A stretch of 64,000 nucleotides of DNA from Candidatus Anderseniibacteriota bacterium (GCA_040876835.1 JBBDOX010000018.1:18232-82231); one strand, 5' to 3'; shown: positions 1 to 64,000, numbered from the stretch's first letter. Program-made: numbers and translations. The notes: generated by a model not told the origin, from the sequence alone.

Positions 1-119
1 AACTTACTCTGCTGGAGGATAAGGGCCAGATCCTTTTACTTAGGACGCTCGCTGTCCAGGATATTGAAAAGTATGAACTGCGAGATACGCAGCGTCCGGC
101 CCGTGATGCCCGGGTTGGC

Positions 120-782
120 ATGCTCCCGCCGAAGGTAGCTCAAATGATGATTAATATTGCCCTGAGAGAAGTCAATGCGCCTCAACCGGCCATCCTTGAT
201 CCGTTCTGTGGTGCCGGAACCATCTTGCAAGAAGCCTGGCTTATGGGCTTCCAGTCAGTTGGAGCAGACGCCAGTTCAAACATGGTTGCCGCCAGTCACG
301 AAAACCTTACCTGGTTGCACAGCAAGTTTAATGTCGCAGATGACAAGCAACCAGAGCTGCTTGAGCATGATGCGCGCCAGCCGTATCCTGAGCACTGGAA
401 TGAAACATTTGATGCCGTAATCACTGAGCCCTTCTTAGGCAAACCGATCTCTACTCCCCTGCCCTCCGCAGCTGATCTGGAACAGTGGCAGGCTCCGCTG
501 CACGAGCTATACACTCGCGCCTTATTTATTTTGAATGCGGTTGTAAAGCCCGGGGGTGTGATTCTCTTCCTGCTGCCAGCGGCTAAGGTCGGGACGAATA
601 GCTTCACTCCCCTACCCGAGGCGATATTTGACGAAATACAGAAAGCCGGATACAGTATGGTACAGCTTGTTCCGGAGGTACTGGAGCCTTTTATTGCTCC
701 AACAGATCGAGGCACACTCATGTATTCCCGCCCCGACGCCCTGGTAGCACGCGAATTTACATTGTGGAAAAAGAATTCATAA
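120..782 (+). CDS. SAM-dependent methyltransferase, RlmL/Trm14-like (class I MTase fold). Probably 5'-truncated by the window edge.
   Basis: Motif I 'LDPFCGAGTILQEA' and a 'VITEPFLGKP' (NPPY-like) motif. The ORF runs toward the window start, so an upstream THUMP-type N-domain may lie outside the window. Confidence 0.5.
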   Translation: MLPPKVAQMMINIALREVNAPQPAILDPFCGAGTILQEAWLMGFQSVGADASSNMVAASHENLTWLHSKFNVADDKQPELLEHDARQPYPEHWNETFDAVITEPFLGKPISTPLPSAADLEQWQAPLHELYTRALFILNAVVKPGGVILFLLPAAKVGTNSFTPLPEAIFDEIQKAGYSMVQLVPEVLEPFIAPTDRGTLMYSRPDALVAREFTLWKKNS

Positions 783-788
783 TATCCT

Positions 789-1067
789 ATGGCACATAAG
801 AAAGCAGCAGGTTCAACTCAGCTTGGACGCGATTCAATTAGTAAGCGCCTAGGCGTTAAGATTTTCGGCGGGCAGAAAGTTTCCGCCGGCCAGATTATCA
901 TCCGTCAGCGCGGCAGCAAATATCGACCAGGTGATGGTGTCCGCCAGGGCGCAGACGATACGCTCTACGCCGCTATTGATGGAGCGGTATCGTTCACCAG
1001 CAAAAAAATCCGAAGTTTCACTGGCGCCCTCAAGAAAGCAACTTTCGTCAGTATTGAGAAGAAATAG
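789..1067 (+). CDS. rpmA: 50S ribosomal protein L27
   Basis: N-terminal '[46 protein letters not shown]' is the canonical L27 signature. Confidence 0.9.
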
Positions 1068-1080
1068 TCTCACCGTAAAA

Positions 1081-1106
1081 CCCTCCGGAAAACCGGAGGG
1101 TTTTTG
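1081..1106. terminator. Bidirectional intrinsic terminator between rpmA (+) and the convergent dehydrogenase gene (-)
   Basis: ccctccgg-aaaa-ccggaggg hairpin with an A-run on one side and TTTTT on the other. Confidence 0.5.
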
Positions 1107-1107
1107 C

Positions 1108-2202
1108 TTACTTTAATATAGAAGGATTGAGTCGAATAATTTTATCGTCTCCACTTTTGGGCCGGCCACGGCCGTCCCTGTTATTTGTCAGGATGTATAT
1201 GTCTTCGTCAGGTCCAATAGCAACTGTGCGCAGGCGCCCGTATACTCCTCCCAGGTAAGATTTCAGATCATGTGCAGATTCACCGTCCACTACCGCGCTA
1301 TACACAGATTGCCCCCGCAGTCCTACAAACAAGATGCGTCCATCCAGATATGCTGCACCGCTAGGCGCCCACACATGTGCGGTACTGGAGTGAAGTATGG
1401 GCAAAATCATCCCATCCCCCTGCTCATCGCCTTCAATAACCGGCCAGCCGTAGTTTCCACCTGACTGGATACGATTTACTTCATCAAGTCCCGACTGTCC
1501 GTGTTCTGTCGCCCACAGCTGCCGGCTGCCATCCCAGGCTAGCCCCTGGGGGTTACGATGGCCGTAGGAATATACAGCGTTGTTAAAGGGGTTGTCCTCT
1601 GGAATAGAGCCATCATCATTCAGCCTCAATATCTTACCGCCTAGGCTGGATGTATCCTGAGCTGAATTTCTCTGTCCGGCGTCTCCGGTCGTAATGTACA
1701 AATACCCGTCAGGGCCAAAAGCGATTCGACCCCCATCATGGAATTGTGAGCCGGGGATGTTTTCAATAATGACTGTGCGATCAGTCAATTGTATTCCTGC
1801 TAGTCTGTATCGCTCCACTCTGTTTGTTACTCCGTTACCGACACTCGTGGTTAGGTATAAGTAGAGATAAGAATTTTCCAAAAATTCCGGATGCAACGTT
1901 AAACCCAGCAATCCTCCTTCTCCGATATGTCGCACTCCCGCTACTTCAATCACCTCGCGATTTTGTCCTATACGTACCAAGCGTCCAGGTCGCTCCGTCA
2001 CCAGCATGTCGCCTTCCGGTAACCAGGCGATCTCCCAGGGAATGGTGAGGTTTTCAGCGACTATTTCAACTTCCCCTTCAGCAGGCAGTACTACATCCTC
2101 AAATTTTTCAGTTGGAGCGAATACGACCCGGGACATTAAAACCCAGTACACAGCGACGCCAATGCCAATTACTACTCCGAGGGTTAAGAGAATTTTCTTC
2201 AT
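1108..2202 (-). CDS. PQQ-dependent (soluble quinoprotein) glucose/sorbosone dehydrogenase-like beta-propeller protein with an N-terminal membrane anchor
   Basis: 'YSYGHRNPQGLAWD' motif typical of sorbosone/glucose dehydrogenase propellers. N-terminal hydrophobic helix. Confidence 0.65.
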   Translation of the reverse strand: MKKILLTLGVVIGIGVAVYWVLMSRVVFAPTEKFEDVVLPAEGEVEIVAENLTIPWEIAWLPEGDMLVTERPGRLVRIGQNREVIEVAGVRHIGEGGLLGLTLHPEFLENSYLYLYLTTSVGNGVTNRVERYRLAGIQLTDRTVIIENIPGSQFHDGGRIAFGPDGYLYITTGDAGQRNSAQDTSSLGGKILRLNDDGSIPEDNPFNNAVYSYGHRNPQGLAWDGSRQLWATEHGQSGLDEVNRIQSGGNYGWPVIEGDEQGDGMILPILHSSTAHVWAPSGAAYLDGRILFVGLRGQSVYSAVVDGESAHDLKSYLGGVYGRLRTVAIGPDEDIYILTNNRDGRGRPKSGDDKIIRLNPSILK

Positions 2203-2208
2203 CCATAT

Positions 2209-2430
2209 CTAGTGTGCAATATCGAGGATTTTTTCTCTACCCGTTTTTCCGAATATGAGCATAATCGCTGATTTGGGGATATCCAGGTACTCAGCCACTG
2301 CTTCAATCACAGCCTGGTTAGCCTTCCCCTGTTTAGCCGGGGCATTGACCCACATCTTCCAGTGTGCCTTGTCAAGCTGTTCAATTCGTTCCTGTTTGGC
2401 GTTCGGTTTCACAGTAATGTATATCCTCAT
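2209..2430 (-). CDS. DUF167 (YggU/UPF0235) family protein
   Basis: 73 aa. 'MRIYITVKPNAKQERIEQLDKAHWKMWVNAPAKQGKANQAVIE' matches the DUF167 consensus. Confidence 0.7.
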   Translation of the reverse strand: MRIYITVKPNAKQERIEQLDKAHWKMWVNAPAKQGKANQAVIEAVAEYLDIPKSAIMLIFGKTGREKILDIAH

Positions 2431-2478
2431 GGGAGCAGAGTAGCACTTCGCCTCATGCTAGGGTATCCTGCCCCCTAT

Positions 2479-3219
2479 ATGGGACTCGTATTTTTAGATA
2501 CTGAAACAACAGGTGGCGAACCCGGGAAAGACCGCCTGTGCCAGATTTGCTACAAGCTTGGAGACACCGTTGTCGATGAGTTATTCAAACCACCCTTGCC
2601 TATCTCGATAAAGGCAATGAGTATTACGCACATCACTAATAAGATGGTTGATGACAAGCCACCATTTGTTGGCAGCAGCACACACGACGAGCTGTTCAAA
2701 CTTTTGCAGGAACATATTTTGGTTGCCCATAACGCTCCTTTTGACATCGCGGCTCTGGAAGTTGAAGACATCACTGTTCCCCAGTTCATCTGTACACTAC
2801 GTGTCGCCCGCCACTTGGATGACAGTGAGCAAATTCCTGAATATAATCTGCAGTTCCTGCGATATTACTTTGAGCTTGAGATCGAGGGTGTTCGTCCGCA
2901 CGATGCTAAAGGTGATGTCCTAGTACTTGAAGCTATCTTCAACGAGCTTTTCAGCATTGCGAAAGAAAAAAGTCAGGACAAAAGTGACCAGGATATTATC
3001 AATGAGTTTATGGAAATCTCTACTAAGCCGTCGTTAGTTCGCCGGTTTCGATTCGGGAAATACAAAGGGCAGCGTATTGAGGACGTGGTTCAGACTAATC
3101 CCGGCTATCTTGAGTGGCTCCTCGGGGAAAAAGAAGCTCAAGCCGCTACCATTTCCGGATATAACCATGACGCTGAGTTAATTTATTCGCTTAAACACTA
3201 CCTGGGTAGAACAGCTTAA
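2479..3219 (+). CDS. DEDDh 3'-5' exonuclease (DnaQ/epsilon-like) with a C-terminal DUF3820-like tail
   Basis: Exo I 'FLDTETTG', Exo II 'VAHNAPFDIAAL' and Exo III 'HDAKGDVLVLEAIF' motifs. Start moved to the in-frame ATG at 2479 to avoid overlap with the DUF167 gene (the ORF track starts at 2362). Confidence 0.75.
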   Translation: MGLVFLDTETTGGEPGKDRLCQICYKLGDTVVDELFKPPLPISIKAMSITHITNKMVDDKPPFVGSSTHDELFKLLQEHILVAHNAPFDIAALEVEDITVPQFICTLRVARHLDDSEQIPEYNLQFLRYYFELEIEGVRPHDAKGDVLVLEAIFNELFSIAKEKSQDKSDQDIINEFMEISTKPSLVRRFRFGKYKGQRIEDVVQTNPGYLEWLLGEKEAQAATISGYNHDAELIYSLKHYLGRTA

Positions 3220-3228
3220 ATGAAAAAC

Positions 3229-3243
3229 CGAAGCAGCTTCGGT
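3229..3243. terminator. Short hairpin (ccgaagcagcttcgg) flanked by an A-run; possible bidirectional terminator
   Basis: Sits between the stop of the exonuclease gene (+) and the end of a small minus-strand ORF. Confidence 0.35.
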
Positions 3244-3274
3244 AGAGCCGCTTCGGGAATATGAAGCGCAGAGA

Positions 3275-3460
3275 TCAGCCCTCCTTTGCCAGGGCGATGA
3301 ACGCCCTGGTTTTGAGAACCTGAACGAGGATGATGCTGCCCGCCAGACAAGCCTGCCTAGCGGGTGGTCCACTTGGATGGGCCACAGCCACGCCAAGAAC
3401 CATCACCAAGATGAAGGTCAGCAAACAAAACCCCAACAGCGTAAGGAGTCGCGAGTTCAT
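3275..3460 (-). CDS. Small hydrophobic protein (61 aa), compositionally distinct (high GC)
   Basis: GGAGGTG Shine-Dalgarno 5 nt before the ATG for 'MNSRLLTLLGFCLL...'. One predicted TM helix. Hairpin terminator downstream. Confidence 0.3.
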   Translation of the reverse strand: MNSRLLTLLGFCLLTFILVMVLGVAVAHPSGPPARQACLAGSIILVQVLKTRAFIALAKEG

Positions 3461-3937
3461 TTCCACCTCCATTGGAGCTCTCGCACGGACGAACATGCTT
3501 ATGCATGTCCAGGCATCAAGATTCTGGATTTTTCCAGCACCCTACATCCCTGGACATCGTTTAAGACTCATCCTACTCCCGAAGCCTGAATAAAGAACTT
3601 TCCGAAATCTGAGTGAAAAAAATATACTCCTACACCTTTTAAAGTCAAGTATCGGCTTTTTCAGTTTTGCACAGCATATTCTGCTGTGCTAAGCCCTGCT
3701 TCCTTCTACCCGTACAAACAACAATAAATATTCCTACATTTGTGTTATACTTCCTCCCATGGAAATTCTCTCCTTTATCCCTCTCATGAGCAGCATGGCC
3801 TTCGGCGTAGCACTCATGTTCGCATTCTCGCACTTGATGGATCAATAGGCCACCCTTGCCAGCGAGGCCTTAATCCCTTATATTTGCCGACAGTTCGTTC
3901 ACATCCCACCGCTCTCTCATGAGCAGGAGTGTAAGCT

Positions 3938-4948
3938 GTGCAAGAAACCCTCGCGCTGCCGATTTACAATGAGATATTTCGTCTGTGTGCTCATTTGAGC
4001 ATGGTCGCTACAACCTACGAGACGCAGGCTGACTCAGATGTCGAGATGCGGGAGTTCGAATCTTTCATGCAGCGGATGCCTGTTCCCCCGGAGCCGTGGC
4101 ATGCCTGGTATTTCTTCCAGGAATGCATGCATGAGATTCAAAAGACTCAAGCCAAGCTCCGACACTGCTTCGACAGGTTTGATCGAGACCTGTTTGCGCC
4201 GGATCTTTTTGATCAGACTCGTGCTCTGCTGTTTACTGATCTCCTGTTCCACTACTGGACCGGGGCTCACAGCTGGCACCTGAGCTGGCCGCTGGTCGAA
4301 TCTGTTTCGTGCCTGGCTGTCGACAGCAGTCTGGTTCTGGCGGACATGCAGGGCTCAAGGCTGCCCCCAAGCGTATGGATCGAATGGGATACGCCTTCTG
4401 GAGAGCACAAGCCCTGGATCCGCAACGCTCGCGGTTTGCTCGTCTCCCGAATTCCAATTTTCGATGCACCCCTGGAGTTCCGTCAGCAGGTCGCCGAGGG
4501 GTGCAAAGGTCTGGGCAAGACGCGTCAACAGCACTTCTTCGAAGCTCTTGCCGATGCGGCAACCGAGCGTTCCTGTTTGGGCTTTTCGATCACCGCAGTC
4601 CTGAAAAACAGTCAGGGACTGCAATTCGTGACGAGCTACATCGGGCACGAGATGGAGGAAACCGTGCGTGATATGTTTGAATGTCACATTGAGAATGTGC
4701 GTTCAGACAACCCCAAGCTGAAAGAGATTCAGCTGGTGTGGCCGATGACCGCGATTAAACTCCTGCTGTACGCAAGCAGTCAGAACCTGTTTGCGGACGA
4801 AAGGACGCTGACTCGGACAAAGGCTGACAGCATCAAGGAGATCGGCAACAGCTGCGGCACATTCTACCGGCGCAAGGCATTAAGTGGCCCGCGTCTGCAG
4901 ATCCAACCGCACAACGTGGAGCGGAAACCATTCAGGCTCGATGCCTGA
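3938..4948 (+). CDS. Hypothetical protein (336 aa), high-GC orphan
   Basis: Long ORF with coherent GC3-rich codon usage. No motif recognised. Confidence 0.5.
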   Translation: MQETLALPIYNEIFRLCAHLSMVATTYETQADSDVEMREFESFMQRMPVPPEPWHAWYFFQECMHEIQKTQAKLRHCFDRFDRDLFAPDLFDQTRALLFTDLLFHYWTGAHSWHLSWPLVESVSCLAVDSSLVLADMQGSRLPPSVWIEWDTPSGEHKPWIRNARGLLVSRIPIFDAPLEFRQQVAEGCKGLGKTRQQHFFEALADAATERSCLGFSITAVLKNSQGLQFVTSYIGHEMEETVRDMFECHIENVRSDNPKLKEIQLVWPMTAIKLLLYASSQNLFADERTLTRTKADSIKEIGNSCGTFYRRKALSGPRLQIQPHNVERKPFRLDA

Positions 4949-4978
4949 CAAGCTTCTCAAAATGGGGAGGCTTTTTTA

Positions 4979-5968
4979 TTACTGCGCTCTTTCAACCACA
5001 GAAAGAATACTGCCCTTCTCCTCTTCATCCGCCACCCTCGGCTGAGCATTATGTTCAATAATAACGGGAACAAACTCGACACCGGTAAGCTCCGATCCGG
5101 TGAACGTGTACTTCCCCACTATTCCCTCACTGGTTTTCCTTGACCAGTTCTGATCAAAAATGAAGTTGCCATGAGAATATACAATGAGCTTTCCGTTATA
5201 TTCCTCTGTCGTCTGAACCCAGTGAGGATGATTACCGAGCACCAGATCGGCCCCGGCGTCGATTGCTGCATATGCCAGCTCTTGCTGACGTTGGGTGGGT
5301 CGCTCGTGGTACTCCCCTCCCCAATGAAACATCACGGCGACCACAGCAGCTGCTTGTTTTGCTTCAATTATATCCTTCTGTATCAATCCAGGATCTGCTT
5401 TAGTCACAGCATGCTGCCACTGCGTTTCTACATCGTTATATCCTAAAAAGCCGAAGCGAGTCCCACGCACTTCCTGAACTACAAGGCTCCCCGTTCCCAC
5501 AGTTGCTATCCCCTGCTCGTTTAGTAATGTTTTTGTTTGCTGGAAACCGTCAACGCCGTAATTTTCCGCGTGATTATTAGCCAGGCTTGCTATATCCACC
5601 CCTGCCTGTTTCATGGCTGCAATGTGGCGTATATCACCACAGAACTTCATACCCTCAGCCGTTACGGGACAGGATTTGATGATAGGAGATTCCAGATTAA
5701 TGAAAGCAAGGTCGGCAGCCGATACAAGGTCAGCCATGTTTTGCCATGGCCAGAAGAAATCATTTTTTCGCACTGCCTGCATATTCACAAAACGTCCTAA
5801 CATTACATCGCCTGTCACCAGCAGCGTTGTCTCTGCCGGAAGAGGCGAGGCGGTTGGTGTGACGGAAAACGATTCGATAGCACTCTCGGATACCGTAGTA
5901 CTCCTTGCTGCCAGCAAGAGCGATACTAGTATAAGCAGCGGCAGCGCAATCACTCTGACTTCATACAT
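4979..5968 (-). CDS. CapA/PgsA-family metallophosphatase (poly-gamma-glutamate synthesis-type) with signal peptide/TM
   Basis: 'HWGGEYHERPTQRQQELAYAAIDAGADLVLGNHPHWVQ' matches CapA metallophosphoesterase motifs. N-terminal hydrophobic segment. Host-like GC. Confidence 0.7.
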   Translation of the reverse strand: MYEVRVIALPLLILVSLLLAARSTTVSESAIESFSVTPTASPLPAETTLLVTGDVMLGRFVNMQAVRKNDFFWPWQNMADLVSAADLAFINLESPIIKSCPVTAEGMKFCGDIRHIAAMKQAGVDIASLANNHAENYGVDGFQQTKTLLNEQGIATVGTGSLVVQEVRGTRFGFLGYNDVETQWQHAVTKADPGLIQKDIIEAKQAAAVVAVMFHWGGEYHERPTQRQQELAYAAIDAGADLVLGNHPHWVQTTEEYNGKLIVYSHGNFIFDQNWSRKTSEGIVGKYTFTGSELTGVEFVPVIIEHNAQPRVADEEEKGSILSVVERAQ

Positions 5969-6104
5969 TCCCTCATCATACCGGACATACTATACCTCCT
6001 ACTATATACAGCTATTTTTGTTCTCTTGCTTCAACTTTTATTAGTGGCATAATGATGGCAAATACCAACACGTCTTCCCGCTCTTTCCTGAAAGGAGAAT
6101 TTCC

Positions 6105-6461
6105 TTGAGCTACGCCGTTCGCGATGTGACCGATTTCGCGAGCCTGGCGTTAGCCCAAGGGCTTGCCAGGCTTCCTAGGAGACGTTTCCCTCTCTTAGCC
6201 TATGTGGAGTTTGTGCGGGTAATTGATTTTTCGTCGTACTGTACGCGGCGGGACGTCAGGCACCTTCTTGCCTACTTTGCCCTCTGTCCTGAGGTGGAAG
6301 GGATCTGCATTCTTGCTGTAGCACCCACCCTTGCTACCGGGACGGTGGTTCAATGGCATTCTCTCAATGATCTTAGCCCTTCCTCTCTCCGTACAGAGAA
6401 TCTGGGGGGTTGTGAGGTCAAAACTTTCTGGAAGATCCTGCAGGAATACAGGTCTCAGTAG
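6105..6461 (+). CDS. Hypothetical protein (118 aa), high-GC orphan. Paralog of the next gene.
   Basis: TTG start 8 nt after an AAGGAG Shine-Dalgarno. Shares '..VEF..' and 'V.WH.L.D' blocks with ORF 6628..7017. Confidence 0.45.
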   Translation: MSYAVRDVTDFASLALAQGLARLPRRRFPLLAYVEFVRVIDFSSYCTRRDVRHLLAYFALCPEVEGICILAVAPTLATGTVVQWHSLNDLSPSSLRTENLGGCEVKTFWKILQEYRSQ

Positions 6462-6627
6462 GTAGCTGGCACAGACTGCTGGCTTTTTTCTTGATTTGAC
6501 ATATATGCGTATATACTTTACTATTGAAAACTTCACTTGGGCACCCGGCTCAAGTTTGTTCATTCCAGACTAAAAACAAGGAGGTATTTAAGAGCAGCTG
6601 GATGCGCGGTGTTGAAACCAGGCTCAC

Positions 6628-7017
6628 TTGAAAGGATTTCACTTGGTTACTAAGGATGATGAAGCGGTTCGAGCCGCGCTGGTGGAGCACATCATCGGCC
6701 TTCCCATTCAAGAAAAGGACATCCTGAGCTGGGTCGAATTCACTTCCCACTGCAAAGAGGAGGACCGTTTCTTCCTCTGCTACTTTGAGTGGCACATCGT
6801 TCGAGGCGCAGCTGTGCTTCGCATGACGCCCAACTCAAAGCCTGCAGTGCACTGGCACTTGCTGACGGACTGGTACGACGAACACCAGAGTGACGGGTGC
6901 TGTCCCGAGCGGTACATCGGCGGATGTCCGTCTGCACTGTTCTTCGCCTTGCTGGAACAGCATACCCCCGAACATGCGATTGGACGCCCCACCGAGGTGG
7001 CTGCCCTTTCCGCCTGA
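6628..7017 (+). CDS. Hypothetical protein (129 aa), high-GC orphan. Paralog of 6105..6461.
   Basis: 'GLPIQEKDILSWVEF' and 'VHWHLLTDW' blocks align with the preceding ORF. Start is uncertain: a 9-codon uORF (6602..6631) ends at a TGA that overlaps the TTG at 6628. Confidence 0.45.
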   Translation: MKGFHLVTKDDEAVRAALVEHIIGLPIQEKDILSWVEFTSHCKEEDRFFLCYFEWHIVRGAAVLRMTPNSKPAVHWHLLTDWYDEHQSDGCCPERYIGGCPSALFFALLEQHTPEHAIGRPTEVAALSA

Positions 7018-7180
7018 ATACGTTTGCGCCGCAGGCACCCTCCTGACGGCGTTTTTTTGTTTGTACCACTGCCTATTGCAATTTTTGTAAGGCATTGTTA
7101 AACAGAAATACCTTGAGCCATACGTTTGGTTTGAGTCTTTCCAGGGTGTTCTCTTCTCAGTTCATTCAGAAGGAGACGGA

Positions 7181-7804
7181 ATGAGTACTCTTCTTCCCAC
7201 TTACGGTTGGAGCAAGAAGCAGACGGCGGACCCAGGCGGCTACTTGGAGGAGATGGGTCAATACGCGGAAGCACTGAAAAAGCATCGCGGCACCTACTTC
7301 ACCCACGAGCTGCTTTCACCCAGCTCAAGTAAGCTTCGGGGTGTTGCGGTGATCGGTGAGGCAGCGTTCCTCGAGAGGACTTCCAATGGATTTCTAGTCG
7401 GATTGTTCCGACTCGAAAACAGGTTTCATCAGAATCCTCTCTTTGACCTCTTGCCACCCGGGACGCTCTGGCCGAAAATCGGCATCGTAGAAATGGGTGT
7501 GAGGGACCTCCTCGAGAGCAGCGGGATCGAGGTCACTCAAGGACCCATCGACTACACCCTCCCCTCTCCGCATAAGGTGAGCACCGTTTGGCTGCACCGG
7601 GAAATTGACGCCTACGAGCAACGCCTCGTCGTGAGTACTCATTGGAAGGCAAGCGGCCTTCACGAGCTGGTGGGCACAATCCTGTCGTCCAGAGACATTC
7701 GATGGGCGTCCGGCCAGGGAGGCCTTGTGCTTCAGCGGTACTCCTTCGAGCGTCCAGAAGCACAGGAGCTGTTGTTCCCCTACAGCTACCCGCCAAAGAC
7801 GTAA
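7181..7804 (+). CDS. Hypothetical protein (207 aa), high-GC orphan
   Basis: Long ORF with GC3-rich codon usage, followed by a hairpin plus T-run. Confidence 0.5.
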   Translation: MSTLLPTYGWSKKQTADPGGYLEEMGQYAEALKKHRGTYFTHELLSPSSSKLRGVAVIGEAAFLERTSNGFLVGLFRLENRFHQNPLFDLLPPGTLWPKIGIVEMGVRDLLESSGIEVTQGPIDYTLPSPHKVSTVWLHREIDAYEQRLVVSTHWKASGLHELVGTILSSRDIRWASGQGGLVLQRYSFERPEAQELLFPYSYPPKT

Positions 7805-7808
7805 GTCC

Positions 7809-7846
7809 AAGCCTTACTGCGCCTTCAGCAGTCAGGCTTTTTATTT
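7809..7846 (+). terminator. Intrinsic terminator after ORF 7181..7804; overlaps the pyrG stop
   Basis: aagcct...aggctt stem with an inner ctgc/gcag stem, followed by TTTTTATTT. Confidence 0.45.
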
Positions 7847-9484
7847 ACCTGTGTTATTAGTCGCCGCAACGAAGGCGTTGAATAGCGGGTGACCGTTTAT
7901 AGGGCGAGCGGTGAATTCGGGGTGAAACTGTACACCTACAAACCAAGGATGGTCAGCAACCTCTACTACTTCAACCAAGTTTCCGTCCGGAGTGGTGCCG
8001 GCGATGCGCAGCCCCGCCTGCGAGAGCGTATCTTTAAACTCGTTGTTAAACTCATACCGGTGACGGTGACGTTCGCGGATTTCGGTTGAGCCGTATGCTT
8101 TGTATGAAAAAGAATCTTTCGTCAGCACACAATCCCATCCGCCCAGACGCATCGTGCCGCCTTTGTCGTGGATGGTTTTCTGGTCTTCCATAATATGAAT
8201 AACGCAGCTATTCAGGCGATCCTGACTCTGGTCACCTTCATCGATAAATTCCTGGCTGGTGGCCTGCGCAACTCCGGCCATGTGCCGGGCATATTCAATT
8301 ACAGCCAGCTGCATGCCCAGACATAACCCCAGGTACGGGATTTTGTTTTCGCGAGCATACTGAATTGCTTTGATCTTCCCCTCAGTTCCGCGCACCCCAA
8401 ATCCACCCGGAACTGTCACGCCCTGTATACCCTCAAAAAATCGGGCAATGTCGTCTGTTTTTTCCAGCTCCTCGGCGTCAATCCAGCGCAAATTCAGATC
8501 AGTTCCGTTCTGCCAGCAGGCGGCCTTGAGGGCTGCCACAAGACTGGCGTAAGTATCAAGCATGGTTGTGTACTTGCCTACCATCGCAATCGTAGTTGTT
8601 GGCTTGGCATGCTTGATGTTATCAACCAGCTCTTTCCACTGCCCATCAATACGGGAACGCTTTGTAATCTGCAGCTTGTCCATAATCACATCGTCCAGAT
8701 GATGCTGCTCCATGATCAGGGGCACTTCGTAGACCGTGTCGACAGTTGCCAGTGGTAGAATAGAGTCCTCGCTTACGTTGGTATACAGTGAGAGTTTTTT
8801 CACAATATCGCCGTCAGTTTCATAGTCTGTGCGAGCAATGAGAATATCCGGCTGAATACCAATGCTGCGTAGTTCTCGCACGCTATTTTGCGCTGGTTTG
8901 GTTTTCACTTCATCAGAGGCTTTCAGGTACGGTAGAAAAACGACGTGCACATAGAGAACGTTTTCTTCTCCCTCTTCGAGCGCCAGCTGGCGGGCTGCTT
9001 CAACAAAGTGAAATCCTTCGTTGTCCCCTATCGTTCCGCCGATCTCCACGATGTGTACATCGCAGCCACTTTTGGCCGCGGCGTCCCGCGCCCGGCGCTT
9101 TACCTCTTCGGTTACGTGCGGAATTACCTGGACAGTTTTACCCAGATATTCACCGCGCCGCTCTTTATTAATAACTTCCTGGTAGATCTCCCCGGTCATC
9201 ACTGAGGAGTCACCCGTTAAATTCTGGTTTAAAAACCGTTCGTAGTGACCTAAATCAAGGTCAGTTTCTGCCCCGTCATCTGTTACAAAAACTTCTCCGT
9301 GTTCAGCAGGATTCAAGGTACCAGCATCGATGTTAATGTACTGGTCAAACTTCTGCATATTCACTGATAAGCCACGCTCTTTGAGGATATTCCCGATCGA
9401 AGCCGATGTAATACCTTTGCCCAGACCTGACAATACGCCTCCAGTAACAAAAATGTATTTAGGTTTTTTTGTTTTTCCTAACAT
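7841..9484 (-). CDS. pyrG: CTP synthase
   Basis: 'KYIFVTGGVLSGLGKGITSASIG' N-terminus. Glutamine amidotransferase 'GLCLGMQ' and 'QFHPEF' motifs. Confidence 0.95.
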   Translation of the reverse strand: MLGKTKKPKYIFVTGGVLSGLGKGITSASIGNILKERGLSVNMQKFDQYINIDAGTLNPAEHGEVFVTDDGAETDLDLGHYERFLNQNLTGDSSVMTGEIYQEVINKERRGEYLGKTVQVIPHVTEEVKRRARDAAAKSGCDVHIVEIGGTIGDNEGFHFVEAARQLALEEGEENVLYVHVVFLPYLKASDEVKTKPAQNSVRELRSIGIQPDILIARTDYETDGDIVKKLSLYTNVSEDSILPLATVDTVYEVPLIMEQHHLDDVIMDKLQITKRSRIDGQWKELVDNIKHAKPTTTIAMVGKYTTMLDTYASLVAALKAACWQNGTDLNLRWIDAEELEKTDDIARFFEGIQGVTVPGGFGVRGTEGKIKAIQYARENKIPYLGLCLGMQLAVIEYARHMAGVAQATSQEFIDEGDQSQDRLNSCVIHIMEDQKTIHDKGGTMRLGGWDCVLTKDSFSYKAYGSTEIRERHRHRYEFNNEFKDTLSQAGLRIAGTTPDGNLVEVVEVADHPWFVGVQFHPEFTARPINGHPLFNAFVAATNNTGK

Positions 9485-9486
9485 AG

Positions 9487-9957
9487 TTATTCCTTTTCTG
9501 GTTCAGGCATTACGGCCACAACCATTGAAAATTCTACTTCGTCAGAAAGCTTAACAATCATATCGTAAGTTCCAAGCTGCTTAATTGGTTTTGTAATACT
9601 AATACTCTTGGGCGATAGCTGCAGCCCCGCCTGTTTGTTTAATTCTTCTACAATATGCTTAGGCGTAATGCTACCAAAAATCTCTTCCCCTTCATTGACC
9701 TTAGCCTGTAATTGAAGCTCTGTGCTATCAAGCTGCTGGGCTCTTTCTTCTAACTCCGCAAGCTCCGCTTCGGCCTGCTTTGTTTTCCGGCTTTCCTGCT
9801 CCTTATGCTTTTGCTGCTCCTGCTCAGTGGCGAGAGCAGCTTTCCCTTCAGCAAATAGCTTGTTGCGGGCATATCCTTCGGAGACGGTGACGATGTCGCC
9901 TGCGCTTCCCAGCGAGTCAACATTTTCAAGCAGTAGGACTTTTACGTCACCAGACAT
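9487..9957 (-). CDS. rplI: 50S ribosomal protein L9
   Basis: 'VKVLLLENVDSLGSAGDIVTVSEGYARNKL' is the L9 N-domain signature. Confidence 0.8.
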   Translation of the reverse strand: MSGDVKVLLLENVDSLGSAGDIVTVSEGYARNKLFAEGKAALATEQEQQKHKEQESRKTKQAEAELAELEERAQQLDSTELQLQAKVNEGEEIFGSITPKHIVEELNKQAGLQLSPKSISITKPIKQLGTYDMIVKLSDEVEFSMVVAVMPEPEKE

Positions 9958-9991
9958 CGTGGATTACTGTAACACCGATTCTCTTTCCTGT

Positions 9992-11251
9992 TCAACTTTG
10001 CACTATCTTGATTTTAAGCTCTTCGAGGGCTCGCTGCAGGACCTCGTCCTCCTCAGTTTCCCGGTCGTCTTCTACTTCGATATCCGGCACAATGCCTTCG
10101 TCCTGAATGGAGCGGCCATTGGGGGTATACCACTTGGCAACGGTCACCCGCAGACTGGAGCCGTCGCTGAACGGAATGAGTTCCTGAACCGATCCTTTTC
10201 CGTATGACTTAGTACCGATAATCGTGGCGTCAATTTGCTCTTGCAAGGCTCCAGCCAGAATTTCAGAAGCTGAGGCGGAGCCGCTGTTGATGAGAACTAC
10301 CACCGGAATTTGAGAGAATTGCGGCTGGTCTTTGGTGCGGTATGGGCTGTCCGTCTTTCCTTTTTCTGACACAACTAACGTACCTGGGCTGAGGAAATTA
10401 CTGCTAATATCAACAGCTGACTGCAAGAATCCTCCGGGGTTATTACGAACATCAACAATAATTGCCTTGGCGCCACTACCAGAAAGCTGACGGGCTGCCT
10501 GCTTAAATTGCAGCACTGTTTCCCCGCCAAAGGATTTAATCGCGACATACCCTACATCCCCTTCTTCCATTCGAGACTCAATGCTTTTGACTTCAATAGT
10601 GTCGCGTACAATCGTAACTTCCCTTGTTTCATTCTCGCCGGGGCGGATAACGGTAAGTTTTACCTCCTGACCTTTCTCGCCGCGGATATGCTGCACCACT
10701 TCATCGATGGAGGTTCCGGATGTGATGGTCAGGTCATCCACCCCAACAATGATGTCCTCAGGCTCAATTCCTGCCTGATCAGCTGGCGAGTCCTGCAAAG
10801 GCGTAATGACTGTCACCAGACCATCCTTCACGCCAATTTCCACTCCAACGCCCGAGAATTTTCCTTTTAAGTTTTCCTGAAACTGTTTGGAGTCTTCGGG
10901 GGTAGAAAATACCGTATATGGATCACCGGTGGCACGGACCATGCCTTCCACAGCACCATAAAACAGGTTCCGATCATCAAGGTCGCCGATAAAATTACCG
11001 TGGAGTGCGTCCCAAGCGTTCCAGAATGTAGGAAAAGCAAACTGACGCTCGCCGTTTTCAGTTGATAATAGACGATACGGAGCGGCACCATCGAGAGTGG
11101 CGGGCACAACGTAGCGGCCGATAAAGACGCCTAAAGCCAGCACTAACAATACGCCGCCAATACGGCTAACTGAGCGAACGGGTTGGGATTTTGTAGTTAT
11201 TTCCTGCACAGAATATCTCCTATATGTACCACAACATCTCTGACTGCGCAC
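9992..11251 (-). CDS. ctpA: Carboxyl-terminal processing protease (S41 family) with PDZ domain and N-terminal TM
   Basis: 'AIIVDVRNNPGGFL' and 'VVLINSGSASASEILAGALQ' S41 catalytic motifs. Confidence 0.85.
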   Translation of the reverse strand: MRSQRCCGTYRRYSVQEITTKSQPVRSVSRIGGVLLVLALGVFIGRYVVPATLDGAAPYRLLSTENGERQFAFPTFWNAWDALHGNFIGDLDDRNLFYGAVEGMVRATGDPYTVFSTPEDSKQFQENLKGKFSGVGVEIGVKDGLVTVITPLQDSPADQAGIEPEDIIVGVDDLTITSGTSIDEVVQHIRGEKGQEVKLTVIRPGENETREVTIVRDTIEVKSIESRMEEGDVGYVAIKSFGGETVLQFKQAARQLSGSGAKAIIVDVRNNPGGFLQSAVDISSNFLSPGTLVVSEKGKTDSPYRTKDQPQFSQIPVVVLINSGSASASEILAGALQEQIDATIIGTKSYGKGSVQELIPFSDGSSLRVTVAKWYTPNGRSIQDEGIVPDIEVEDDRETEEDEVLQRALEELKIKIVQS

Positions 11252-11254
11252 GAC

Positions 11255-13060
11255 TTATTTCTTCTCGATATTCAGTTTGATATGCAGTTCGCGTAATTGC
11301 TTGTCGTCGACTGTAGACGGCGCGCTCATCATTACGTCTTGAGCCCGACCATTTTTAGGAAATGCGTAAATATCCCTGATACTTGGCACGTCCATAAGTA
11401 CCATCAAAAGGCGATCGACTCCTGGAGCAGATCCGCCATGAGGCGGGGCTCCAAATTCAAAGGCTCGGATCATGGCTCCGAATTTTTCATCTACTTGTTC
11501 CTTAGTGTATCCGGCTATCTCAAACGCTTTATACATAATATCCGGCCGGTGATTTCGAATGGCGCCAGAGCTAGTTTCAAATCCATTTAACACCAAGTCA
11601 TACTGATGCGCCAAGATGTGGATCGGATCTTTGGATACAAGTGCTTCCATTCCCCCTTGAGGCATTGAAAAAGGGTTATGCGAAAAGTCGATCTTTCCTT
11701 CCGTTTCATTAAATTCATACATCGGAAAATCAACAATCCAGCACCAGGCTGCTTTGTTCGGATCCTTCAGGTTCAGTTTTTGGGCAGCCAGATCACGAAC
11801 GGCTCCTAACGCTTTACAGACTACCAGCCACGTGTCCGCCCCGAAAAATATTGCGTCACCTTTTTTAGCGCCGACCTGGTCAGCAATTGCCTGTGCCGCC
11901 TCCTGCCCCAAGTATTTAATGATGGGTGATTCCAGTTCATCCCGTACCAGGATATATGCCAAGCCTTTAGCTCCATGCTCTTTGGCTTTGTCGGTGAGCT
12001 CATCAATCTCCTTGCGGGAGAAAGTTGCGCCCCCTGCTACATGCAAAGCGTGGACTACTCCCCCACCTGCAACCGCGCTGGCGAATACAGAAAATTTCGA
12101 ATCTTTTACCAGGTCAGATACTGCAGAGATGTATAGCTCATACCGCAAGTCCGGCTTATCACTACCATATTTTGTCATTGCCTCTTTCCAGGGAATACGC
12201 GGAAAACGTTTGGCCACAATCTCCTTATCGCTAAACGCTTCCGTCAGCTCTATCATCAGCGGCTCAATGACATTAAATACATCCTCCTGCTCCACGAAAC
12301 TCATTTCCAGATCAAGCTGATAGAACTCTCCGGGGTGACGATCGGCTCGCGGGTCTTCGTCCCGAAAACACGGCGCAATCTGGAAGTAACGGTCTACTCC
12401 CCCGACCATTAACAGCTGTTTGAATTGCTGCGGTGCCTGAGGGAGAGCATAAAAAGTTCCGGGATGAAGGCGGCTGGGCACGAGATAGTCGCGGGCTCCC
12501 TCAGGTGAGGAATTAGCCAGGATGGGCGTCTGCACTTCCGTAAATCCTTCGCCGTGCATATATTCACGAATGTACGTTAAGAACGCGTCACGTTTTTTAA
12601 GCATGTCCTGCAGCCGCTGGTGACGTAGATCCAGAAAACGGTATTTGAGGCGCAGCTCTTCGTTCACATCAATATCTTTGGAGATTTCAAAGGGAAGATG
12701 TTTAGCTTCGCTTAAGAGCGTAAGCTTAGTCACTTCCACTTCTACTTCCCCGGTCGGAATATTCTTGTTTACCATCTCGGCGGGCCGCTGAACCACAATG
12801 CCCGTAATCTGAATGACGAACTCATCACGTAACTGCTCGGCTAATTCAAACACCGTGACATTTTTTTTCGGGTCAAATGTTAGTTGCGTTATTCCGTATC
12901 GATCGCGGAGGTCAATGAAGATCAGCCCTCCGTGATCACGGCGTGAATGAACCCAGCCGGACAACCGCACTTCTTCTCCGACATGTGTAACGCGAAGATC
13001 TCCCGCAGTATGGGTGCGGTACACGTTTGGTTTTATACTTGGAGTTTTCTGTTCTGACAT
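11255..13060 (-). CDS. aspS: Aspartyl-tRNA synthetase
   Basis: Class II aaRS motifs 'FRDEDPRADRHPGEFYQLD' and 'GGSAPGVDRLLM'. OB-fold N-domain. Confidence 0.95.
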   Translation of the reverse strand: MSEQKTPSIKPNVYRTHTAGDLRVTHVGEEVRLSGWVHSRRDHGGLIFIDLRDRYGITQLTFDPKKNVTVFELAEQLRDEFVIQITGIVVQRPAEMVNKNIPTGEVEVEVTKLTLLSEAKHLPFEISKDIDVNEELRLKYRFLDLRHQRLQDMLKKRDAFLTYIREYMHGEGFTEVQTPILANSSPEGARDYLVPSRLHPGTFYALPQAPQQFKQLLMVGGVDRYFQIAPCFRDEDPRADRHPGEFYQLDLEMSFVEQEDVFNVIEPLMIELTEAFSDKEIVAKRFPRIPWKEAMTKYGSDKPDLRYELYISAVSDLVKDSKFSVFASAVAGGGVVHALHVAGGATFSRKEIDELTDKAKEHGAKGLAYILVRDELESPIIKYLGQEAAQAIADQVGAKKGDAIFFGADTWLVVCKALGAVRDLAAQKLNLKDPNKAAWCWIVDFPMYEFNETEGKIDFSHNPFSMPQGGMEALVSKDPIHILAHQYDLVLNGFETSSGAIRNHRPDIMYKAFEIAGYTKEQVDEKFGAMIRAFEFGAPPHGGSAPGVDRLLMVLMDVPSIRDIYAFPKNGRAQDVMMSAPSTVDDKQLRELHIKLNIEKK

Positions 13061-13341
13061 GGCTTAAGGGTACTGGAGATGTGGGTTTATAGGCAACAAA
13101 AAACCGAGAAGACTAACCACAACCCATGTTGCGATTACTCTCCTCGGTTCCTATCCAACTGCAAGCAGCTGGACAAGAGGTCGTATGCCGAGGATGCGCC
13201 CCGCTCCTTCAAACGGGGCTTTTTTGAGGTAATGAACACTGCGCAAATGCGCATTTGAGAATCCCCCTTCTCTCAAACGGGCACTTTTCCACAGATTCTG
13301 AACGAACGTTCAAATATACCGATACGAACAGAAAAAGACAA
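13061..13341 (-). promoter_or_regulatory. aspS 5' leader (~250 nt) with a sigma70-like promoter and a terminator hairpin plus U-tract just before the start codon. T-box-like attenuator candidate.
   Basis: On the minus strand: TTGTCT-17-TATATT promoter (13336..13341 and 13313..13318). Several stem-loops. A 'GGAUAGGAACCGAGG' segment resembling the T-box sequence overlaps the 5' arm of the CCGAGGAGA/UCUUCUCGG terminator stem, which is followed by UUUUUUG about 45 nt before the AUG. Confidence 0.3.
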
Positions 13342-13604
13342 GGGTAAATGCAAAATCCGACTCATCAGTGGCAAAGAGTGAATTCGCGCAAGCAGTAGGA
13401 ATGCACGAGAGCTTAAACACTCAAGACAGGGCAAGCCGAAACTGTCCCAGCTATGTTGCGCTAAGCCACCCCTAACGTAAGTAAATATATCAGGGGCCCC
13501 TCCTTACCACGGACAAGGCGGATTTTTATACCTAATTCAATGAACTGATTATTATAATCATCCAGGAGGTTTTGTCAAGTGCATTTAGAAGACCAAAGAA
13601 AAAG

Positions 13605-13634
13605 CGGGTGGATACAGCTTACATCCGACCCGCT
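13605..13634 (-). terminator. Intrinsic terminator after ORF 13659..14042
   Basis: gcgggtcggatgtaagctgtatccacccgc hairpin followed by TTTTTCTTT on the minus strand. Confidence 0.45.
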
Positions 13635-13658
13635 ACCTTGCTTTTGTGAACTGCTTGG

Positions 13659-14042
13659 CTAGTGTGCAGCCAGCCACCAGTTCCGGCTGTCGCGCTGCCG
13701 TGCGGTCCGGTTGTGCCGACGTCCGCCTCGGTGCTTTTTGGGTTCCCTGGGGCGGAACACACTCTTGAGTCCCGCATAGTTCAGCAGGAGCTCTCGACCA
13801 GCTTCGGGGGGCAACGCCCGCACGTTTGGGTCATGGCGACACTCGACGTGCACCAGGCCAACCTCGGGCGACCCGTTGCGAGCGAGGACCGACGGCTGCT
13901 CCCAGTCGACGTCCTTTTTGCAACCCAGACAGCGATCGTGGCGCTTGATCGCTTGCCGGATCTTTCGCTTCTGCAGCCGCGTCAGTCCTACGCCCAGTGC
14001 CTTGTCTGGGCAGCTTCGCTGCAACACCAGCAGTTCGGTCAT
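13659..14042 (-). CDS. Hypothetical Cys-motif protein (127 aa), high-GC island
   Basis: 'RCLGCKK...(22 aa)...GLVHVECRH' motif, paralogous to the C-terminus of 14255..14956. GC about 60% by eye. Confidence 0.4.
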   Translation of the reverse strand: MTELLVLQRSCPDKALGVGLTRLQKRKIRQAIKRHDRCLGCKKDVDWEQPSVLARNGSPEVGLVHVECRHDPNVRALPPEAGRELLLNYAGLKSVFRPREPKKHRGGRRHNRTARQRDSRNWWLAAH

Positions 14043-14254
14043 GATCCGCTCCCTTGCGAACCAGAAAAATGTCGGCCTATTCCAGTCAGGCCAACGGAAA
14101 GCCTTCGCAGAAAGAAACGTACTAGTGTGACACTACGCCACATAGGGACTACGTTACTCCTCACTTTCATTTTTTGTCAACGCCTTCCGACATAGAAAAA
14201 GAAAAGCGGATGAAGCAGTAAATACTTCACCCGCCTGAAATCCTTCGTCCTGAT

Positions 14255-14956
14255 TCAGCGCCAGGACGCGAACGACTCTTCGTGGCTGCTCGTCGACTGC
14301 TTCCGCAAGTCAGACAGACGCCGCTTTTCGGCCTCGATGACCCTGTCGCGGATGATCCGGCCAATCTCAAGCGAGGTCAGCAGTTGGCACAAGATTCTGG
14401 GGTGCTTCTGCTGAAGCTTTCGCACGCACCTCTGGTCGGCGTGTACCAAGCCGATCGCCTTGCACCGATCACGGTCGCCGATGCGCACCATGTACCCCTT
14501 GTCGAGCACGGGTTCCGTGCATCCCGTGCAAGCGGCATTCTTCTTGAGCCAGGTCCGAGCCTCTTTCTGCTCCTCGGCGTTGAGACCGCGACCTTCCCGC
14601 TTGCCATTGCTGACCCTGACAGCAGCGAACGGGCGCGGGAAGGACAGAAGGCTGGCCTTCGCCATCTTCGTCTTGACCATGCTCTCGTCCAGCTGTTTCC
14701 ACAGCTCGCCGGGGGTGCTCAGTTCGTAATCCCCCTCAGCGTACGCCGCTTCGAAGATCACTTCGATCCGGTTTCCCCTCTTGACAGCCAGGAGCCGCTC
14801 ACCCAGCCGCAGCCACTGCTTCAGAATGGGACACTGCCCATACTGCCAGTCCTGCAGGATGACGAGCACCTCATCGACCGGAACCCCCAGCCAATTTGCC
14901 AACTCAGACAAATTGAAGCCAGCGTGCCGGTTCTGCACTCCCACATCGGTCTTCAT
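14255..14956 (-). CDS. Hypothetical protein (233 aa), high-GC island. N-terminal family motif plus C-terminal CxGC...GLVHxxxRC motif.
   Basis: 'LSELANWLGVPVDEVLVILQDWQY' at the N-terminus, and 'ACTGCTEP...(23 aa)...GLVHADQRC' at the C-terminus. Confidence 0.45.
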   Translation of the reverse strand: MKTDVGVQNRHAGFNLSELANWLGVPVDEVLVILQDWQYGQCPILKQWLRLGERLLAVKRGNRIEVIFEAAYAEGDYELSTPGELWKQLDESMVKTKMAKASLLSFPRPFAAVRVSNGKREGRGLNAEEQKEARTWLKKNAACTGCTEPVLDKGYMVRIGDRDRCKAIGLVHADQRCVRKLQQKHPRILCQLLTSLEIGRIIRDRVIEAEKRRLSDLRKQSTSSHEESFASWR

Positions 14957-15030
14957 TTCGCACTCCTTTCAGACATGAGATACTGGCTCATTCCACGAAC
15001 CAGCGAAAACCACAATCTTGAAAAAAACAA

Positions 15031-15093
15031 GTGTCAAATGACACATATATTTACCCTACACTTTTCACCCTTTTTGTCAATCAGCCTTGACAC
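15031..15093. promoter_or_regulatory. Two palindromic TGTCA/TGACA elements upstream of the minus-strand ORF 14255..14956
   Basis: GTGTCAAATGACAC (15031..15044, perfect 14-bp palindrome) and TTGTCAA-tcagcc-TTGACAC (15074..15093). Confidence 0.3.
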
Positions 15094-15156
15094 TTGCCTA
15101 ACCTGCATCAAAACTTGCAATCTTTGATTTTTATGGGTTTAATACTTCTACCCTAT

Positions 15157-15228
15157 GCGCCCATAGCTCAATGGTAGAGCAGTGGCCTTTTAAGCCAACG
15201 GTTCCAGGTTCAAGTCCTGGTGGGCGCA
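15157..15228 (+). tRNA. tRNA-Lys (anticodon UUU)
   Basis: 72-nt cloverleaf. Acceptor GCGCCCA/TGGGCGC, D-arm GCTC-AATGGTA-GAGC, anticodon loop CTTTTAA, T-arm CCAGG-TTCAAGT-CCTGG, discriminator A. Confidence 0.9.
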
Positions 15229-15325
15229 CAATCTAAAGTATGGTCGCGGTATTAAATTGGAGGCTCAAGTCAGTTTTTAACCTGGCTCTTTTAAGAATAT
15301 CCAGGCATGCAACCCTGGCTCTTTC

Positions 15326-16153
15326 TTAAGGGTTTTTAAGAATTTCTTCAATTCGGGGATTCTGATCAACTTTTCTGCCAAGCAACTGCAGTGATTCAAA
15401 GATATCAGCAATAAGTCCCGCCGCCTGTTCGTTTTTAATAACTACAGCCACTAATTCCTGCCAGTTGGCAATGATCACCGTATCGTTATGCAACGTTACC
15501 TCTGAGTCAAAGTTTAATCGTTCAGCTGGAACATGGTGAGTAATTGCGAGACGCCCACCGTATGCCTGCAAAATATCTTTTGATGATTTCCCCTCTTTTT
15601 TAAGCCGATCAGTGTAGTAATCAAGGAAATTCTCCTGCAGGATCGCCTCAACAATAATTTTTCGATCCTTTATGGATTGATTTAGTTTTACAAGCCGATC
15701 ATAAGGAAAGTGTTTCATTACGCTATAGGCTGAGATGTTCGGTTGCATGATGTGAAGACGAGTATGGCGAGGAAGCTGTCCCAGGCTTTCATAAATCTCA
15801 ACCAACTTATTCTTTCCCGCATACACTTTGTATTCGCTCTGCTGCGAGGAAATAATGCCCAGCTCTTGCTCACCTGACTCCTCCGCAATTTCGTGAGAAT
15901 GCGCAAGCATGAATAGTTTTTCGCGCAATTTTCTTGGCGATACCGTCTTCCAGTATCGCCGCTTGCCGCGGTTAGTGGTAGTAACTAGGCCTCGCTCCTT
16001 CAGGCGTGAAAGCCTCGGGTATACACTCGTGCGCGGCTGGTGAGTACTTCGGGCCAGCTCAGACACACTTAAATCGTGCTTTTCGAGCATTTTGAGAAGC
16101 GCATTATCTTCTGACGTAAGCCCTAATAAGGTGAGCGATTCCCGAGTAAACAT
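15326..16153 (-). CDS. TrmB-like winged-helix transcriptional regulator
   Basis: N-terminal wHTH 'LSVSELARSTHQPRTSVYPRLSRLKERGLV' followed by a C-terminal effector-like domain. Host-like GC. Confidence 0.55.
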   Translation of the reverse strand: MFTRESLTLLGLTSEDNALLKMLEKHDLSVSELARSTHQPRTSVYPRLSRLKERGLVTTTNRGKRRYWKTVSPRKLREKLFMLAHSHEIAEESGEQELGIISSQQSEYKVYAGKNKLVEIYESLGQLPRHTRLHIMQPNISAYSVMKHFPYDRLVKLNQSIKDRKIIVEAILQENFLDYYTDRLKKEGKSSKDILQAYGGRLAITHHVPAERLNFDSEVTLHNDTVIIANWQELVAVVIKNEQAAGLIADIFESLQLLGRKVDQNPRIEEILKNP

Positions 16154-16342
16154 ATATTCATTATATATTATGACGTAATTTACGTCAACATAACTTCATA
16201 TAATATGGCTATACGTAACTGTAAACAAGCCTAAAGTAAAAAAGTGTTGTGAAAAATAGAGGTTAGCGCCGCAATGCACCAAACTTGGGCTACACAGTCA
16301 ATGACCGCTCTTTTCATGTCCAAATCTTGGAGGGAATACGCC

Positions 16343-17326
16343 ATGTCAGACCTTACCGAAGACCGCCAGGTCCTGGTCAACCTCGAGATCAATAAGGACT
16401 GTCAGCTCACCAGTGTGTGTGGTGACAGTTGTTTTCTGAACCTCGTGGAGAAAGCCTTGCCTGGTGTGGAGCGACTTGCGCCGGCGGCAGTACTTGCCGC
16501 CGCTCGGGAAGTAATCGACCACGGTCAGACAGTGCGTCACCTTGCTATTACGGGCAAGGAGCCGCTGGACACCCCGGATCTGTTGTTCGACATCTTGCGG
16601 TATTACCATGCTGCACCAGTCGAGTCACGGCCGGGTACCGTGGGCATTATTACGTCGGGCTTGCAACTTCGACGACATGCCCACCGCTTCCCGGAGTTGC
16701 CGCTGGATTGGTGTGCTATGTCCCTTGATATCGCATCATCGGTCTTGCATGTCGAGCGCATGAACGAAAAGCTGTTCGGCGACCTGCTACACGTGAAGGA
16801 CACTGGCGGGATCAAGTCGTTCACGGTTAATTCCGTGTACACGGCTGATAACTACAAGGATGTCCTGCAATTCGGCAAATGGCTTACCGCTAAGCTGGGC
16901 GAAGGAGACCAGTGGGGCTTGTCATCACTGATGCTTCCTCAGCATGGCGTGATGCAGCCAACTGTTTCGATTCCGGCGACCCGCGAGATGATTGACCTCG
17001 CACTCGAGGAGTTGAGTGATACAGCCTGCGATATCCTCTTCGAACCTGACCCTGACGAGTTTGAGATTTTGACTGGCAAGTCAGTCAAGAAGCGATGGCG
17101 AACTGAGCTGCACCTCGCTGGGGGTATCTGGATGATTACGGTACCAAGCGAAGAAGGCTACTTTGTACGGCTGCGCTGGGATGGGCAGCTGTTGACCCGC
17201 AAGGACTTGCGATGCATTGGTCTTCGCCAGGCGACCTACGGCGCCTACCAGGCAGGTAGACTCGTAGAAACACTGGAGCGGTTGAGTGTTACTCGGTCGC
17301 TGGACCAGCAACCCACACAACACTGA
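16343..17326 (+). CDS. Radical-SAM-fold protein with a non-canonical Cx5Cx3C cysteine cluster (high-GC island)
   Basis: 'NKDCQLTSVCGDSCF' cluster, a 'LAITGKEPLD' (GGEPLL-like) motif, and 'GIITSGLQL' and 'MSLD' elements in the expected radical SAM order. GGAGGG Shine-Dalgarno before the ATG at 16343 (the ORF track starts at 16274). Confidence 0.45.
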   Translation: MSDLTEDRQVLVNLEINKDCQLTSVCGDSCFLNLVEKALPGVERLAPAAVLAAAREVIDHGQTVRHLAITGKEPLDTPDLLFDILRYYHAAPVESRPGTVGIITSGLQLRRHAHRFPELPLDWCAMSLDIASSVLHVERMNEKLFGDLLHVKDTGGIKSFTVNSVYTADNYKDVLQFGKWLTAKLGEGDQWGLSSLMLPQHGVMQPTVSIPATREMIDLALEELSDTACDILFEPDPDEFEILTGKSVKKRWRTELHLAGGIWMITVPSEEGYFVRLRWDGQLLTRKDLRCIGLRQATYGAYQAGRLVETLERLSVTRSLDQQPTQH

Positions 17327-17333
17327 GGTGACC

Positions 17334-17549
17334 ATGGTGTTAGGCAACGAGATGGCGAACGAGGGTCTCTCAAGAAGGAAGAGGAGGACGCAGATGGTAC
17401 TCGGCAACGAGATGGCAAAGGAAAACCTGCGCGAACGTCTGCACAAGACGACGAGCCAGGCAGCAAAGAAGCAGTCCCCAGCGGACGCCCCCAAGGACGA
17501 GAAGTGTGAGAACCAGGAGAGCAAGGAACAGGCTCACGGTTCGCACTAG
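17334..17549 (+). CDS. Small K/E-rich peptide (71 aa) with a duplicated N-terminal 'MVLGNEMA(N/K)E' motif, translationally coupled to the radical-SAM-like gene
   Basis: AGGTGA Shine-Dalgarno 4 nt before the ATG, which lies 8 nt after the upstream TGA stop. A near-tandem DNA repeat encodes MVLGNEMANEG and MVLGNEMAKEN. Single Cys, then a hairpin plus T-run terminator. Confidence 0.35.
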   Translation: MVLGNEMANEGLSRRKRRTQMVLGNEMAKENLRERLHKTTSQAAKKQSPADAPKDEKCENQESKEQAHGSH

Positions 17550-17571
17550 CAGACTCTCTGTCTGCGCCCCG

Positions 17572-17607
17572 CCCCCAGGTTTTACAACTTGGGGGTCTTT
17601 TTCTTTT
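17572..17607 (+). terminator. Intrinsic terminator after the peptide gene
   Basis: cccccagg-tttacaa-cttggggg hairpin followed by a T-rich run (TCTTTTTCTTTTC). Confidence 0.5.
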
Positions 17608-17615
17608 CACAGATG

Positions 17616-17644
17616 TTGACACTAATGGATCGCCATGATAATAC
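17616..17644 (+). promoter_or_regulatory. Sigma70-like promoter for ORF 17704..17997
   Basis: TTGACA, a 17-nt spacer, then TAATAC. AGGAGA Shine-Dalgarno before the ATG at 17704. Confidence 0.4.
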
Positions 17645-17703
17645 TTTCTGGTCAAACTACGGTGGTTTGATAATGGGTTGACACTCTTTAGGAGAGCCCA
17701 CAG

Positions 17704-17997
17704 ATGGAAACGAGCAAGACGGTGGCAGTGAAGCGTCGTCCATTCCACGAGACGGTCGTCGACGCCATCAACGCCTGCGACGTGGAGACGTTCCTGTGCC
17801 TGACAGAGCTGATCAAGATTACCAAAATCCCCAAGGGGCATGACGAGATCATCTCAGCCTGGGAGGGACGTCGGGAGCAACTGGTCTTCCCCGACGGATA
17901 CCGCGGGGTGGTGGCTGATCTCCTCGAGCAGAAAGAGGAAGCAGCCGCGAAGGAAGTGGCCAAGCAAGAGGCAGAGCCCATCTCCTCCCCGTCCTGA
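17704..17997 (+). CDS. Hypothetical protein (97 aa), high-GC orphan carrying the family N-terminal motif
   Basis: 'ETVVDAINACDVETFLCLTELIKITKIPKGHDEIISAWEG' aligns with the 'GLPIQEKDILSWVEF' block of ORF 6628..7017. Confidence 0.45.
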   Translation: METSKTVAVKRRPFHETVVDAINACDVETFLCLTELIKITKIPKGHDEIISAWEGRREQLVFPDGYRGVVADLLEQKEEAAAKEVAKQEAEPISSPS

Positions 17998-18142
17998 GTT
18001 CCTTGACCGCGCAAGCGCACGACCTACGGGTACGGCGTTTTTCTTTTGTTGATTGTGCTACAATATAGTCATAAGTTATCCACATTGCTTTCGGGGGAGG
18101 GGCGTTGGATTATCCTTCATTAAACATTAAACACAAATACGT

Positions 18143-18790
18143 ATGAACAGGAAGTTCTTGTGGTCAGTGGGCGGAGTCGGCACCCTGGCTGCTTTATTAT
18201 TAGTAATCGGCCTTGGTACAACAGCGGCCAGTACCTCGTACACATTCGTCGTGCGCGGAGTAGTTGAGTCCGTTAACACCAGCACTGGTGTGATGAACGT
18301 CACTGGTACTTTCGCTTCGGCGAAGGCCATAGTTGATACCCAGAGCAAGAATATCGGCTATTCAGTTAAGAATGCCAAGTTCACTAAGTGGGAGAATGGC
18401 GTGCGAGTTAAGCGTAATATCAAGCACGTTGCTGTAGGTGATGAAGTTGTCCTTAAGGGCAGCAAAACAACTGGCGGATCATTTGTCGTTGACGAGCTGA
18501 CCGTTAATGATCGCGGATTTGAAGTAGTTGGACGCGTTCGTGACATTGATACTGAAGAAAATAGCATCACGGTTGTAGTGGGACGCTCCACATATAAGCA
18601 TAAGGCGTATGTTAATAAGGAAGTGAAAGTGTACTACATTGACGATGTAACTAAATGTCGACGTCTTGGTACAGAAATTGATTGTAGCGAGATCCAAGCT
18701 GACAACCAGGGTATCAAGGTTAAAGGTGGTCTGACCGGCGCCGAAGGTAAGTGGGAAATATCCCACGCCTGGAACCAGTATCCTCTGTAA
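18143..18790 (+). CDS. Secreted or membrane-anchored hypothetical protein with two beta-rich internal repeats
   Basis: N-terminal hydrophobic anchor. Repeated 'FVVRGVVESV..' and 'FEVVGRVRDI..' modules. Host-like GC. Confidence 0.5.
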   Translation: MNRKFLWSVGGVGTLAALLLVIGLGTTAASTSYTFVVRGVVESVNTSTGVMNVTGTFASAKAIVDTQSKNIGYSVKNAKFTKWENGVRVKRNIKHVAVGDEVVLKGSKTTGGSFVVDELTVNDRGFEVVGRVRDIDTEENSITVVVGRSTYKHKAYVNKEVKVYYIDDVTKCRRLGTEIDCSEIQADNQGIKVKGGLTGAEGKWEISHAWNQYPL

Positions 18791-18815
18791 AGTCAGAGAC
18801 CTGCGTTCTACAGAA

Positions 18816-18845
18816 CAGCCCCTCTTTTACGAGGGGCTGTTTGTT
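18816..18845 (+). terminator. Intrinsic terminator after ORF 18143..18790; overlaps the dnaJ stop
   Basis: cagcccctc-tttta-cgaggggctg hairpin followed by TTTGTT. Confidence 0.5.
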
Positions 18846-19920
18846 AGCCAAACAATCCTTTTTTCTTAGACTTTTTGAATTCCTCCAAGAGTTCCTTCTG
18901 TTTGCGTGACAGTTTGCGGGGAATATCGATATGAACTGTCACGATATGATCGCCTCTACCAGACCCACTCAGAGAGGGAAAGCCCTGCCCCTGCAGGCGG
19001 ACAGTCGTTTCAGGTTGCGTGCCAGAGGCAATCGTTATCTCTTTATCACCTGCCAATGTTTTAACAGAAATATTTGTACCCAGGATCGCATCGGTAAAGG
19101 GAATTGTAGCTTCGCTCACTACGTTATTCCCCTCCCGCCGCATGTATTTATCAGATGCTACATGAATCGTAACAAAAAGATCACCAGGAATTCCACCGCG
19201 CGCCGGCACCTCTCCCTTACCACTAATGCGAATTGTTTGGCCATCAGCAATACCGGCCGGAACATCAACCGTAAGCGTTCTGTCTTTTAATTCTCTCCCC
19301 TGCCCCCCACACTCGGAACACACAGTCTTAGCCTGCTTACCTTCACCCTGACAGGTTGGGCAGACAGACTGTTGGGAAAACACACCTAAGGGAGTGCTCC
19401 GACTTTGGGTGATTACTCCTGTCCCACTGCAAGTAGCACATGTTTCAATCGGTGTGCCAGGCTCTGCTCCATTACCTTGACAGTGAGAGCAGGTCTGATA
19501 GATACGATGCGTAATTTCACGCTGGACTCCGGTGGCAGATTCTGAAAAGGAGATAATCATATCTACTGGTACATCGTTGCCTCGACGGACACGCTGGCGG
19601 GTGCGACTTCGTCCGCCTCCGCCAAAGAAGGTTTCGAAGATATCGCCAATGCCGCCTAGGTCTTCAAAATTGATATTAATATTTTCACCACCGAAGGGGC
19701 CTGCCCCTGTTCCTTCAAACGTCTGGCCGAACTGTTCATACTGACGACGTTTTTCCTCGTCGCCCAAGACCTGGTAGGCTTCGTTTACTTCTTTGAACTT
19801 TTCTTCGTCGCCGCCCTGTTTGTCCGGATGGTACTTATGGGCCATTTTCCGGTATGCCTTTTTTACATCCTCGGGTGAGGCATCGCGAGATATTCCTAAT
19901 GTTTCATAGTAATCAGCCAT
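18844..19920 (-). CDS. dnaJ: Chaperone DnaJ
   Basis: J-domain 'YYETLGISRDASPEDVKKAYRKMAHKYHPD', a G/F-rich linker, and four CxxCxGxG zinc-finger repeats. Confidence 0.95.
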   Translation of the reverse strand: MADYYETLGISRDASPEDVKKAYRKMAHKYHPDKQGGDEEKFKEVNEAYQVLGDEEKRRQYEQFGQTFEGTGAGPFGGENININFEDLGGIGDIFETFFGGGGRSRTRQRVRRGNDVPVDMIISFSESATGVQREITHRIYQTCSHCQGNGAEPGTPIETCATCSGTGVITQSRSTPLGVFSQQSVCPTCQGEGKQAKTVCSECGGQGRELKDRTLTVDVPAGIADGQTIRISGKGEVPARGGIPGDLFVTIHVASDKYMRREGNNVVSEATIPFTDAILGTNISVKTLAGDKEITIASGTQPETTVRLQGQGFPSLSGSGRGDHIVTVHIDIPRKLSRKQKELLEEFKKSKKKGLFG

Positions 19921-19962
19921 ACGATATTGCGAATCCCTAGGTGTAACAAACTCCTAAAGATA

Positions 19963-20919
19963 TTACAAATGGAACTGCTGCACAGTTACTTGGGCAGCCA
20001 GACGAGTTACCAATCCAATCCGTTCGCTGAAATATATGAGGAAGAAGATTAACGCATAGGTGGGCCAGACGATAAGGCTCACCACGGCCCGCAAAGCCAG
20101 CACGGCGATAAGCAAACCAACCGCGAATACTGCCGCCCCTTGACCTTCTGAAGAGTTGGTCCGAACCAGAGCCTGTTGCAGGTACTGGTTGAAATATCCG
20201 GTTAACAGCTCTGGCAAAGTTTCACTGCCCTGCACCTGAATACCCAGCTGCCGGCTTAACTCCTGCTTGGTACGCAAATGTTCATCAGGCGGAATCGTGA
20301 AACCAGGCGGTAAGTTCTGCTGTTGCTGATTCATGTAGGCTGTAATGAGTTCATCCACCGATGATTCTTTGGTGTAGCCAGGTAGAAGCTGCTTAATGAG
20401 AGGAGTGGCCGGAGTAGTGAGGGCTCCAATGTAGGTAGACGAAATCTGAATCGTGCCTCCTGTTACTCCCCGCTGCAGCGCCGGTACGGCGATGATGATC
20501 AGAGTAAGGAGGAACCCGAAGACGAGTGTTCGAGCTCCTGTGCCGAACGTCCGCGTAACCCGAACCCGGACGCGATCTTTTAGCTCAGTGTTTATAGACC
20601 GATACGCGGCAATCAGAAAGACAAGGAGCAGCCCCGCCGCTATGGCCGAGGAGAGTGTTATGCCTCCAAGCGCAAAAGCCATCACGGGCGGCGGCAAAAT
20701 CAGGAACACGCTCATACCTGCACCGCGAGAAGCGATAAAGGCAGCCACAACCGAATACAGCGCGGCCCAGACAATACCAGCAATTGCAATTAATGTTACG
20801 TAACCTGTGCCCCACTCGCCCGGCCCTCGCAGCAGCAGGGCGTACGTCATAAACAGCAGCATTGAGTAGAGCCCTGCAATTACCACCAGACCTATTTCTT
20901 TTTTACGCCGTAGTGTCAT
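19963..20919 (-). CDS. Polytopic membrane protein of unknown function, inserted between dnaK and dnaJ
   Basis: 318 aa with multiple hydrophobic helices. Same strand and close spacing to dnaK and dnaJ. Confidence 0.5.
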   Translation of the reverse strand: MTLRRKKEIGLVVIAGLYSMLLFMTYALLLRGPGEWGTGYVTLIAIAGIVWAALYSVVAAFIASRGAGMSVFLILPPPVMAFALGGITLSSAIAAGLLLVFLIAAYRSINTELKDRVRVRVTRTFGTGARTLVFGFLLTLIIIAVPALQRGVTGGTIQISSTYIGALTTPATPLIKQLLPGYTKESSVDELITAYMNQQQQNLPPGFTIPPDEHLRTKQELSRQLGIQVQGSETLPELLTGYFNQYLQQALVRTNSSEGQGAAVFAVGLLIAVLALRAVVSLIVWPTYALIFFLIYFSERIGLVTRLAAQVTVQQFHL

Positions 20920-20958
20920 TCCAGTCAGTATACCAGAACGCAGTATTCTAATTGCGCG

Positions 20959-22848
20959 TTATTTATTTTCTTCTTTCTTTTCTTCCGCTGTGCCTTCGAC
21001 TACATCTTCAGCCTTATTAGGTGAAGTGGCTGCTGTTTCTTGTTGCTGTGTCTGGTACATCTGTTGACCTACTTTCTGGATTTCTGCTGAGAGTTCTTCA
21101 GATGCTTTTTTAATAGCCGCTGTGTCATCGCTGTCTTTGAGTTTCTTCAGGACTTCAATCTTCTCTTCAACCGGCTTTTTAATATCTGCGGATACTTTGT
21201 CTCCTGCTTCCTTCAGGGTTTTTTCACTCAGGAAGATCAGCTGCTCCGCCTGATTTTTTGTTTCTACAGCTTCCTTCTTCTTTTTATCTTCTTCCGCAAA
21301 CTTCTCGGCCTCAGCTTTCATGCGTTCAACTTCTTCTTCTGATAGTCCCGAAGCACCTTCAATGCGAATTTTCTGTTCTTTACCTGATGCTTTGTCCTTG
21401 GCTGACACGTGCAGAATGCCGTTGGCATCAATGTCGAAGGTTACTTCCACCTGCGGCACGCCGCGTGGGGCTGGTGGAATACCGTCGAGTACGAATCGTC
21501 CCAGTGACTTGTTATCAGATGCCATCTCTCGCTCCCCCTGCAGAACATGAATTTCCACCTGCGGCTGATTGTCAGCGGCTGTTGAGAAAACCTGAGATTT
21601 CTTTGTAGGGACAGTCGTGTTCTTGGTAATGAGTGCCGTACGTACACCCCCGAGGGTTTCCAGCCCTAACGTCAACGGTGTCACATCAAGCAGCAAGACG
21701 TCCTTCACATCCCCGGCCATAATTCCGCCCTGGATAGCTGCTCCGCCAGCCACAACTTCATCAGGGTTAATGCCTTTGTGCGGCTCTTTATTAAAGAGCG
21801 CTTTAACGGCTTCGGTAATTTTTGGCATGCGGGTTTGTCCGCCGACCAGCACTACTTCATCAATGTCGCTGGTAGAAAGCTTGGCCTCGGATAACGCTTC
21901 TTTGGTTACTGCCAGAGTCCGGTCAACCAGGTCGGCGGTTAGCTCTTCCAGTTTGGCTCGCGTCAGAGTCATTACCAGGTGCTTAGGTCCGCTGGGCCCG
22001 GTGGTAATAAAGGGCTGGTTAATCTCTGTTGTATTTGAGCTGGACAGCTCGTGCTTAGCTCGTTCAGCTGCTTCTTTTAAGCGCTGGAGCGCCATTTGAT
22101 CACCGCTCAGGTCGATAGCTTCCTGCTTGTTGAACTCAGACAACATCCAGTCAATGATCTTCTGATCAAAGTCATCACCGCCGAGGTATGTATCTCCGTG
22201 TGTTCCTTTGACTTCAATCGTATCTTCTCCAATTTCCAGGATAGAGACATCAAACGTTCCGCCGCCTAAATCGAATACCACGACTTTTTCATCTTTCTTT
22301 TTATCGAGTCCGTATGCCAGAGCTGCAGCCGTGGGCTCGTTGATGATGCGCTTTACGTTAAAGCCGGCAATAACCCCAGCATCTTTTGTGGCCTGACGCT
22401 GCGAGTCATCAAAGTATGCGGGTACGGTAATGACGGCGTCGGTAATTTCGTGGCCGAGCTTGCTTTCAGCGTCGCTTTTCAGCTTCTGCAGCACCATGGC
22501 AGACACTTCAGCCGGACGCATCCACTTCTCACCCAGCTGTATCTCCACACCTCCGTCAGATCCTTCTCGAATTTTATACGGCAGCATGTCTTTGGCTTTC
22601 TGCACCTGTTCATCTTTAAATTTGCGACCGATCAAACGCTTAGCTGAAAAGATCGTGTTTTCGGGATTAACCACCGACTGCCGCTTGGCGATAGTACCAA
22701 CCAGCCGCTCCCCTGATTTGTTTAAGGCCACGACTGAAGGAGTGGTGCGGTTACCTTCGCTGTTTTCAATGATTTTGGGTTGTCCGCCTTCGACATATGC
22801 TACAGCGGAGTTTGTTGTTCCAAGATCGATGCCTAGTATTGTGCTCAT
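20959..22848 (-). CDS. dnaK: Chaperone DnaK (Hsp70)
   Basis: '[14 protein letters not shown]', '[14 protein letters not shown]' and '[13 protein letters not shown]' Hsp70 signatures. Confidence 0.97.
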
Positions 22849-22941
22849 ATATTTGAATTAGTAATTTAGGTATGAATATCGATTAAATCGAAGCGCAAGA
22901 GCCTTCAGAAGTGAAGGAGCCTACGCTTCGCCTTAACCCTA

Positions 22942-23403
22942 TCATGCGGCTACTTTGACTTTAGCCGGGCGCATTACGGTGTCCCCCAGCGCGTATCCCG
23001 GCTGCAGCACTTCGACTATGGTGCCGCTTTCCTGAGCGTGCTCATCTGTCTTTTCAACAGCCTCATGAACAGCAGGGTCAAACGCCTGTCCGGCGGGGTT
23101 AATAATCTTCACGCCCAAATCTCCTAGGGCCTGCTCAAATTGCCGGGAGATGTGAAGGACCCCCTGTGTCCAGGGATCCTGCTCCTGCTGAGGTGGCACG
23201 TGTGCAGCAAGAGACCGGAAGTTATCAGCCACGGATAACAGTTCTTCTACCACGTTGCGCTTGACGCGCTCCTTGCTATTCAGCAGTTCGCTATCCATAC
23301 GCTGACGTAGATTAGACAGTTGCGCCCGTGCGCGTTTCCAGCCTTCCAGGTACTCCTGGGCGGAAGGAGAAGATAGGCCGTGAAGTTGTGATGAATGTGT
23401 CAT
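22942..23403 (-). CDS. grpE: Nucleotide exchange factor GrpE
   Basis: Position between hrcA and dnaK. Coiled-coil N-terminus plus a C-terminal 'ALGDTVMRPAKVKV' beta domain. Confidence 0.8.
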   Translation of the reverse strand: MTHSSQLHGLSSPSAQEYLEGWKRARAQLSNLRQRMDSELLNSKERVKRNVVEELLSVADNFRSLAAHVPPQQEQDPWTQGVLHISRQFEQALGDLGVKIINPAGQAFDPAVHEAVEKTDEHAQESGTIVEVLQPGYALGDTVMRPAKVKVAA

Positions 23404-23408
23404 ATACG

Positions 23409-24116
23409 TTACATGTGTTCAATTATAGAAGCGACTGAATCGAGCAGCGATACGTTGCGTCGATACTGCATGCGCTTTGGCCCTACAATGAGCAGCACAG
23501 CTCGCTCCCCTGTCGGTAGCTTCGCGGCCCGCACGAGCAGGCTGGTGTGCTGAGACTGCCTGACCGGATTTTCCTGTCCGATATATATCTGGACTGCTCC
23601 ATCGGCATGCTGAGCCAAGTCTTCAATGTGCTGATCAATATTGTCCAGAAAGTTTGAAGCCTCGCGTGCAGCGTCCTGGGTATCTTCTCCTTCATCTGCA
23701 AAGAGGGTGGCCAGTCCCGCCTCCTGGATATCCCTGGTTGATAAATATCCGCTCACCGCGATTGATCGCGCCAGCTCTGCCAGTAGTTTTGCGGTGGCCC
23801 GGGCCGGACGTTCATACTCCTCCTGATACCGTGACAGCCGCCCGGCAAGCTGCTGCATTTGTCCGTCGCTGCGACTCCGGAACGTCAAATTGTCGACATA
23901 ATATCGGTAGCCTTTGTCGGTTGGAATACGTCCAGCGGAAGTGTGCGGCTGGACTACGTACCCTTCTTCTTCGAGCTCGCGCAGAATATTGCGCATCGTG
24001 GCCGGACTTACTTCCACATCTAGCAGCTCGCACAGCCGCATACTGCCAACTGGTTTGGCAGTACGTGTATATTCCTCAACAAGCCCTTTTAAAATGTGAG
24101 CTGAGCGATACTCCAT
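23409..24116 (-). CDS. hrcA: Heat-inducible transcription repressor HrcA (short form)
   Basis: N-terminal wHTH 'ILKGLVEEYTRTAKPVGSMRLCELLDVEVSPATMRNILRELEEEGY'. A CIRCE element lies immediately upstream. Confidence 0.75.
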   Translation of the reverse strand: MEYRSAHILKGLVEEYTRTAKPVGSMRLCELLDVEVSPATMRNILRELEEEGYVVQPHTSAGRIPTDKGYRYYVDNLTFRSRSDGQMQQLAGRLSRYQEEYERPARATAKLLAELARSIAVSGYLSTRDIQEAGLATLFADEGEDTQDAAREASNFLDNIDQHIEDLAQHADGAVQIYIGQENPVRQSQHTSLLVRAAKLPTGERAVLLIVGPKRMQYRRNVSLLDSVASIIEHM

Positions 24117-24138
24117 GACTACAGTATATGTGTGAACG

Positions 24139-24165
24139 TTAGCACTCTATCAACACGAGTGCTAA
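24139..24165. promoter_or_regulatory. CIRCE operator (HrcA binding site) upstream of hrcA-grpE-dnaK-dnaJ
   Basis: Perfect TTAGCACTC-N9-GAGTGCTAA inverted repeat. Confidence 0.85.
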
Positions 24166-24170
24166 CACCT

Positions 24171-24198
24171 ATGCTACGTAAGAAGCCGGACTGTGTCA
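24171..24198 (-). promoter_or_regulatory. Sigma70-like promoter of the hrcA operon
   Basis: On the minus strand: TTGACA, a 17-nt spacer, then TAGCAT, immediately upstream of CIRCE. Confidence 0.5.
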
Positions 24199-24201
24199 AC
24201 G

Positions 24202-25368
24202 CTATGTGTTGAGCTGCTGGAGAACAACGAGCATGTGAGAGGCGTTGCCGGGGTTGATGGAAAGCTCGCTGATAATAGAATTATTCAAACCGAAGGAGAA
24301 TGTATTCCACGTTCCTCCGCCATCTTCAGACCGGTACAGCACATTATTCACCGCCACAAACAGTCGATCGGCATTGCTGGGGCTGGTCGTTACCCTAATA
24401 ATATTGAATTTTTGGGTGAGCTCTACAGGTACGCTGAGCTGAATCCAGCTTTGTCCACTGTCGCGAGTTACCACCGCTCCGTCCTCTACCCCTACTAGCA
24501 GAGCATCGGGGAACTGCGGAATGAAAGCTGCATCAAAGACATCTTTCTTTCCGGATACTCTTCCTAAAGGTGAAGGGTCATTAATGAATTGCGGGATGTC
24601 GATATTTTCCTGTACCCCGTCTCGAATACGGATGAGTTCCTGATTGGCTGTTACAATTGCCAGCTCTCCAGGTCGGTGCGGTGAGACTATGAGGCGACGT
24701 AAGCCTGTGGCCCGCTGGTTGCCCACGGGTGTCTGCCGGGAACTGCGAACGGTGTACAGACTACGCCAGGTCTTTGCCGATTGCTCCCCCGCAAATATTG
24801 TCCCTAGATTCGAGGCAGCATAAATGCGATTGAGGTCGAACGGATCCAGTTGTATCGAGACAACCACAGAAGGAGTAGGATCTGATCCCAGTAAAAAGTT
24901 CGGCCGGTTATCGGTTGGTACGGGCACAGTAAACACCTGCTGCCAGCTGGCACCGTCGTCCAGACTGCGAATGACGTGCCCCTGCCCCTCCTGGTCAGAA
25001 CCGGCTACGACCACAGTTTTGTCATCCAAAACCACTACGTCCAACGCTCGCGTTAAAGGCGTTGATATTACAGTCCAGCTTTCACCACCGTCTTCGCTTT
25101 TAACTATCCCCTGCCCTCCGGCTGCAACATAGACTAACTGAGGATCAGCTGGCACCCGAAAGATATCAAATAGAGAAAAGCGCGCGATATACTCGCCGGG
25201 TTTTCCCACAATCGCAACTGCCTGATCAAAGTTGGCACCCGCACTAGTGGAGCGGTAGATTCCTCCAGGTGGAGCCGGTGAGACATTCCGAGCGCATCCG
25301 CCGAGCGCCAGAAATGCAATGGCTACGGTTGGTACAAAAAAACTGCGTATCGTGTAGGTTCTCGGCAC
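24202..25368 (-). CDS. BNR/Asp-box repeat beta-propeller lipoprotein
   Basis: Lipobox 'LALGGC'. Repeated S-x-D-x-G-x-(S/T)-W boxes ('SEDGGESW', 'SLDDGASW', 'TRDSGQSW', 'SEDGGGTW'). Confidence 0.6.
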   Translation of the reverse strand: MPRTYTIRSFFVPTVAIAFLALGGCARNVSPAPPGGIYRSTSAGANFDQAVAIVGKPGEYIARFSLFDIFRVPADPQLVYVAAGGQGIVKSEDGGESWTVISTPLTRALDVVVLDDKTVVVAGSDQEGQGHVIRSLDDGASWQQVFTVPVPTDNRPNFLLGSDPTPSVVVSIQLDPFDLNRIYAASNLGTIFAGEQSAKTWRSLYTVRSSRQTPVGNQRATGLRRLIVSPHRPGELAIVTANQELIRIRDGVQENIDIPQFINDPSPLGRVSGKKDVFDAAFIPQFPDALLVGVEDGAVVTRDSGQSWIQLSVPVELTQKFNIIRVTTSPSNADRLFVAVNNVLYRSEDGGGTWNTFSFGLNNSIISELSINPGNASHMLVVLQQLNT

Positions 25369-25391
25369 ACATTTATAGTATCATATTTGAT

Positions 25392-26282
25392 ATGGAGCAG
25401 CGTGTAGAAATAAAAGGAATTCAGTGGCAGAACCTGGAAAAACCCGATAACGGGGAGTTGGCTGCTTTTATTCGTGCTACGGAACTGTTGCCGATTGATG
25501 CTGAATTCATTATGCATGATCATCAGCGGCCGGAAGTTGCTATCCGCAGCGACTACATTCTGACGCTGGTTCATATCCCGGTGTTTGACAAGAAGCTGCG
25601 AGTGACGAGCGGCGCTCCGCTGTACTTTGTTGTCAAAGAAAACACTATTTACACCCTGCAATACCAGCACATAGTGACCCTGCAAAAAATTATTCAGGAA
25701 TTTGAAAAGAATGCAGATATTCATCGAGAGCTGTTTTCAGATAGCGCCTTGAGCTTGGCGCTGTATTTGATCAGCCTGCTTAATAGTAGTTCGTTCCGGA
25801 AAGTGACTCGCCTGGCTAAGCACATTGAGATTGCCGAGGATGCGGTCTTTCACGGCAACGAACGTAAGATGGTGGAGGAAGTAGGTATTTTAACTCGAGA
25901 TGTTCTCGACTTCCGTCGCATTATCCGTCCGCAAATTACGCTGTTTTCTCTTGCCTCACTGGATGATTTTCCGGATGACATTCGCGCTCAATGGGCCCGT
26001 ATCAGCGGACAGTTGAATCAGATGTGGGAATTGCTGCAGGCGCTGCATGACAGTACGAAGGAGTTGCGGAATACTAACGATTCAATGCTGCAATACAAGG
26101 AAAATGAGTTGCTGCGTCTGCTCTCCTTTTATTCCATTATCGCCATTCCCATTTTGATGCTTGCCAACCCTTACAGCTCAGGCGATCCGGAAGCCAGAAG
26201 CGTTTTCTGGGGAGCGCTGGGGATTCTACTGCTCCTTCTGGGATTAATCTTTCTGCGGGCCAAACGTCGGCGGGTGCTGTAA
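25392..26282 (+). CDS. CorA-like divalent cation transporter with a divergent 'MLANPYS' in place of the GMN motif
   Basis: Cytoplasmic domain plus two C-terminal TM helices. Start moved to the ATG at 25392 to avoid overlap with the upstream minus-strand gene. Confidence 0.5.
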   Translation: MEQRVEIKGIQWQNLEKPDNGELAAFIRATELLPIDAEFIMHDHQRPEVAIRSDYILTLVHIPVFDKKLRVTSGAPLYFVVKENTIYTLQYQHIVTLQKIIQEFEKNADIHRELFSDSALSLALYLISLLNSSSFRKVTRLAKHIEIAEDAVFHGNERKMVEEVGILTRDVLDFRRIIRPQITLFSLASLDDFPDDIRAQWARISGQLNQMWELLQALHDSTKELRNTNDSMLQYKENELLRLLSFYSIIAIPILMLANPYSSGDPEARSVFWGALGILLLLLGLIFLRAKRRRVL

Positions 26283-26284
26283 CT

Positions 26285-27709
26285 GTGGCAAGCGATATTC
26301 AATTATATAATTCTCTTACCAAAAGACTTGAGACATTTAAATCTCAGGAGCCTGGTAAGGTTTCGTTATATAACTGCGGACCCACGGTCTACAAGCGTCA
26401 GCATATCGGCAATATGCGCCGATTTCTGTTTTCGGACTTTCTGCGAAGAACGCTGGAATCTTTCGGCTATGAGGTCCGGGAGATTACCAACATTACTGAC
26501 GTTGGACACCTCACTCAGGACGAGATCAATGCCGGAGAGGATAAGATAGAAAAAGAAGCTAAAGCTCAGAGTGTTACCCCGGCCGATATCACTGTCAGAC
26601 AAATCCAGCTGTTTATGACCGACATCAAAGCTCTGAATATTGAGTCTGCACATCTCTACCCCCGAGCGACTGAACATATTCAGCAGATGCAGGATATGAT
26701 TGTGACTTTGATCGAAAAAAACCATGCGTATGAAACTGCCGAGGGTGTATATTTTGATGTTCAGTCTTTTCCGGATTATGGAAAGCTGTCGGGTAATACG
26801 CTGGAAAAAATAGATCCTGGTCACCGTGTGGATGTGCGCGAAGAAAAGAAGCATCCGGCTGACTTCGCGTTGTGGGTAAAGGATGATCAGCACCTGCAAA
26901 AATGGAATTCCCCCTGGGGGGTGGGCTACCCCGGCTGGCATATTGAATGTTCAGCCATGAGCCTGGCGTACCTGCCTGCCCCCATTGATATCCACACCGG
27001 GGGCGAGGATAACCGATTCCCCCATCATGAGAATGAGATTGCCCAGTCAGAAGCTGCCCTTGGCGTACCGTTCGCCCACTACTGGCTGCATAACCGCCAT
27101 CTGCAGATGGGCGGACAGAAGCTGGCCAAGCGGGAAGGTCAGCAGATTACCCTCGACACTATTAGAGAGCGGGGCTTTTCTCCCCTGGCTTTCCGTTTAT
27201 TTGTATTCGGCACCCACTACCGAACTAAGATCGACTTTAGCTGGGAGGCTTTAGCGGCCGCTCAGGAATATCTCGAAACCATCCGACAGCTTGTGCGTCT
27301 GCTGCAAGAGCAAGGTGTAAAACCAGGTCAGCCTGATCATCAGGTGGTTGAAGCTTTCCGCTTAGCCCTAGGAGATGATTTGAATACACCTGAGGCAAAT
27401 GCTGTCTTTGCAGAGTATGTTCGGAAGATGAACAAGCTGCTGGCAGAAGGCGCACCGTCAAAAGAACTTGAGCAGGCATACGGCACGCTGCATGCGATGG
27501 ATACTGTAGTTGGCGTCATCGGTCCACTTGAAGTTGAATTAGGACATGAGGATATTCCAGTTGATATCCAAGCTTTGGCAACCGAGCGGGAACAGGCCCG
27601 GGCTGAAAAACAGTTTGAGCGCGCTGATGCATTACGCCTGGAGTTAGAAACAAAAGGATATCGCGTTGAAGATACATCTGCTGGTCCTCGCGTCATCAAG
27701 TTGCAATAA
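26285..27709 (+). CDS. cysS: Cysteinyl-tRNA synthetase
   Basis: '[13 protein letters not shown]' (HIGH region). CysRS zinc-site residues. 'KLAKR' in the KMSKS position. Confidence 0.9.
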
Positions 27710-27783
27710 CGGATCAATCACTTATATTTTCTGTATTGGCCCTACTGGAGTAGGGACGTTCTTTCCCGCAGGAGGATCCTGAC

Positions 27784-27990
27784 ATGAGGTGTGTGGTTTT
27801 TGGATCCGATGGGCTGCCCCTTGCCCCGTCGATCGACCAGACTCGCGGCGTGCGCTTGATTCGAAACAGAAGCGGAGAACTGTATGTCTGTCGCCAGTGT
27901 CCCTTCTCTTGCTACATCAAGGAGGGAGCTGTCCCACGCTATGTCCGCTGTAGCCAATGTGGCGGCGTGATGGACCCCTCTCCTACGTAA
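27784..27990 (+). CDS. Small CxxC...CxxC zinc-ribbon protein (68 aa), high-GC orphan
   Basis: AGGAGG Shine-Dalgarno before the ATG. 'CRQCPFSC...CSQCGG' Cys pairs. Followed by a hairpin plus T-run. Confidence 0.4.
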   Translation: MRCVVFGSDGLPLAPSIDQTRGVRLIRNRSGELYVCRQCPFSCYIKEGAVPRYVRCSQCGGVMDPSPT

Positions 27991-28029
27991 ACTGTGCTTT
28001 GTTTTCGCCTTTGTTTACTCCCCAACCTT

Positions 28030-28053
28030 CCGACCTTCTAGGTCGGATTTTTT
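28030..28053 (+). terminator. Intrinsic terminator after ORF 27784..27990
   Basis: ccgacc-ttcta-ggtcgg hairpin followed by ATTTTTT. Confidence 0.5.
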
Positions 28054-28126
28054 CCCACACCTTTTCCACTTACCCAAGCGAACAGATAGCGGTATAGTAA
28101 CGATTGCTATTCACTTAAGAGGTCGT

Positions 28127-29521
28127 ATGCCTAGAGCTACTCGCAAAGCCACCGATATTCGCGTACCCCCACATAACAATGAGGCTGAGGAGTCTGTTTT
28201 GGGCAGCTTGCTGATTGATAAAGATGCGATTGTAAAGATTGCTGACTGGCTTAAGCCCGAGGATTTCTACCAGAGCAAACACAACAAGATATACGATGCA
28301 ATGCTGCAGCTTTACGCTAAAGGTGAAGCTATAGATGTTGTCTCTGTTGCTAACCGTCTTAAGGAGCAAAAGCGTTTAGAAGACGTAGGTGGAGAATCAG
28401 CCGTGACATACCTGGCTACGATTGTCCCCACGGCCGGCAATGTTATCCACTACGGACGGATCGTTCAAAAGAATGCCACTCGTCGCCGGCTCATTTCCGC
28501 TGCTTCAGATATATCCGAAATGGGCTTTGATGAAGCGGAAGATATTGACATCGTTATGGATGACGCGGAAAAGAAACTATTTGAAGTATCCCAAGGACAT
28601 AAGCATGAACATTTTTCCAAGATTGCTGATGTCCTGGAAGAGGCTTTTACTCGTATTGATTTACTTCATAAAGGCGACGGCGGTTTGCGGGGCGTACCAA
28701 CCGGGTTTCGGGGCCTGGACGCTAAAATGGCTGGCTGGCAGCGCTCTGATCTCATCATCCTGGCCGCTCGGCCTAGTGTTGGTAAAACAACGCTGGCACT
28801 GGACTTTGCCCGCTATGCGGGGCTCGAAGGAGCTAAAGTAGGCATCTTCAGTTTAGAAATGAGTAAGGATCAGCTTGTGGATCGCATGCTGGCCTCCCAC
28901 GCCCACGTGGATTTATGGCGGTTGCGTACGGGCAAGCTTCAGGAGGGCGGCGAATTTGATGACTTTGCCCGACTGGGCCAAGCCATGAGCGAACTATCAC
29001 AAGCTTCGATATATATCGATGATCACGCTTCCGCCAATATTATGGGTATGCGCACAATGGCACGACGTATGCAGGCAGAACATGGGCTGGATTTACTCAT
29101 CATCGACTACCTACAGCTGATGGAGTCAAGCCGCTACAAGGATAACCGGGTGCAAGAGGTATCAGACATTTCTCGAGGACTTAAAAAATTGGCTCTGGAG
29201 TTAAAGGTTCCAGTCCTGGCTCTCTCCCAGCTTTCGCGAGCGGTTGAAATGCGCACCGATCAGCGCCCTAAGTTGTCTGACTTGAGAGAAAGCGGAAGTA
29301 TCGAACAAGATGCAGACGTCGTGATGTTCCTGCACCGACAGCAGTTTGAAGAAGGAGAAGAACGTCCCGAAGTGATGGAAGTCGATCTGCTCATTGAGAA
29401 ACACCGTAACGGCCCGACCGGTATGATCCCTCTGCAATTCCAAAGCAAATACGTTACGTATACCGAAGTGGATCAAATGCACATTCCCGAAGATACGCGG
29501 ACTCAGCCAGCAATGGCGTAA
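28127..29521 (+). CDS. dnaB: Replicative DNA helicase DnaB
   Basis: 'PHNNEAEESVLGSLLID' N-domain. Walker A 'ARPSVGKTTLAL'. RecA-like C-domain. Confidence 0.95.
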   Translation: MPRATRKATDIRVPPHNNEAEESVLGSLLIDKDAIVKIADWLKPEDFYQSKHNKIYDAMLQLYAKGEAIDVVSVANRLKEQKRLEDVGGESAVTYLATIVPTAGNVIHYGRIVQKNATRRRLISAASDISEMGFDEAEDIDIVMDDAEKKLFEVSQGHKHEHFSKIADVLEEAFTRIDLLHKGDGGLRGVPTGFRGLDAKMAGWQRSDLIILAARPSVGKTTLALDFARYAGLEGAKVGIFSLEMSKDQLVDRMLASHAHVDLWRLRTGKLQEGGEFDDFARLGQAMSELSQASIYIDDHASANIMGMRTMARRMQAEHGLDLLIIDYLQLMESSRYKDNRVQEVSDISRGLKKLALELKVPVLALSQLSRAVEMRTDQRPKLSDLRESGSIEQDADVVMFLHRQQFEEGEERPEVMEVDLLIEKHRNGPTGMIPLQFQSKYVTYTEVDQMHIPEDTRTQPAMA

Positions 29522-29525
29522 GAAA

Positions 29526-29912
29526 TTACTGACTGTCCACCGTTTTTTCTACTTCCTCTACATCAACCGGCTTCCCTATCTGAAGCAGATGAATGATCCC
29601 ATAAGCAATCACGGCATATACGATCATTGCAATTAGGGTCGACCATTCCAGAACCGATCCCGCGAAAGAAGGTGTGGGGAAAATTGCCCGGAAGGGCGCG
29701 ATGAATGGAGCCGAGACACCGTAGACAAAGGAAACAAATCCGCTAGCCGGATTTGCTTCCAGCAAGCGCAGTAAAAATCTGAACGCCAACAATACTTCCA
29801 GAACACCGAGAATGTACCAGATAACCTGATAGGCGCGAAAAATAGCCTTCTTCTGTCGATATGCTTGCTGAGGAGCTTGCGGAGAAACTGGTTGTTGAGT
29901 GTATTGGGACAT
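29526..29912 (-). CDS. YggT/Ycf19-family membrane protein
   Basis: Two TM helices with a 'YQVIWYILGVLEVLLAFRFLLRLL' pattern. Confidence 0.55.
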   Translation of the reverse strand: MSQYTQQPVSPQAPQQAYRQKKAIFRAYQVIWYILGVLEVLLAFRFLLRLLEANPASGFVSFVYGVSAPFIAPFRAIFPTPSFAGSVLEWSTLIAMIVYAVIAYGIIHLLQIGKPVDVEEVEKTVDSQ

Positions 29913-30066
29913 AGGCTTTCAATTTAATTTTTAAGATGCGACTACTAATGACCGTTCTCTTAAAGACGGCTCCTGTCAAGGATAGATCTGTCAGAGCGCC
30001 TGACAGACTGTCGGTTCAGTCATTTGTCCTTTACGCTTTCGCCGCTTGGCTTTACGCTAAGGCAGT

Positions 30067-30669
30067 ATGAAATCTGTTCTCCCCAAGGTTGTCCGCGATT
30101 TGACGGAAGAGCTTACGCGGCTGCCCGGCATTGGTCCGAAAAGTGCCCAGCGTCTGGCCATTCACCTGTTGCGTCAGCCAAAAGCAGCCGTGCAGCAATT
30201 CGCGGCAACGCTTACCAACCTGCATGACTCCGTACATACCTGTACTATCTGTTACAACCTGGCCGAACAGGATACCTGTATAATTTGTCGTGATGCCAAC
30301 CGAGATGCTTCCGTAATTTGTGTAGTTGAAGACCCCCTGGATATTGAAGCGATTGAACGAACTGAGTCATACACCGGTCGCTACCATGTCCTGGGCGGTA
30401 TCCTGTCCCCCATGGAAGGCATAGGAGCGGAGCAACTCACTGTGCATGAATTATTTGATCGCGTCAGTCGGGAGAATATTACAGAAATTATTATTGCCTT
30501 AGATCACAGCATGGAAGCCGACGCGACAACACGGCACATTGTGACGTATTTACAGAACAAAGACGTGCGAATCACACGCTTGGCTCGGGGCCTGCCAACC
30601 GGTGGTGATATTGAATTCGCCGATGCCCTTACACTCTCCGCAGCTTTTTCTGGGCGAAAAGATCTGTAA
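30067..30669 (+). CDS. recR: Recombination protein RecR
   Basis: HhH 'LPGIGPKSAQRLAIHLL'. C4 zinc finger 'CTICYNLAEQDTCIICRD'. Toprim domain. Confidence 0.9.
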   Translation: MKSVLPKVVRDLTEELTRLPGIGPKSAQRLAIHLLRQPKAAVQQFAATLTNLHDSVHTCTICYNLAEQDTCIICRDANRDASVICVVEDPLDIEAIERTESYTGRYHVLGGILSPMEGIGAEQLTVHELFDRVSRENITEIIIALDHSMEADATTRHIVTYLQNKDVRITRLARGLPTGGDIEFADALTLSAAFSGRKDL

Positions 30670-30676
30670 AAACGAA

Positions 30677-30697
30677 GACCCGCTTATTGTACGGGTC
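30677..30697. terminator. Bidirectional intrinsic terminator between recR (+) and rplU (-)
   Basis: gacccg-cttattgta-cgggtc hairpin with an A-run upstream and a T-rich run downstream. Confidence 0.5.
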
Positions 30698-30704
30698 TTT
30701 CGTA

Positions 30705-31022
30705 TTATTTGTTTGCGATCTTGGTGATTTTAACTTCAGTGTAGTGCTGTTTGTGACCAAAATATTTCTTGTATCGCTTTTTGGCTTTCATCTTTACGCC
30801 AGTGATTTTCGGGTATCGGGCCTGGGAGACAACTTCTCCCTCTACTGTTGCGCCTTTGAGTAGTGGAGCGCCGACATCTGTCGTTTTGTCAGCAGTAGTT
30901 AGGAGGACTTCCTTAAAAGTGACTTTCTTCCCTTCCTCGGCAGAAAGCTTATCAACTTTTACAGTCTTTCCTTCTTCAACGAAGTACTGTTTCCCGCCTG
31001 ATTTGATTACAGCTGTTTTCAT
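30705..31022 (-). CDS. rplU: 50S ribosomal protein L21
   Basis: 'MKTAVIKSGGKQYFVEEGKTVKVDKL' L21 signature. Confidence 0.9.
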   Translation of the reverse strand: MKTAVIKSGGKQYFVEEGKTVKVDKLSAEEGKKVTFKEVLLTTADKTTDVGAPLLKGATVEGEVVSQARYPKITGVKMKAKKRYKKYFGHKQHYTEVKITKIANK

Positions 31023-31067
31023 AGCAATGGACCCAATGATGAGGCAAAACCGTTATTTTGTCAAAGA

Positions 31068-31535
31068 TTATTGAACCGTGACTACGGAGCCTACTTTAAT
31101 ACCATATTCCACGGCCCTACCGGCAGATACCTCCAGTACAGCCGTAACGGGATGGGGCGGTCTATATACTGTTAGCAGCTCCGTCTTATGATCCGTAGGC
31201 GGTGGAATATGAGCATCAACGGCCACTACCCGACCATCGGCGATCCAGACAATATCGATGGGAATGAGCATCCCTTTCATCCAAAAACCTGTTTCAGTGG
31301 GCCGCTGGTAGGGGAAGTACATACCCGCCTGATCAGGAATACTGCTGCATCCAGCCAGGCCGAGCTGCTGCTCTGCTGCTGTTGAGGCGATATTAACGGT
31401 GAGATGTATGTCCCCTACACTAACTACTCCCTGCTGAAAATCACGGCAGACTTGCCCACGAGATACAAGAAAAGCGCCACCGACTACTAACACTAATACT
31501 CCTAATACCACCGGCACCCAGATCTCAATTTTCAT
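31068..31535 (-). CDS. DUF192-family protein with N-terminal TM
   Basis: 'GMLIPIDIVWIADGRVVAV' is the conserved DUF192 core. Confidence 0.55.
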   Translation of the reverse strand: MKIEIWVPVVLGVLVLVVGGAFLVSRGQVCRDFQQGVVSVGDIHLTVNIASTAAEQQLGLAGCSSIPDQAGMYFPYQRPTETGFWMKGMLIPIDIVWIADGRVVAVDAHIPPPTDHKTELLTVYRPPHPVTAVLEVSAGRAVEYGIKVGSVVTVQ

Positions 31536-31544
31536 ACATCTGCT

Positions 31545-32549
31545 TTAAGAAGATCGTGCCTGTAGTATGACATGAAGTGACGCAAGAAAAAATCCGATAC
31601 CAACCACGATAAGCAATGCGATTTTTACCGGAGTTGTAGCCGCAATGCTGATCGCCCCTAATAGGCCAGATATTACGACGGCCAGCAGGACGATAGTGCG
31701 GGCGGAGAAGCCGGCGGACAAAAGCCGGTGATGAAGATGCGAGACCCGATCGCCCTGCCAGGGTCGCTGCCCGGAAAACAGGCGCTTGGTAATTACAAAC
31801 AGTGCATCAATAGCCGGAAGCGCTAACACCAGGGCGGTGGTTACAATCTTTCCCCCGCCATGCATAGCCACCAACGCAATGTACATTCCCAGAAACCAGG
31901 CTCCTGTTGTTCCTAGGTACACTTTGGCCGGTGGATAGTTCCAGATTAAGAAGGCGACGCTACCCGCGAGTCCAACCCCCGCTAATGCGAGGGTTGTTTT
32001 GTCTTGTGTTTGTGGCAGGAGGCTCACAACAATTAAAGCAACAAAGGCCACAGAGACAACACTGCCGGCTAATCCATCCAGTCCATCCACCCAGTTGATG
32101 GCATTCATGAAAAATATGATCCAGAAAAAAGCCAGGATGCTGCCTGGGAGTATCAACAGTCCTACTTGCTGCCAGGCCAAGTTAATTATTCCTTCACCGG
32201 CCGGATTGGTGATGTAGGGAATTGTCCAGCCGGCCAGGGTCAGCACGGCTGCAATTACAACCTGCCAGAATAACTGACTGCCGGCCGACAGCTTCATCAC
32301 CTCGTCTGCTTTACCGGCAATGATTATAACCAACGACGCCAGAACTAATCCGTATGTTAAGCGGATGTCATCGATAACAAGGAACGCTGTTAAAGGGATG
32401 ACTACGGCCAGGACCATTCCGATAGAAGGGACGGCGTGCTGTCTTTTTTCTTTGCCGATACTGCCGATCAGCAGGTACGTTATTACGAACGCCCCCAATA
32501 ATAAGTACAGATGCCAGGAAGTTATAAGCTGTGTATCAAATTGAATCAT
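31545..32549 (-). CDS. MraY/WecA-family polyprenyl-phosphate glycosyl-1-phosphate transferase
   Basis: 'NAINWVDGLDGLAG' motif. Ten or more TM helices. Confidence 0.7.
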   Translation of the reverse strand: MIQFDTQLITSWHLYLLLGAFVITYLLIGSIGKEKRQHAVPSIGMVLAVVIPLTAFLVIDDIRLTYGLVLASLVIIIAGKADEVMKLSAGSQLFWQVVIAAVLTLAGWTIPYITNPAGEGIINLAWQQVGLLILPGSILAFFWIIFFMNAINWVDGLDGLAGSVVSVAFVALIVVSLLPQTQDKTTLALAGVGLAGSVAFLIWNYPPAKVYLGTTGAWFLGMYIALVAMHGGGKIVTTALVLALPAIDALFVITKRLFSGQRPWQGDRVSHLHHRLLSAGFSARTIVLLAVVISGLLGAISIAATTPVKIALLIVVGIGFFLASLHVILQARSS

Positions 32550-32552
32550 AGA

Positions 32553-34205
32553 CTAGGCCCGCTCCTTGCGAGTTTTCTGCATGACGTTGAAGTGCAGGTC
32601 CCGCCCGAACATCAGGCGCGTTTCCGCATCTAGGGCCGGAAATGCTGAGAGCACTGTAGCAATAGCTGGAACTAATACCCACTGGCCGATCAGCAGCACG
32701 TACTGCCAGAAGCTTTGATTATGTGATTTACGGGGAATGAGTAAAAGCGTTAAGGTAGCCGAAATAATTAACCCGCTCATAGCAACAGTCATCAAAGATC
32801 GGGTTACGAACGGCAAACTGTAGGATAATACTGTGGATTGAAATCCAACGCCTCCGAATATCACCGGCAGCCACCCCAATCCCGCCACTAAAATCGCGGC
32901 CGTGGCCCAGGAGTAATGCCCTTCAAGTGTGCGGAATAAATACACAAATTTTGTAGAGGCACGTATATTTTTATTCGCCCAGAAGCCCTCGACCAGAAAC
33001 GGGAAGTTCTCTATTCCCCACGCCCAGCGGCGTTTCTGCTTGTACTGATTTTTTAGTGTCTGCCACCAGCTGGCAGCCAGCGCCGCATCCATCGATACCG
33101 TCATGTAAAGAGGTTCTGTCCGGTACATACCATCGTAATGAAGCAAGGCTTGCCAAAAAATGCGGGAATCTTCAGATACAATATCGCGCTGCCAGTAGCC
33201 CACATCTTTTAAGGCCTGTAGCGTCATCGAGTGACTGGAAAAAGTAACCAGTCGTTCTGGACGCGTAGACTCAATCATCTGCCAGAAGGTGGAGCCCATG
33301 GCAATCACGCGGGAGAACGCCGGCGCATCCCACAGGTTATTGGTATATATCGGGATCGGCTGATAGCTAAGGCGGTACCGATCCTGGTTGGTAATAAAGG
33401 CGTACGTTAGATAAGCGAAGTACTCCGGCGGAGCAACGGTATCGCTGTCGAAGTTACTGACTAGAATTTGCTTAGTGGCAATCCCCTGTTTTGTGAGTTT
33501 TTCTTCCAAGCGCTGAATTGCCCAGCTGGCGTTGGCACTTTTTACTTTCTTTTCACCCGGCAACCCATCGGGATGAAAAGTTGTAAGAAATGTTTTAAAT
33601 TGCTGACCAAATTCCTTCGTAAGCTGAGCTGCTCTTTCTTTGGCCTCTTTGCCGGCTCGCTCTTCAAACCCGACCACCACGTGCATCTGTTCTTTGGGAA
33701 AAGTTGTTCTGGCTAGTGCCTGGAGGGTAGTACGCAGGACAACTAAAGATTCATCATACGTCGGTACCACGACAGCGTGATGAACCTGTTTCCAGTCAAA
33801 TATATTGTGTCCCGATTTAACCAGCCGCTGCACGCGAGTATATTCGTGAGAAGCCTGTCGTTTCTGTTTACCGTTGAGGTGATTATCTGCTGACATCGCT
33901 TTCAGCTCGGAGGCATACTCCCCTATATCACGCGAGACTTTTTCGCAACGCTCGAGCCAGTTGATTCCTTCATATTCTTTGAGTCGGTAATAGGCATACA
34001 GCAGGTGAATCGTCATATATACAATTCGCACTAACAGGTAGACGTCGTAGGCAATGATAAAGATGGCGATCCAGAACGGCAGGATAAATGACAATACCGT
34101 TAAGGCAATCAGAGTCGTCCACGACAAAAATCCGGGGATGGTTTGCCATACGCGCTTGCGCAGATGCGCTGGATCGACTTCAATTGTCACTCCCAAATCA
34201 GACAT
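32553..34205 (-). CDS. Processive GT2 glycosyltransferase (cellulose/chitin-synthase-like) membrane protein
   Basis: GT2 core with a 'KQKRRWAWG' (QxxRW) motif. N- and C-terminal TM clusters. Confidence 0.6.
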   Translation of the reverse strand: MSDLGVTIEVDPAHLRKRVWQTIPGFLSWTTLIALTVLSFILPFWIAIFIIAYDVYLLVRIVYMTIHLLYAYYRLKEYEGINWLERCEKVSRDIGEYASELKAMSADNHLNGKQKRQASHEYTRVQRLVKSGHNIFDWKQVHHAVVVPTYDESLVVLRTTLQALARTTFPKEQMHVVVGFEERAGKEAKERAAQLTKEFGQQFKTFLTTFHPDGLPGEKKVKSANASWAIQRLEEKLTKQGIATKQILVSNFDSDTVAPPEYFAYLTYAFITNQDRYRLSYQPIPIYTNNLWDAPAFSRVIAMGSTFWQMIESTRPERLVTFSSHSMTLQALKDVGYWQRDIVSEDSRIFWQALLHYDGMYRTEPLYMTVSMDAALAASWWQTLKNQYKQKRRWAWGIENFPFLVEGFWANKNIRASTKFVYLFRTLEGHYSWATAAILVAGLGWLPVIFGGVGFQSTVLSYSLPFVTRSLMTVAMSGLIISATLTLLLIPRKSHNQSFWQYVLLIGQWVLVPAIATVLSAFPALDAETRLMFGRDLHFNVMQKTRKERA

Positions 34206-34216
34206 AGACGCGTTAT

Positions 34217-34564
34217 CTAGTTAACCCGCAACAATAAGACAAAGGCTGCCAAGAGCGCAACCTCTAAAATAGGCAGGGCGGCGGTTAGGATCCATACTGC
34301 CCTAATACTGGCTCTACGCAACCCATAGGCCACAAGGACGTTCAAAATGAGGATACTGCTGCCAATAGCGGGTATGCGCAAGATCCAGTCCCCTTCCCCC
34401 ACAAAGTCCACGCCATTGCCGACACTGTAATGCAAAATCACGGCTGGCGCCTGATGTGGAAAGAGCCGGAGAGCCAGGACCCAGTTAGTAATGTTAATAA
34501 TAGCGCTGGCTGCCACGGTCAGAGCGATCGGATGCCGGGCAACTTTCTGAACGAAACTGTTCAT
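34217..34564 (-). CDS. Small polytopic membrane protein (115 aa)
   Basis: Three hydrophobic helices. Tightly packed in the operon. Confidence 0.4.
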   Translation of the reverse strand: MNSFVQKVARHPIALTVAASAIINITNWVLALRLFPHQAPAVILHYSVGNGVDFVGEGDWILRIPAIGSSILILNVLVAYGLRRASIRAVWILTAALPILEVALLAAFVLLLRVN

Positions 34565-34567
34565 ATA

Positions 34568-35881
34568 CTATATTCCCTCTTTGGCATACTCGTCCGCCAC
34601 CGCCATTACCCGGTCGATATACCAGCTGTAGTACTGCCAATTAGGACCGGCAATGTATCGGCCAACTGCTTCGCGCTCTCCTTCCGGACGGGCCGCCCCC
34701 CGATCAGCCAGGAATATCGCTGTGGCAACAAACGCATCAGTTAGTTCGTAGGGATTGACTGGGGATTTACCCGTCAGCTGCTCAAGCCGGGGCTCAATTG
34801 CCTCCCAGGTCGCCGGCATGATTTGAGCTGGTCCCATTGCTCCTCCCCAACCTTTCAAGCTTTTTGGACGGGCAGAAATTTGAGCTGTCTTCCGATCAAG
34901 ACCAAGCTTATCTGTAATCCGAACAAAAGCTTCCCGGCTACCGGGATGCATATCATCTGGATATACTCCGCTCCCCAGATTATTTCCGACATTGGATTCT
35001 ACTTTTAAAACCCCCAGGAGCAACGACGCTCGAACGCCAGTAAGCTTGCTGGCGTAGCGGGCCATATCAAAAGCATTTTCCAGCGTTACTTTTACTCCCG
35101 CATCTTTTAGGGTAAAGACATGTTCCTCAATTTCCTTGCGGGCATCCTGAGCTTCTTTGATCTTTTGCTCATAGGCTGCTTGCTCTTCTTTTTTGGCCGC
35201 TAGGAATTTTTCCTGCTCAGCTTCCTTGTTGGCCACTTCTGATTTTTGAGCTGAGAGTAAATCTGCAAGCTGTCCTAAGTCCTGCTCCTGTTGCTCAAGC
35301 TGCTGTTGCTGAGCGGTGAGCTCCTCTTCCTGAACATGCATCTCTTTAATAACGGTAATGGTTCGTTCCTGTAGCTCCGCATAGGCTGCGCGTACACTTA
35401 GAACCTCGCTTAAGCTCGAGGAGTCGAAAAATATACGGATAAATGAATCCTGCTCCTGTTGATACAGCGCACGCAGTAATGAACGTAGCTGATCACGCTT
35501 CAGTTCAATCTCTTGCTGTAACAATCCAACCTGTTCTTTCGCGGTAAGCTGCTCTGTCTGAACTTTTTGAATGGTCAAGGTTGTTTGTTTGAGTTCCAAC
35601 TGAGCTTTGGCTAGCTCCCCCTCAAGCTGCTTAACCCTACTGGCAATAATCTCTGCCTCCGCCGCCGTCTGATCACGCTTGCCGGCCAGATTCTGGATCT
35701 GCTTATCAATCTCGGCAATTTCGGCCTGTTTGGCCGCAATTTCCTGCTGAGTTTTGGTCAGTTCATCAACCTTGTCTACCGTGGGGGTCGGCGTGGGAGA
35801 TTCTTCCTGGGCATGCGCAAACAGGACTCCGCCCCAGAGCCCGACTAATGCCACCGTTAAACCAACGCGTAGAATACGCAT
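34568..35881 (-). CDS. Secreted coiled-coil protein with a C-terminal MltB-like lytic transglycosylase domain
   Basis: Signal peptide. Long Q/E/A/L-rich coiled coil. C-terminal 'GAMGPAQIMPATW' lytic transglycosylase motif. Confidence 0.6.
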   Translation of the reverse strand: MRILRVGLTVALVGLWGGVLFAHAQEESPTPTPTVDKVDELTKTQQEIAAKQAEIAEIDKQIQNLAGKRDQTAAEAEIIASRVKQLEGELAKAQLELKQTTLTIQKVQTEQLTAKEQVGLLQQEIELKRDQLRSLLRALYQQEQDSFIRIFFDSSSLSEVLSVRAAYAELQERTITVIKEMHVQEEELTAQQQQLEQQEQDLGQLADLLSAQKSEVANKEAEQEKFLAAKKEEQAAYEQKIKEAQDARKEIEEHVFTLKDAGVKVTLENAFDMARYASKLTGVRASLLLGVLKVESNVGNNLGSGVYPDDMHPGSREAFVRITDKLGLDRKTAQISARPKSLKGWGGAMGPAQIMPATWEAIEPRLEQLTGKSPVNPYELTDAFVATAIFLADRGAARPEGEREAVGRYIAGPNWQYYSWYIDRVMAVADEYAKEGI

Positions 35882-35915
35882 ATGTGTCTTACCAGCATAC
35901 CAAATTTAAGCGGTA

Positions 35916-36392
35916 TTACCCTATTCCAATTCCCCGGACAAAATCCTGCCACTCACTACTGCTGCCTGATTCATCACTAAAACGTGACCAAGCTTCCTGG
36001 GGAGTGAGAATATCAATTCCATCTATATGTCCTACGTCTAGCAAATGGCGATCACTCGTGACTAAAGCCTGTGCTCCTCCACCGACTGCTGCCTGGAGGA
36101 ATTTGTAATCATCGGGATCATCAATCTCTATTTCCACTCGCACGGGCTCTACTTCAGTGGCCATATGCAGAAAATCCTCTATGCGATCAGTATAGTGGGG
36201 GTCTTCAATCAACCGGCGCAGAATATTGCGGTATTCTCGCACTACTGCCGACGTTACCAGGGCCTGCAGCTCTCCGTCTCGCACTGCTTCAACAAGCTTG
36301 GCCTGGGCGCTGAAGTCGTCCTGGAATCCGTCAATCAATACATTAGTGTCAAATACGTGTTTCACACCAGCAGCGTAAAGTGTTTCAGCCAA
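35916..36392 (-). CDS. PIN-domain protein (TIGR00305-like putative toxin)
   Basis: 'VFDTNVLIDG' and 'ALVTSDRHLLDVGH' acidic PIN residues. No adjacent antitoxin-sized ORF. Confidence 0.6.
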   Translation of the reverse strand: MAETLYAAGVKHVFDTNVLIDGFQDDFSAQAKLVEAVRDGELQALVTSAVVREYRNILRRLIEDPHYTDRIEDFLHMATEVEPVRVEIEIDDPDDYKFLQAAVGGGAQALVTSDRHLLDVGHIDGIDILTPQEAWSRFSDESGSSSEWQDFVRGIGIG

Positions 36393-36485
36393 AAAGCAAG
36401 ATGTGTGGATAACGCTCGTACATTTATCAACAATTTTTTGTATAATGTATGCATATCTCTTTTATCCTTCGCCGCACACTTATAT

Positions 36486-37103
36486 ATGTACAGTGATCTT
36501 ACAAAAAAACAGAGCGAGGCGCTTAATGTTATCCGGGAATTTTTATCAGAACATAACTATGCGCCTAGCTATCGCGACATTATGAAAATGATGGGGATTA
36601 AATCCCCCGCTACTGCTTACGCTCATGTGCAGCAGTTAAAGGAGAAAGGATACATTCGTTTGCGTAACGGTGAGATGCGTTCGGTTGAACTAACGGAGAA
36701 ATCCAATATGTTTATTAAAGGCGTAGAGTTGCCGCTGCTGGGAGCCATTGCAGCTGGAGCTCCAATCGAAGCAATTGAAGGACGAGAAAAGATGACCGTG
36801 CCACTGGAGCTGTTACCCAACCTGAACTGTTACGTATTGCAGGTGAAAGGCGAATCAATGATTGAAGACGGGATTCTTGACGGGGATTTCGTTATCATTG
36901 AGCGTAATTTTTATCCTAACAATGGCGATGTGGTTGTGGCGCTGCTTGATAATGAAAATGCTACGCTCAAAAAATACTATCGGGAGAAAGAACGTATTCG
37001 ATTGCAGCCGGCCAATAAGACAATGAAACCTATTTATACTAAAAACCCCGTTATCCAGGGTATTGTCCGGGCTGTACTGCGTCGGTACGCTGATGAAGCG
37101 TAA
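36486..37103 (+). CDS. lexA: LexA repressor
   Basis: wHTH plus an S24 peptidase domain: 'LLGAIAAGAPIEA' (AG cleavage site) and 'QVKGESMIEDGILDGDFVII' (Ser/Lys dyad region). Start at the ATG at 36486 (the ORF track gives an N-terminal extension from 36165). Confidence 0.85.
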   Translation: MYSDLTKKQSEALNVIREFLSEHNYAPSYRDIMKMMGIKSPATAYAHVQQLKEKGYIRLRNGEMRSVELTEKSNMFIKGVELPLLGAIAAGAPIEAIEGREKMTVPLELLPNLNCYVLQVKGESMIEDGILDGDFVIIERNFYPNNGDVVVALLDNENATLKKYYREKERIRLQPANKTMKPIYTKNPVIQGIVRAVLRRYADEA

Positions 37104-37165
37104 AAGTAAATAAGAAAGTGGCCACCGGAGGGCCACTCCTTTATTATAGCATTGTTTTAGGTATC

Positions 37166-37195
37166 TTGTCAAGACTTTTATTTTAGTGTTAGAAT
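37166..37195 (+). promoter_or_regulatory. Sigma70-like promoter for the small ORF 37251..37481
   Basis: TTGTCA, an 18-nt spacer, then TAGAAT. Confidence 0.4.
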
Positions 37196-37250
37196 ATAGG
37201 TAGTCGCTGTCCTCTTTTCTCCCTTTCGTGTTCGCGAACGGACTTTACCC

Positions 37251-37481
37251 ATGGGAAGGTACTGGTTGTTGCGATCCAAGGTCAAGCGGCTCATCACCTG
37301 GCCATGGCGAGCGTTTCGCCACACCGTCCTGGATGAGCTGTGGTTTCGGCGCCTCTCCGACGAGGAGCGAAGACTGTGGCTCATCGCCTGCTTCAAGGAA
37401 GGCAATGATTACCGTGGCATCGTTCGCCGTCACAGCAGGGCGCTTCAGGCCAAGCAGAAACATCTGACTCCGCTTGCTTGA
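37251..37481 (+). CDS. Small basic protein (76 aa), high-GC orphan minigene between lexA and rmuC
   Basis: Own promoter and a downstream hairpin terminator. The opposite-strand ORF 37178..37405 has no such signals. Confidence 0.4.
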   Translation: MGRYWLLRSKVKRLITWPWRAFRHTVLDELWFRRLSDEERRLWLIACFKEGNDYRGIVRRHSRALQAKQKHLTPLA

Positions 37482-37509
37482 CGGATGATCCCCTCTTCTG
37501 CCCTCTCCC

Positions 37510-37536
37510 CCCTCCTCACTCTTGGAGGGTTTTTTA
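37510..37536 (+). terminator. Intrinsic terminator after ORF 37251..37481
   Basis: ccctcc-tcactctt-ggaggg hairpin followed by TTTTTT. Confidence 0.5.
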
Positions 37537-38586
37537 TTCAACCGGTATTTTCTCGACGAGCACTGGCGCTTCGCTGTTCGTCTCAATCTGATCAAGCCGA
37601 TTTGTAAACTTATCCAGACGCCGGGCAGAATCGTCATATCGGTTCTTGGCATTCGTTAAGTGAGTACCAACAGTGGTGAAATCTTCCGCAAACTTTCCGA
37701 AATCCTGACGCAGCTGGCCGATGTGTTGCAGTATCTCTCTGGCCTGTTGCTCAATTTTCATGCCACGTAGCCCAACCAGCACGGTCTGCAGGTACGCTAA
37801 GAAACTATTGGGCGATACCGGAATAACATGGTGGGCTAAACAGAATTCCCACAGACTGCCGCCGTCGGCATCCTTGACCATGGTTTCGTAATACACGCCT
37901 TCGAGCGGGATATACATGAAGGCATAATCAAGTGTCTGCTCCTGGGAGGAGATATACTTTTTTGAAATATCCTTTATATGTCTTTTCACATCCCGCAACC
38001 ACTCTTTCCGCAGGTGTATTTTCTGTTCCTCCTCTTGCTCGTGCATAAAGGCTTCATAGTTAGCCAGCGGAAACTTGGCATCTATGGCTACAATGTGTCC
38101 ATCCTGAAGTTTAATAACGGCATCGGCAATCTCTCCCGTGCTGCGCATTACGTACTGCAAATCAAACCGGTCCTGCGGCAAAACCTCGGTCATCAGGTTA
38201 CCCAGTAGCACCTCCCCAAAACTGCCCCGCACCTTCGGGCTTCGAAGCATCGTCTGAAAGGAGGCAATCTCATCGCTGGTTTTCTGAAGAGTGGTAGTGG
38301 CTTCTGCCAGCTTTCCCAGGCCAACTGATACGGAACGCACACTGCGCTCGGCGGCACTTACCCGGTTTGCTAGGAAGTCCTTTGATTCATTCATGGCCCG
38401 AACATTCTCTTGTAGTCGTCGATCAACTTGCTGCCCTACGCGATCTAGCTGCTCGGACATTAATCGCTGCAGGGCGATAAACTGTTCGTTTGCGTTATCA
38501 GAACGATTCATTTTCCGGCTGAGCAGCCATACAGCAACTGCCCCCACAGCCCCGCCGATGATGATGTATATAATTTGTTCGGTCAT
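37534..38586 (-). CDS. rmuC: DNA recombination protein RmuC
   Basis: N-terminal TM, coiled coil, and a conserved RmuC C-domain ('YAFMYIPLEGVYYE'). Confidence 0.8.
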   Translation of the reverse strand: MTEQIIYIIIGGAVGAVAVWLLSRKMNRSDNANEQFIALQRLMSEQLDRVGQQVDRRLQENVRAMNESKDFLANRVSAAERSVRSVSVGLGKLAEATTTLQKTSDEIASFQTMLRSPKVRGSFGEVLLGNLMTEVLPQDRFDLQYVMRSTGEIADAVIKLQDGHIVAIDAKFPLANYEAFMHEQEEEQKIHLRKEWLRDVKRHIKDISKKYISSQEQTLDYAFMYIPLEGVYYETMVKDADGGSLWEFCLAHHVIPVSPNSFLAYLQTVLVGLRGMKIEQQAREILQHIGQLRQDFGKFAEDFTTVGTHLTNAKNRYDDSARRLDKFTNRLDQIETNSEAPVLVEKIPVE

Positions 38587-38698
38587 TGTTCCTATTATAT
38601 ATCACCTGTTCCGGAAGAAAAAGATTTCGAAGGTTGCAATGCTTGTTCTGTTTCTTAAAGATCAATTCAGGATATATAATGCGTAGCAAATAATCTGA

Positions 38699-39685
38699 AT
38701 GAACAAAAAATATTTTTTCTATTTCGTAGCCTTGTTAGCGATCTTGACATTGGCAGTAGCTGTTCTGGGATGGTACTTCTACCCCTCCCAACCTCAAAAG
38801 CTGGATAGGGAAGAATACAAAACTGTTAAGGATAGCCTTGTGGCAATTGTAATTTCAGAAGACCCGAGAGTAGCTCTAGAAAAACTGAGCCAGCTTACTG
38901 AGAAGAGAAGCGCCGTTTCAGGCTCCTGCCATGCACTCGTTCATGAAATCGGGCACGCTTCATATGACCGATACCAAGATGTGGGGGAAGCTCTTTACTA
39001 TCGAGATGAGATATGCGGATCAGGGTATCTCCACGGGGTAATTGAAGGACATATGCGGACTGTACCAGACGTTAACGCCGCCCTTCGAACTGTCTGCTCT
39101 CCATATACTGATCGATTTCTCCGGGGAAGCTGCTACCACGGTGTTGGTCACGGCCTTATGTACTACAGCAATGATAATCTGCCGGAGTCACTTGACCGCT
39201 GTCAGACATATTCGCATGCTTCGGATCGTGTGTCTTGTGCAGAAGGCGTGTTCATGGAAAACTTTAACACTGATCAGAAGCTTCATCCTTCAGCATATCT
39301 GAATGAGGAGGATCCCTTCTCACTGTGTCGAACACAGGCCTTGGATTCCCATAAAGGAGTCTGCTACTTTTACGCACCACTTTACTATCTCAACGCTCAC
39401 CCCGGAAAATACAAGCAGGTATTTGACTGGTGTCAGACTGCGGAGGAGTCTTTTACTGACGCATGTATTAAAGGAGCATCCTCTCGTATAACTAAAGAAA
39501 ATATGCAAAACATCGCTCTGGCGGAGAGGTTATGTGGAGGCTTGGTTGATGAATACCAGGGGTCCTGTGCAGCCGGTATTGGAAGCTATCACTTAACTCA
39601 CTATGGAGATCGCGAGCGTACGAGACAGATGTGTTTAACTTTGAGACAAGAATTTCAACCAGTCTGTCTTAAGGCCATACAGTAA
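38699..39685 (+). CDS. Secreted or membrane-anchored protein with about seven Cys-x2-Gly internal repeats
   Basis: Repeated ~30-aa modules: 'SCHALVHEIGHAS', 'ICGSGYLHGVIEGH', 'SCYHGVGHGLMYY', 'SCAEGVFMENF', 'VCYFYAPLYY', 'ACIKGASSRI', 'SCAAGIGSYH'. Confidence 0.5.
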   Translation: MNKKYFFYFVALLAILTLAVAVLGWYFYPSQPQKLDREEYKTVKDSLVAIVISEDPRVALEKLSQLTEKRSAVSGSCHALVHEIGHASYDRYQDVGEALYYRDEICGSGYLHGVIEGHMRTVPDVNAALRTVCSPYTDRFLRGSCYHGVGHGLMYYSNDNLPESLDRCQTYSHASDRVSCAEGVFMENFNTDQKLHPSAYLNEEDPFSLCRTQALDSHKGVCYFYAPLYYLNAHPGKYKQVFDWCQTAEESFTDACIKGASSRITKENMQNIALAERLCGGLVDEYQGSCAAGIGSYHLTHYGDRERTRQMCLTLRQEFQPVCLKAIQ

Positions 39686-39726
39686 GGCTCGTTTGCATTC
39701 TCCCCCTTCTTGTATATGCTAGGGCC

Positions 39727-40335
39727 ATGTTTACCGGCATTATCCGTCACCTTGGCACCATTGAGAATATTCGCGATGAGGCAGATGGCGCCAAGGTTTT
39801 TAGTATTGGTACCGAGTTAGGTCGCGACCTGCAAGAAGGAGACAGTGTGGCCGTAAACGGAGCCTGTTTAACTGTGCTCTCGGCTGACAAGACGAGCTGG
39901 CAGCTGCGTTTGATGCGGGAGACCCTGGCAAAAACAAACTTGGGAACACTAGCAGTGAATAGTGCGGTTAACCTGGAACGTCCCCTGGTCGTCGGTGACA
40001 GGCTTGATGGGCATTTTGTGCAAGGGCATGTGGATGGCGTGTGTAAGATTGTGAGTATAGAGCCGGTGGGCAATGATCGGATCTTCACCTTTCAACCAAC
40101 TAACCAACTAACAATTCTTCCATATCTTGTTTCGAAAGGTTCTGTGGCACTTGATGGAGTCAGCCTTACCGTTGTTGAAGTCAACAGTAGTGTATTTACG
40201 GTATCAATAATGCCCTACACCCTAGAACACACCACCTTTGGTCAACGAGAGATTGGTGATACGGTTAATATAGAAGTAGATATGATTGGAAAATATGTTC
40301 TCAACCAGTCGCACATTCGGCACCCGGGAGCCTAA
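39727..40335 (+). CDS. ribE: Riboflavin synthase alpha subunit
   Basis: 'MFTGIIRHLGTIENI' and duplicated lumazine-binding halves ('NGACLTV', 'DGVSLTV'). Confidence 0.9.
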   Translation: MFTGIIRHLGTIENIRDEADGAKVFSIGTELGRDLQEGDSVAVNGACLTVLSADKTSWQLRLMRETLAKTNLGTLAVNSAVNLERPLVVGDRLDGHFVQGHVDGVCKIVSIEPVGNDRIFTFQPTNQLTILPYLVSKGSVALDGVSLTVVEVNSSVFTVSIMPYTLEHTTFGQREIGDTVNIEVDMIGKYVLNQSHIRHPGA

Positions 40336-40744
40336 CGGTGGAAATCCCGAGCCACTAGATCCTGCAAACCTACCCTGGACCGAAGGAGTCGTAGAACGTG
40401 GTCGTGGTCGTGGAAAAGAAATAGGTTTTCCGACCGCCAATCTTTCGTTCAAAGATGATTATGTCCGCCCCCGCGATGGTGTTTATGCCTGCTGGGTGCG
40501 CCTGGCTCCCACCGAGGAACTTCTGCCAGCAGTGATGCATGTCGGGCCACGACCGACCTTCGATGATATGGAAATCAGTGTCGAGATTCACATTCTCGAT
40601 TTTAACAAAGATATTTATGGCCACCAGATTGAGTTTGCCCCGATGGAGTTTATCCGCCCCGTGGAAAAGTTTGATACAATACAGGAGCTTCAGGACGCCA
40701 TCGTACAAGATTGCGAAAAAGCGCGCGAATTTCTTAACTCTTAA
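40286..40744 (+). CDS. Stand-alone riboflavin kinase (RibF C-terminal domain homolog)
   Basis: 'RGRGRGKEIGFPTANL', 'GVYACWVRLA' and 'VEIHILDFNKDIYGHQIEF' flavokinase motifs. Start is uncertain: it overlaps the ribE end by 41-50 nt in another frame, and the alternative ATG is at 40295. Confidence 0.65.
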   Translation: MENMFSTSRTFGTREPNGGNPEPLDPANLPWTEGVVERGRGRGKEIGFPTANLSFKDDYVRPRDGVYACWVRLAPTEELLPAVMHVGPRPTFDDMEISVEIHILDFNKDIYGHQIEFAPMEFIRPVEKFDTIQELQDAIVQDCEKAREFLNS

Positions 40745-40755
40745 ATATACTTTGG

Positions 40756-41208
40756 ATGCCAGGCACGGTACATCTGCTGGTGGGGGCAGCTCTGGCGGCA
40801 CTTATACCGCATACACCGACAATGGTAGTGGCTGTCTTTTTTTCTCACTACGTACTTGACCTTTTGCCACATATTGATGCCGAAACATTCGCAAGTAAAA
40901 CCGGCCCTTATACCGGAAGTCAGAAGATCAGCCTGGTCATTGACGCGATACTGATACTGACACTACTGATAGCTCTTTTCTTACTGCGAAACGAAGGAGC
41001 TCATATTCTTATGGGAGCCGTGATAGCTCAGCTACCTGACCTTATGATTCCCCTTGAACGATACCGGGTGTTCTACCCGCTCCACCGCATACACACAATG
41101 TTTCACTGGAATGAGAAGCGTGCCAACTTCTGGGACTGGTATATCTTTGCCTTATTTGCCCCTATTTTAGTAGCCGGCAGTGCGCTGGTAGTGATCTGGA
41201 ACTACTAG
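40756..41208 (+). CDS. DUF457/YdjM-like membrane-bound metal-dependent hydrolase family protein
   Basis: 'GTVHLLVGAAL' and 'LLPHIDAET' resemble the YdjM His/Asp motifs. Three or four TM helices. Confidence 0.4.
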   Translation: MPGTVHLLVGAALAALIPHTPTMVVAVFFSHYVLDLLPHIDAETFASKTGPYTGSQKISLVIDAILILTLLIALFLLRNEGAHILMGAVIAQLPDLMIPLERYRVFYPLHRIHTMFHWNEKRANFWDWYIFALFAPILVAGSALVVIWNY

Positions 41209-41209
41209 C

Positions 41210-42154
41210 ATGGTAACGCTTGTCATCACATTACTGGGATCACTTGCGGTATTGGTTATTACCAGCCGGTACGCAATTCGCCTGCTGACAAACGTTACAA
41301 CCGCCTTAGGTATATCAGAGTTTACGGTCGCCTTTATTATTCTGGCGGTAGCCACTTCCGTTCCTGAACTATCTCTTTCGATTCTATCGGCACTTGATAA
41401 CGCAGGAGAGCTTGTACTGGCCACAGCTCTCGGATCAAATGTCATTAACATGACTCTGATTATAGGCACGGCCGCTATTGTGTCATTGGGTATCTCCACT
41501 TCAGGATTAAAGCTGGGGCGGGACTTACTGTTTGGTGGTGTTACCACCACTATGCCAATTCTGTTTCTAATCAACGGGGTTATCTCCCGCCTCGAAGGCG
41601 GTATCCTTATTACCGCGTTTTGCATTTACATGCTACTACTCTACCGCGACCAGCAGGCATTTAGTACGAAGCGAACGCCTCGGCATATTCTTAAAGGAGC
41701 GGGCTCGCTCTTGCTGGCTATACTGTTACTGGGCGTAATTGTGTACGCTGCTGATAGAACAGTAGGGTCTTCAGTGGAGCTAGCTAGAATTCTGGGATTA
41801 CCTACATTCTTGATTGGCATCTTCCTTCTCGCACTGGGAACTTCTCTGCCTGAGTTCACCACGACGGTTCAGTCCGCTCTGCTGCGTAAACCAACAATGG
41901 CTCTGGGGAATATTCTAGGCAGCAACGTAACTGACTCCGCGTTGATTATTGGTATTGCCAGCGTTATCCGACCGATTCATGTTCCTATCAATCCATCACT
42001 TCTTACCACAGTCCTCTTTATTCTTCTATCACTAATATTGCTGGGATATTTCGCCACTACCCGCAAAAAAATATCCATGAGTGAGGGCCTCGTCCTCCTC
42101 CTCGTATTCATTATGTTCATTATTACAACCCTTCTGGTTGCTCCGGCGAGCTAG
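41210..42154 (+). CDS. Na+/Ca2+ exchanger (CaCA/YrbG-like) membrane protein
   Basis: Two alpha-repeats: '[14 protein letters not shown]' and '[14 protein letters not shown]'. Confidence 0.7.
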
Positions 42155-42765
42155 ATTTCTAGGGCTTTTGTATAATTTTCCTGAACCTGCTTCCAGTTAA
42201 CGACATTCCACCAGGCGGCAATGTAATCAGGCCGTTTATTCTGGTAGTTAAGATAGTACGCATGCTCCCACACATCGACCCCCAGAACAGGTGTTTTGCC
42301 ATCAGTCAGCGGTGAGTCCTGATTAGATGTTGACACTACTTCCAGTGATCCGTCACTGACTACCAGCCAGCCCCAGCCGCTACCAAATTGTCCGGCAGCA
42401 GTCTCGGATAACTTCGTTTTAAAATCATTAAAGCTGCCAAAGGTTGTACTAATTGCTTCAGCTAGCTCCCCTTCCGGCTCTCCCCCGCCGTCAGGACTCA
42501 TAATTGTCCAGAAGAGATTGTGGTTGATATATCCTCCACCATTATTCCGCACTGCTTTTTGAATATCTTCAGGAATCGAGTGTAGGTCAGTAATAATATC
42601 CTCCGCTGATTTACTGGCAAGGTCAGGGTGCCCTTCCAGGGCAGCATTGAACTTATCAGTATATGCCTGGTGGTGCTTAGTGTGGTGAATTTCCATCGTC
42701 CGCGCATCAATGTGCGGCTCGAGCGCGTCATAGCTATATGGAAGAGAAGGTAGTTCAAACGGCAT
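42151..42765 (-). CDS. sodA: Fe/Mn superoxide dismutase
   Basis: '[28 protein letters not shown]' and 'DVWEHAYY' signatures. Confidence 0.9.
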
Positions 42766-42955
42766 GGGTGTGTCATTAAGGATTATATTGATAGTGTACT
42801 GTCGCTCTATACAGCCTACAAGGGATTGTAATGAATGCGTCCTTGTTTATATTGTCGGCTAAGAATAGCCCGAACCTGCTGCGTATTATTCTGCCGAAAA
42901 AGGGTGGAATAAAAAAAGGCTAACGAACATGTCGCTAGGCTGACCGTGAACATTG

Positions 42956-43279
42956 CTATTCATCGATTTCTTCGTAGTCATAGAGGGAGTCGTCCTCCTC
43001 TCCTTCGCAAGGATCTGCGTCGACGCAAACAGAGTCTTCGTCATCCCCCCACTGGGCATCGTCCTCGTGCCGAAAGGGCAGCCCGCAGGCGTAACGAGCA
43101 GCGATGACGATGAGCTTGTCTTCCGAGTCCGGTTTGGCAGCGCTGGGCAGTCTCGGATCAATACCAAGCGCCATGAAGTCGTCTACTGTGTAGCCCTGAG
43201 CTTTACCTTTCTCCCTTTCCCTATTCGCCGGAGTAGAGCGGTGCGATTCCCAAAATTCCCTCAGGTCGTCGCTGATCAT
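42956..43279 (-). CDS. Small acidic protein (107 aa), high-GC orphan
   Basis: GGAGG Shine-Dalgarno 7 nt before the ATG of 'MISDDLREFW'. D/E-rich C-terminus. Adjacent to tRNA-Glu. Confidence 0.4.
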   Translation of the reverse strand: MISDDLREFWESHRSTPANREREKGKAQGYTVDDFMALGIDPRLPSAAKPDSEDKLIVIAARYACGLPFRHEDDAQWGDDEDSVCVDADPCEGEEDDSLYDYEEIDE

Positions 43280-43405
43280 CGTTTTTTCCTCCAAGGAACA
43301 TGCTACTCTTCCTCTTACTTACCCAGAACAGCGTGGTTTGTCAATTGTTGCTTGCACGTACTGCTAAAAATATATATTGTCAGTACGTTCCCTTTTACGA
43401 GAAAT

Positions 43406-43477
43406 GGCCTCATCGTCTAACGGCTAGGACGTAGCGTTCTCAACGCTAAAATCGGAGTTCGATTCTCCGTGGGGCTA
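43406..43477 (+). tRNA. tRNA-Glu (anticodon CUC)
   Basis: 72-nt cloverleaf. Acceptor GGCCTCA/TGGGGCT (two G-U pairs). Anticodon stem TAGCG/CGCTA with loop TTCTCAA. T-arm CGGAG-TTCGATT-CTCCG. Confidence 0.8.
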
Positions 43478-43538
43478 CAATATTTATCGGTAGACTTTGA
43501 CACCAACTGAAAAATTTTAAGTATCATACAACATTTTA

Positions 43539-44276
43539 ATGACTGAACTTTTATGGACATTTCTGGTTGGTGTTGGTGCTAGCATCTTAAGCGGCATTGC
43601 CGGCGGAGGTGGTGGCCTCATCTCTGCCCCTTTCTTTATTCTCATAGGTCTGCCGCCACAAGTCGCTGTTGCAACCACAAAGTTTGGAGCGCTCGGTCTA
43701 ACAATAGGATCGTTAGCTAAATTCAGCGCCACAGAGCATGTGCGCAAAGAGCATGTTTTGTACCTATCTATCTTAAGCATCGCCGCTGCGATCATTGGCT
43801 CGCAGCTGCTATTAGTATCCGATGACGCACTCATTGAACGTCTAGTCGGAGTCATGATTTTAGTCGCTCTGCCTTTTATCTTTATGAAAGACATCGGCCT
43901 AAACCGCTCACAGCCAAGCCGCTGGAAAGAATCTGCAGGCTATGTCCTCTATTTTATTATCCTCGTCCTCCAGGCAGCCTTTGGGGCCGGAGTCGGCATG
44001 ACACTCATGATTGTGATGATGGGGCTACTTGGCTTTACGGCGCTGGAAGCCAATGCCACCCGGCGTATTCCAGGATTTATCCTGGCTGCTACAGCGCTGC
44101 TCATATATATGTTCAATGATGTCGTGTATTACGGTCATGGGCTGGCCATGCTCGGTGGTATGATCGTGGGTGGATATATCGGAACTCATATTGCTGTTAA
44201 AAAGGGAAATAAATTTGTAAAAGCTGTTTTTGCCATAACCGTCGCTATTCTTGGAGTAAAGCTTCTTATCGACTAA
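43539..44276 (+). CDS. TauE/SafE (DUF81) family anion exporter membrane protein
   Basis: Two Gly-rich halves ('GIAGGGGGLISAPF', 'GAGVGMTLMIVMM'). About eight TM helices. Confidence 0.65.
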   Translation: MTELLWTFLVGVGASILSGIAGGGGGLISAPFFILIGLPPQVAVATTKFGALGLTIGSLAKFSATEHVRKEHVLYLSILSIAAAIIGSQLLLVSDDALIERLVGVMILVALPFIFMKDIGLNRSQPSRWKESAGYVLYFIILVLQAAFGAGVGMTLMIVMMGLLGFTALEANATRRIPGFILAATALLIYMFNDVVYYGHGLAMLGGMIVGGYIGTHIAVKKGNKFVKAVFAITVAILGVKLLID

Positions 44277-44384
44277 GCCAAAAAACCGCGAACATGTACA
44301 CTCAGTGCGCATTATGGCATAGTACGCAGTCGCTCTTTGGACAAATGAACCTCCGTGGGACAAGCCCCGCGGAATAGGCAAGTT

Positions 44385-44450
44385 CAACCGTTCAAAAGTA
44401 GTTCTAACTTCCTGTACTACGGCCTACATAACGAGAGTTCAGTATCTTTA
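44385..44450 (+). repeat. Direct repeat copy A (~60 nt), 3' flank of the methyltransferase gene
   Basis: caaccgttcaaaagtagttctaacttcctgtactacggcctacataacg is about 70% identical to copy B at 45488..45555. Confidence 0.5.
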
Positions 44451-44471
44451 TACTCGAGGCTTGCGCTCAGT

Positions 44472-45410
44472 TTACTTCTCCTTTACAAATGCAGCCACTA
44501 CGATACCTTTCTCGAATTCTTCTTTATCTGGTGGAGAGTAATACAGCCCATGTTCTCTAAACTCCTCAACCATATCCCGAACACTCCACGCCATCTCTTC
44601 TTCATTGTGAGAAATCAGATTATCGATCAGGTATACCAACAAGGCTTTTGCACTCGTTAAATACTCTTGTTCCGTTACCGGGAGCAAGCTATCAGGATTT
44701 TTTACAGTAAATGCTTCAAAATATACGCCAAGCGGTTTTAATGTTCGGCTAATTTCGGCCACGTACTGTTGCATTTCCTGCTTTGTAAGATAATGAGTAA
44801 GTCCATTACTAACAGCAACTGCGAATGAGTTGTCCGGAAAAGGTAAGTTGGTTGCATCGGCAGAAACAATCTCCGCATTTTTCGGCAAAGCAGCATCTTT
44901 TGCAGCGATAGAGGCAACTGAAGCTGACTTCTCCACCCCTACAACTTTTTGAAAATATGGTGCCATAGCTCGCATTGCGTTACCGAGACCGGAGCCAACA
45001 TCTAACCCACTACCTATAGTTTTGCTTCTGTTCATTTCCGAGACCAGTTTCAAACGTTCAACAACGGGTGCAAATGTTTTGTCGTTCACGTGTCCAAGAA
45101 TAATATCGTACCAGTACTCTCCGGTTGAAGATTTTTCAGCAAGAATTCTATACTGTTCCTCCTTTGTATTCGGAGGCCGTAACCTTTCGCCAATTTCAGT
45201 TAACTCGTCCAATGGAATCTTGGTGTAATAACTCTCCTTACCCGACCCCGAACTTTCTTCTGTTTGAGCAAGCTCAATTGTTTTTTTCCAAACATCATCT
45301 GACGCCGGATCTTCCTGTATCTGTTTTAACAGTTCTATATACAGATCTGGAATCTTTTCAAGATTACCCTCGCTCTCGGGCGCATTTTGCCTAGGCTGTC
45401 CCTCGTTCAT
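44472..45410 (-). CDS. Class I SAM-dependent methyltransferase (312 aa)
   Basis: Motif I 'GLDVGSGLGNAMRAMAP'. Motif II-like 'AEIVSADATNLPF'. Confidence 0.6.
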   Translation of the reverse strand: MNEGQPRQNAPESEGNLEKIPDLYIELLKQIQEDPASDDVWKKTIELAQTEESSGSGKESYYTKIPLDELTEIGERLRPPNTKEEQYRILAEKSSTGEYWYDIILGHVNDKTFAPVVERLKLVSEMNRSKTIGSGLDVGSGLGNAMRAMAPYFQKVVGVEKSASVASIAAKDAALPKNAEIVSADATNLPFPDNSFAVAVSNGLTHYLTKQEMQQYVAEISRTLKPLGVYFEAFTVKNPDSLLPVTEQEYLTSAKALLVYLIDNLISHNEEEMAWSVRDMVEEFREHGLYYSPPDKEEFEKGIVVAAFVKEK

Positions 45411-45487
45411 TATTTTACTGTAGCAAGGAATTGGAAAATATACCTATTTACTCCTCAGAGATTCGGGATGTAAATATCAGTACCAAT

Positions 45488-45555
45488 CAACCGGTTAAAA
45501 ATAGTTCTGGCCTCCTCCACGGCAGCCTACAATAACCCGCGACTCTCTTCTGATC
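45488..45555 (+). repeat. Direct repeat copy B (~60 nt), 5' flank of the methyltransferase gene
   Basis: caaccggttaaaaatagttctggcctcctccacggcagcctacaataacc; see copy A. Confidence 0.5.
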
Positions 45556-45606
45556 TAAAGCTTTACTAAAAAAATCCCACAGGAGACCTGCGGGGCGGCG
45601 GGACGC

Positions 45607-46134
45607 TTAGCGACAGAAGGTTTCCTCTGCCGCGAATCCGAGCTTCGTATAGAACCCAACCTTGGCCGGATCACAGTAGAGACGAGCGATGTGAATGCGG
45701 TCGTATCTACTCTGGGCGAGAAGAGCGGCGACAGTGTTCGTTGCTGCGCCCCGACATCGAAACTTCGGATGCGTCATGACATATTCGACGTGACAGTCCG
45801 GGCCGATGCACACTCGCAGGGCTGAACTAATCAGCAAATTGTCCTCTGCCAGTGTGAAGAAAACCTTCGTCAGCAGGCAGTGGAAGAACGCATCATGCTT
45901 GCCCTGATTCATGAACAGGCCATCCTCCTGGCAGGAGCGCATGATCGTCCTGTACTGATCGTACCGCCGGCGATCGCTGACCAACTCGCCAGGAGTCAGG
46001 CTTATAACCTGCAGCGGCGAAATGACTTCTGGCGGCCTCCACGAGGCGAGTTGACACTTCATGAACACGGCTTCCATCGAATCCCTCCTTGTTCGAAATA
46101 CCCTGAAAAACGAGCCGGGAACACCATATATCAC
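45607..46134 (-). CDS. GNAT-family N-acetyltransferase (high GC)
   Basis: 'HVEYVMTHPKFRCRGAATNTVAAL' (motif A, R-x-x-G-x-A) and 'GFYTKLGF' (motif B). Confidence 0.5.
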   Translation of the reverse strand: MIYGVPGSFFRVFRTRRDSMEAVFMKCQLASWRPPEVISPLQVISLTPGELVSDRRRYDQYRTIMRSCQEDGLFMNQGKHDAFFHCLLTKVFFTLAEDNLLISSALRVCIGPDCHVEYVMTHPKFRCRGAATNTVAALLAQSRYDRIHIARLYCDPAKVGFYTKLGFAAEETFCR

Positions 46135-46214
46135 TATGAGGATTTTGACAACTTACTTTGGACTACTTTAAAAGTAATTCCTCATGACTCTTCCCTGTAA
46201 TAAAAACATACCTG

Positions 46215-47378
46215 TTATATCACCGTCAGAATAGTACCGGGGTGAATCAGTGTCGGCACAATATTGTATGTGTTTATAAAGCTGCGTGAGGGGCGTTTTT
46301 CGTCAGAATTAAAATGAATATCAAAGGGGTACAGTTTATTACCCTGTTTTACAACTAAGTCCACTGTACTGTCGTTTCGTGACTGCCAAAAGAACAGATC
46401 TTCCTGGCGATTATATGTCCGGCCCTGCTTCCAGATTTCTGCCATCACCCAGTTCTCCCACAATGTATCAATATCACTACGTTTGTCTGAGACTACCCAT
46501 TCGCGCTGAAGGGCGTTTTTTACACCTGTATCCCAAAAGTAATATTTTCTGGTTTTAGTTATTTCCTTTATGGGGTCTGTTGCATACGCTGGCAGACTAA
46601 AGATAACAAAGATTGCCTCTAGTAAATCTAGATACTTTTGAACCGTCTGCCGACTGATGTTAAGCCGAGTGGCTAGCTGCAGAACAGAAACCGTGTTTCC
46701 AATTTCTTTAGCAAGCTCCAGCAAAAGACGCCTGATGTCTTCGGGCGATCGTACGAGGGAGGCCGTAAAAATATCTTTGAGCAAATAGTCGCTCGTTAAA
46801 TTAGTGAGATACTGACTGGGATCAGATGAAAGAAATGCTTCGGGATAGCTGCCAAAGACTAAGCGATTTAAGAGCGACGATCGAATCTGACTGTCGAAGT
46901 GCGTATGAAGCTCAGTGGCAGTATATGCCGGTGTAAACCATGTTTGCTGAGCTAACGTTTCGCGGAAAAGAAGCGGGGTGAGCCACAGTTTTTCGTTGCG
47001 CCCGGTGAGTTCAGCTGCAGCAGTATCTAGTAATGTAGCGCTGGACGATCCAAGTAAAATTATTTTCGTAGTCACGTGAGCGTCGTACCACCCCTTACAA
47101 ATGCGACCGACGTCTGCCACCCGGTGAGCTTCGTCAATAACCAAAACATCTTCCCCTCCCAGTGCTCGAATAGCGTCCTGAGGTGCCAGTTGAGCGGCAG
47201 CTACAAACCGGGCGCGATCCACTTCTATATCCATATTCAGCAATGCGCCTCGTCTTTCAGATAGAGCATGCTCAACTAAAGTGGTTTTGCCTACCTGTCG
47301 AGCACCAAGAAGCAATAGTACCTTGGAAGTGTCGAATGATTTTTTTAGCTCTTCTTCAAGTAGCCGAAGGATATACAT
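46215..47378 (-). CDS. AAA+ ATPase of the DUF4143/COG1373 type
   Basis: Walker A 'GARQVGKTTL', Walker B 'VLVIDEAH', and a C-terminal DUF4143-like region. Confidence 0.6.
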   Translation of the reverse strand: MYILRLLEEELKKSFDTSKVLLLLGARQVGKTTLVEHALSERRGALLNMDIEVDRARFVAAAQLAPQDAIRALGGEDVLVIDEAHRVADVGRICKGWYDAHVTTKIILLGSSSATLLDTAAAELTGRNEKLWLTPLLFRETLAQQTWFTPAYTATELHTHFDSQIRSSLLNRLVFGSYPEAFLSSDPSQYLTNLTSDYLLKDIFTASLVRSPEDIRRLLLELAKEIGNTVSVLQLATRLNISRQTVQKYLDLLEAIFVIFSLPAYATDPIKEITKTRKYYFWDTGVKNALQREWVVSDKRSDIDTLWENWVMAEIWKQGRTYNRQEDLFFWQSRNDSTVDLVVKQGNKLYPFDIHFNSDEKRPSRSFINTYNIVPTLIHPGTILTVI

Positions 47379-47523
47379 GTGTAAATATACATTACAATTT
47401 TTGTACTTAAATTGTAAAGTATATTTTACAGTATAATACTCTAAAACTTACAAAACTCTTACAAAGAAAAAGGCTCAGACCACTCTGGCAAGCGATCTGA
47501 GCAGGAAGTCGGGGCGAAAAGGA

Positions 47524-47973
47524 TCAGGAGACCTGCTCCTGCAGGAAGCTGAGGTATCCCCCACGCCGCAGCCGCAGATCACGACGCTCTTCGGGCAGGT
47601 ACGTGACCTGCAAGTCCTCGACGGCTTCCACCACGACGACGTTGCCGCGGTTGAAGATCCTGCACTTGCAGCTCAGGAACCCGTACTTCATGGTCCTGAC
47701 CCGAGTGAAGATCCGCTCCACGGAGCTGTTTGAGAAGTGAACGGACGGAGACTCGGAGAGAATGATCCTCCCCTGCTCGACCGGGCGGACTTCTCCCTTG
47801 CCGGCAATGAGAGCCGGGCAGAAGGAGAGGGTGGCCGCACGCGAGGAATCGGCCTTGACGCCCACTCCCTCGAGCCGCAGGTTTTCGGCACCATAGCCTG
47901 GCGCGATGCCTGCCTCCTCCAGCGTCCGCAAGAACGAACTCTCCTGGTCGGCCAACAGTGAGTACCGCGACAT
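47524..47973 (-). CDS. Hypothetical protein (149 aa), high-GC orphan
   Basis: GGGAGGG Shine-Dalgarno 6 nt before the ATG of 'MSRYSLL'. The overlapping ORF 47579..48007 is R/G/P-rich, typical of an off-frame artefact. Confidence 0.4.
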   Translation of the reverse strand: MSRYSLLADQESSFLRTLEEAGIAPGYGAENLRLEGVGVKADSSRAATLSFCPALIAGKGEVRPVEQGRIILSESPSVHFSNSSVERIFTRVRTMKYGFLSCKCRIFNRGNVVVVEAVEDLQVTYLPEERRDLRLRRGGYLSFLQEQVS

Positions 47974-48081
47974 GGACTTCCCTCCCAAAGGGAACAAGTA
48001 AGGGCACAGGTCTCCTAGCCTGTTGCCACTACATTAAGCATGCTTCTTCTGTTGATAATAAGTCAACTCAGACTAACAAAA

Positions 48082-48101
48082 ACACCCCTTTTGAGGGGGT
48101 G
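48082..48101. terminator. Bidirectional hairpin terminator after the zinc-ribbon gene
   Basis: acacccctt-ttg-aggggtgt hairpin with an A-run on one side and a T-run on the other. Confidence 0.5.
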
Positions 48102-48121
48102 TTTTCTTTCCTTACGCGAGA

Positions 48122-48412
48122 TTACTCACCGCGCTTGAAGTGCTCCCGGCAATATACCGGACGGCCTTCTGTTGGGCGAAACGGTACTTGCGTAGCCGCG
48201 CCACAGGTGGCACAAACAGCATCAAACATTTGACGCTCTCGGCGACCGAAGTCACCGCCACCGCCACCGGACTGCTGTCCGCGCATCTCTTTGAAGCACG
48301 AGCTACAGTACACAGGACGATCGCCTGAAGGCTGAAACGGAACTTGCGTTTCGTTTCCGCACTTGGAGCAGACCGCATCGAACATCGGTCGGTCTGAACT
48401 TCCATCCATCAT
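48122..48412 (-). CDS. Tandem double CxxC zinc-ribbon protein (96 aa; zf-trcl-like), high GC
   Basis: Internal duplication: 'RPMFDAVCSKCGNETQVPFQPSGDRPVYCSSCFK' and 'RQMFDAVCATCGAATQVPFRPTEGRPVYCREHFK', joined by a Gly-rich linker. Confidence 0.5.
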   Translation of the reverse strand: MMDGSSDRPMFDAVCSKCGNETQVPFQPSGDRPVYCSSCFKEMRGQQSGGGGGDFGRRERQMFDAVCATCGAATQVPFRPTEGRPVYCREHFKRGE

Positions 48413-48723
48413 ACTCTTAATGGTTACGTGTTAAACCCGAGGTGACTAACTTCTTGACGGCTCGGACTTCAACACGGGTTGAAGATTTCTACGACGTCTT
48501 TTACGTGAGCTTTCCTCGTTGAAGGGATAATGCCTGAAGATAGGTTAAAAGTCAATGGGAAGTTGAAAAGGATGAGAGTGAGAAGTTTTTGCACACAAAC
48601 TACTTTATATTGTTTACAAAGACCTTTTCCCCATCGTGGTAGGAATGTTGGTGATAAGAGATATGCTACAATGCTCTGTGCGTTACCGCATCCTTCATCT
48701 GACACAAATGCCTTTGTCTCATT

Positions 48724-51700
48724 ATGGCTAACACCGTTTTTAAACCATCGGACATACCGAAGATTTTTCTATATGCACTGCTTGGGATCCTGGCCATTGG
48801 GGTGGCAGGCGGCATTGCCCTGATTTCCAGATCGGATTCTCCTGATAAAGCAGCATCCTCCCCCACTCAATCGGAGGTAGCGTTTAACGAACCGCAGAGT
48901 CTTCCAGATACTTTTTCCTCTCCAGAGCCCAATGTTTCCTCTGAGAGTTTCGTGGGCGAGGATGATGCTGTGGTTCTTGAAAACACCACCGAAGTAGGCT
49001 CGGAATCTGTAACATCCCGCGTGGCCGGTATTACCGAAACGCTTAAGGAAACCTTTCAGAAACTGTATGACAATCAAGCCGGGCGTGAGCGATCAGTTGC
49101 GGTAAACGACAAGCAGATTTCTTTTGATATATACAACAAAGCCAAAAACCTGTTCATCGACTTACGCGAGGACGGAACATATTTTAAAGTTCAGGATCAC
49201 GGCCACGACGTGTTTAGGGTGGATTATGATAAAAATGTTGTCGTGCATCAGGGGGCAGTATTTCATCTCCTGGGCAGATTCAAGGATGCCAACGGGTCAA
49301 TTGGTGAAGTTAATCAGGTGCTTACCGCCCAAGATGGCGGTTCTCCTCTGTGGCAATCACTCGCCGATACAAGTACGGGCGGCCTTAACTGCACCGACTG
49401 TTTGAACGAAACGCAGATTGAAGATATTTACCTGAAAAAAGGTGGCGATACATCAACGGGTGCGCTAGTTATTCAAAACAACTTAACAGTCACCGGCACA
49501 ACGACGTTGAATGGTGCGACCTACACGTGGCCCGGAGCCGATGGTTCCCCCGGGCAGCTGCTGTCAAGTAATGGTTCAGGGGTACTCAGTTGGACGGACA
49601 ATGCAGGCGGAGGAGAGATAGGAGCCTTCGGCGGCAATTCTGTCGAATATACTTACAGCACTACGACTACAGACGAGGATCCGGCTAGCGGCAACTTGCG
49701 TCTAAATGATACCGATCTCACCGCCGCAACCGAAATGTACCTTGATGAGGAGGAGAGCAACGCAGTCAATATTCTGTCGTGGCTTCAGACGCTGGACAAC
49801 AGCAGTAACGAAGATCTAAAAGGATACATTCGTCTCTTTAAAGAAAATGATCCTTCTGTTTTTTACCTGTATGAACTAACCACTGTTACTGAGCAGCCAG
49901 GCGGAGAGGATGAGACTGAGTATGTAAAATTAACTGTAAGTTACGTGGCTGGAGCCGGCACCCTCAGCAACAGTGATTCTATTGTTTTTTCTTTCTCCCC
50001 TGCCGGCGAGAGAGGGTCCAACGGAGCGGCTGCATACCTGTATGTCGCTTATGCTTCGGATACTAACGGCAGTGATTTCACGCTAACATTCGATGCCGAC
50101 CTTGATTACATCGCTATCTTGCCATCAGATACTCTCATTGAAGAGCCCGAGGCTTCCGATTTTACTGGGTTATGGAAACTCTACGGAGATACTAGCGGAT
50201 CAGTTTGGGGAAGTATTACCGGCACACTAGCCGATCAGACAGATCTTCAGGCAGCCCTCGATGTAAAGGCTGACGAAGCTGACCTGCTAGCTCACATAGC
50301 CAATACAGATAATCCACACAGCGTCACTGCCGCTCAGGCTGGCGCAGTGGCTTTAACGGGTGATGAAACTATTGCGGGTATTAAAACATTTTCCGCTATT
50401 CCAGTTGGTCCGGGATCAGATCCAACAACTGATAACCAGTTAGTTCGCAAGGCCTATGTTGATGGAATCGCTGCGGGATTGTCGGTCCGTCAATCTGTAC
50501 GTGTTGCTACTACCGCGAACATTACCCTTTCTGGTGAACAGACAATTGACGGAGTTTCAGCCGTGACTGACGATCGCGTATTAGTAAAAAATCAGGATAC
50601 AGCCTCGGCTAATGGTATCTACATTGTGGCCAGCGGATCATGGACCAGAGCAACGGATTACGACAGTGGCAGTGGAGAAGTTGTGCAAGGATCGTTCACC
50701 AGCGTTCTAGAGGGCACCACCCAGGCCAACACCCAATGGGCGCTGGCTACAGCAGGCTCTATTACTGTCGGATCAACATCTCTTACCTTTACGCAGCTGT
50801 CAGCACAGCAGGTGTATACCGCCAGCTTAGGAGTGAAAAAATCCGGACTGGATTTTCAGGCTGATTTGTCCGGGTCAGGAGCTATCACCCTCACCGGAAA
50901 TTCGCTGCAGGTAGCAGTCGACGACCAGACAATCGAGCGATCCGGCAACGCCCTGCAAGTGAAGGGCTTAAAGACTGCAACGATTACAGGTGACACAACG
51001 TTAACGACCGGCTACAACGTTGTTCTGGCTAATAACTCTTCCAACATCACAGTAACGCTACCCGCCGCTTCGAGTGTGAGCGGGCGCGTATATCAAGTTA
51101 AGAAAGTTTCTTCTAATGCCAACACAGTAACTATTGACGGCGCCGGATCAGATACAATTGATGGAGCGCTCTCACATGTATTGTACATTCAACACGACGA
51201 GATGACGCTTGTGTCAAATGGTTCTACTTGGAATGTCTTAGCTCAAGTCCTTACTGCTCACATGGCAAAAATGACACGAAATGCGGCTCAGACAATTCCA
51301 AGTAGTACCAGTGGTGTGACAAAGCTTGCGTTTGATAACGAAGAATATGACATAGGGGCTATTGCTGATGTAACTACCAACGATCGCATTACCATTAAAC
51401 GAGCTGGGAAGTATTTGGTTTCCGCATATTGGCGCCTGGGCAGTGTCCCTGATCAAAAATATGCCGGCGTTCAAATTCACAAAAACGGCTCCGCAATCAG
51501 ACGGCAACTGAATTATGCTTCCGGATCTACCGACACTGATGTCGAGGCAACTGAAGTGCTAAACCTGGCTGCCGGCGACTACATAGAAGCGTACGCTCGC
51601 CAGACTACTGGCACATCAAGGTCGACAACTACAACGGGGTCTTTCATACCTCGATTATCCGTCATTGAGTTCTCGGGCTCAGGTGGAGCCAATGGTAGCG

Positions 51701-53067
51701 GAGGAGGCAGCGGTAGTGATGGGAATACTCTGGATCAGTCGTACGATCAGGACAGTGCCGGAGGAGGCCGATCCATCACCGCTGACAGTGGTGCCGTCTC
51801 CATCACCGTCCCTGACACTTCTGACAATGCAGCGTTGGAGATCACCCAGAATGACACAACTAACAATCCTAACGGCCTGGTGATTGTAAACACGGGGACA
51901 GGATACTCTCTACTCGTAGACAGTGGGGATGCTGCCTTTGACGCTAATGTGATCGTAGGCGGCTCTACTAGCAGAACAGAGACGATAGCTGCTGCTAGCT
52001 TTTCTCTCGGCGGCAATGATCTGTTTGTAGCTGGAGATGCTGGAATTGAGGGATTGCTATACCTGGATGGAGGAATAAACATTAATGACGGGGCCTTTGC
52101 TATTAACTCTTCCGGTGCGATTACTGCTGCAACTGGAATCACTTCTTCCGGCACCATTACGCTGTCGGGTCTTGATTGTACGGGTAATGAGAACGGCGGA
52201 GCATTAACAGCTGATGCGTCCGGGGTCATCACGTGTACGGATGACGATAGCGGCGAAGGTGGCAGCAGCGGCCTGCCCCAGAACTACGTATCCGGTTACA
52301 AGCCGACCCTCGGAGCCGACACCGCACATGATATTTCTTTCACTGCCGGATCCGCTCGATCAAGTGATAACACGACCGACCTTGTTACCGGCAGCGCGCT
52401 CGTCAAACAAATTGACGCAACGTTTGCAGCTGGAACAAACGCAGGAGGCCTGTCTTCGAGCGTTTCCCTTTCGAATAACATGACGCTCCACGCTTTTGCA
52501 ATTTACAAAACCTCAGATGAGTCGATTGATATCTACTACGACAGCAGCGTTGCTGCGGCAAACATTCCTTCTGGGTATACAAAACCGCAACTCATCTTCT
52601 CCTTCAAGCTTGATGGTAGCCAGAATATCATTCCGTTCGAATCTCACGAGATGGGGAATATTCTTGTTGTCGAGCTAGAACCTCCCCTGGGCACACAGTA
52701 CACGCCGATAAACGATGGCAATATTACCCTTGACGGTGTGCCGACCGGGTTGAAACTGCGAGTCCGCTTTGCCTACTCAGTGCAAATCGGTGAACAGTTC
52801 GGCCGATTCGGTTTTCACAGCCCTGATGTTACCGTGGACTACAACGGGCCCGGGGATGATGAGGATGACTGGCTAACCTCGCCAATACTGGACGCAAACC
52901 TGCAGGACGACAATACCGACGGCCTGACCTTCGGTCAGCAGCTGCTCTGGACAAATACCAGTGCTCAAATAACCTTTAAGGCCTATCAACCAAATACCTC
53001 CCTTACTACCGGAACAGTTGAATCTCGGGAATACTGGATTCCTCGGGGGCAGATTGTGACCAACTAG
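48724..53067 (+). CDS. Giant membrane-anchored surface protein (1447 aa) with phage-tail-fibre-like and C1q/TNF-like modules
   Basis: N-terminal signal anchor. S/T/G/N/D-rich, nearly Cys-free beta-rich ectodomain. '..DNPHSVTAAQAGA..' phage-fibre motif. C1q-like jellyroll pattern at aa ~847-983. TGCTACAAT extended -10 element upstream. Confidence 0.7.
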   Translation: MANTVFKPSDIPKIFLYALLGILAIGVAGGIALISRSDSPDKAASSPTQSEVAFNEPQSLPDTFSSPEPNVSSESFVGEDDAVVLENTTEVGSESVTSRVAGITETLKETFQKLYDNQAGRERSVAVNDKQISFDIYNKAKNLFIDLREDGTYFKVQDHGHDVFRVDYDKNVVVHQGAVFHLLGRFKDANGSIGEVNQVLTAQDGGSPLWQSLADTSTGGLNCTDCLNETQIEDIYLKKGGDTSTGALVIQNNLTVTGTTTLNGATYTWPGADGSPGQLLSSNGSGVLSWTDNAGGGEIGAFGGNSVEYTYSTTTTDEDPASGNLRLNDTDLTAATEMYLDEEESNAVNILSWLQTLDNSSNEDLKGYIRLFKENDPSVFYLYELTTVTEQPGGEDETEYVKLTVSYVAGAGTLSNSDSIVFSFSPAGERGSNGAAAYLYVAYASDTNGSDFTLTFDADLDYIAILPSDTLIEEPEASDFTGLWKLYGDTSGSVWGSITGTLADQTDLQAALDVKADEADLLAHIANTDNPHSVTAAQAGAVALTGDETIAGIKTFSAIPVGPGSDPTTDNQLVRKAYVDGIAAGLSVRQSVRVATTANITLSGEQTIDGVSAVTDDRVLVKNQDTASANGIYIVASGSWTRATDYDSGSGEVVQGSFTSVLEGTTQANTQWALATAGSITVGSTSLTFTQLSAQQVYTASLGVKKSGLDFQADLSGSGAITLTGNSLQVAVDDQTIERSGNALQVKGLKTATITGDTTLTTGYNVVLANNSSNITVTLPAASSVSGRVYQVKKVSSNANTVTIDGAGSDTIDGALSHVLYIQHDEMTLVSNGSTWNVLAQVLTAHMAKMTRNAAQTIPSSTSGVTKLAFDNEEYDIGAIADVTTNDRITIKRAGKYLVSAYWRLGSVPDQKYAGVQIHKNGSAIRRQLNYASGSTDTDVEATEVLNLAAGDYIEAYARQTTGTSRSTTTTGSFIPRLSVIEFSGSGGANGSGGGSGSDGNTLDQSYDQDSAGGGRSITADSGAVSITVPDTSDNAALEITQNDTTNNPNGLVIVNTGTGYSLLVDSGDAAFDANVIVGGSTSRTETIAAASFSLGGNDLFVAGDAGIEGLLYLDGGININDGAFAINSSGAITAATGITSSGTITLSGLDCTGNENGGALTADASGVITCTDDDSGEGGSSGLPQNYVSGYKPTLGADTAHDISFTAGSARSSDNTTDLVTGSALVKQIDATFAAGTNAGGLSSSVSLSNNMTLHAFAIYKTSDESIDIYYDSSVAAANIPSGYTKPQLIFSFKLDGSQNIIPFESHEMGNILVVELEPPLGTQYTPINDGNITLDGVPTGLKLRVRFAYSVQIGEQFGRFGFHSPDVTVDYNGPGDDEDDWLTSPILDANLQDDNTDGLTFGQQLLWTNTSAQITFKAYQPNTSLTTGTVESREYWIPRGQIVTN

Positions 53068-53103
53068 TATTCAGTTTGAGATACGCGAGTTATCTGTTGG
53101 CTC

Positions 53104-54282
53104 CTAGAGCAGTCGATCGGCAACTAAATCAATATCAGTATCCGACGATCCTGCAATTAGTATCGCGTCGCGGGAATGCGCCATGCCCCCTATCCACTTG
53201 GCAGCGTCCGCACTTTCGGAGAAATGGTGGGTATCGACATTTGCGACATTTAGAGCCGCTTCCTGAGCGTGACGTGCATCATGTCCGATCGTTACCAGAA
53301 TATCCGCTGCTGTCGCTGCTCTATTTCCAAGCGCTTTATAAATCCCAATAGCCTCTGCGCCTAAATCTGGTATCTCACCAAGAACAACAATATGCCGCCC
53401 AGCTGAAAGGGCTGCAAACGTCCTTAAGGCGAGCTGAATGCTGTGCGGTGATGCATTGGCTGTTTCGATTAATACCTGTATTCCGCGCTCTGCCTTATGA
53501 AGAGTTAAGTTTCCCCTGGGAATATTCAGTCGTCTCATCTCGCGCAGGGCAACGGCTATATCACCCTTCTGAACCCAAACGACAGCCAGAGCGGCCAGAA
53601 TCGCGGACAGCTGATGACGACCAATAATACCCGGAAGGTGTTGTTCGAATATTTCTCCGGCAACCTGTATCTCAACGGCAAACCCCCGCTCAACTCTCGT
53701 AGCCCGCAGAAGGCGCACAGTTGCTTGCCGGTGTTCGCCGTAGGTAATAACATTGGCAGACACTCGCTCTTTCATCGGCTCTAAAAGCGGATCATCAATA
53801 TTTAGCACAACTGTGCCCTCAGGCGGCACACTGACAGCTAAAGACATTAGCTCATGGACAACGTTTTCCCGAGAAATAAACTGTTCAAGATTTACGGCAT
53901 CGGCATTGGCGATCACGGCGACGTGAGGAGGAATTCTATTCCCCACCATGTCTATGTCGCCCGGCTTTTTAACAGAAATATTTACTACAATTGTCGTTGG
54001 TTCTTCTTCTAGTACTTCCTTAAGACGACTACGCGACAACACCCGCATCCAGCTTAAAAATCCCTGCTCTGGCGTAATACCAAGAATTGCTTCCGGAATA
54101 TCCCTCACTTCCCGCACGTTACTGCTTACTTGAACAGATCGGGTATGCCCGATTGCCAATCCTACTGCATCTGCCACCAAGGGAAGATGATAGCAGCCCG
54201 TTATCCCAATGACATTGACATCATATGTATTCACGTACTCTATTGCTCGCGCCCACTCCAAATGCCGCAGAAATCGTTTCAT
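53104..54282 (-). CDS. Mur ligase family protein (MurF-like) with a degenerate P-loop
   Basis: 'LNIDDP', 'GRHQLSAILAALAV', 'ETANASPHS' and 'IVVLGEIPDLG' Mur ligase motifs. The P-loop position reads 'VIGITGCYHLPL' (no GKT). Lies at the end of the dcw cluster. Confidence 0.55.
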   Translation of the reverse strand: MKRFLRHLEWARAIEYVNTYDVNVIGITGCYHLPLVADAVGLAIGHTRSVQVSSNVREVRDIPEAILGITPEQGFLSWMRVLSRSRLKEVLEEEPTTIVVNISVKKPGDIDMVGNRIPPHVAVIANADAVNLEQFISRENVVHELMSLAVSVPPEGTVVLNIDDPLLEPMKERVSANVITYGEHRQATVRLLRATRVERGFAVEIQVAGEIFEQHLPGIIGRHQLSAILAALAVVWVQKGDIAVALREMRRLNIPRGNLTLHKAERGIQVLIETANASPHSIQLALRTFAALSAGRHIVVLGEIPDLGAEAIGIYKALGNRAATAADILVTIGHDARHAQEAALNVANVDTHHFSESADAAKWIGGMAHSRDAILIAGSSDTDIDLVADRLL

Positions 54283-54296
54283 GACTTTAGTATACC

Positions 54297-56219
54297 TTAC
54301 TGCCCACCACTCACTTTAAACGTTGGCTGACGCACGCTGTCGTCATACGAAGGCGGTATTTGGTAGTAGTTGAGGAGTTTTTCAGAAATGTTCCGGAACA
54401 TGGGGGCAGCCGTGCCGGAAGCAAACGAAAGTCCGGACGGGTTATCAAGTTTAATGAGGATGGAAAACTGCGGCTTGTCCACCGGTCCAAATCCGGCAAA
54501 GCTGATTATTTTCCGGTCAGGAGAATACTTGCCGCGTTCATCCGGCACCTGAGCGGTTCCGGTTTTACCTGCCAGATAATATCCTGGTACGCGCGCCAGA
54601 GTGGCCACGCCGTTTTCCAGGACGCTCACCATCATAGCTGAGACTTTTGAAGCGGCGTTTTCCGATACTACTTGTCGGACTACCTGGGGCTTGGTTTCCT
54701 CCACGGTTCCATCGCTGTGGCGGACACGCGCTACGATATGTGGCGCCAGCAGTTTTCCGTTATTAGCAATAGCGTTAATGGCGTTTAAAGCCTGCAGAGG
54801 CGTGAGGGCTACACCCTGTCCGAAGCTGGTGGTAGCAGTTTGCACAATGTCCCAACCCTGCGGATCCTCAAGGTTAGTCTGTGTTTCCCCTTCCAGCTCC
54901 ACTCCCGTCCGTTCCCCTAAACCAAAACGTCGCAGATAGTCATACATTTTTTCGGCACCCATGAGCTTTGACAGCCACACCATTCCCACGTTGTTTGATT
55001 GCTCCAGCACCTGCGTCATGGTTTGCACTCCATAATGCTTGCCATCAAAGGTGTTAATCGTATATTCGGCCACCTTGACCGGTCCACTATCCACAAACGT
55101 AGTGTCCGGCTGTATCACGTCATCATTAATTGCTCCCGCCATGATAACGGGTTTGAGAATCGATCCTGGTTCAAAGATATCATTTACAATTGGGTTGCTT
55201 TGGACACGGGCATCTTTAACGGCATAATAAGTATTAGGATCGAACGTCGGATACGTTGCCATCCCAAGAATGGCACCAGTCTGTGGGTTCATTACCAGCA
55301 CACTGCCGCGCTCAGCACCATATAGCTCCACACCTTCTTTAAGTTCTTTTTCGATGAACGACTGCACCACCCGGTCAATTGTTAGAACTACATCGGCACC
55401 ATCTTCGGCTGGACGAAACTCGTTCTTGGCTACACCAATAAATCCACCGCCGGCAGCCCGCTCTCCGGAAAGCCAGCCCAGATCTCCCTGAAGTGTCTCA
55501 TCAAAATATCCTTCGACACCGTATCGCCCGACTCTTTTTTCAGAATCATCCAGACCTACATAGCCAACCACATGGGCAGCTAGCTCACGCTCGGGGTAAA
55601 TGCGAACTTCCTGCTCTTCAATCACAATTCCTTGAAACTGTTTTTCTTCCAGAAATGCTTTCAATTCATCATCAAGCAGTTCGTGCGGCCGTAGAAAAGG
55701 CTCATACGGGTCATTTTTTTTATTAAAATTCACCAGAAGATCTGCTCGTATGCTATCAACCTGTTCCTGTTCGCTGGGTTCTACCTGAGAAGACTCTTCA
55801 GGCGATTCTTCTTCCGCCTCCTCCTTTCCGTTATTAACAATCCTCTCCTGGCCGGTACGATCAACTATTTGCTGCACACGCTCAACCTGTCGTTGACGAA
55901 AGGCGTATAGGGCTGGAGCAAGTTGGTTAGCGATGCCGGCGGAGTCTTCCATGTCCCGGGGAACCGCGAAGGCAACCCAGCCCGCACGGTTACTGGCTAC
56001 CGGAAAAATGTCACCGTCCCTTCCCTCGGTGAGATAAATAGTTCCTCGGTGAGGCTGGAGTTCCGAGGCGCGCTTGCGTTGCGCTTCAGCAACTGCCGAA
56101 AAGTGACCGTGTTGAAAGACCTGTAAATGCACCATTCGCGCTATCAGAATACCAAACAGCGTTAACCCTCCCAGTATTAAAAATGCGATGCGTTGTTGTG
56201 GGTTGTATGGTGCCCCCAT
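54297..56219 (-). CDS. ftsI: Penicillin-binding protein 3 / FtsI-type transpeptidase, with an acidic insertion
   Basis: N-terminal TM. SxxK 'SILKP', SxN, and 'KTGTAQ' (KTG) motifs. 'EEAEEESPEESSQVEPSEQEQ' insertion in the N-module. Confidence 0.85.
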   Translation of the reverse strand: MGAPYNPQQRIAFLILGGLTLFGILIARMVHLQVFQHGHFSAVAEAQRKRASELQPHRGTIYLTEGRDGDIFPVASNRAGWVAFAVPRDMEDSAGIANQLAPALYAFRQRQVERVQQIVDRTGQERIVNNGKEEAEEESPEESSQVEPSEQEQVDSIRADLLVNFNKKNDPYEPFLRPHELLDDELKAFLEEKQFQGIVIEEQEVRIYPERELAAHVVGYVGLDDSEKRVGRYGVEGYFDETLQGDLGWLSGERAAGGGFIGVAKNEFRPAEDGADVVLTIDRVVQSFIEKELKEGVELYGAERGSVLVMNPQTGAILGMATYPTFDPNTYYAVKDARVQSNPIVNDIFEPGSILKPVIMAGAINDDVIQPDTTFVDSGPVKVAEYTINTFDGKHYGVQTMTQVLEQSNNVGMVWLSKLMGAEKMYDYLRRFGLGERTGVELEGETQTNLEDPQGWDIVQTATTSFGQGVALTPLQALNAINAIANNGKLLAPHIVARVRHSDGTVEETKPQVVRQVVSENAASKVSAMMVSVLENGVATLARVPGYYLAGKTGTAQVPDERGKYSPDRKIISFAGFGPVDKPQFSILIKLDNPSGLSFASGTAAPMFRNISEKLLNYYQIPPSYDDSVRQPTFKVSGGQ

Positions 56220-56249
56220 GTGGTCTGAAATGTTGCAGCTTATCGTGGG

Positions 56250-56669
56250 TTAGTTAGCAAGGGCTACAGTGGTATCACCCTGTATTGGAGCCAGATAGGA
56301 TACTTTATCGCTTTCTACCAGATTTAAATGATTGACGCGGTCTTCTACGGCCTGCAAAGAGCGCAGTTGAGCCCCTTCAAGTTCTAACTGCTTCTGTTTT
56401 TCGCGCAGTTCGACAATTTGCGATTCCATTTGTCGCACATCCGTGCCCTGTGAGGCAGTGTCAACTACCTGCTGGAGATAAAAGAACCCTAACAGTCCCA
56501 CAACAAGTAACGCCAGCACACCAAGCGTGATGGTCACAGTTGCGTGGTCAACGCTGCCACGCTGCGACATAAATGAAAAGTGATTACTCACATTGCGAGC
56601 ACGAGTTCGTACCTGAAATCCGCTTGCTCTGTGACGAGGAACAATTCGTTGCTGAATATTTGGTCTCAT
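56250..56669 (-). CDS. ftsL: FtsL-like cell division protein
   Basis: Single TM followed by a coiled coil. Position between rsmH and ftsI. Confidence 0.5.
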   Translation of the reverse strand: MRPNIQQRIVPRHRASGFQVRTRARNVSNHFSFMSQRGSVDHATVTITLGVLALLVVGLLGFFYLQQVVDTASQGTDVRQMESQIVELREKQKQLELEGAQLRSLQAVEDRVNHLNLVESDKVSYLAPIQGDTTVALAN

Positions 56670-56721
56670 GGGGTTTATTTTTGTTTTATTATTTATGTTG
56701 GATATATTTTTGACTTGACTG

Positions 56722-57708
56722 CTACGGCGGCAGCTTCGTGGCTACTCGTAGTTTCGCGGAACGAGCCCGCGGATTGGTGACAACCTCCCCCTCCGTTGCC
56801 ACAATTGGCTTTTTTGTTTCTATATGCAGTCGTGGTTTACGATCGCACGTGCATACCGGCTGCTCTGGCGGACAGACGCATATTCGAGCCTGTTCCCGGA
56901 AAAACCGCTTTACGATTCGATCTTCCAGACTATGAAAGCTTATCACGGCTAGCTTGCCGTTTGGCTGCAGTACTTCCATTGCCTGGGGCAGAGCGGCCTG
57001 GAGGGCTTCCAGCTCCCGGTTTACTGCCAGGCGTAGAGCCTGAAACGTTCGCGTGGCCGGATGAATACGACCTCGCTCGTATCTACTAGGCAAAGCGCTT
57101 GTAATAATTGCGGCCAGCTCCTGAGCTGTCTGTGGGAGTGGCGCGTTTTTAATTGCCCCAGCTACCCTGCTAGCCATTTTCTCTTCTCCATACATGCGGA
57201 TTAACTGCGCCAGTTCCCGATAGTCTAATCTGTGAAGAACATCCATGGCATCGGGGAGAGCGCCTAAGCGTTGCTCCAAGATATTGAGAGGCTCAAGCAT
57301 TGCCGGTGGCAATCCTTCCTGCTGCCCATACCGCATCGTAAGCGCACCCGCTCCCTGGAATGCAAACCCGCGCTTACTGTCTGCGAGCTGATGGCTGCCA
57401 ATACCCAGATCAAACAGGACATGGGTAATGCGCACATCAGATGGAACAACTTCCGCCAAACGCGCAAAGTTGCTGTGAATGTAAACAACTTGATCGGCCC
57501 ACGCGCTTAAGTTGTTTCTGGCTGCTGCTAGGGCCTCCTCATCAGCGTCGAGTCCAATGACACGGGCTGTGGGGCTTATGGTCAGATATGCTTTAGCGTG
57601 TCCGCCATGGCCGAGCGTTGCATCCAGCAGTACATCTTCTGCTCGTGGTGAAAATTGAGAAAGAACCTCTTCTTTTAGAACCGGAATATGCTCCTGGAAG
57701 TCTTCCAT
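56722..57708 (-). CDS. rsmH: 16S rRNA (cytosine1402-N4)-methyltransferase RsmH/MraW
   Basis: 'HIPVLKEEVL', 'LDATLGHGGHA' and 'DLGIGSHQL' motifs. Confidence 0.9.
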   Translation of the reverse strand: MEDFQEHIPVLKEEVLSQFSPRAEDVLLDATLGHGGHAKAYLTISPTARVIGLDADEEALAAARNNLSAWADQVVYIHSNFARLAEVVPSDVRITHVLFDLGIGSHQLADSKRGFAFQGAGALTMRYGQQEGLPPAMLEPLNILEQRLGALPDAMDVLHRLDYRELAQLIRMYGEEKMASRVAGAIKNAPLPQTAQELAAIITSALPSRYERGRIHPATRTFQALRLAVNRELEALQAALPQAMEVLQPNGKLAVISFHSLEDRIVKRFFREQARICVCPPEQPVCTCDRKPRLHIETKKPIVATEGEVVTNPRARSAKLRVATKLPP

Positions 57709-57714
57709 AATGGA

Positions 57715-58146
57715 TTAGATTCCCAGATCGCTCATTGCCTCGGCAATATTGTCGCTCTCTGCTTCAGTCTCAGCTTTGTACTCGTTCCAGGCATCCTCAT
57801 TCCAGATTTCAATCCGGCTGTAGAGCCCGGTAACGGTTACGTGCTTTCCGAGTGAAGCATATTTGCGCAAATACTCCGGCAGCATAACGCGGCCTTGACC
57901 ATCCAGCTGCGTGTCCCATGCCCCAGCCAGCATCAAACGAGCAAATGCTCGGCTTTTCTTCTGGGTTACAGGCAGGGCCGCCAACTTTTCGGCCATCTGC
58001 TCCCACTGCGCACGAGTGTATACAAACAAACAGTGATCCAGTCCACGAGTAATGACTACTCCTTCGACTAAATCCCGCCGGAACTTGGAGGGCATGTTCA
58101 CCCGACCCTTCTCATCAATTGTGTGACTGTATTCTCCTATAAACAT
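57715..58146 (-). CDS. mraZ: Transcriptional regulator MraZ
   Basis: 'MFIGEYSHTIDEKGRVNMPSKFR' and a duplicated DXXXR half-domain. Confidence 0.9.
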   Translation of the reverse strand: MFIGEYSHTIDEKGRVNMPSKFRRDLVEGVVITRGLDHCLFVYTRAQWEQMAEKLAALPVTQKKSRAFARLMLAGAWDTQLDGQGRVMLPEYLRKYASLGKHVTVTGLYSRIEIWNEDAWNEYKAETEAESDNIAEAMSDLGI

Positions 58147-58150
58147 AGAT

Positions 58151-58174
58151 ATGGTAGAGCTTCCGCACGCGGAA
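58151..58174 (-). promoter_or_regulatory. Perfect 11-bp-stem hairpin 9 nt upstream of the mraZ start codon
   Basis: agagcttccgc-ac-gcggaagctct. In the mRNA it sits where a Shine-Dalgarno would be expected. Confidence 0.4.
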
Positions 58175-58361
58175 GCTCTATCGGAAATCGCTTATGCGAT
58201 GTGATGTTTATATCCGGCGTGTTTGTTTTATTCAGATGTTAGCGGTCCTACTGCTTGTAATACCGCAAACATCTCGTACTAGTGAAAGTTCAAAAGAGCA
58301 CCCCCCGATGGAAAGCTAATATGCGGAAAAGAGCATTGTTTCTTTATGTTATCCACAATGT

Positions 58362-58389
58362 CCCCCACTTTTCCCCACTTTTTTCCACC
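58362..58389 (-). promoter_or_regulatory. Putative MraZ boxes (direct GTGGG repeats) upstream of mraZ
   Basis: On the minus strand: GGTGG-aaaaaa-GTGGG-gaaaa-GTGGG, matching the MraZ binding repeat architecture (GTGGG direct repeats with 5-6 nt spacers). Confidence 0.5.
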
Positions 58390-58547
58390 TGCATCCACGA
58401 TACTACCCCGTGACCCACCACGCAACACAATACACCATGATTTTTCCACACCATATACCCTTTCGTTATCCTCAGCGTAACCCTGGGACGTGCTGGAAGA
58501 GTTTCCCGCAGGGAAATCAACTGTACAATATGTGTTTAAGCGCTCCT

Positions 58548-59168
58548 CTAGTCCTTTGAGAGAATGCCACCTTCGTAGAGAATCAACTGAACGGAGAGAA
58601 ATAATCCCGCTCCTACGGTATTCATCAGGAGGTCGAGTGAGGTATCAAACCCAGCTCCGATGGTATGGGTCCCCAAACTCTGATCTAAAAATAATTCCAC
58701 GATTTCGTTCATTACTCCGGCGAGGGAGGTTATTGATAATACCAACAGGGATGTGTAGTACGGATGCTCCCGCCAGACCTTTTGCGGCAAGTACTTTAAA
58801 AAGAATATCCAGACGATATACGCAAAAAGAATGAAGGTGGCAAAGTGCTCGGCCCGGTTAATGATGGGAGCCTTTTCCTGAGCCTGAACTAAAATAGAAA
58901 AGAAATTAAGCAGAACGATGGCAAAAAGCAGAGGAAATGCGAAAGCCAGGTTAATACCCCGCTGCTTAAACCGGTAGTAGATTAGCTCCGAGGCAACATA
59001 GATTCCAATCAAGTAGAGGAACCAGTAGACGCTTAATTTTGAATTCGGAAACCACTGCAGCAGACTTGCCAGTATGGCAAAACAGAAAAATCCCACCAAG
59101 ACAATCCGGCTAGCAATAAGGATGAGCGGCGTCCCTTTTTTTGTAAAAATTTCGGCCGGATCTTTCAT
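58548..59168 (-). CDS. VanZ-like family membrane protein
   Basis: 'MNEIVELFLDQSLGTHTIGAGFDTSLDLLMNTVGAGLF' matches the VanZ conserved core. Four or five TM helices. Confidence 0.5.
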   Translation of the reverse strand: MKDPAEIFTKKGTPLILIASRIVLVGFFCFAILASLLQWFPNSKLSVYWFLYLIGIYVASELIYYRFKQRGINLAFAFPLLFAIVLLNFFSILVQAQEKAPIINRAEHFATFILFAYIVWIFFLKYLPQKVWREHPYYTSLLVLSITSLAGVMNEIVELFLDQSLGTHTIGAGFDTSLDLLMNTVGAGLFLSVQLILYEGGILSKD

Positions 59169-59188
59169 TCCCAGCGTGTGTTAAAAAC

Positions 59189-59938
59189 CTAGGCGCTGGG
59201 GATGGAGTCGCGAACAATATTGGGAGACTTAGTACTGAAAACCTCCTCCGGCTGCATTTCACGCGGTAATTTATTAACTAGTTCCTTATAAGGGCCGCTG
59301 AATATCTGGCGCAGGAAAGTATCGCTGAAGTTTAAACGATATTGCAGCTCATTCATGGTCATAGGCGTATAACTGATTTCCCGGTTGATTTGCTGCTCAA
59401 TGCGCTTGGCAAACATGTCCAGTCGCTGTTCGCTTATGTTCCCGACAATGAACAGGTCAGTCGGGGCACCATGTGCACTAGTAAAATATCCTGTCACACA
59501 AGCGTATTGCACATCCCCTACGTTCTCAATGTGTTTGAACAAGACATCCTCTACTCCTGGACCGGCTTTTTTCATGATGGAAGCCAGCTCTTCATATAAC
59601 GCGAACCCTTCATCGACAACGTAATACTTGCGACGACGCTCGTCGTAGGTCTTGAGCATGCCGATTTTCTCCAGAATTTCTAGCTCGCGACGAACAGCGT
59701 TCAGTCGCTCATTAACTGTGCGGGAAATCTCGCGCACAAAATATGGTCGCTTAACACCGGTAGTAAAAAGAGTAATTATTTTTACTCGTGTACGGGAGCC
59801 AAATATTTTCTCTAACGGAAACGGTTGGTTAGCCATATTGCGTATTAGGAGTGTACTTCGAGGCCTCAAAATACGCAACCACCTCCACCTGCTCCCTGGG
59901 GTAGTCTTTATGAAGCCTTCTTTGAAAGCCTGCTTCAT
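59189..59938 (-). CDS. Winged-helix domain protein (putative transcriptional regulator) with a C-terminal domain of unknown function
   Basis: 'RVKIITLFTTGVKRPYFVREISRTVNERLNAVRRELEILEKIGML' wHTH-like segment. True start uncertain (M1 or M35). Confidence 0.4.
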   Translation of the reverse strand: MKQAFKEGFIKTTPGSRWRWLRILRPRSTLLIRNMANQPFPLEKIFGSRTRVKIITLFTTGVKRPYFVREISRTVNERLNAVRRELEILEKIGMLKTYDERRRKYYVVDEGFALYEELASIMKKAGPGVEDVLFKHIENVGDVQYACVTGYFTSAHGAPTDLFIVGNISEQRLDMFAKRIEQQINREISYTPMTMNELQYRLNFSDTFLRQIFSGPYKELVNKLPREMQPEEVFSTKSPNIVRDSIPSA

Positions 59939-59968
59939 ATCCTTGAATCGAGTGTTATACTGTTCTTT

Positions 59969-62197
59969 ATGCCAAATCCTTCGGATGGAAAACTGCTTCA
60001 GCCCGATGTAACAGAACTAATTCTGTGTGAAAATGATGCCTACGCCTGTGAAACATACATTTTCGAACCATCGCCTGGTGAACAACGTTTGGGGTACCTG
60101 TTTGCTGCAGCTGAAACAGAAAACCGAGATGGGATCGGATCAGAGTTATTGGATACCATTATTACAGCTATTCAAAAGGAATATTTCCGGGACAAGCAAC
60201 GCAGCCCCGAGACAAGCTTTGAAATGGCCCTACATCAGGCCAACCTTATTCTGCATGACACAGCCGATCAGGGACTAAGAGATTGGATGCGCCATTTTCA
60301 CGTTGCCATCGGAGCCCTGGCTGGTCACAATCTTCACTTAAGCATCGCCGGTAACGGACGGGCCTTCTTGTCCCGCAAAAGCAATCTAACTGATATTTCT
60401 GAGGGATTATCCCAAGGAGTTATCACCGATCCTCTCCAAACATTCTCTCAGGTAGCCAGCGGAGAAATTCAGCCGCGGGATACTCTCTTTCTGGCCACCT
60501 CCGCGTTTGGAGAAATGTTTCGTCCCATTGATATTACACGCCTGACTTTAGACCACTCGGCCACCACAATTTCCGGCCGCCTGGGACAACTATACAGTGA
60601 TCAGCGGCACACTGACCCCCTGGCTTTCGTAACCGTTGCCTTACTGCCACAGTACGTAGTCAAGCCGGCCAGCCGGCGCAGTTCCGATGAGCCCAACATT
60701 CGAAGAGCGGCCCCGCCTATCTCTCAGGAGCAAATAAAGCCCCGGCAACCCCTGGTTATTCACCGCTCCACCTTTCAGCGTATCCTGCTGTTTATCGCCC
60801 AGTTGGCAGTCACGGCCTGGAAAACAATTCAACTGCGCCTGTGGCCCCTGATGAAAAAAGGTTCGGTCAAGAGCGGTCGGGTTATGGTTTCAGCCTCCAA
60901 GGCTACGGGTCGAAACATCCATTCCCTAGCCCAGCGCCGCAAAAAGGACGAGCAGTCCCGCTCGATCACTCTGCGAGCCCCTCATATCTCCCGGGATTCT
61001 ATCCGTAACGGTATTGGAGTAGCAGTAGCGTATGTGATCTCTATCCCCCTGCGGGCAAAATATGCCTTCACTGCTTTGCCACGAATGGGGAAGATTTTTG
61101 GAGTCTTGTCCTTAGCCTTAGTTATTGCGCTAGTTACCAGTCTGTTTCTCTTACGCGAAAAACGTACGGCTGATGAAGACATCCAACGCGCCAGCGAACT
61201 ACTTCATGAAGCAACTACGAAAGCTCAGGCGGCGGAGACAGCTTTAATTTATGATAACCGAGACCAGGCAACGGGTTTGCTGGGTGAGGCTCAGAGTATT
61301 GTAACGCAGCTGGTTGCCAGCGGACTGTATGAGGCAGAGGTGAGAAGCCTGCAGACAGATATAACTGGTCAATACGATCGACTGCAACGCATTACCCGCA
61401 CTGATGATTCTTCGGTGCGTGTGATTACGGATCTGGCCACGATTACATCCAAGCAGCCCCGGGTTCTCTTTGCCACTCCGGACGCGTTGTACACAATCCA
61501 CCCGGAAACCAACGCTATCATTAAAATAAACCCAGATGGGGCTGCTCAGACCGTTCACGAAACCAGTGAAGGCGTCGGATTTGTTACCGGAGGTGTATCT
61601 CATCCTTCTGATAAAATGCTGATCTTTCGCACCTCTCCGGCTGGTATCGCAACCTATGACACCGTGGATGGGTCGTTTACCCAGCAGGAGATCTCATTCT
61701 CTTCACAACAGCCAGACATCAAGGATATCGCTGTTTACGGTAACCGCCTGTATGTTTATGATGCTGCCGCTGATCAGATTCTGTCATACAACAAAACATT
61801 ACGCGGCTACAGCAGTGGCTCAGCCTGGATTGAAGATCAGAGTTTCCCCAAGGATTCAATTGAGAGCCTGGCCATTGATGGCAGCGCATATACATTGCAT
61901 TCCGACGGGACAATTCGCCGACTGTTTAAAGGAGTGGCCGCAGACTTCGTGCCAGAGAAAGTTGAACCTTCTCTCCAAGGATCCACTAAAATCATTACTA
62001 CCGAAAGTGCCAATAATATATACGTTATCGATCCCGCGAATCGACGCGTGATAATATTCTCGAAAAAAGGAACCCTGATTAGTCAGCTCGTTATAAGTTC
62101 AGCTACAACAGTGAGTGACATTGCTGTCAGCGATGATGAAACTAAACTATACGTCCTGGACGGAACGCGCGTCCTGGAAGTCTCGCTGGTAAAGTAA
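59969..62197 (+). CDS. Membrane protein: N-terminal degenerate PP2C-like domain, one TM, and a C-terminal beta-propeller-like ectodomain
   Basis: 'YLFAAAETENRDGIGSEL' and 'HLSIAGNGRAFLSRK' (GDSR changed to GNGR) in PP2C order. TM 'GVLSLALVIALVTSLFLL'. The C-terminus has repeated beta blades ('LYVYDAAADQIL', 'IYVIDPANRRVI', 'LYVLDGTRV'). Confidence 0.45.
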   Translation: MPNPSDGKLLQPDVTELILCENDAYACETYIFEPSPGEQRLGYLFAAAETENRDGIGSELLDTIITAIQKEYFRDKQRSPETSFEMALHQANLILHDTADQGLRDWMRHFHVAIGALAGHNLHLSIAGNGRAFLSRKSNLTDISEGLSQGVITDPLQTFSQVASGEIQPRDTLFLATSAFGEMFRPIDITRLTLDHSATTISGRLGQLYSDQRHTDPLAFVTVALLPQYVVKPASRRSSDEPNIRRAAPPISQEQIKPRQPLVIHRSTFQRILLFIAQLAVTAWKTIQLRLWPLMKKGSVKSGRVMVSASKATGRNIHSLAQRRKKDEQSRSITLRAPHISRDSIRNGIGVAVAYVISIPLRAKYAFTALPRMGKIFGVLSLALVIALVTSLFLLREKRTADEDIQRASELLHEATTKAQAAETALIYDNRDQATGLLGEAQSIVTQLVASGLYEAEVRSLQTDITGQYDRLQRITRTDDSSVRVITDLATITSKQPRVLFATPDALYTIHPETNAIIKINPDGAAQTVHETSEGVGFVTGGVSHPSDKMLIFRTSPAGIATYDTVDGSFTQQEISFSSQQPDIKDIAVYGNRLYVYDAAADQILSYNKTLRGYSSGSAWIEDQSFPKDSIESLAIDGSAYTLHSDGTIRRLFKGVAADFVPEKVEPSLQGSTKIITTESANNIYVIDPANRRVIIFSKKGTLISQLVISSATTVSDIAVSDDETKLYVLDGTRVLEVSLVK

Positions 62198-62199
62198 AA

Positions 62200-63957
62200 T
62201 TAAGAGGCTCGCTCAAATTGAGCTGGGTTAATAGTCACAGCTACGCCCGGTTGAGTGCCTCCGGATGCCACCTGCCGGGCGACAGCATACTCCACTGTAT
62301 CTTGAATAGCGCGCGCCATAGGGCGAGCCCCAAACTCGGGATTGTATCCAACTTTCACCAGGAAGTTAATCAGCTCATCGGTAACATTCACCGTAATACC
62401 ATGCTGGGAATCCAGTCGCTTGTTTAGCTTCTTGAGCATTAATGAAGCTACTTGACGGATATGTTCCTGCGTTAAGGGCGTAAAGGTAACCACGCCATCA
62501 AAGCGGTTTAATTCTTCCGGACGAAACAGCCCTTCAGACAAGATATGATCTCGCAGCGTCTTTTCGAAGTCCGCAGGAACTTTTCCTTGCTCATCAACAC
62601 TGGTCCGGATTAATTCAGCCCCGGCATTGCTGGTGGCAACAATAATGGTGTTACGAAAAGAATATTTACGACCATAGGCATCAGTAATATATCCCTCATC
62701 AAATACTGGCAGGAAGAGCTGCTTAACTAATCGGTCAGCTTTCTCAAACTCGTCCAGCAACAACACTGCATAGGGATGATCAGCCACCATTGATGTCAGG
62801 CGTCCAGTTTTGTGTTCTGCGCCCCCCAGTAAACGTACAACTCCTCCCTCTCCCTGAAATTCTGTCATGTCCAGACGCTGTAAATTCTCACCTGATCCGA
62901 AAAACGCTTCGGCGAGAGCTTTGGCAGTTTCGGTTTTACCTACACCCGTGGGCCCTAAAAACAGAAATGTTCCAATTGGTTTTTCACGACTGCCCACTCC
63001 GGCCCGAGCGCGAACCATGGCCCGAGACACCGCCGCTACTCCCTGCACCTGGTTAACTACTCGCTGGTGAATAAAGTCTTCCAGGTGAAGCAACCGCTCA
63101 CCCTCGAGTCCCTTAATCTTCCCCATGCGGATTCCCGTCTTGCGAGTAATCAATTCGTTCACATCATCAGCTGAAAGCTGTCGTTTTTGTTGAGCCTGAG
63201 CATTTACAATAATTTCTTCTAATATGTCGAAGGCTTTTTCCGGGAATGGTACGTATGGCAAAATATCTGCTGTTGCTTCGACAATTTCTCGCAACACTTT
63301 GTACGGTATATTCACGTTTGCCCTCTGCTCCCAAGCACTCTTGGTAAGGGCCAACAGCTGCAGAGTGCTTTGTTCATCCAGTGGAGGTACTTGTACCATC
63401 TCAAACAGATGCATCAGGTCGTCATTTGCTTTGAGTCGTTCGTGATATTCCTGGGTAGCCATAATGACAACTACACGGAGACCGGAAGATGAAAAGAACG
63501 GCAGCAACACGTCAGTGAGATTAATGCGCTCCTCACCGGTGACGCCCAAGATACTGCCCACGCCATCGAGAACCGCAATAATGTTGCCCGCACGTTGCAT
63601 TTCCGCCAACGCCTTGGAGATAAGCTGCATCTGCTGAGGTCCTGAGGCCCCTAGCGAGAGAAGCTGGCCGATGTGAATATATACTACCCGACTACCATTA
63701 AGCGCCGGGTGAGCTATCTGCGCATCTACACGACGAGACAACTCTTTAATGACTCCCAGCCGCCCGACACCTGGTTGGCCCACCAACAATACGTTGCTCT
63801 GCCGAGTGCGAGCTAAAGACGTAATAAGTTGGTCAACCTGATCGAAGTGTCCATAGGGTTGGTCCCATATATTGCCAGAGGGAATATGAGCAAAGCTATC
63901 AATAAAGGGAGTGAACCCTGCCGCCCAGGAGAATCCGACTCCAGTAAAATTTACCAA
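62200..63957 (-). CDS. ClpA/ClpB-family AAA+ ATPase lacking the N-domain, with a degenerate D1 Walker A
   Basis: D1 'GQPGVGRLGV' (K replaced by R/L). D2 'GPTGVGKTETAKALA' and sensor-2 'GARPMARAIQ'. Confidence 0.7.
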   Translation of the reverse strand: MVNFTGVGFSWAAGFTPFIDSFAHIPSGNIWDQPYGHFDQVDQLITSLARTRQSNVLLVGQPGVGRLGVIKELSRRVDAQIAHPALNGSRVVYIHIGQLLSLGASGPQQMQLISKALAEMQRAGNIIAVLDGVGSILGVTGEERINLTDVLLPFFSSSGLRVVVIMATQEYHERLKANDDLMHLFEMVQVPPLDEQSTLQLLALTKSAWEQRANVNIPYKVLREIVEATADILPYVPFPEKAFDILEEIIVNAQAQQKRQLSADDVNELITRKTGIRMGKIKGLEGERLLHLEDFIHQRVVNQVQGVAAVSRAMVRARAGVGSREKPIGTFLFLGPTGVGKTETAKALAEAFFGSGENLQRLDMTEFQGEGGVVRLLGGAEHKTGRLTSMVADHPYAVLLLDEFEKADRLVKQLFLPVFDEGYITDAYGRKYSFRNTIIVATSNAGAELIRTSVDEQGKVPADFEKTLRDHILSEGLFRPEELNRFDGVVTFTPLTQEHIRQVASLMLKKLNKRLDSQHGITVNVTDELINFLVKVGYNPEFGARPMARAIQDTVEYAVARQVASGGTQPGVAVTINPAQFERAS

Positions 63958-64000
63958 GGCCTCCCTGTCCCACCAACGCTTTTTGTTTTCCCGTTCGATC

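What the first reader, a model, noticed from the sequence alone, without database searches (positions are those of the whole stretch)
48724..53067. 1447-aa membrane-anchored giant protein combining a phage tail-fibre motif with an internal C1q/TNF-like jellyroll
After an N-terminal signal anchor the protein is almost entirely S/T/G/N/D-rich beta-repeat sequence. Around nt 50221..50400 it carries 'TLADQTDLQAALDVKADEADLLAHIANTDNPHSVTAAQAGAVALTGDETIAGIKTF', the conserved phage tail-fibre (T4 gp34/37-like, BclA-neighbourhood) motif. Around nt 51262..51672 a segment, 'AFDNEEYDIGA...KRAGKYLVSAYWRLG...VQIHKNGSAI...LNLAAGDYIEAYA...SFIPRLSVIEF', follows the strand pattern of C1q/TNF receptor-binding domains, as in the Bacillus BclA C-terminal domain. 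It is not in a prophage context (no capsid or terminase genes nearby). It abuts the dcw cluster. This looks like a host-cell or surface adhesin built from phage receptor-binding parts.
Basis: partly seen in the sequence, partly recalled or inferred. Interest (0 to 1): 0.6.

Follow-up and report, generated by a model that had tools for sequence, protein, structure and literature searches.

The report
Membrane-anchored fibre built from phage parts
An uncultured, ultra-small Candidatus Andersenbacteria bacterium (Patescibacteria/CPR) encodes a 1447-residue protein with an N-terminal hydrophobic anchor whose outer part is assembled from modules otherwise found in phage tail fibres, including a real C1q/TNF-type knob, so it is a good candidate for how such bacteria recognise partner-cell surfaces.

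Summary
ORF 48724..53067 (+) is intact and encodes 1447 aa with an N-terminal hydrophobic helix (res 14-35). It has no DNA or protein repeats, and a second assembly holds the same protein with the same neighbours. Residues 500-565 match phage tail-fibre families (PHROG E 2e-7; Pfam BppL_N 3e-5, below cutoff). Residues 840-985 are a C1q/TNF jelly-roll: AF2 pLDDT 89; Foldseek to C1QL1/Caprin-2 gC1q with TM 0.83 and to the phage phi812 spike knob at E 9e-9; a family profile hits C1QL2 at 7.5e-5. The protein is not repeat sequence. It is a mosaic of about 11 unrelated modules. Relatives of modules D, G and H lie in phage structural gene strings. The juxtamembrane module A1 (res 96-235) occurs in about 19 protein clusters, always N-terminal, and 18 of 19 have a hydrophobic helix just upstream. 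The three named ones are Andersenbacteria, and all three loci examined are chromosomal. Other A1 proteins also carry phage parts: one has an internal C1q module, another a Phage Tail Collar domain. The window's surroundings are housekeeping genes (dcw cluster, LexA, SOD). Best reading: a surface-displayed, probably trimeric adhesin fibre, analogous to Bdellovibrio MAT fibres. The adhesin function and trimer state are inferred. It is a new variant of a known kind.

The parts
48724..53067 (+). Whole gene: 1447-aa membrane-anchored mosaic fibre protein (stop codon included)
   Evidence: The identical protein is NCBI 'hypothetical protein WD200_04660 [Candidatus Andersenbacteria bacterium]'. It was also recovered in a Logan assembly with the same neighbours.
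48763..48828 (+). N-terminal hydrophobic helix, res 14-35 (membrane anchor or uncleaved signal peptide). Only 13 residues precede it.
   Evidence: Hydropathy scan and sequence inspection.
48829..49008 (+). S/P/E-rich linker, res 36-95
   Evidence: Sequence. Comparable low-complexity linkers separate the hydrophobic helix from A1 in family members.
49009..49428 (+). Module A1, res 96-235: family-defining juxtamembrane domain ending in a conserved CxxC (C223, C226)
   Evidence: phmmer against 1.84e9 representatives. About 19 proteins carry it, always N-terminal, and 18 of 19 have a hydrophobic helix 60-100 aa upstream. Conserved motif alignment.
49429..49623 (+). Module A2, res 236-300: one copy of a short 'Y-x-W-P-x-x-D-G-x-x-G-Q-x-L...W' fibre repeat that is widespread in giant proteins
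   Evidence: most of the 851 hits match this stretch, with up to 32 stretches per protein.
49612..50031 (+). Module B, res 297-436
   Evidence: blastp to P0004, P0018 and P0025. phrog_35140 E 1.5e-5.
50005..50220 (+). Module C, res 428-499: a ~60-aa unit that is repeated in collagen-repeat-containing proteins elsewhere
   Evidence: blastp to P0002, P0005, P0009, P0012 and P0019 at 55-65 % identity. Several of these carry PF01391.
50221..50418 (+). Tail-fibre motif, res 500-565 (DLQAALDVKADEADLLAHIANTDNPHSVTAAQAGA...ETIAGIKTF)
   Evidence: PHROG tail-fibre families E 2e-7 to 5e-6. Pfam BppL_N E 3e-5, sub-threshold.
50419..50931 (+). Module D, res 566-736: phage virion-surface domain (tail fibre / head decoration)
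   Evidence: phrog_11518 tail fibre 2.1e-33 and phrog_2647 head decoration 1.7e-29. PDB 9nx3 capsid decoration protein 6.6e-15. Found in 371 phage records, e.g. cyanophage PSS2 at 56 % identity. Relative P0007 lies next to Phage_T4_gp13.
50932..51240 (+). Module E, res 737-839: small beta domain. It is the C-terminal domain of ~235-aa proteins, two of them named Saccharibacteria/Saccharimonadales, and occurs in phage baseplate and minor-tail proteins.
   Evidence: phrog_37034 9.5e-6 and phrog_20556 baseplate 1.8e-4. Streptomyces phage baseplate wedge and Thermocrinis virus tail fibre. AF2 pLDDT about 90.
51241..51678 (+). Module F, res 840-985: C1q/TNF-type jelly-roll knob, internal
   Evidence: AF2 model with pLDDT 89. 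Foldseek PDB: 9eul phi812 spike knob 9e-9, C1QL1/Caprin-2 gC1q TM 0.83, 8ke9 cyanophage fibre, EDA-A1, BxpB/ExsF. Family profile against PDB sequences: C1QL2 7.5e-5. Pfam BclA_C 2.2e-5, below cutoff. Homologues carry PF00386/PF18573.
51673..51723 (+). Gly/Ser linker, res 984-1000 (no prolines, not collagen-like)
51709..51924 (+). Module G, res 996-1067. In relatives it lies at about residues 50-190, in several directly after the N-terminal region.
   Evidence: blastp at 56-80 % identity to P0094, P0097, P0099, P0100 and P0102. P0097 lies two genes after an SU10_adaptor gene.
51925..52278 (+). G/A/S/T-rich shaft, res 1068-1185, with two Cys (1152, 1171). It is not folded as a monomer.
   Evidence: AF2 pLDDT 35-50. 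Sequence.
52279..53064 (+). Module H, res 1186-1447: distal beta-sandwich head, also C-terminal or near-C-terminal in relatives
   Evidence: AF2 pLDDT mostly above 90. BFVD Foldseek to uncultured Caudovirales proteins, E 1.4e-17 to 5e-13, TM up to 0.79. Only weak PDB matches. Relative P0092 lies in a phage-like gene string with SU10_adaptor.

Best explanation
The gene encodes a cell-surface fibre of a Candidatus Andersenbacteria (Patescibacteria/CPR) bacterium. A single N-terminal hydrophobic helix most likely holds it in the cytoplasmic membrane with about 1400 residues outside. The juxtamembrane module A1 is the conserved 'presentation' end of a small chromosomal family. The rest is a chain of modules otherwise found in tailed-phage virion proteins: a tail-fibre motif, a fibre/decoration domain, a baseplate-type beta domain, a C1q/TNF knob, then a second shaft and a distal head. 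By analogy with phage fibres, C1q/TNF proteins and Bdellovibrio MAT fibres, it most likely forms a trimer. The C1q knob and distal head would then bind surface ligands, probably glycans, on another cell or surface, most plausibly the host that an epibiotic CPR bacterium must recognise. Shown here: the ORF, the hydrophobic helix, the module map, the C1q fold, the phage origin of relatives of the distal modules, the chromosomal A1 family and the non-phage context. Inferred: topology, trimerisation, surface display, ligand binding and the host-recognition role.
For: The ORF is intact and has an N-terminal hydrophobic helix. The C1q/TNF fold is supported by structure and by sequence. Phage tail-fibre and virion families match res 500-985. 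Head H matches Caudovirales proteins by fold. Relatives of D, G and H sit in phage structural gene strings. Module A1 occurs in about 19 clusters, always N-terminal, and 18 of 19 have a hydrophobic helix upstream. The named members are Andersenbacteria. The loci of P0006, P0008 and P0113 are chromosomal. Other A1 proteins also carry phage parts: P0113 has an internal C1q module 44 % identical to this one, and P0129 has Phage Tail Collar plus Gp10_C. The window context is housekeeping. Codon usage matches the genome. The shaft is unfolded as a monomer, as expected for an obligate oligomer. Precedent: Bdellovibrio MAT fibres have a conserved N-terminal domain after the signal peptide and swappable tips. 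Those tips include TNF/C1q-like ones, and 4QPY is a best match there and a top hit here (PMC10769870). Epibiotic growth of a cultivated Patescibacterium needs multiple adhesins (PMC10633639). Very large patescibacterial proteins are preferentially surface-targeted (PMC13059738).
Against: There are no expression, localisation or binding data. No multimer model could be run, so the trimer is inferred. The hydrophobic helix could be a cleaved signal peptide, which would release the protein. The lifestyle and host of this Andersenbacteria lineage are unknown. No full-length orthologue exists in 5.8e9 proteins, so conservation or strain variability could not be assessed. Homology of A1 to the MAT N-terminal domain could not be tested. 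The C1q knob is internal, whereas it is C-terminal in nearly all short homologues. Its ligand-binding face may therefore be partly occupied by the downstream chain.
Confidence: 0.6

Rival explanations
1. It is a relic of a prophage or phage-derived element: a tail-fibre gene (or two fused fibre genes) left in the chromosome with no cellular role.
For: Res 500-985 and 1186-1447 resemble phage virion proteins. Module G lies near the N-terminus of several phage-context and metagenomic relatives. The part after the C1q knob therefore looks like a second fibre fused on. An AAA_14/DUF4143 ATPase and a tRNA-Glu lie upstream.
Against: No capsid, terminase, portal, tail or integrase gene lies within about 15 kb on either side. 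The N-terminus is a hydrophobic helix plus the A1 module of a chromosomal cellular family, not a virion-attachment domain. The 4.3-kb ORF is intact and its codon usage matches the host genome in all three thirds.
Confidence: 0.08
2. It is a surface shield or decoy against phages, or against other epibionts. By displaying phage-type receptor-binding heads it would occupy or mask the cell's own receptors, or capture particles.
For: The distal modules are the same kinds that phages use for adsorption. The gene has no orthologues, which would fit fast turnover under an arms race.
Against: No defence genes are adjacent. No PADLOC search was run. There is no precedent known to me for a membrane-anchored fibre acting as a decoy. 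Family members carry very different tips, which fits recognition of diverse targets better than self-masking.
Confidence: 0.1
3. It is an envelope sensor or structural spacer rather than an adhesin. Six family members have cytoplasmic MerR/HTH_17 domains before the hydrophobic helix, so the family may primarily transmit outside contact to gene regulation.
For: P0003, P0008, P0111, P0115, P0121 and P0122 have the order HTH, hydrophobic helix, A1, fibre.
Against: The window protein has only 13 residues before the helix and no HTH. It cannot itself bind DNA. Sensing by the paralogues would still require the fibre to bind something outside, which is compatible with the adhesin reading.
Confidence: 0.12
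4. It is an assembly or binning artefact that joins a phage fragment to a bacterial contig.
For: It comes from a metagenome-assembled genome. The gene is a singleton with no full-length relatives.
Against: The identical protein with the same flanking genes is present in two assemblies, of 188 kb and 73 kb. There are no repeats at which a mis-join could occur. GC and codon usage are uniform. The reading frame is continuous across all module boundaries, and both flanks are bacterial housekeeping genes.
Confidence: 0.03

Closest known systems
Bdellovibrio bacteriovorus MAT (mosaic adhesive trimer) fibres (Caulton et al. 2024, PMC10769870)
   Same: Both are chromosomally encoded, roughly 1000-aa or larger, phage-tail-fibre-like proteins of a bacterium that lives on other bacteria. 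Both have a conserved domain of about 130-140 aa right after the N-terminal export/anchor signal, followed by variable, swappable distal modules. MAT tips include TNF/C1q-like domains, and Bd2734's best matches include C1QL2 4QPY, which is also a top hit here.
   Different: The phylum differs (Patescibacteria, not Bdellovibrionota). The N-terminal helix was not tested for cleavage, whereas MAT proteins have a signal peptide and an outer-membrane setting. Homology of A1 to the MAT N-terminal domain was not tested. No Pfam family at all reached threshold on the full protein, so no S74 domain was detected. The C1q knob is internal and is followed by a second shaft and head. No experimental data exist for this protein.
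C1q/TNF superfamily globular domains: gC1q (PF00386), Bacillus BclA_C (PF18573) and BxpB/ExsF
   Same: The jelly-roll fold is the same (TM 0.83 to C1QL1 and Caprin-2 gC1q, rmsd 2.5 A; BxpB/ExsF E about 1e-6). There is also profile-level sequence similarity.
   Different: No collagen-like Gly-X-Y stalk precedes it. The domain is internal, not C-terminal. The Pfam scores are below the curated cutoffs. The trimer state is untested.
Phage fibre and spike proteins with TNF-like knobs: Staphylococcus phage phi812 central spike (9eul) and cyanophage A-1(L) short tail fibre (8ke9)
   Same: 9eul is the best structural match, and its knob is likewise internal (residues 483-585 of the 832-aa chain), followed by further domains. 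8ke9 is a fibre carbohydrate-binding domain with the same fold.
   Different: Those proteins are virion components encoded in phage genomes with virion-attachment N-termini. This one has a hydrophobic anchor plus a cellular family domain and lies among housekeeping genes.
Large surface-targeted proteins of Patescibacteria proposed as host adhesins (PMC13059738; adhesins required for epibiotic growth, PMC10633639)
   Same: All are large proteins of CPR bacteria with an N-terminal TM helix or signal peptide, proposed to mediate host recognition.
   Different: [quoted passage not shown] This one has none of these. It carries phage fibre modules, a C1q knob and the A1 domain. No paper in the library searched links Patescibacteria with C1q or MAT-type fibres.

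Membership tests
C1q/TNF superfamily (gC1q, BclA_C) | Compact ten-strand jelly-roll beta-sandwich of about 130-140 residues | tested here: met
   AF2 model with pLDDT 89 and 11 strands between res 847 and 982. Foldseek TM 0.83, rmsd 2.5 A to C1QL1 and Caprin-2 gC1q, with 292 PDB matches at E <= 1e-3 dominated by C1q/TNF entries.
C1q/TNF superfamily (gC1q, BclA_C) | Sequence match to the curated family models above their cutoffs | tested here: not met
   Pfam BclA_C scores 24.8 bits against a cutoff of 38, and there is no direct PF00386 hit. However, the family profile hits C1QL2, C1QL1 and C1QL3 at E 7.5e-5 to 1e-3, and several homologues carry PF00386/PF18573. It is a distant homologue, not a curated member.
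C1q/TNF superfamily (gC1q, BclA_C) | Homotrimeric (or heterotrimeric) assembly | not testable with these tools
   Only monomer prediction was available.
C1q / BclA architecture | Collagen-like Gly-X-Y stalk followed by a C-terminal globular head | tested here: not met
   The only G-x-x run is the Gly/Ser linker after the domain. The domain is internal, with 460 residues following it.
Phage tail fibre / receptor-binding protein | Sequence similarity to tail-fibre families | tested here: met
   phrog_11518 2.1e-33, phrog_16641 2.1e-7, phrog_8147 and phrog_25620. Matches in 371 phage records.
Phage tail fibre / receptor-binding protein | Encoded within a virion structural module of a phage or prophage | tested here: not met
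   The neighbours are an AAA_14 ATPase, GNAT, methyltransferase, TauE, SOD, LexA and RmuC on one side. On the other side are a Mur ligase, FtsI, FtsL, RsmH, MraZ and ClpB.
Phage tail fibre / receptor-binding protein | N-terminal virion/baseplate attachment region, no membrane anchor | tested here: not met
   The N-terminus is a hydrophobic helix followed by the cellular A1 module.
Bdellovibrio MAT superfamily | Conserved beta-rich domain of about 130 aa immediately after the N-terminal signal, shared by all members | tested here: inconclusive
   An analogous conserved domain (A1, about 140 aa, 60-100 aa after the hydrophobic helix) defines a family here. No MAT sequence was available to test homology.
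Bdellovibrio MAT superfamily | Mosaic, swappable distal adhesive tips, including TNF-like and novel beta-sandwich domains | tested here: met
   The window protein has a C1q knob plus head H. P0113 has an internal C1q module. P0129 has Tail Collar plus Gp10_C. Other members have unrelated distal parts.
Bdellovibrio MAT superfamily | Trimeric fibre displayed on the cell surface | not testable with these tools
   This needs a multimer model or an experiment.
Diversity-generating-retroelement target (Mtd-like) | Nearby reverse transcriptase and a template/variable repeat pair | tested here: not met
   No direct repeat of 30 nt or more occurs anywhere in the 64-kb window. No RT turned up among the roughly 30 genes scanned.

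The most novel reading that the evidence does not exclude
The 'hydrophobic helix + A1' proteins are a patescibacterial counterpart of Bdellovibrio MAT fibres. On this reading a lineage-specific presentation domain is recombined with receptor-binding modules captured from phages, perhaps phages of the epibiont's host, to set host range. The paralogues with cytoplasmic MerR/HTH domains would act as contact-sensing, membrane-tethered transcription factors that couple fibre binding to gene expression.
Probability: 0.3. Interest if true: 0.8.

Novelty: new variant of a known kind. Interest (0 to 1): 0.55.

Why it matters
How Patescibacteria outside the few cultivated Saccharibacteria find and hold their hosts is largely unknown. 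This gene and its A1 family give a concrete, sequence-defined set of candidate host-recognition fibres. Their binding heads (the C1q knob and head H) are small, confidently modelled domains that could be expressed and screened against glycans or candidate host cells. It would also extend the MAT principle, in which a predator or epibiont re-uses phage receptor-binding parts on a conserved anchor, from Bdellovibrio to a second, very distant bacterial lineage. That would suggest a general route by which cell-dependent bacteria acquire target specificity.

Tried and rejected
(1) The synteny and strain-variability test failed. A genome-contig scan with the adjacent Mur ligase returned only an unrelated Clostridia locus, so the insertion-versus-ancestral question is open.

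(2) No full-length homologue was found. The best hits among 5.8e9 proteins cover at most 12 % of the protein.

(3) Pfam on the whole protein gave only a sub-threshold BppL_N hit, and NCBIfam gave nothing on any module.

(4) PDB sequence searches of res 100-569 and of the profile for res 985-1447 gave nothing meaningful.

(6) tblastn of res 986-1447 against 50,697 GenBank phage records found no match. That part is known only from metagenomic phage-like contigs.

(7) The DGR-target idea was rejected because the window has no repeats.

(8) The collagen/BclA-type architecture was rejected because there is no Gly-X-Y region.

(9) Repeat-collapse misassembly was rejected.

(10) Recent horizontal transfer of the phage-like part was not supported by GC or codon usage.

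(11) A literature search for PDB entry 9nx3 gave nothing relevant.

Full report
**Observation.** The window holds an intact ORF at 48724..53067 (+) of 1447 codons. The identical protein is deposited as a hypothetical protein of a Candidatus Andersenbacteria MAG on a 188-kb contig. That lineage belongs to the Patescibacteria group, Parcubacteria group. A second assembly (Logan, SRR27977662, 73-kb contig) holds the same protein with the same flanking genes. Residues 14-35 form an uncharged hydrophobic stretch, with Lys before it and Arg/Asp after it, and only 13 residues precede it. The protein is rich in T, G, S, A, D and N. It is not repetitive. Self-BLAST, DNA direct and inverted repeat searches and Tandem Repeats Finder find nothing in the ORF. 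GC, GC3 and codon usage of the whole gene and of each third lie within the range of the other window genes. The ORF is therefore real, is not a repeat-collapse artefact, and shows no compositional sign of recent import.

**Context.** Downstream, convergent and 37 nt away, lies a string on the minus strand: a Mur ligase, FtsI-type PBP, FtsL/DivIC, RsmH and MraZ. Upstream lie an AAA_14/DUF4143 ATPase, a GNAT, a methyltransferase, TauE, tRNA-Glu, SOD, a Na/Ca exchanger, riboflavin synthase, RmuC and LexA. Further out are DnaB, RecR and ClpB. No capsid, terminase, portal, tail or integrase gene was found.

**Module map.** BLAST of the protein against all retrieved hits and family scans resolve about eleven unrelated modules.
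- Hydrophobic helix, res 14-35, then an S/P/E-rich linker, res 36-95.
- A1, res 96-235.
- A2, res 236-300.
- B, res 297-436.
- C, res 428-499.
- Tail-fibre motif, res 500-565.
- D, res 566-736.
- E, res 737-839.
- F, res 840-985.
- Gly/Ser linker, res 984-1000.
- G, res 996-1067.
- Shaft, res 1068-1185.
- H, res 1186-1447.

No database protein covers more than 12 % of the whole.

**The tail-fibre motif.** Residues 500-565 match several PHROG tail-fibre families: phrog_16641 at 2.1e-7, phrog_8147 at 1.5e-6 and the phrog_25620 tail collar fibre at 5.3e-6. They also match the Pfam BppL_N model of the lactococcal-phage lower baseplate (receptor-binding) protein at E 3e-5. That score, 23.9 bits, is just under the 25.8 cutoff. 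No hit supported the specific T4 gp34/37 comparison.

**Module D.** This is a very common phage virion-surface domain. It matches phrog_11518 (tail fibre) at 2.1e-33 and phrog_2647 (head decoration) at 1.7e-29. It matches the solved capsid decoration protein 9nx3 at 6.6e-15. It is found in 371 GenBank phage records from phages of very different hosts, including Mycobacterium, Ralstonia, Gordonia and Pelagibacter, and cyanophage PSS2 at 56 % identity.

**The C1q/TNF knob.** A search with res 780-994 found 64 homologues. In nearly all the short ones, module F is the C-terminal domain, and several carry precomputed PF00386 (C1q) or PF18573 (BclA_C). The segment itself hits BclA_C at E 2.2e-5, below the curated cutoff. 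A profile of the aligned family (A1 alignment) hits C1QL2, C1QL1 and C1QL3 among PDB sequences at E 7.5e-5 to 1e-3. It also hits the phi812 spike protein at 1.4e-3.

The AlphaFold2 model of res 737-994 is confident, with mean pLDDT 89 and pTM 0.81. Foldseek against the PDB returns several matches.
- The phi812 central-spike knob (9eul) at E 9e-9.
- gC1q domains of C1QL1-3 and Caprin-2, with TM 0.83 normalised to the target and rmsd 2.5 A.
- The cyanophage A-1(L) short-tail-fibre binding domain (8ke9).
- The TNF-family members EDA-A1 and APRIL.
- Bacillus exosporium BxpB/ExsF.

It is not a BclA-type architecture. No Gly-X-Y collagen stalk is present and the knob is internal. Internal knobs have precedent: in the 832-aa phi812 chain the matching domain spans residues 483-585.

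**Beyond the knob.** After a Gly/Ser linker comes module G. In relatives it lies at about residues 50-190 and is 56-80 % identical. Next is a shaft that AlphaFold cannot fold as a monomer (pLDDT 35-50), followed by a well-modelled beta-sandwich head H with pLDDT mostly above 90. H has only weak PDB neighbours and no tblastn match in 50,697 GenBank phage records. It does match predicted structures of uncultured Caudovirales proteins strongly, at E 1.4e-17 to 5e-13 with TM up to 0.79 over about 260-290 aligned columns. In relatives H is C-terminal or close to the C-terminus. The protein thus carries two receptor-binding-type heads in series.

**Where the relatives live.** P0092 (module H) and P0097 (module G) lie in same-strand strings of small unannotated genes next to an SU10_adaptor head-tail adaptor gene. 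P0007 (module D) lies next to a Phage_T4_gp13 neck gene. These are phage structural modules.

Module A behaves differently. An exhaustive phmmer of res 96-300 against 1.84e9 representative proteins gave 851 hits. Most match only A2, a short fibre repeat that recurs up to 32 times in giant proteins. A1 is confined to about 19 clusters. In every one it is N-terminal. In 18 of 19 it is preceded 60-100 residues upstream by a hydrophobic helix, and the exception starts inside A1. The motif DLxxDGTxFxVxDHxxDVxxVDxDKN...G..GQVLTxQG...PxW...CxDC is conserved.

Three members are named Andersenbacteria: P0001 and P0003 and P0108. One 201-aa member is named as a Planctomycetes bacterium MAG. Three loci were examined, and all lie among housekeeping genes such as ArgRS, IleRS, ribosomal proteins, PNPase, SmpB and IF3.

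Distal parts of the family differ widely but again include phage parts. P0113 (2704 aa) has an internal C1q module 44 % identical to the window's. P0129 (351 aa) has the order hydrophobic helix, A1, Phage Tail Collar, Gp10_C. P0006 matches tail-fibre PHROGs.

**Interpretation.** One conserved end sits next to the membrane. Variable phage-type binding modules lie at the other end. The gene is chromosomal in a lineage whose cultivated relatives live attached to other cells. This is the logic described for Bdellovibrio MAT fibres. Those have a conserved ~130-aa domain directly after the signal peptide and are displayed on the cell surface. Their tips are swappable and include TNF/C1q-like domains, whose best matches include 4QPY (PMC10769870). 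In Patescibacteria, epibiotic growth requires multiple adhesins (PMC10633639), and very large proteins are preferentially surface-targeted (PMC13059738). I found no paper linking Patescibacteria with C1q-type or MAT-type fibres.

I therefore read the protein as a membrane-anchored, probably trimeric, adhesin fibre whose C1q knob and distal head bind ligands on a partner cell or surface. The architecture and the origin of the parts are shown. Topology, trimerisation, display and ligand binding are inferred.

**Rivals.**
- A prophage relic is unlikely. The anchor plus A1 is cellular, the ORF is intact, codon usage matches the genome and no phage genes are nearby.
- A misassembly is unlikely. Two assemblies agree, there are no repeats and composition is uniform.
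- An anti-phage decoy or shield cannot be excluded, but nothing specific supports it.
- A sensing role is suggested by six paralogues that carry cytoplasmic MerR/HTH_17 domains before the hydrophobic helix. The window protein has no such domain.

**Novelty and score.** The component folds are known, and so is the concept of cell-anchored fibres built from phage parts. Several things are new here: the lineage, the 'hydrophobic helix + A1' presentation module that defines a small family, the internal C1q knob followed by a second head, and the HTH-fused paralogues. I rate it a new variant of a known kind, with interest 0.55.

Noticed in passing
Proteins P0003, P0008 (locus L007 3405-8513), P0111, P0115, P0121, P0122: Six members of the A1 family carry one or two cytoplasmic MerR/HTH_17 (excisionase-type) DNA-binding domains N-terminal of the hydrophobic helix. 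The order is HTH, helix, A1, then a fibre of up to about 2000 aa. This looks like a ToxR/CadC-style membrane-tethered regulator with a giant fibre as its outside part.
   Followed up: partly
window 48112-48412 (-): A 96-aa protein made of two copies of a CxxC...VPF.P...RPVYCxxCF zinc-ribbon-like unit joined by a Gly-rich linker. It has no Pfam or NCBIfam match. It lies in the gap upstream of the giant gene, on the opposite strand.
   Followed up: partly
window 48079-48105: A perfect 12-bp stem-loop (AAAACACCCCTT/TTGA/GGGGGTGTTTT) flanked by T-runs on both strands. It looks like a bidirectional terminator between the upstream minus-strand genes and the small zinc-ribbon gene.
   Followed up: no
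window 53104-54282 (-): The Mur ligase next to the giant gene is only 392 aa, and its Mur_ligase_M match starts at residue 85. No N-terminal Mur ligase domain was detected. The dcw string mraZ-rsmH-ftsL-ftsI-mur ligase stops here instead of continuing to murF/mraY.
   Followed up: no
window 59969-62197 (+): A 742-aa protein with only a sub-threshold DUF6923 repeat match. It may be another surface protein.
   Followed up: no
Proteins P0108, P0110, P0113, P0115, P0118, P0121, P0128, P0165: Most long A1-family members end in a conserved C-terminal block followed by a P/T/S-rich tail. The block reads IPxGGxEVxVxF...FxWxAL, and in several members it is preceded by GRIYYRYGGAWHYSAQTAGFQIP. The window protein lacks this ending and finishes with head H instead.
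   Followed up: no
Loci L005 / L006, 3.6-20.7 kb (L006 is from a 1.18-Mb contig; organism not named in the record): A ~237-aa protein that ends in module E sits in a same-strand string of unannotated genes. The string includes a Laminin_G_3 protein and a 1083-aa protein and lies next to DNA polymerase I. It may be a fibre or adhesin gene cluster, or an old phage-tail remnant. Close relatives P0036 and P0058 are named Saccharibacteria/Saccharimonadales.
   Followed up: no
window 50005-50220 (module C, res 428-499): This ~60-aa unit (AAYLYVAYASDTNGSDFTLTFD...) occurs two or three times per protein in unrelated metagenomic proteins that also carry collagen triple-helix repeats (PF01391).
   Followed up: no
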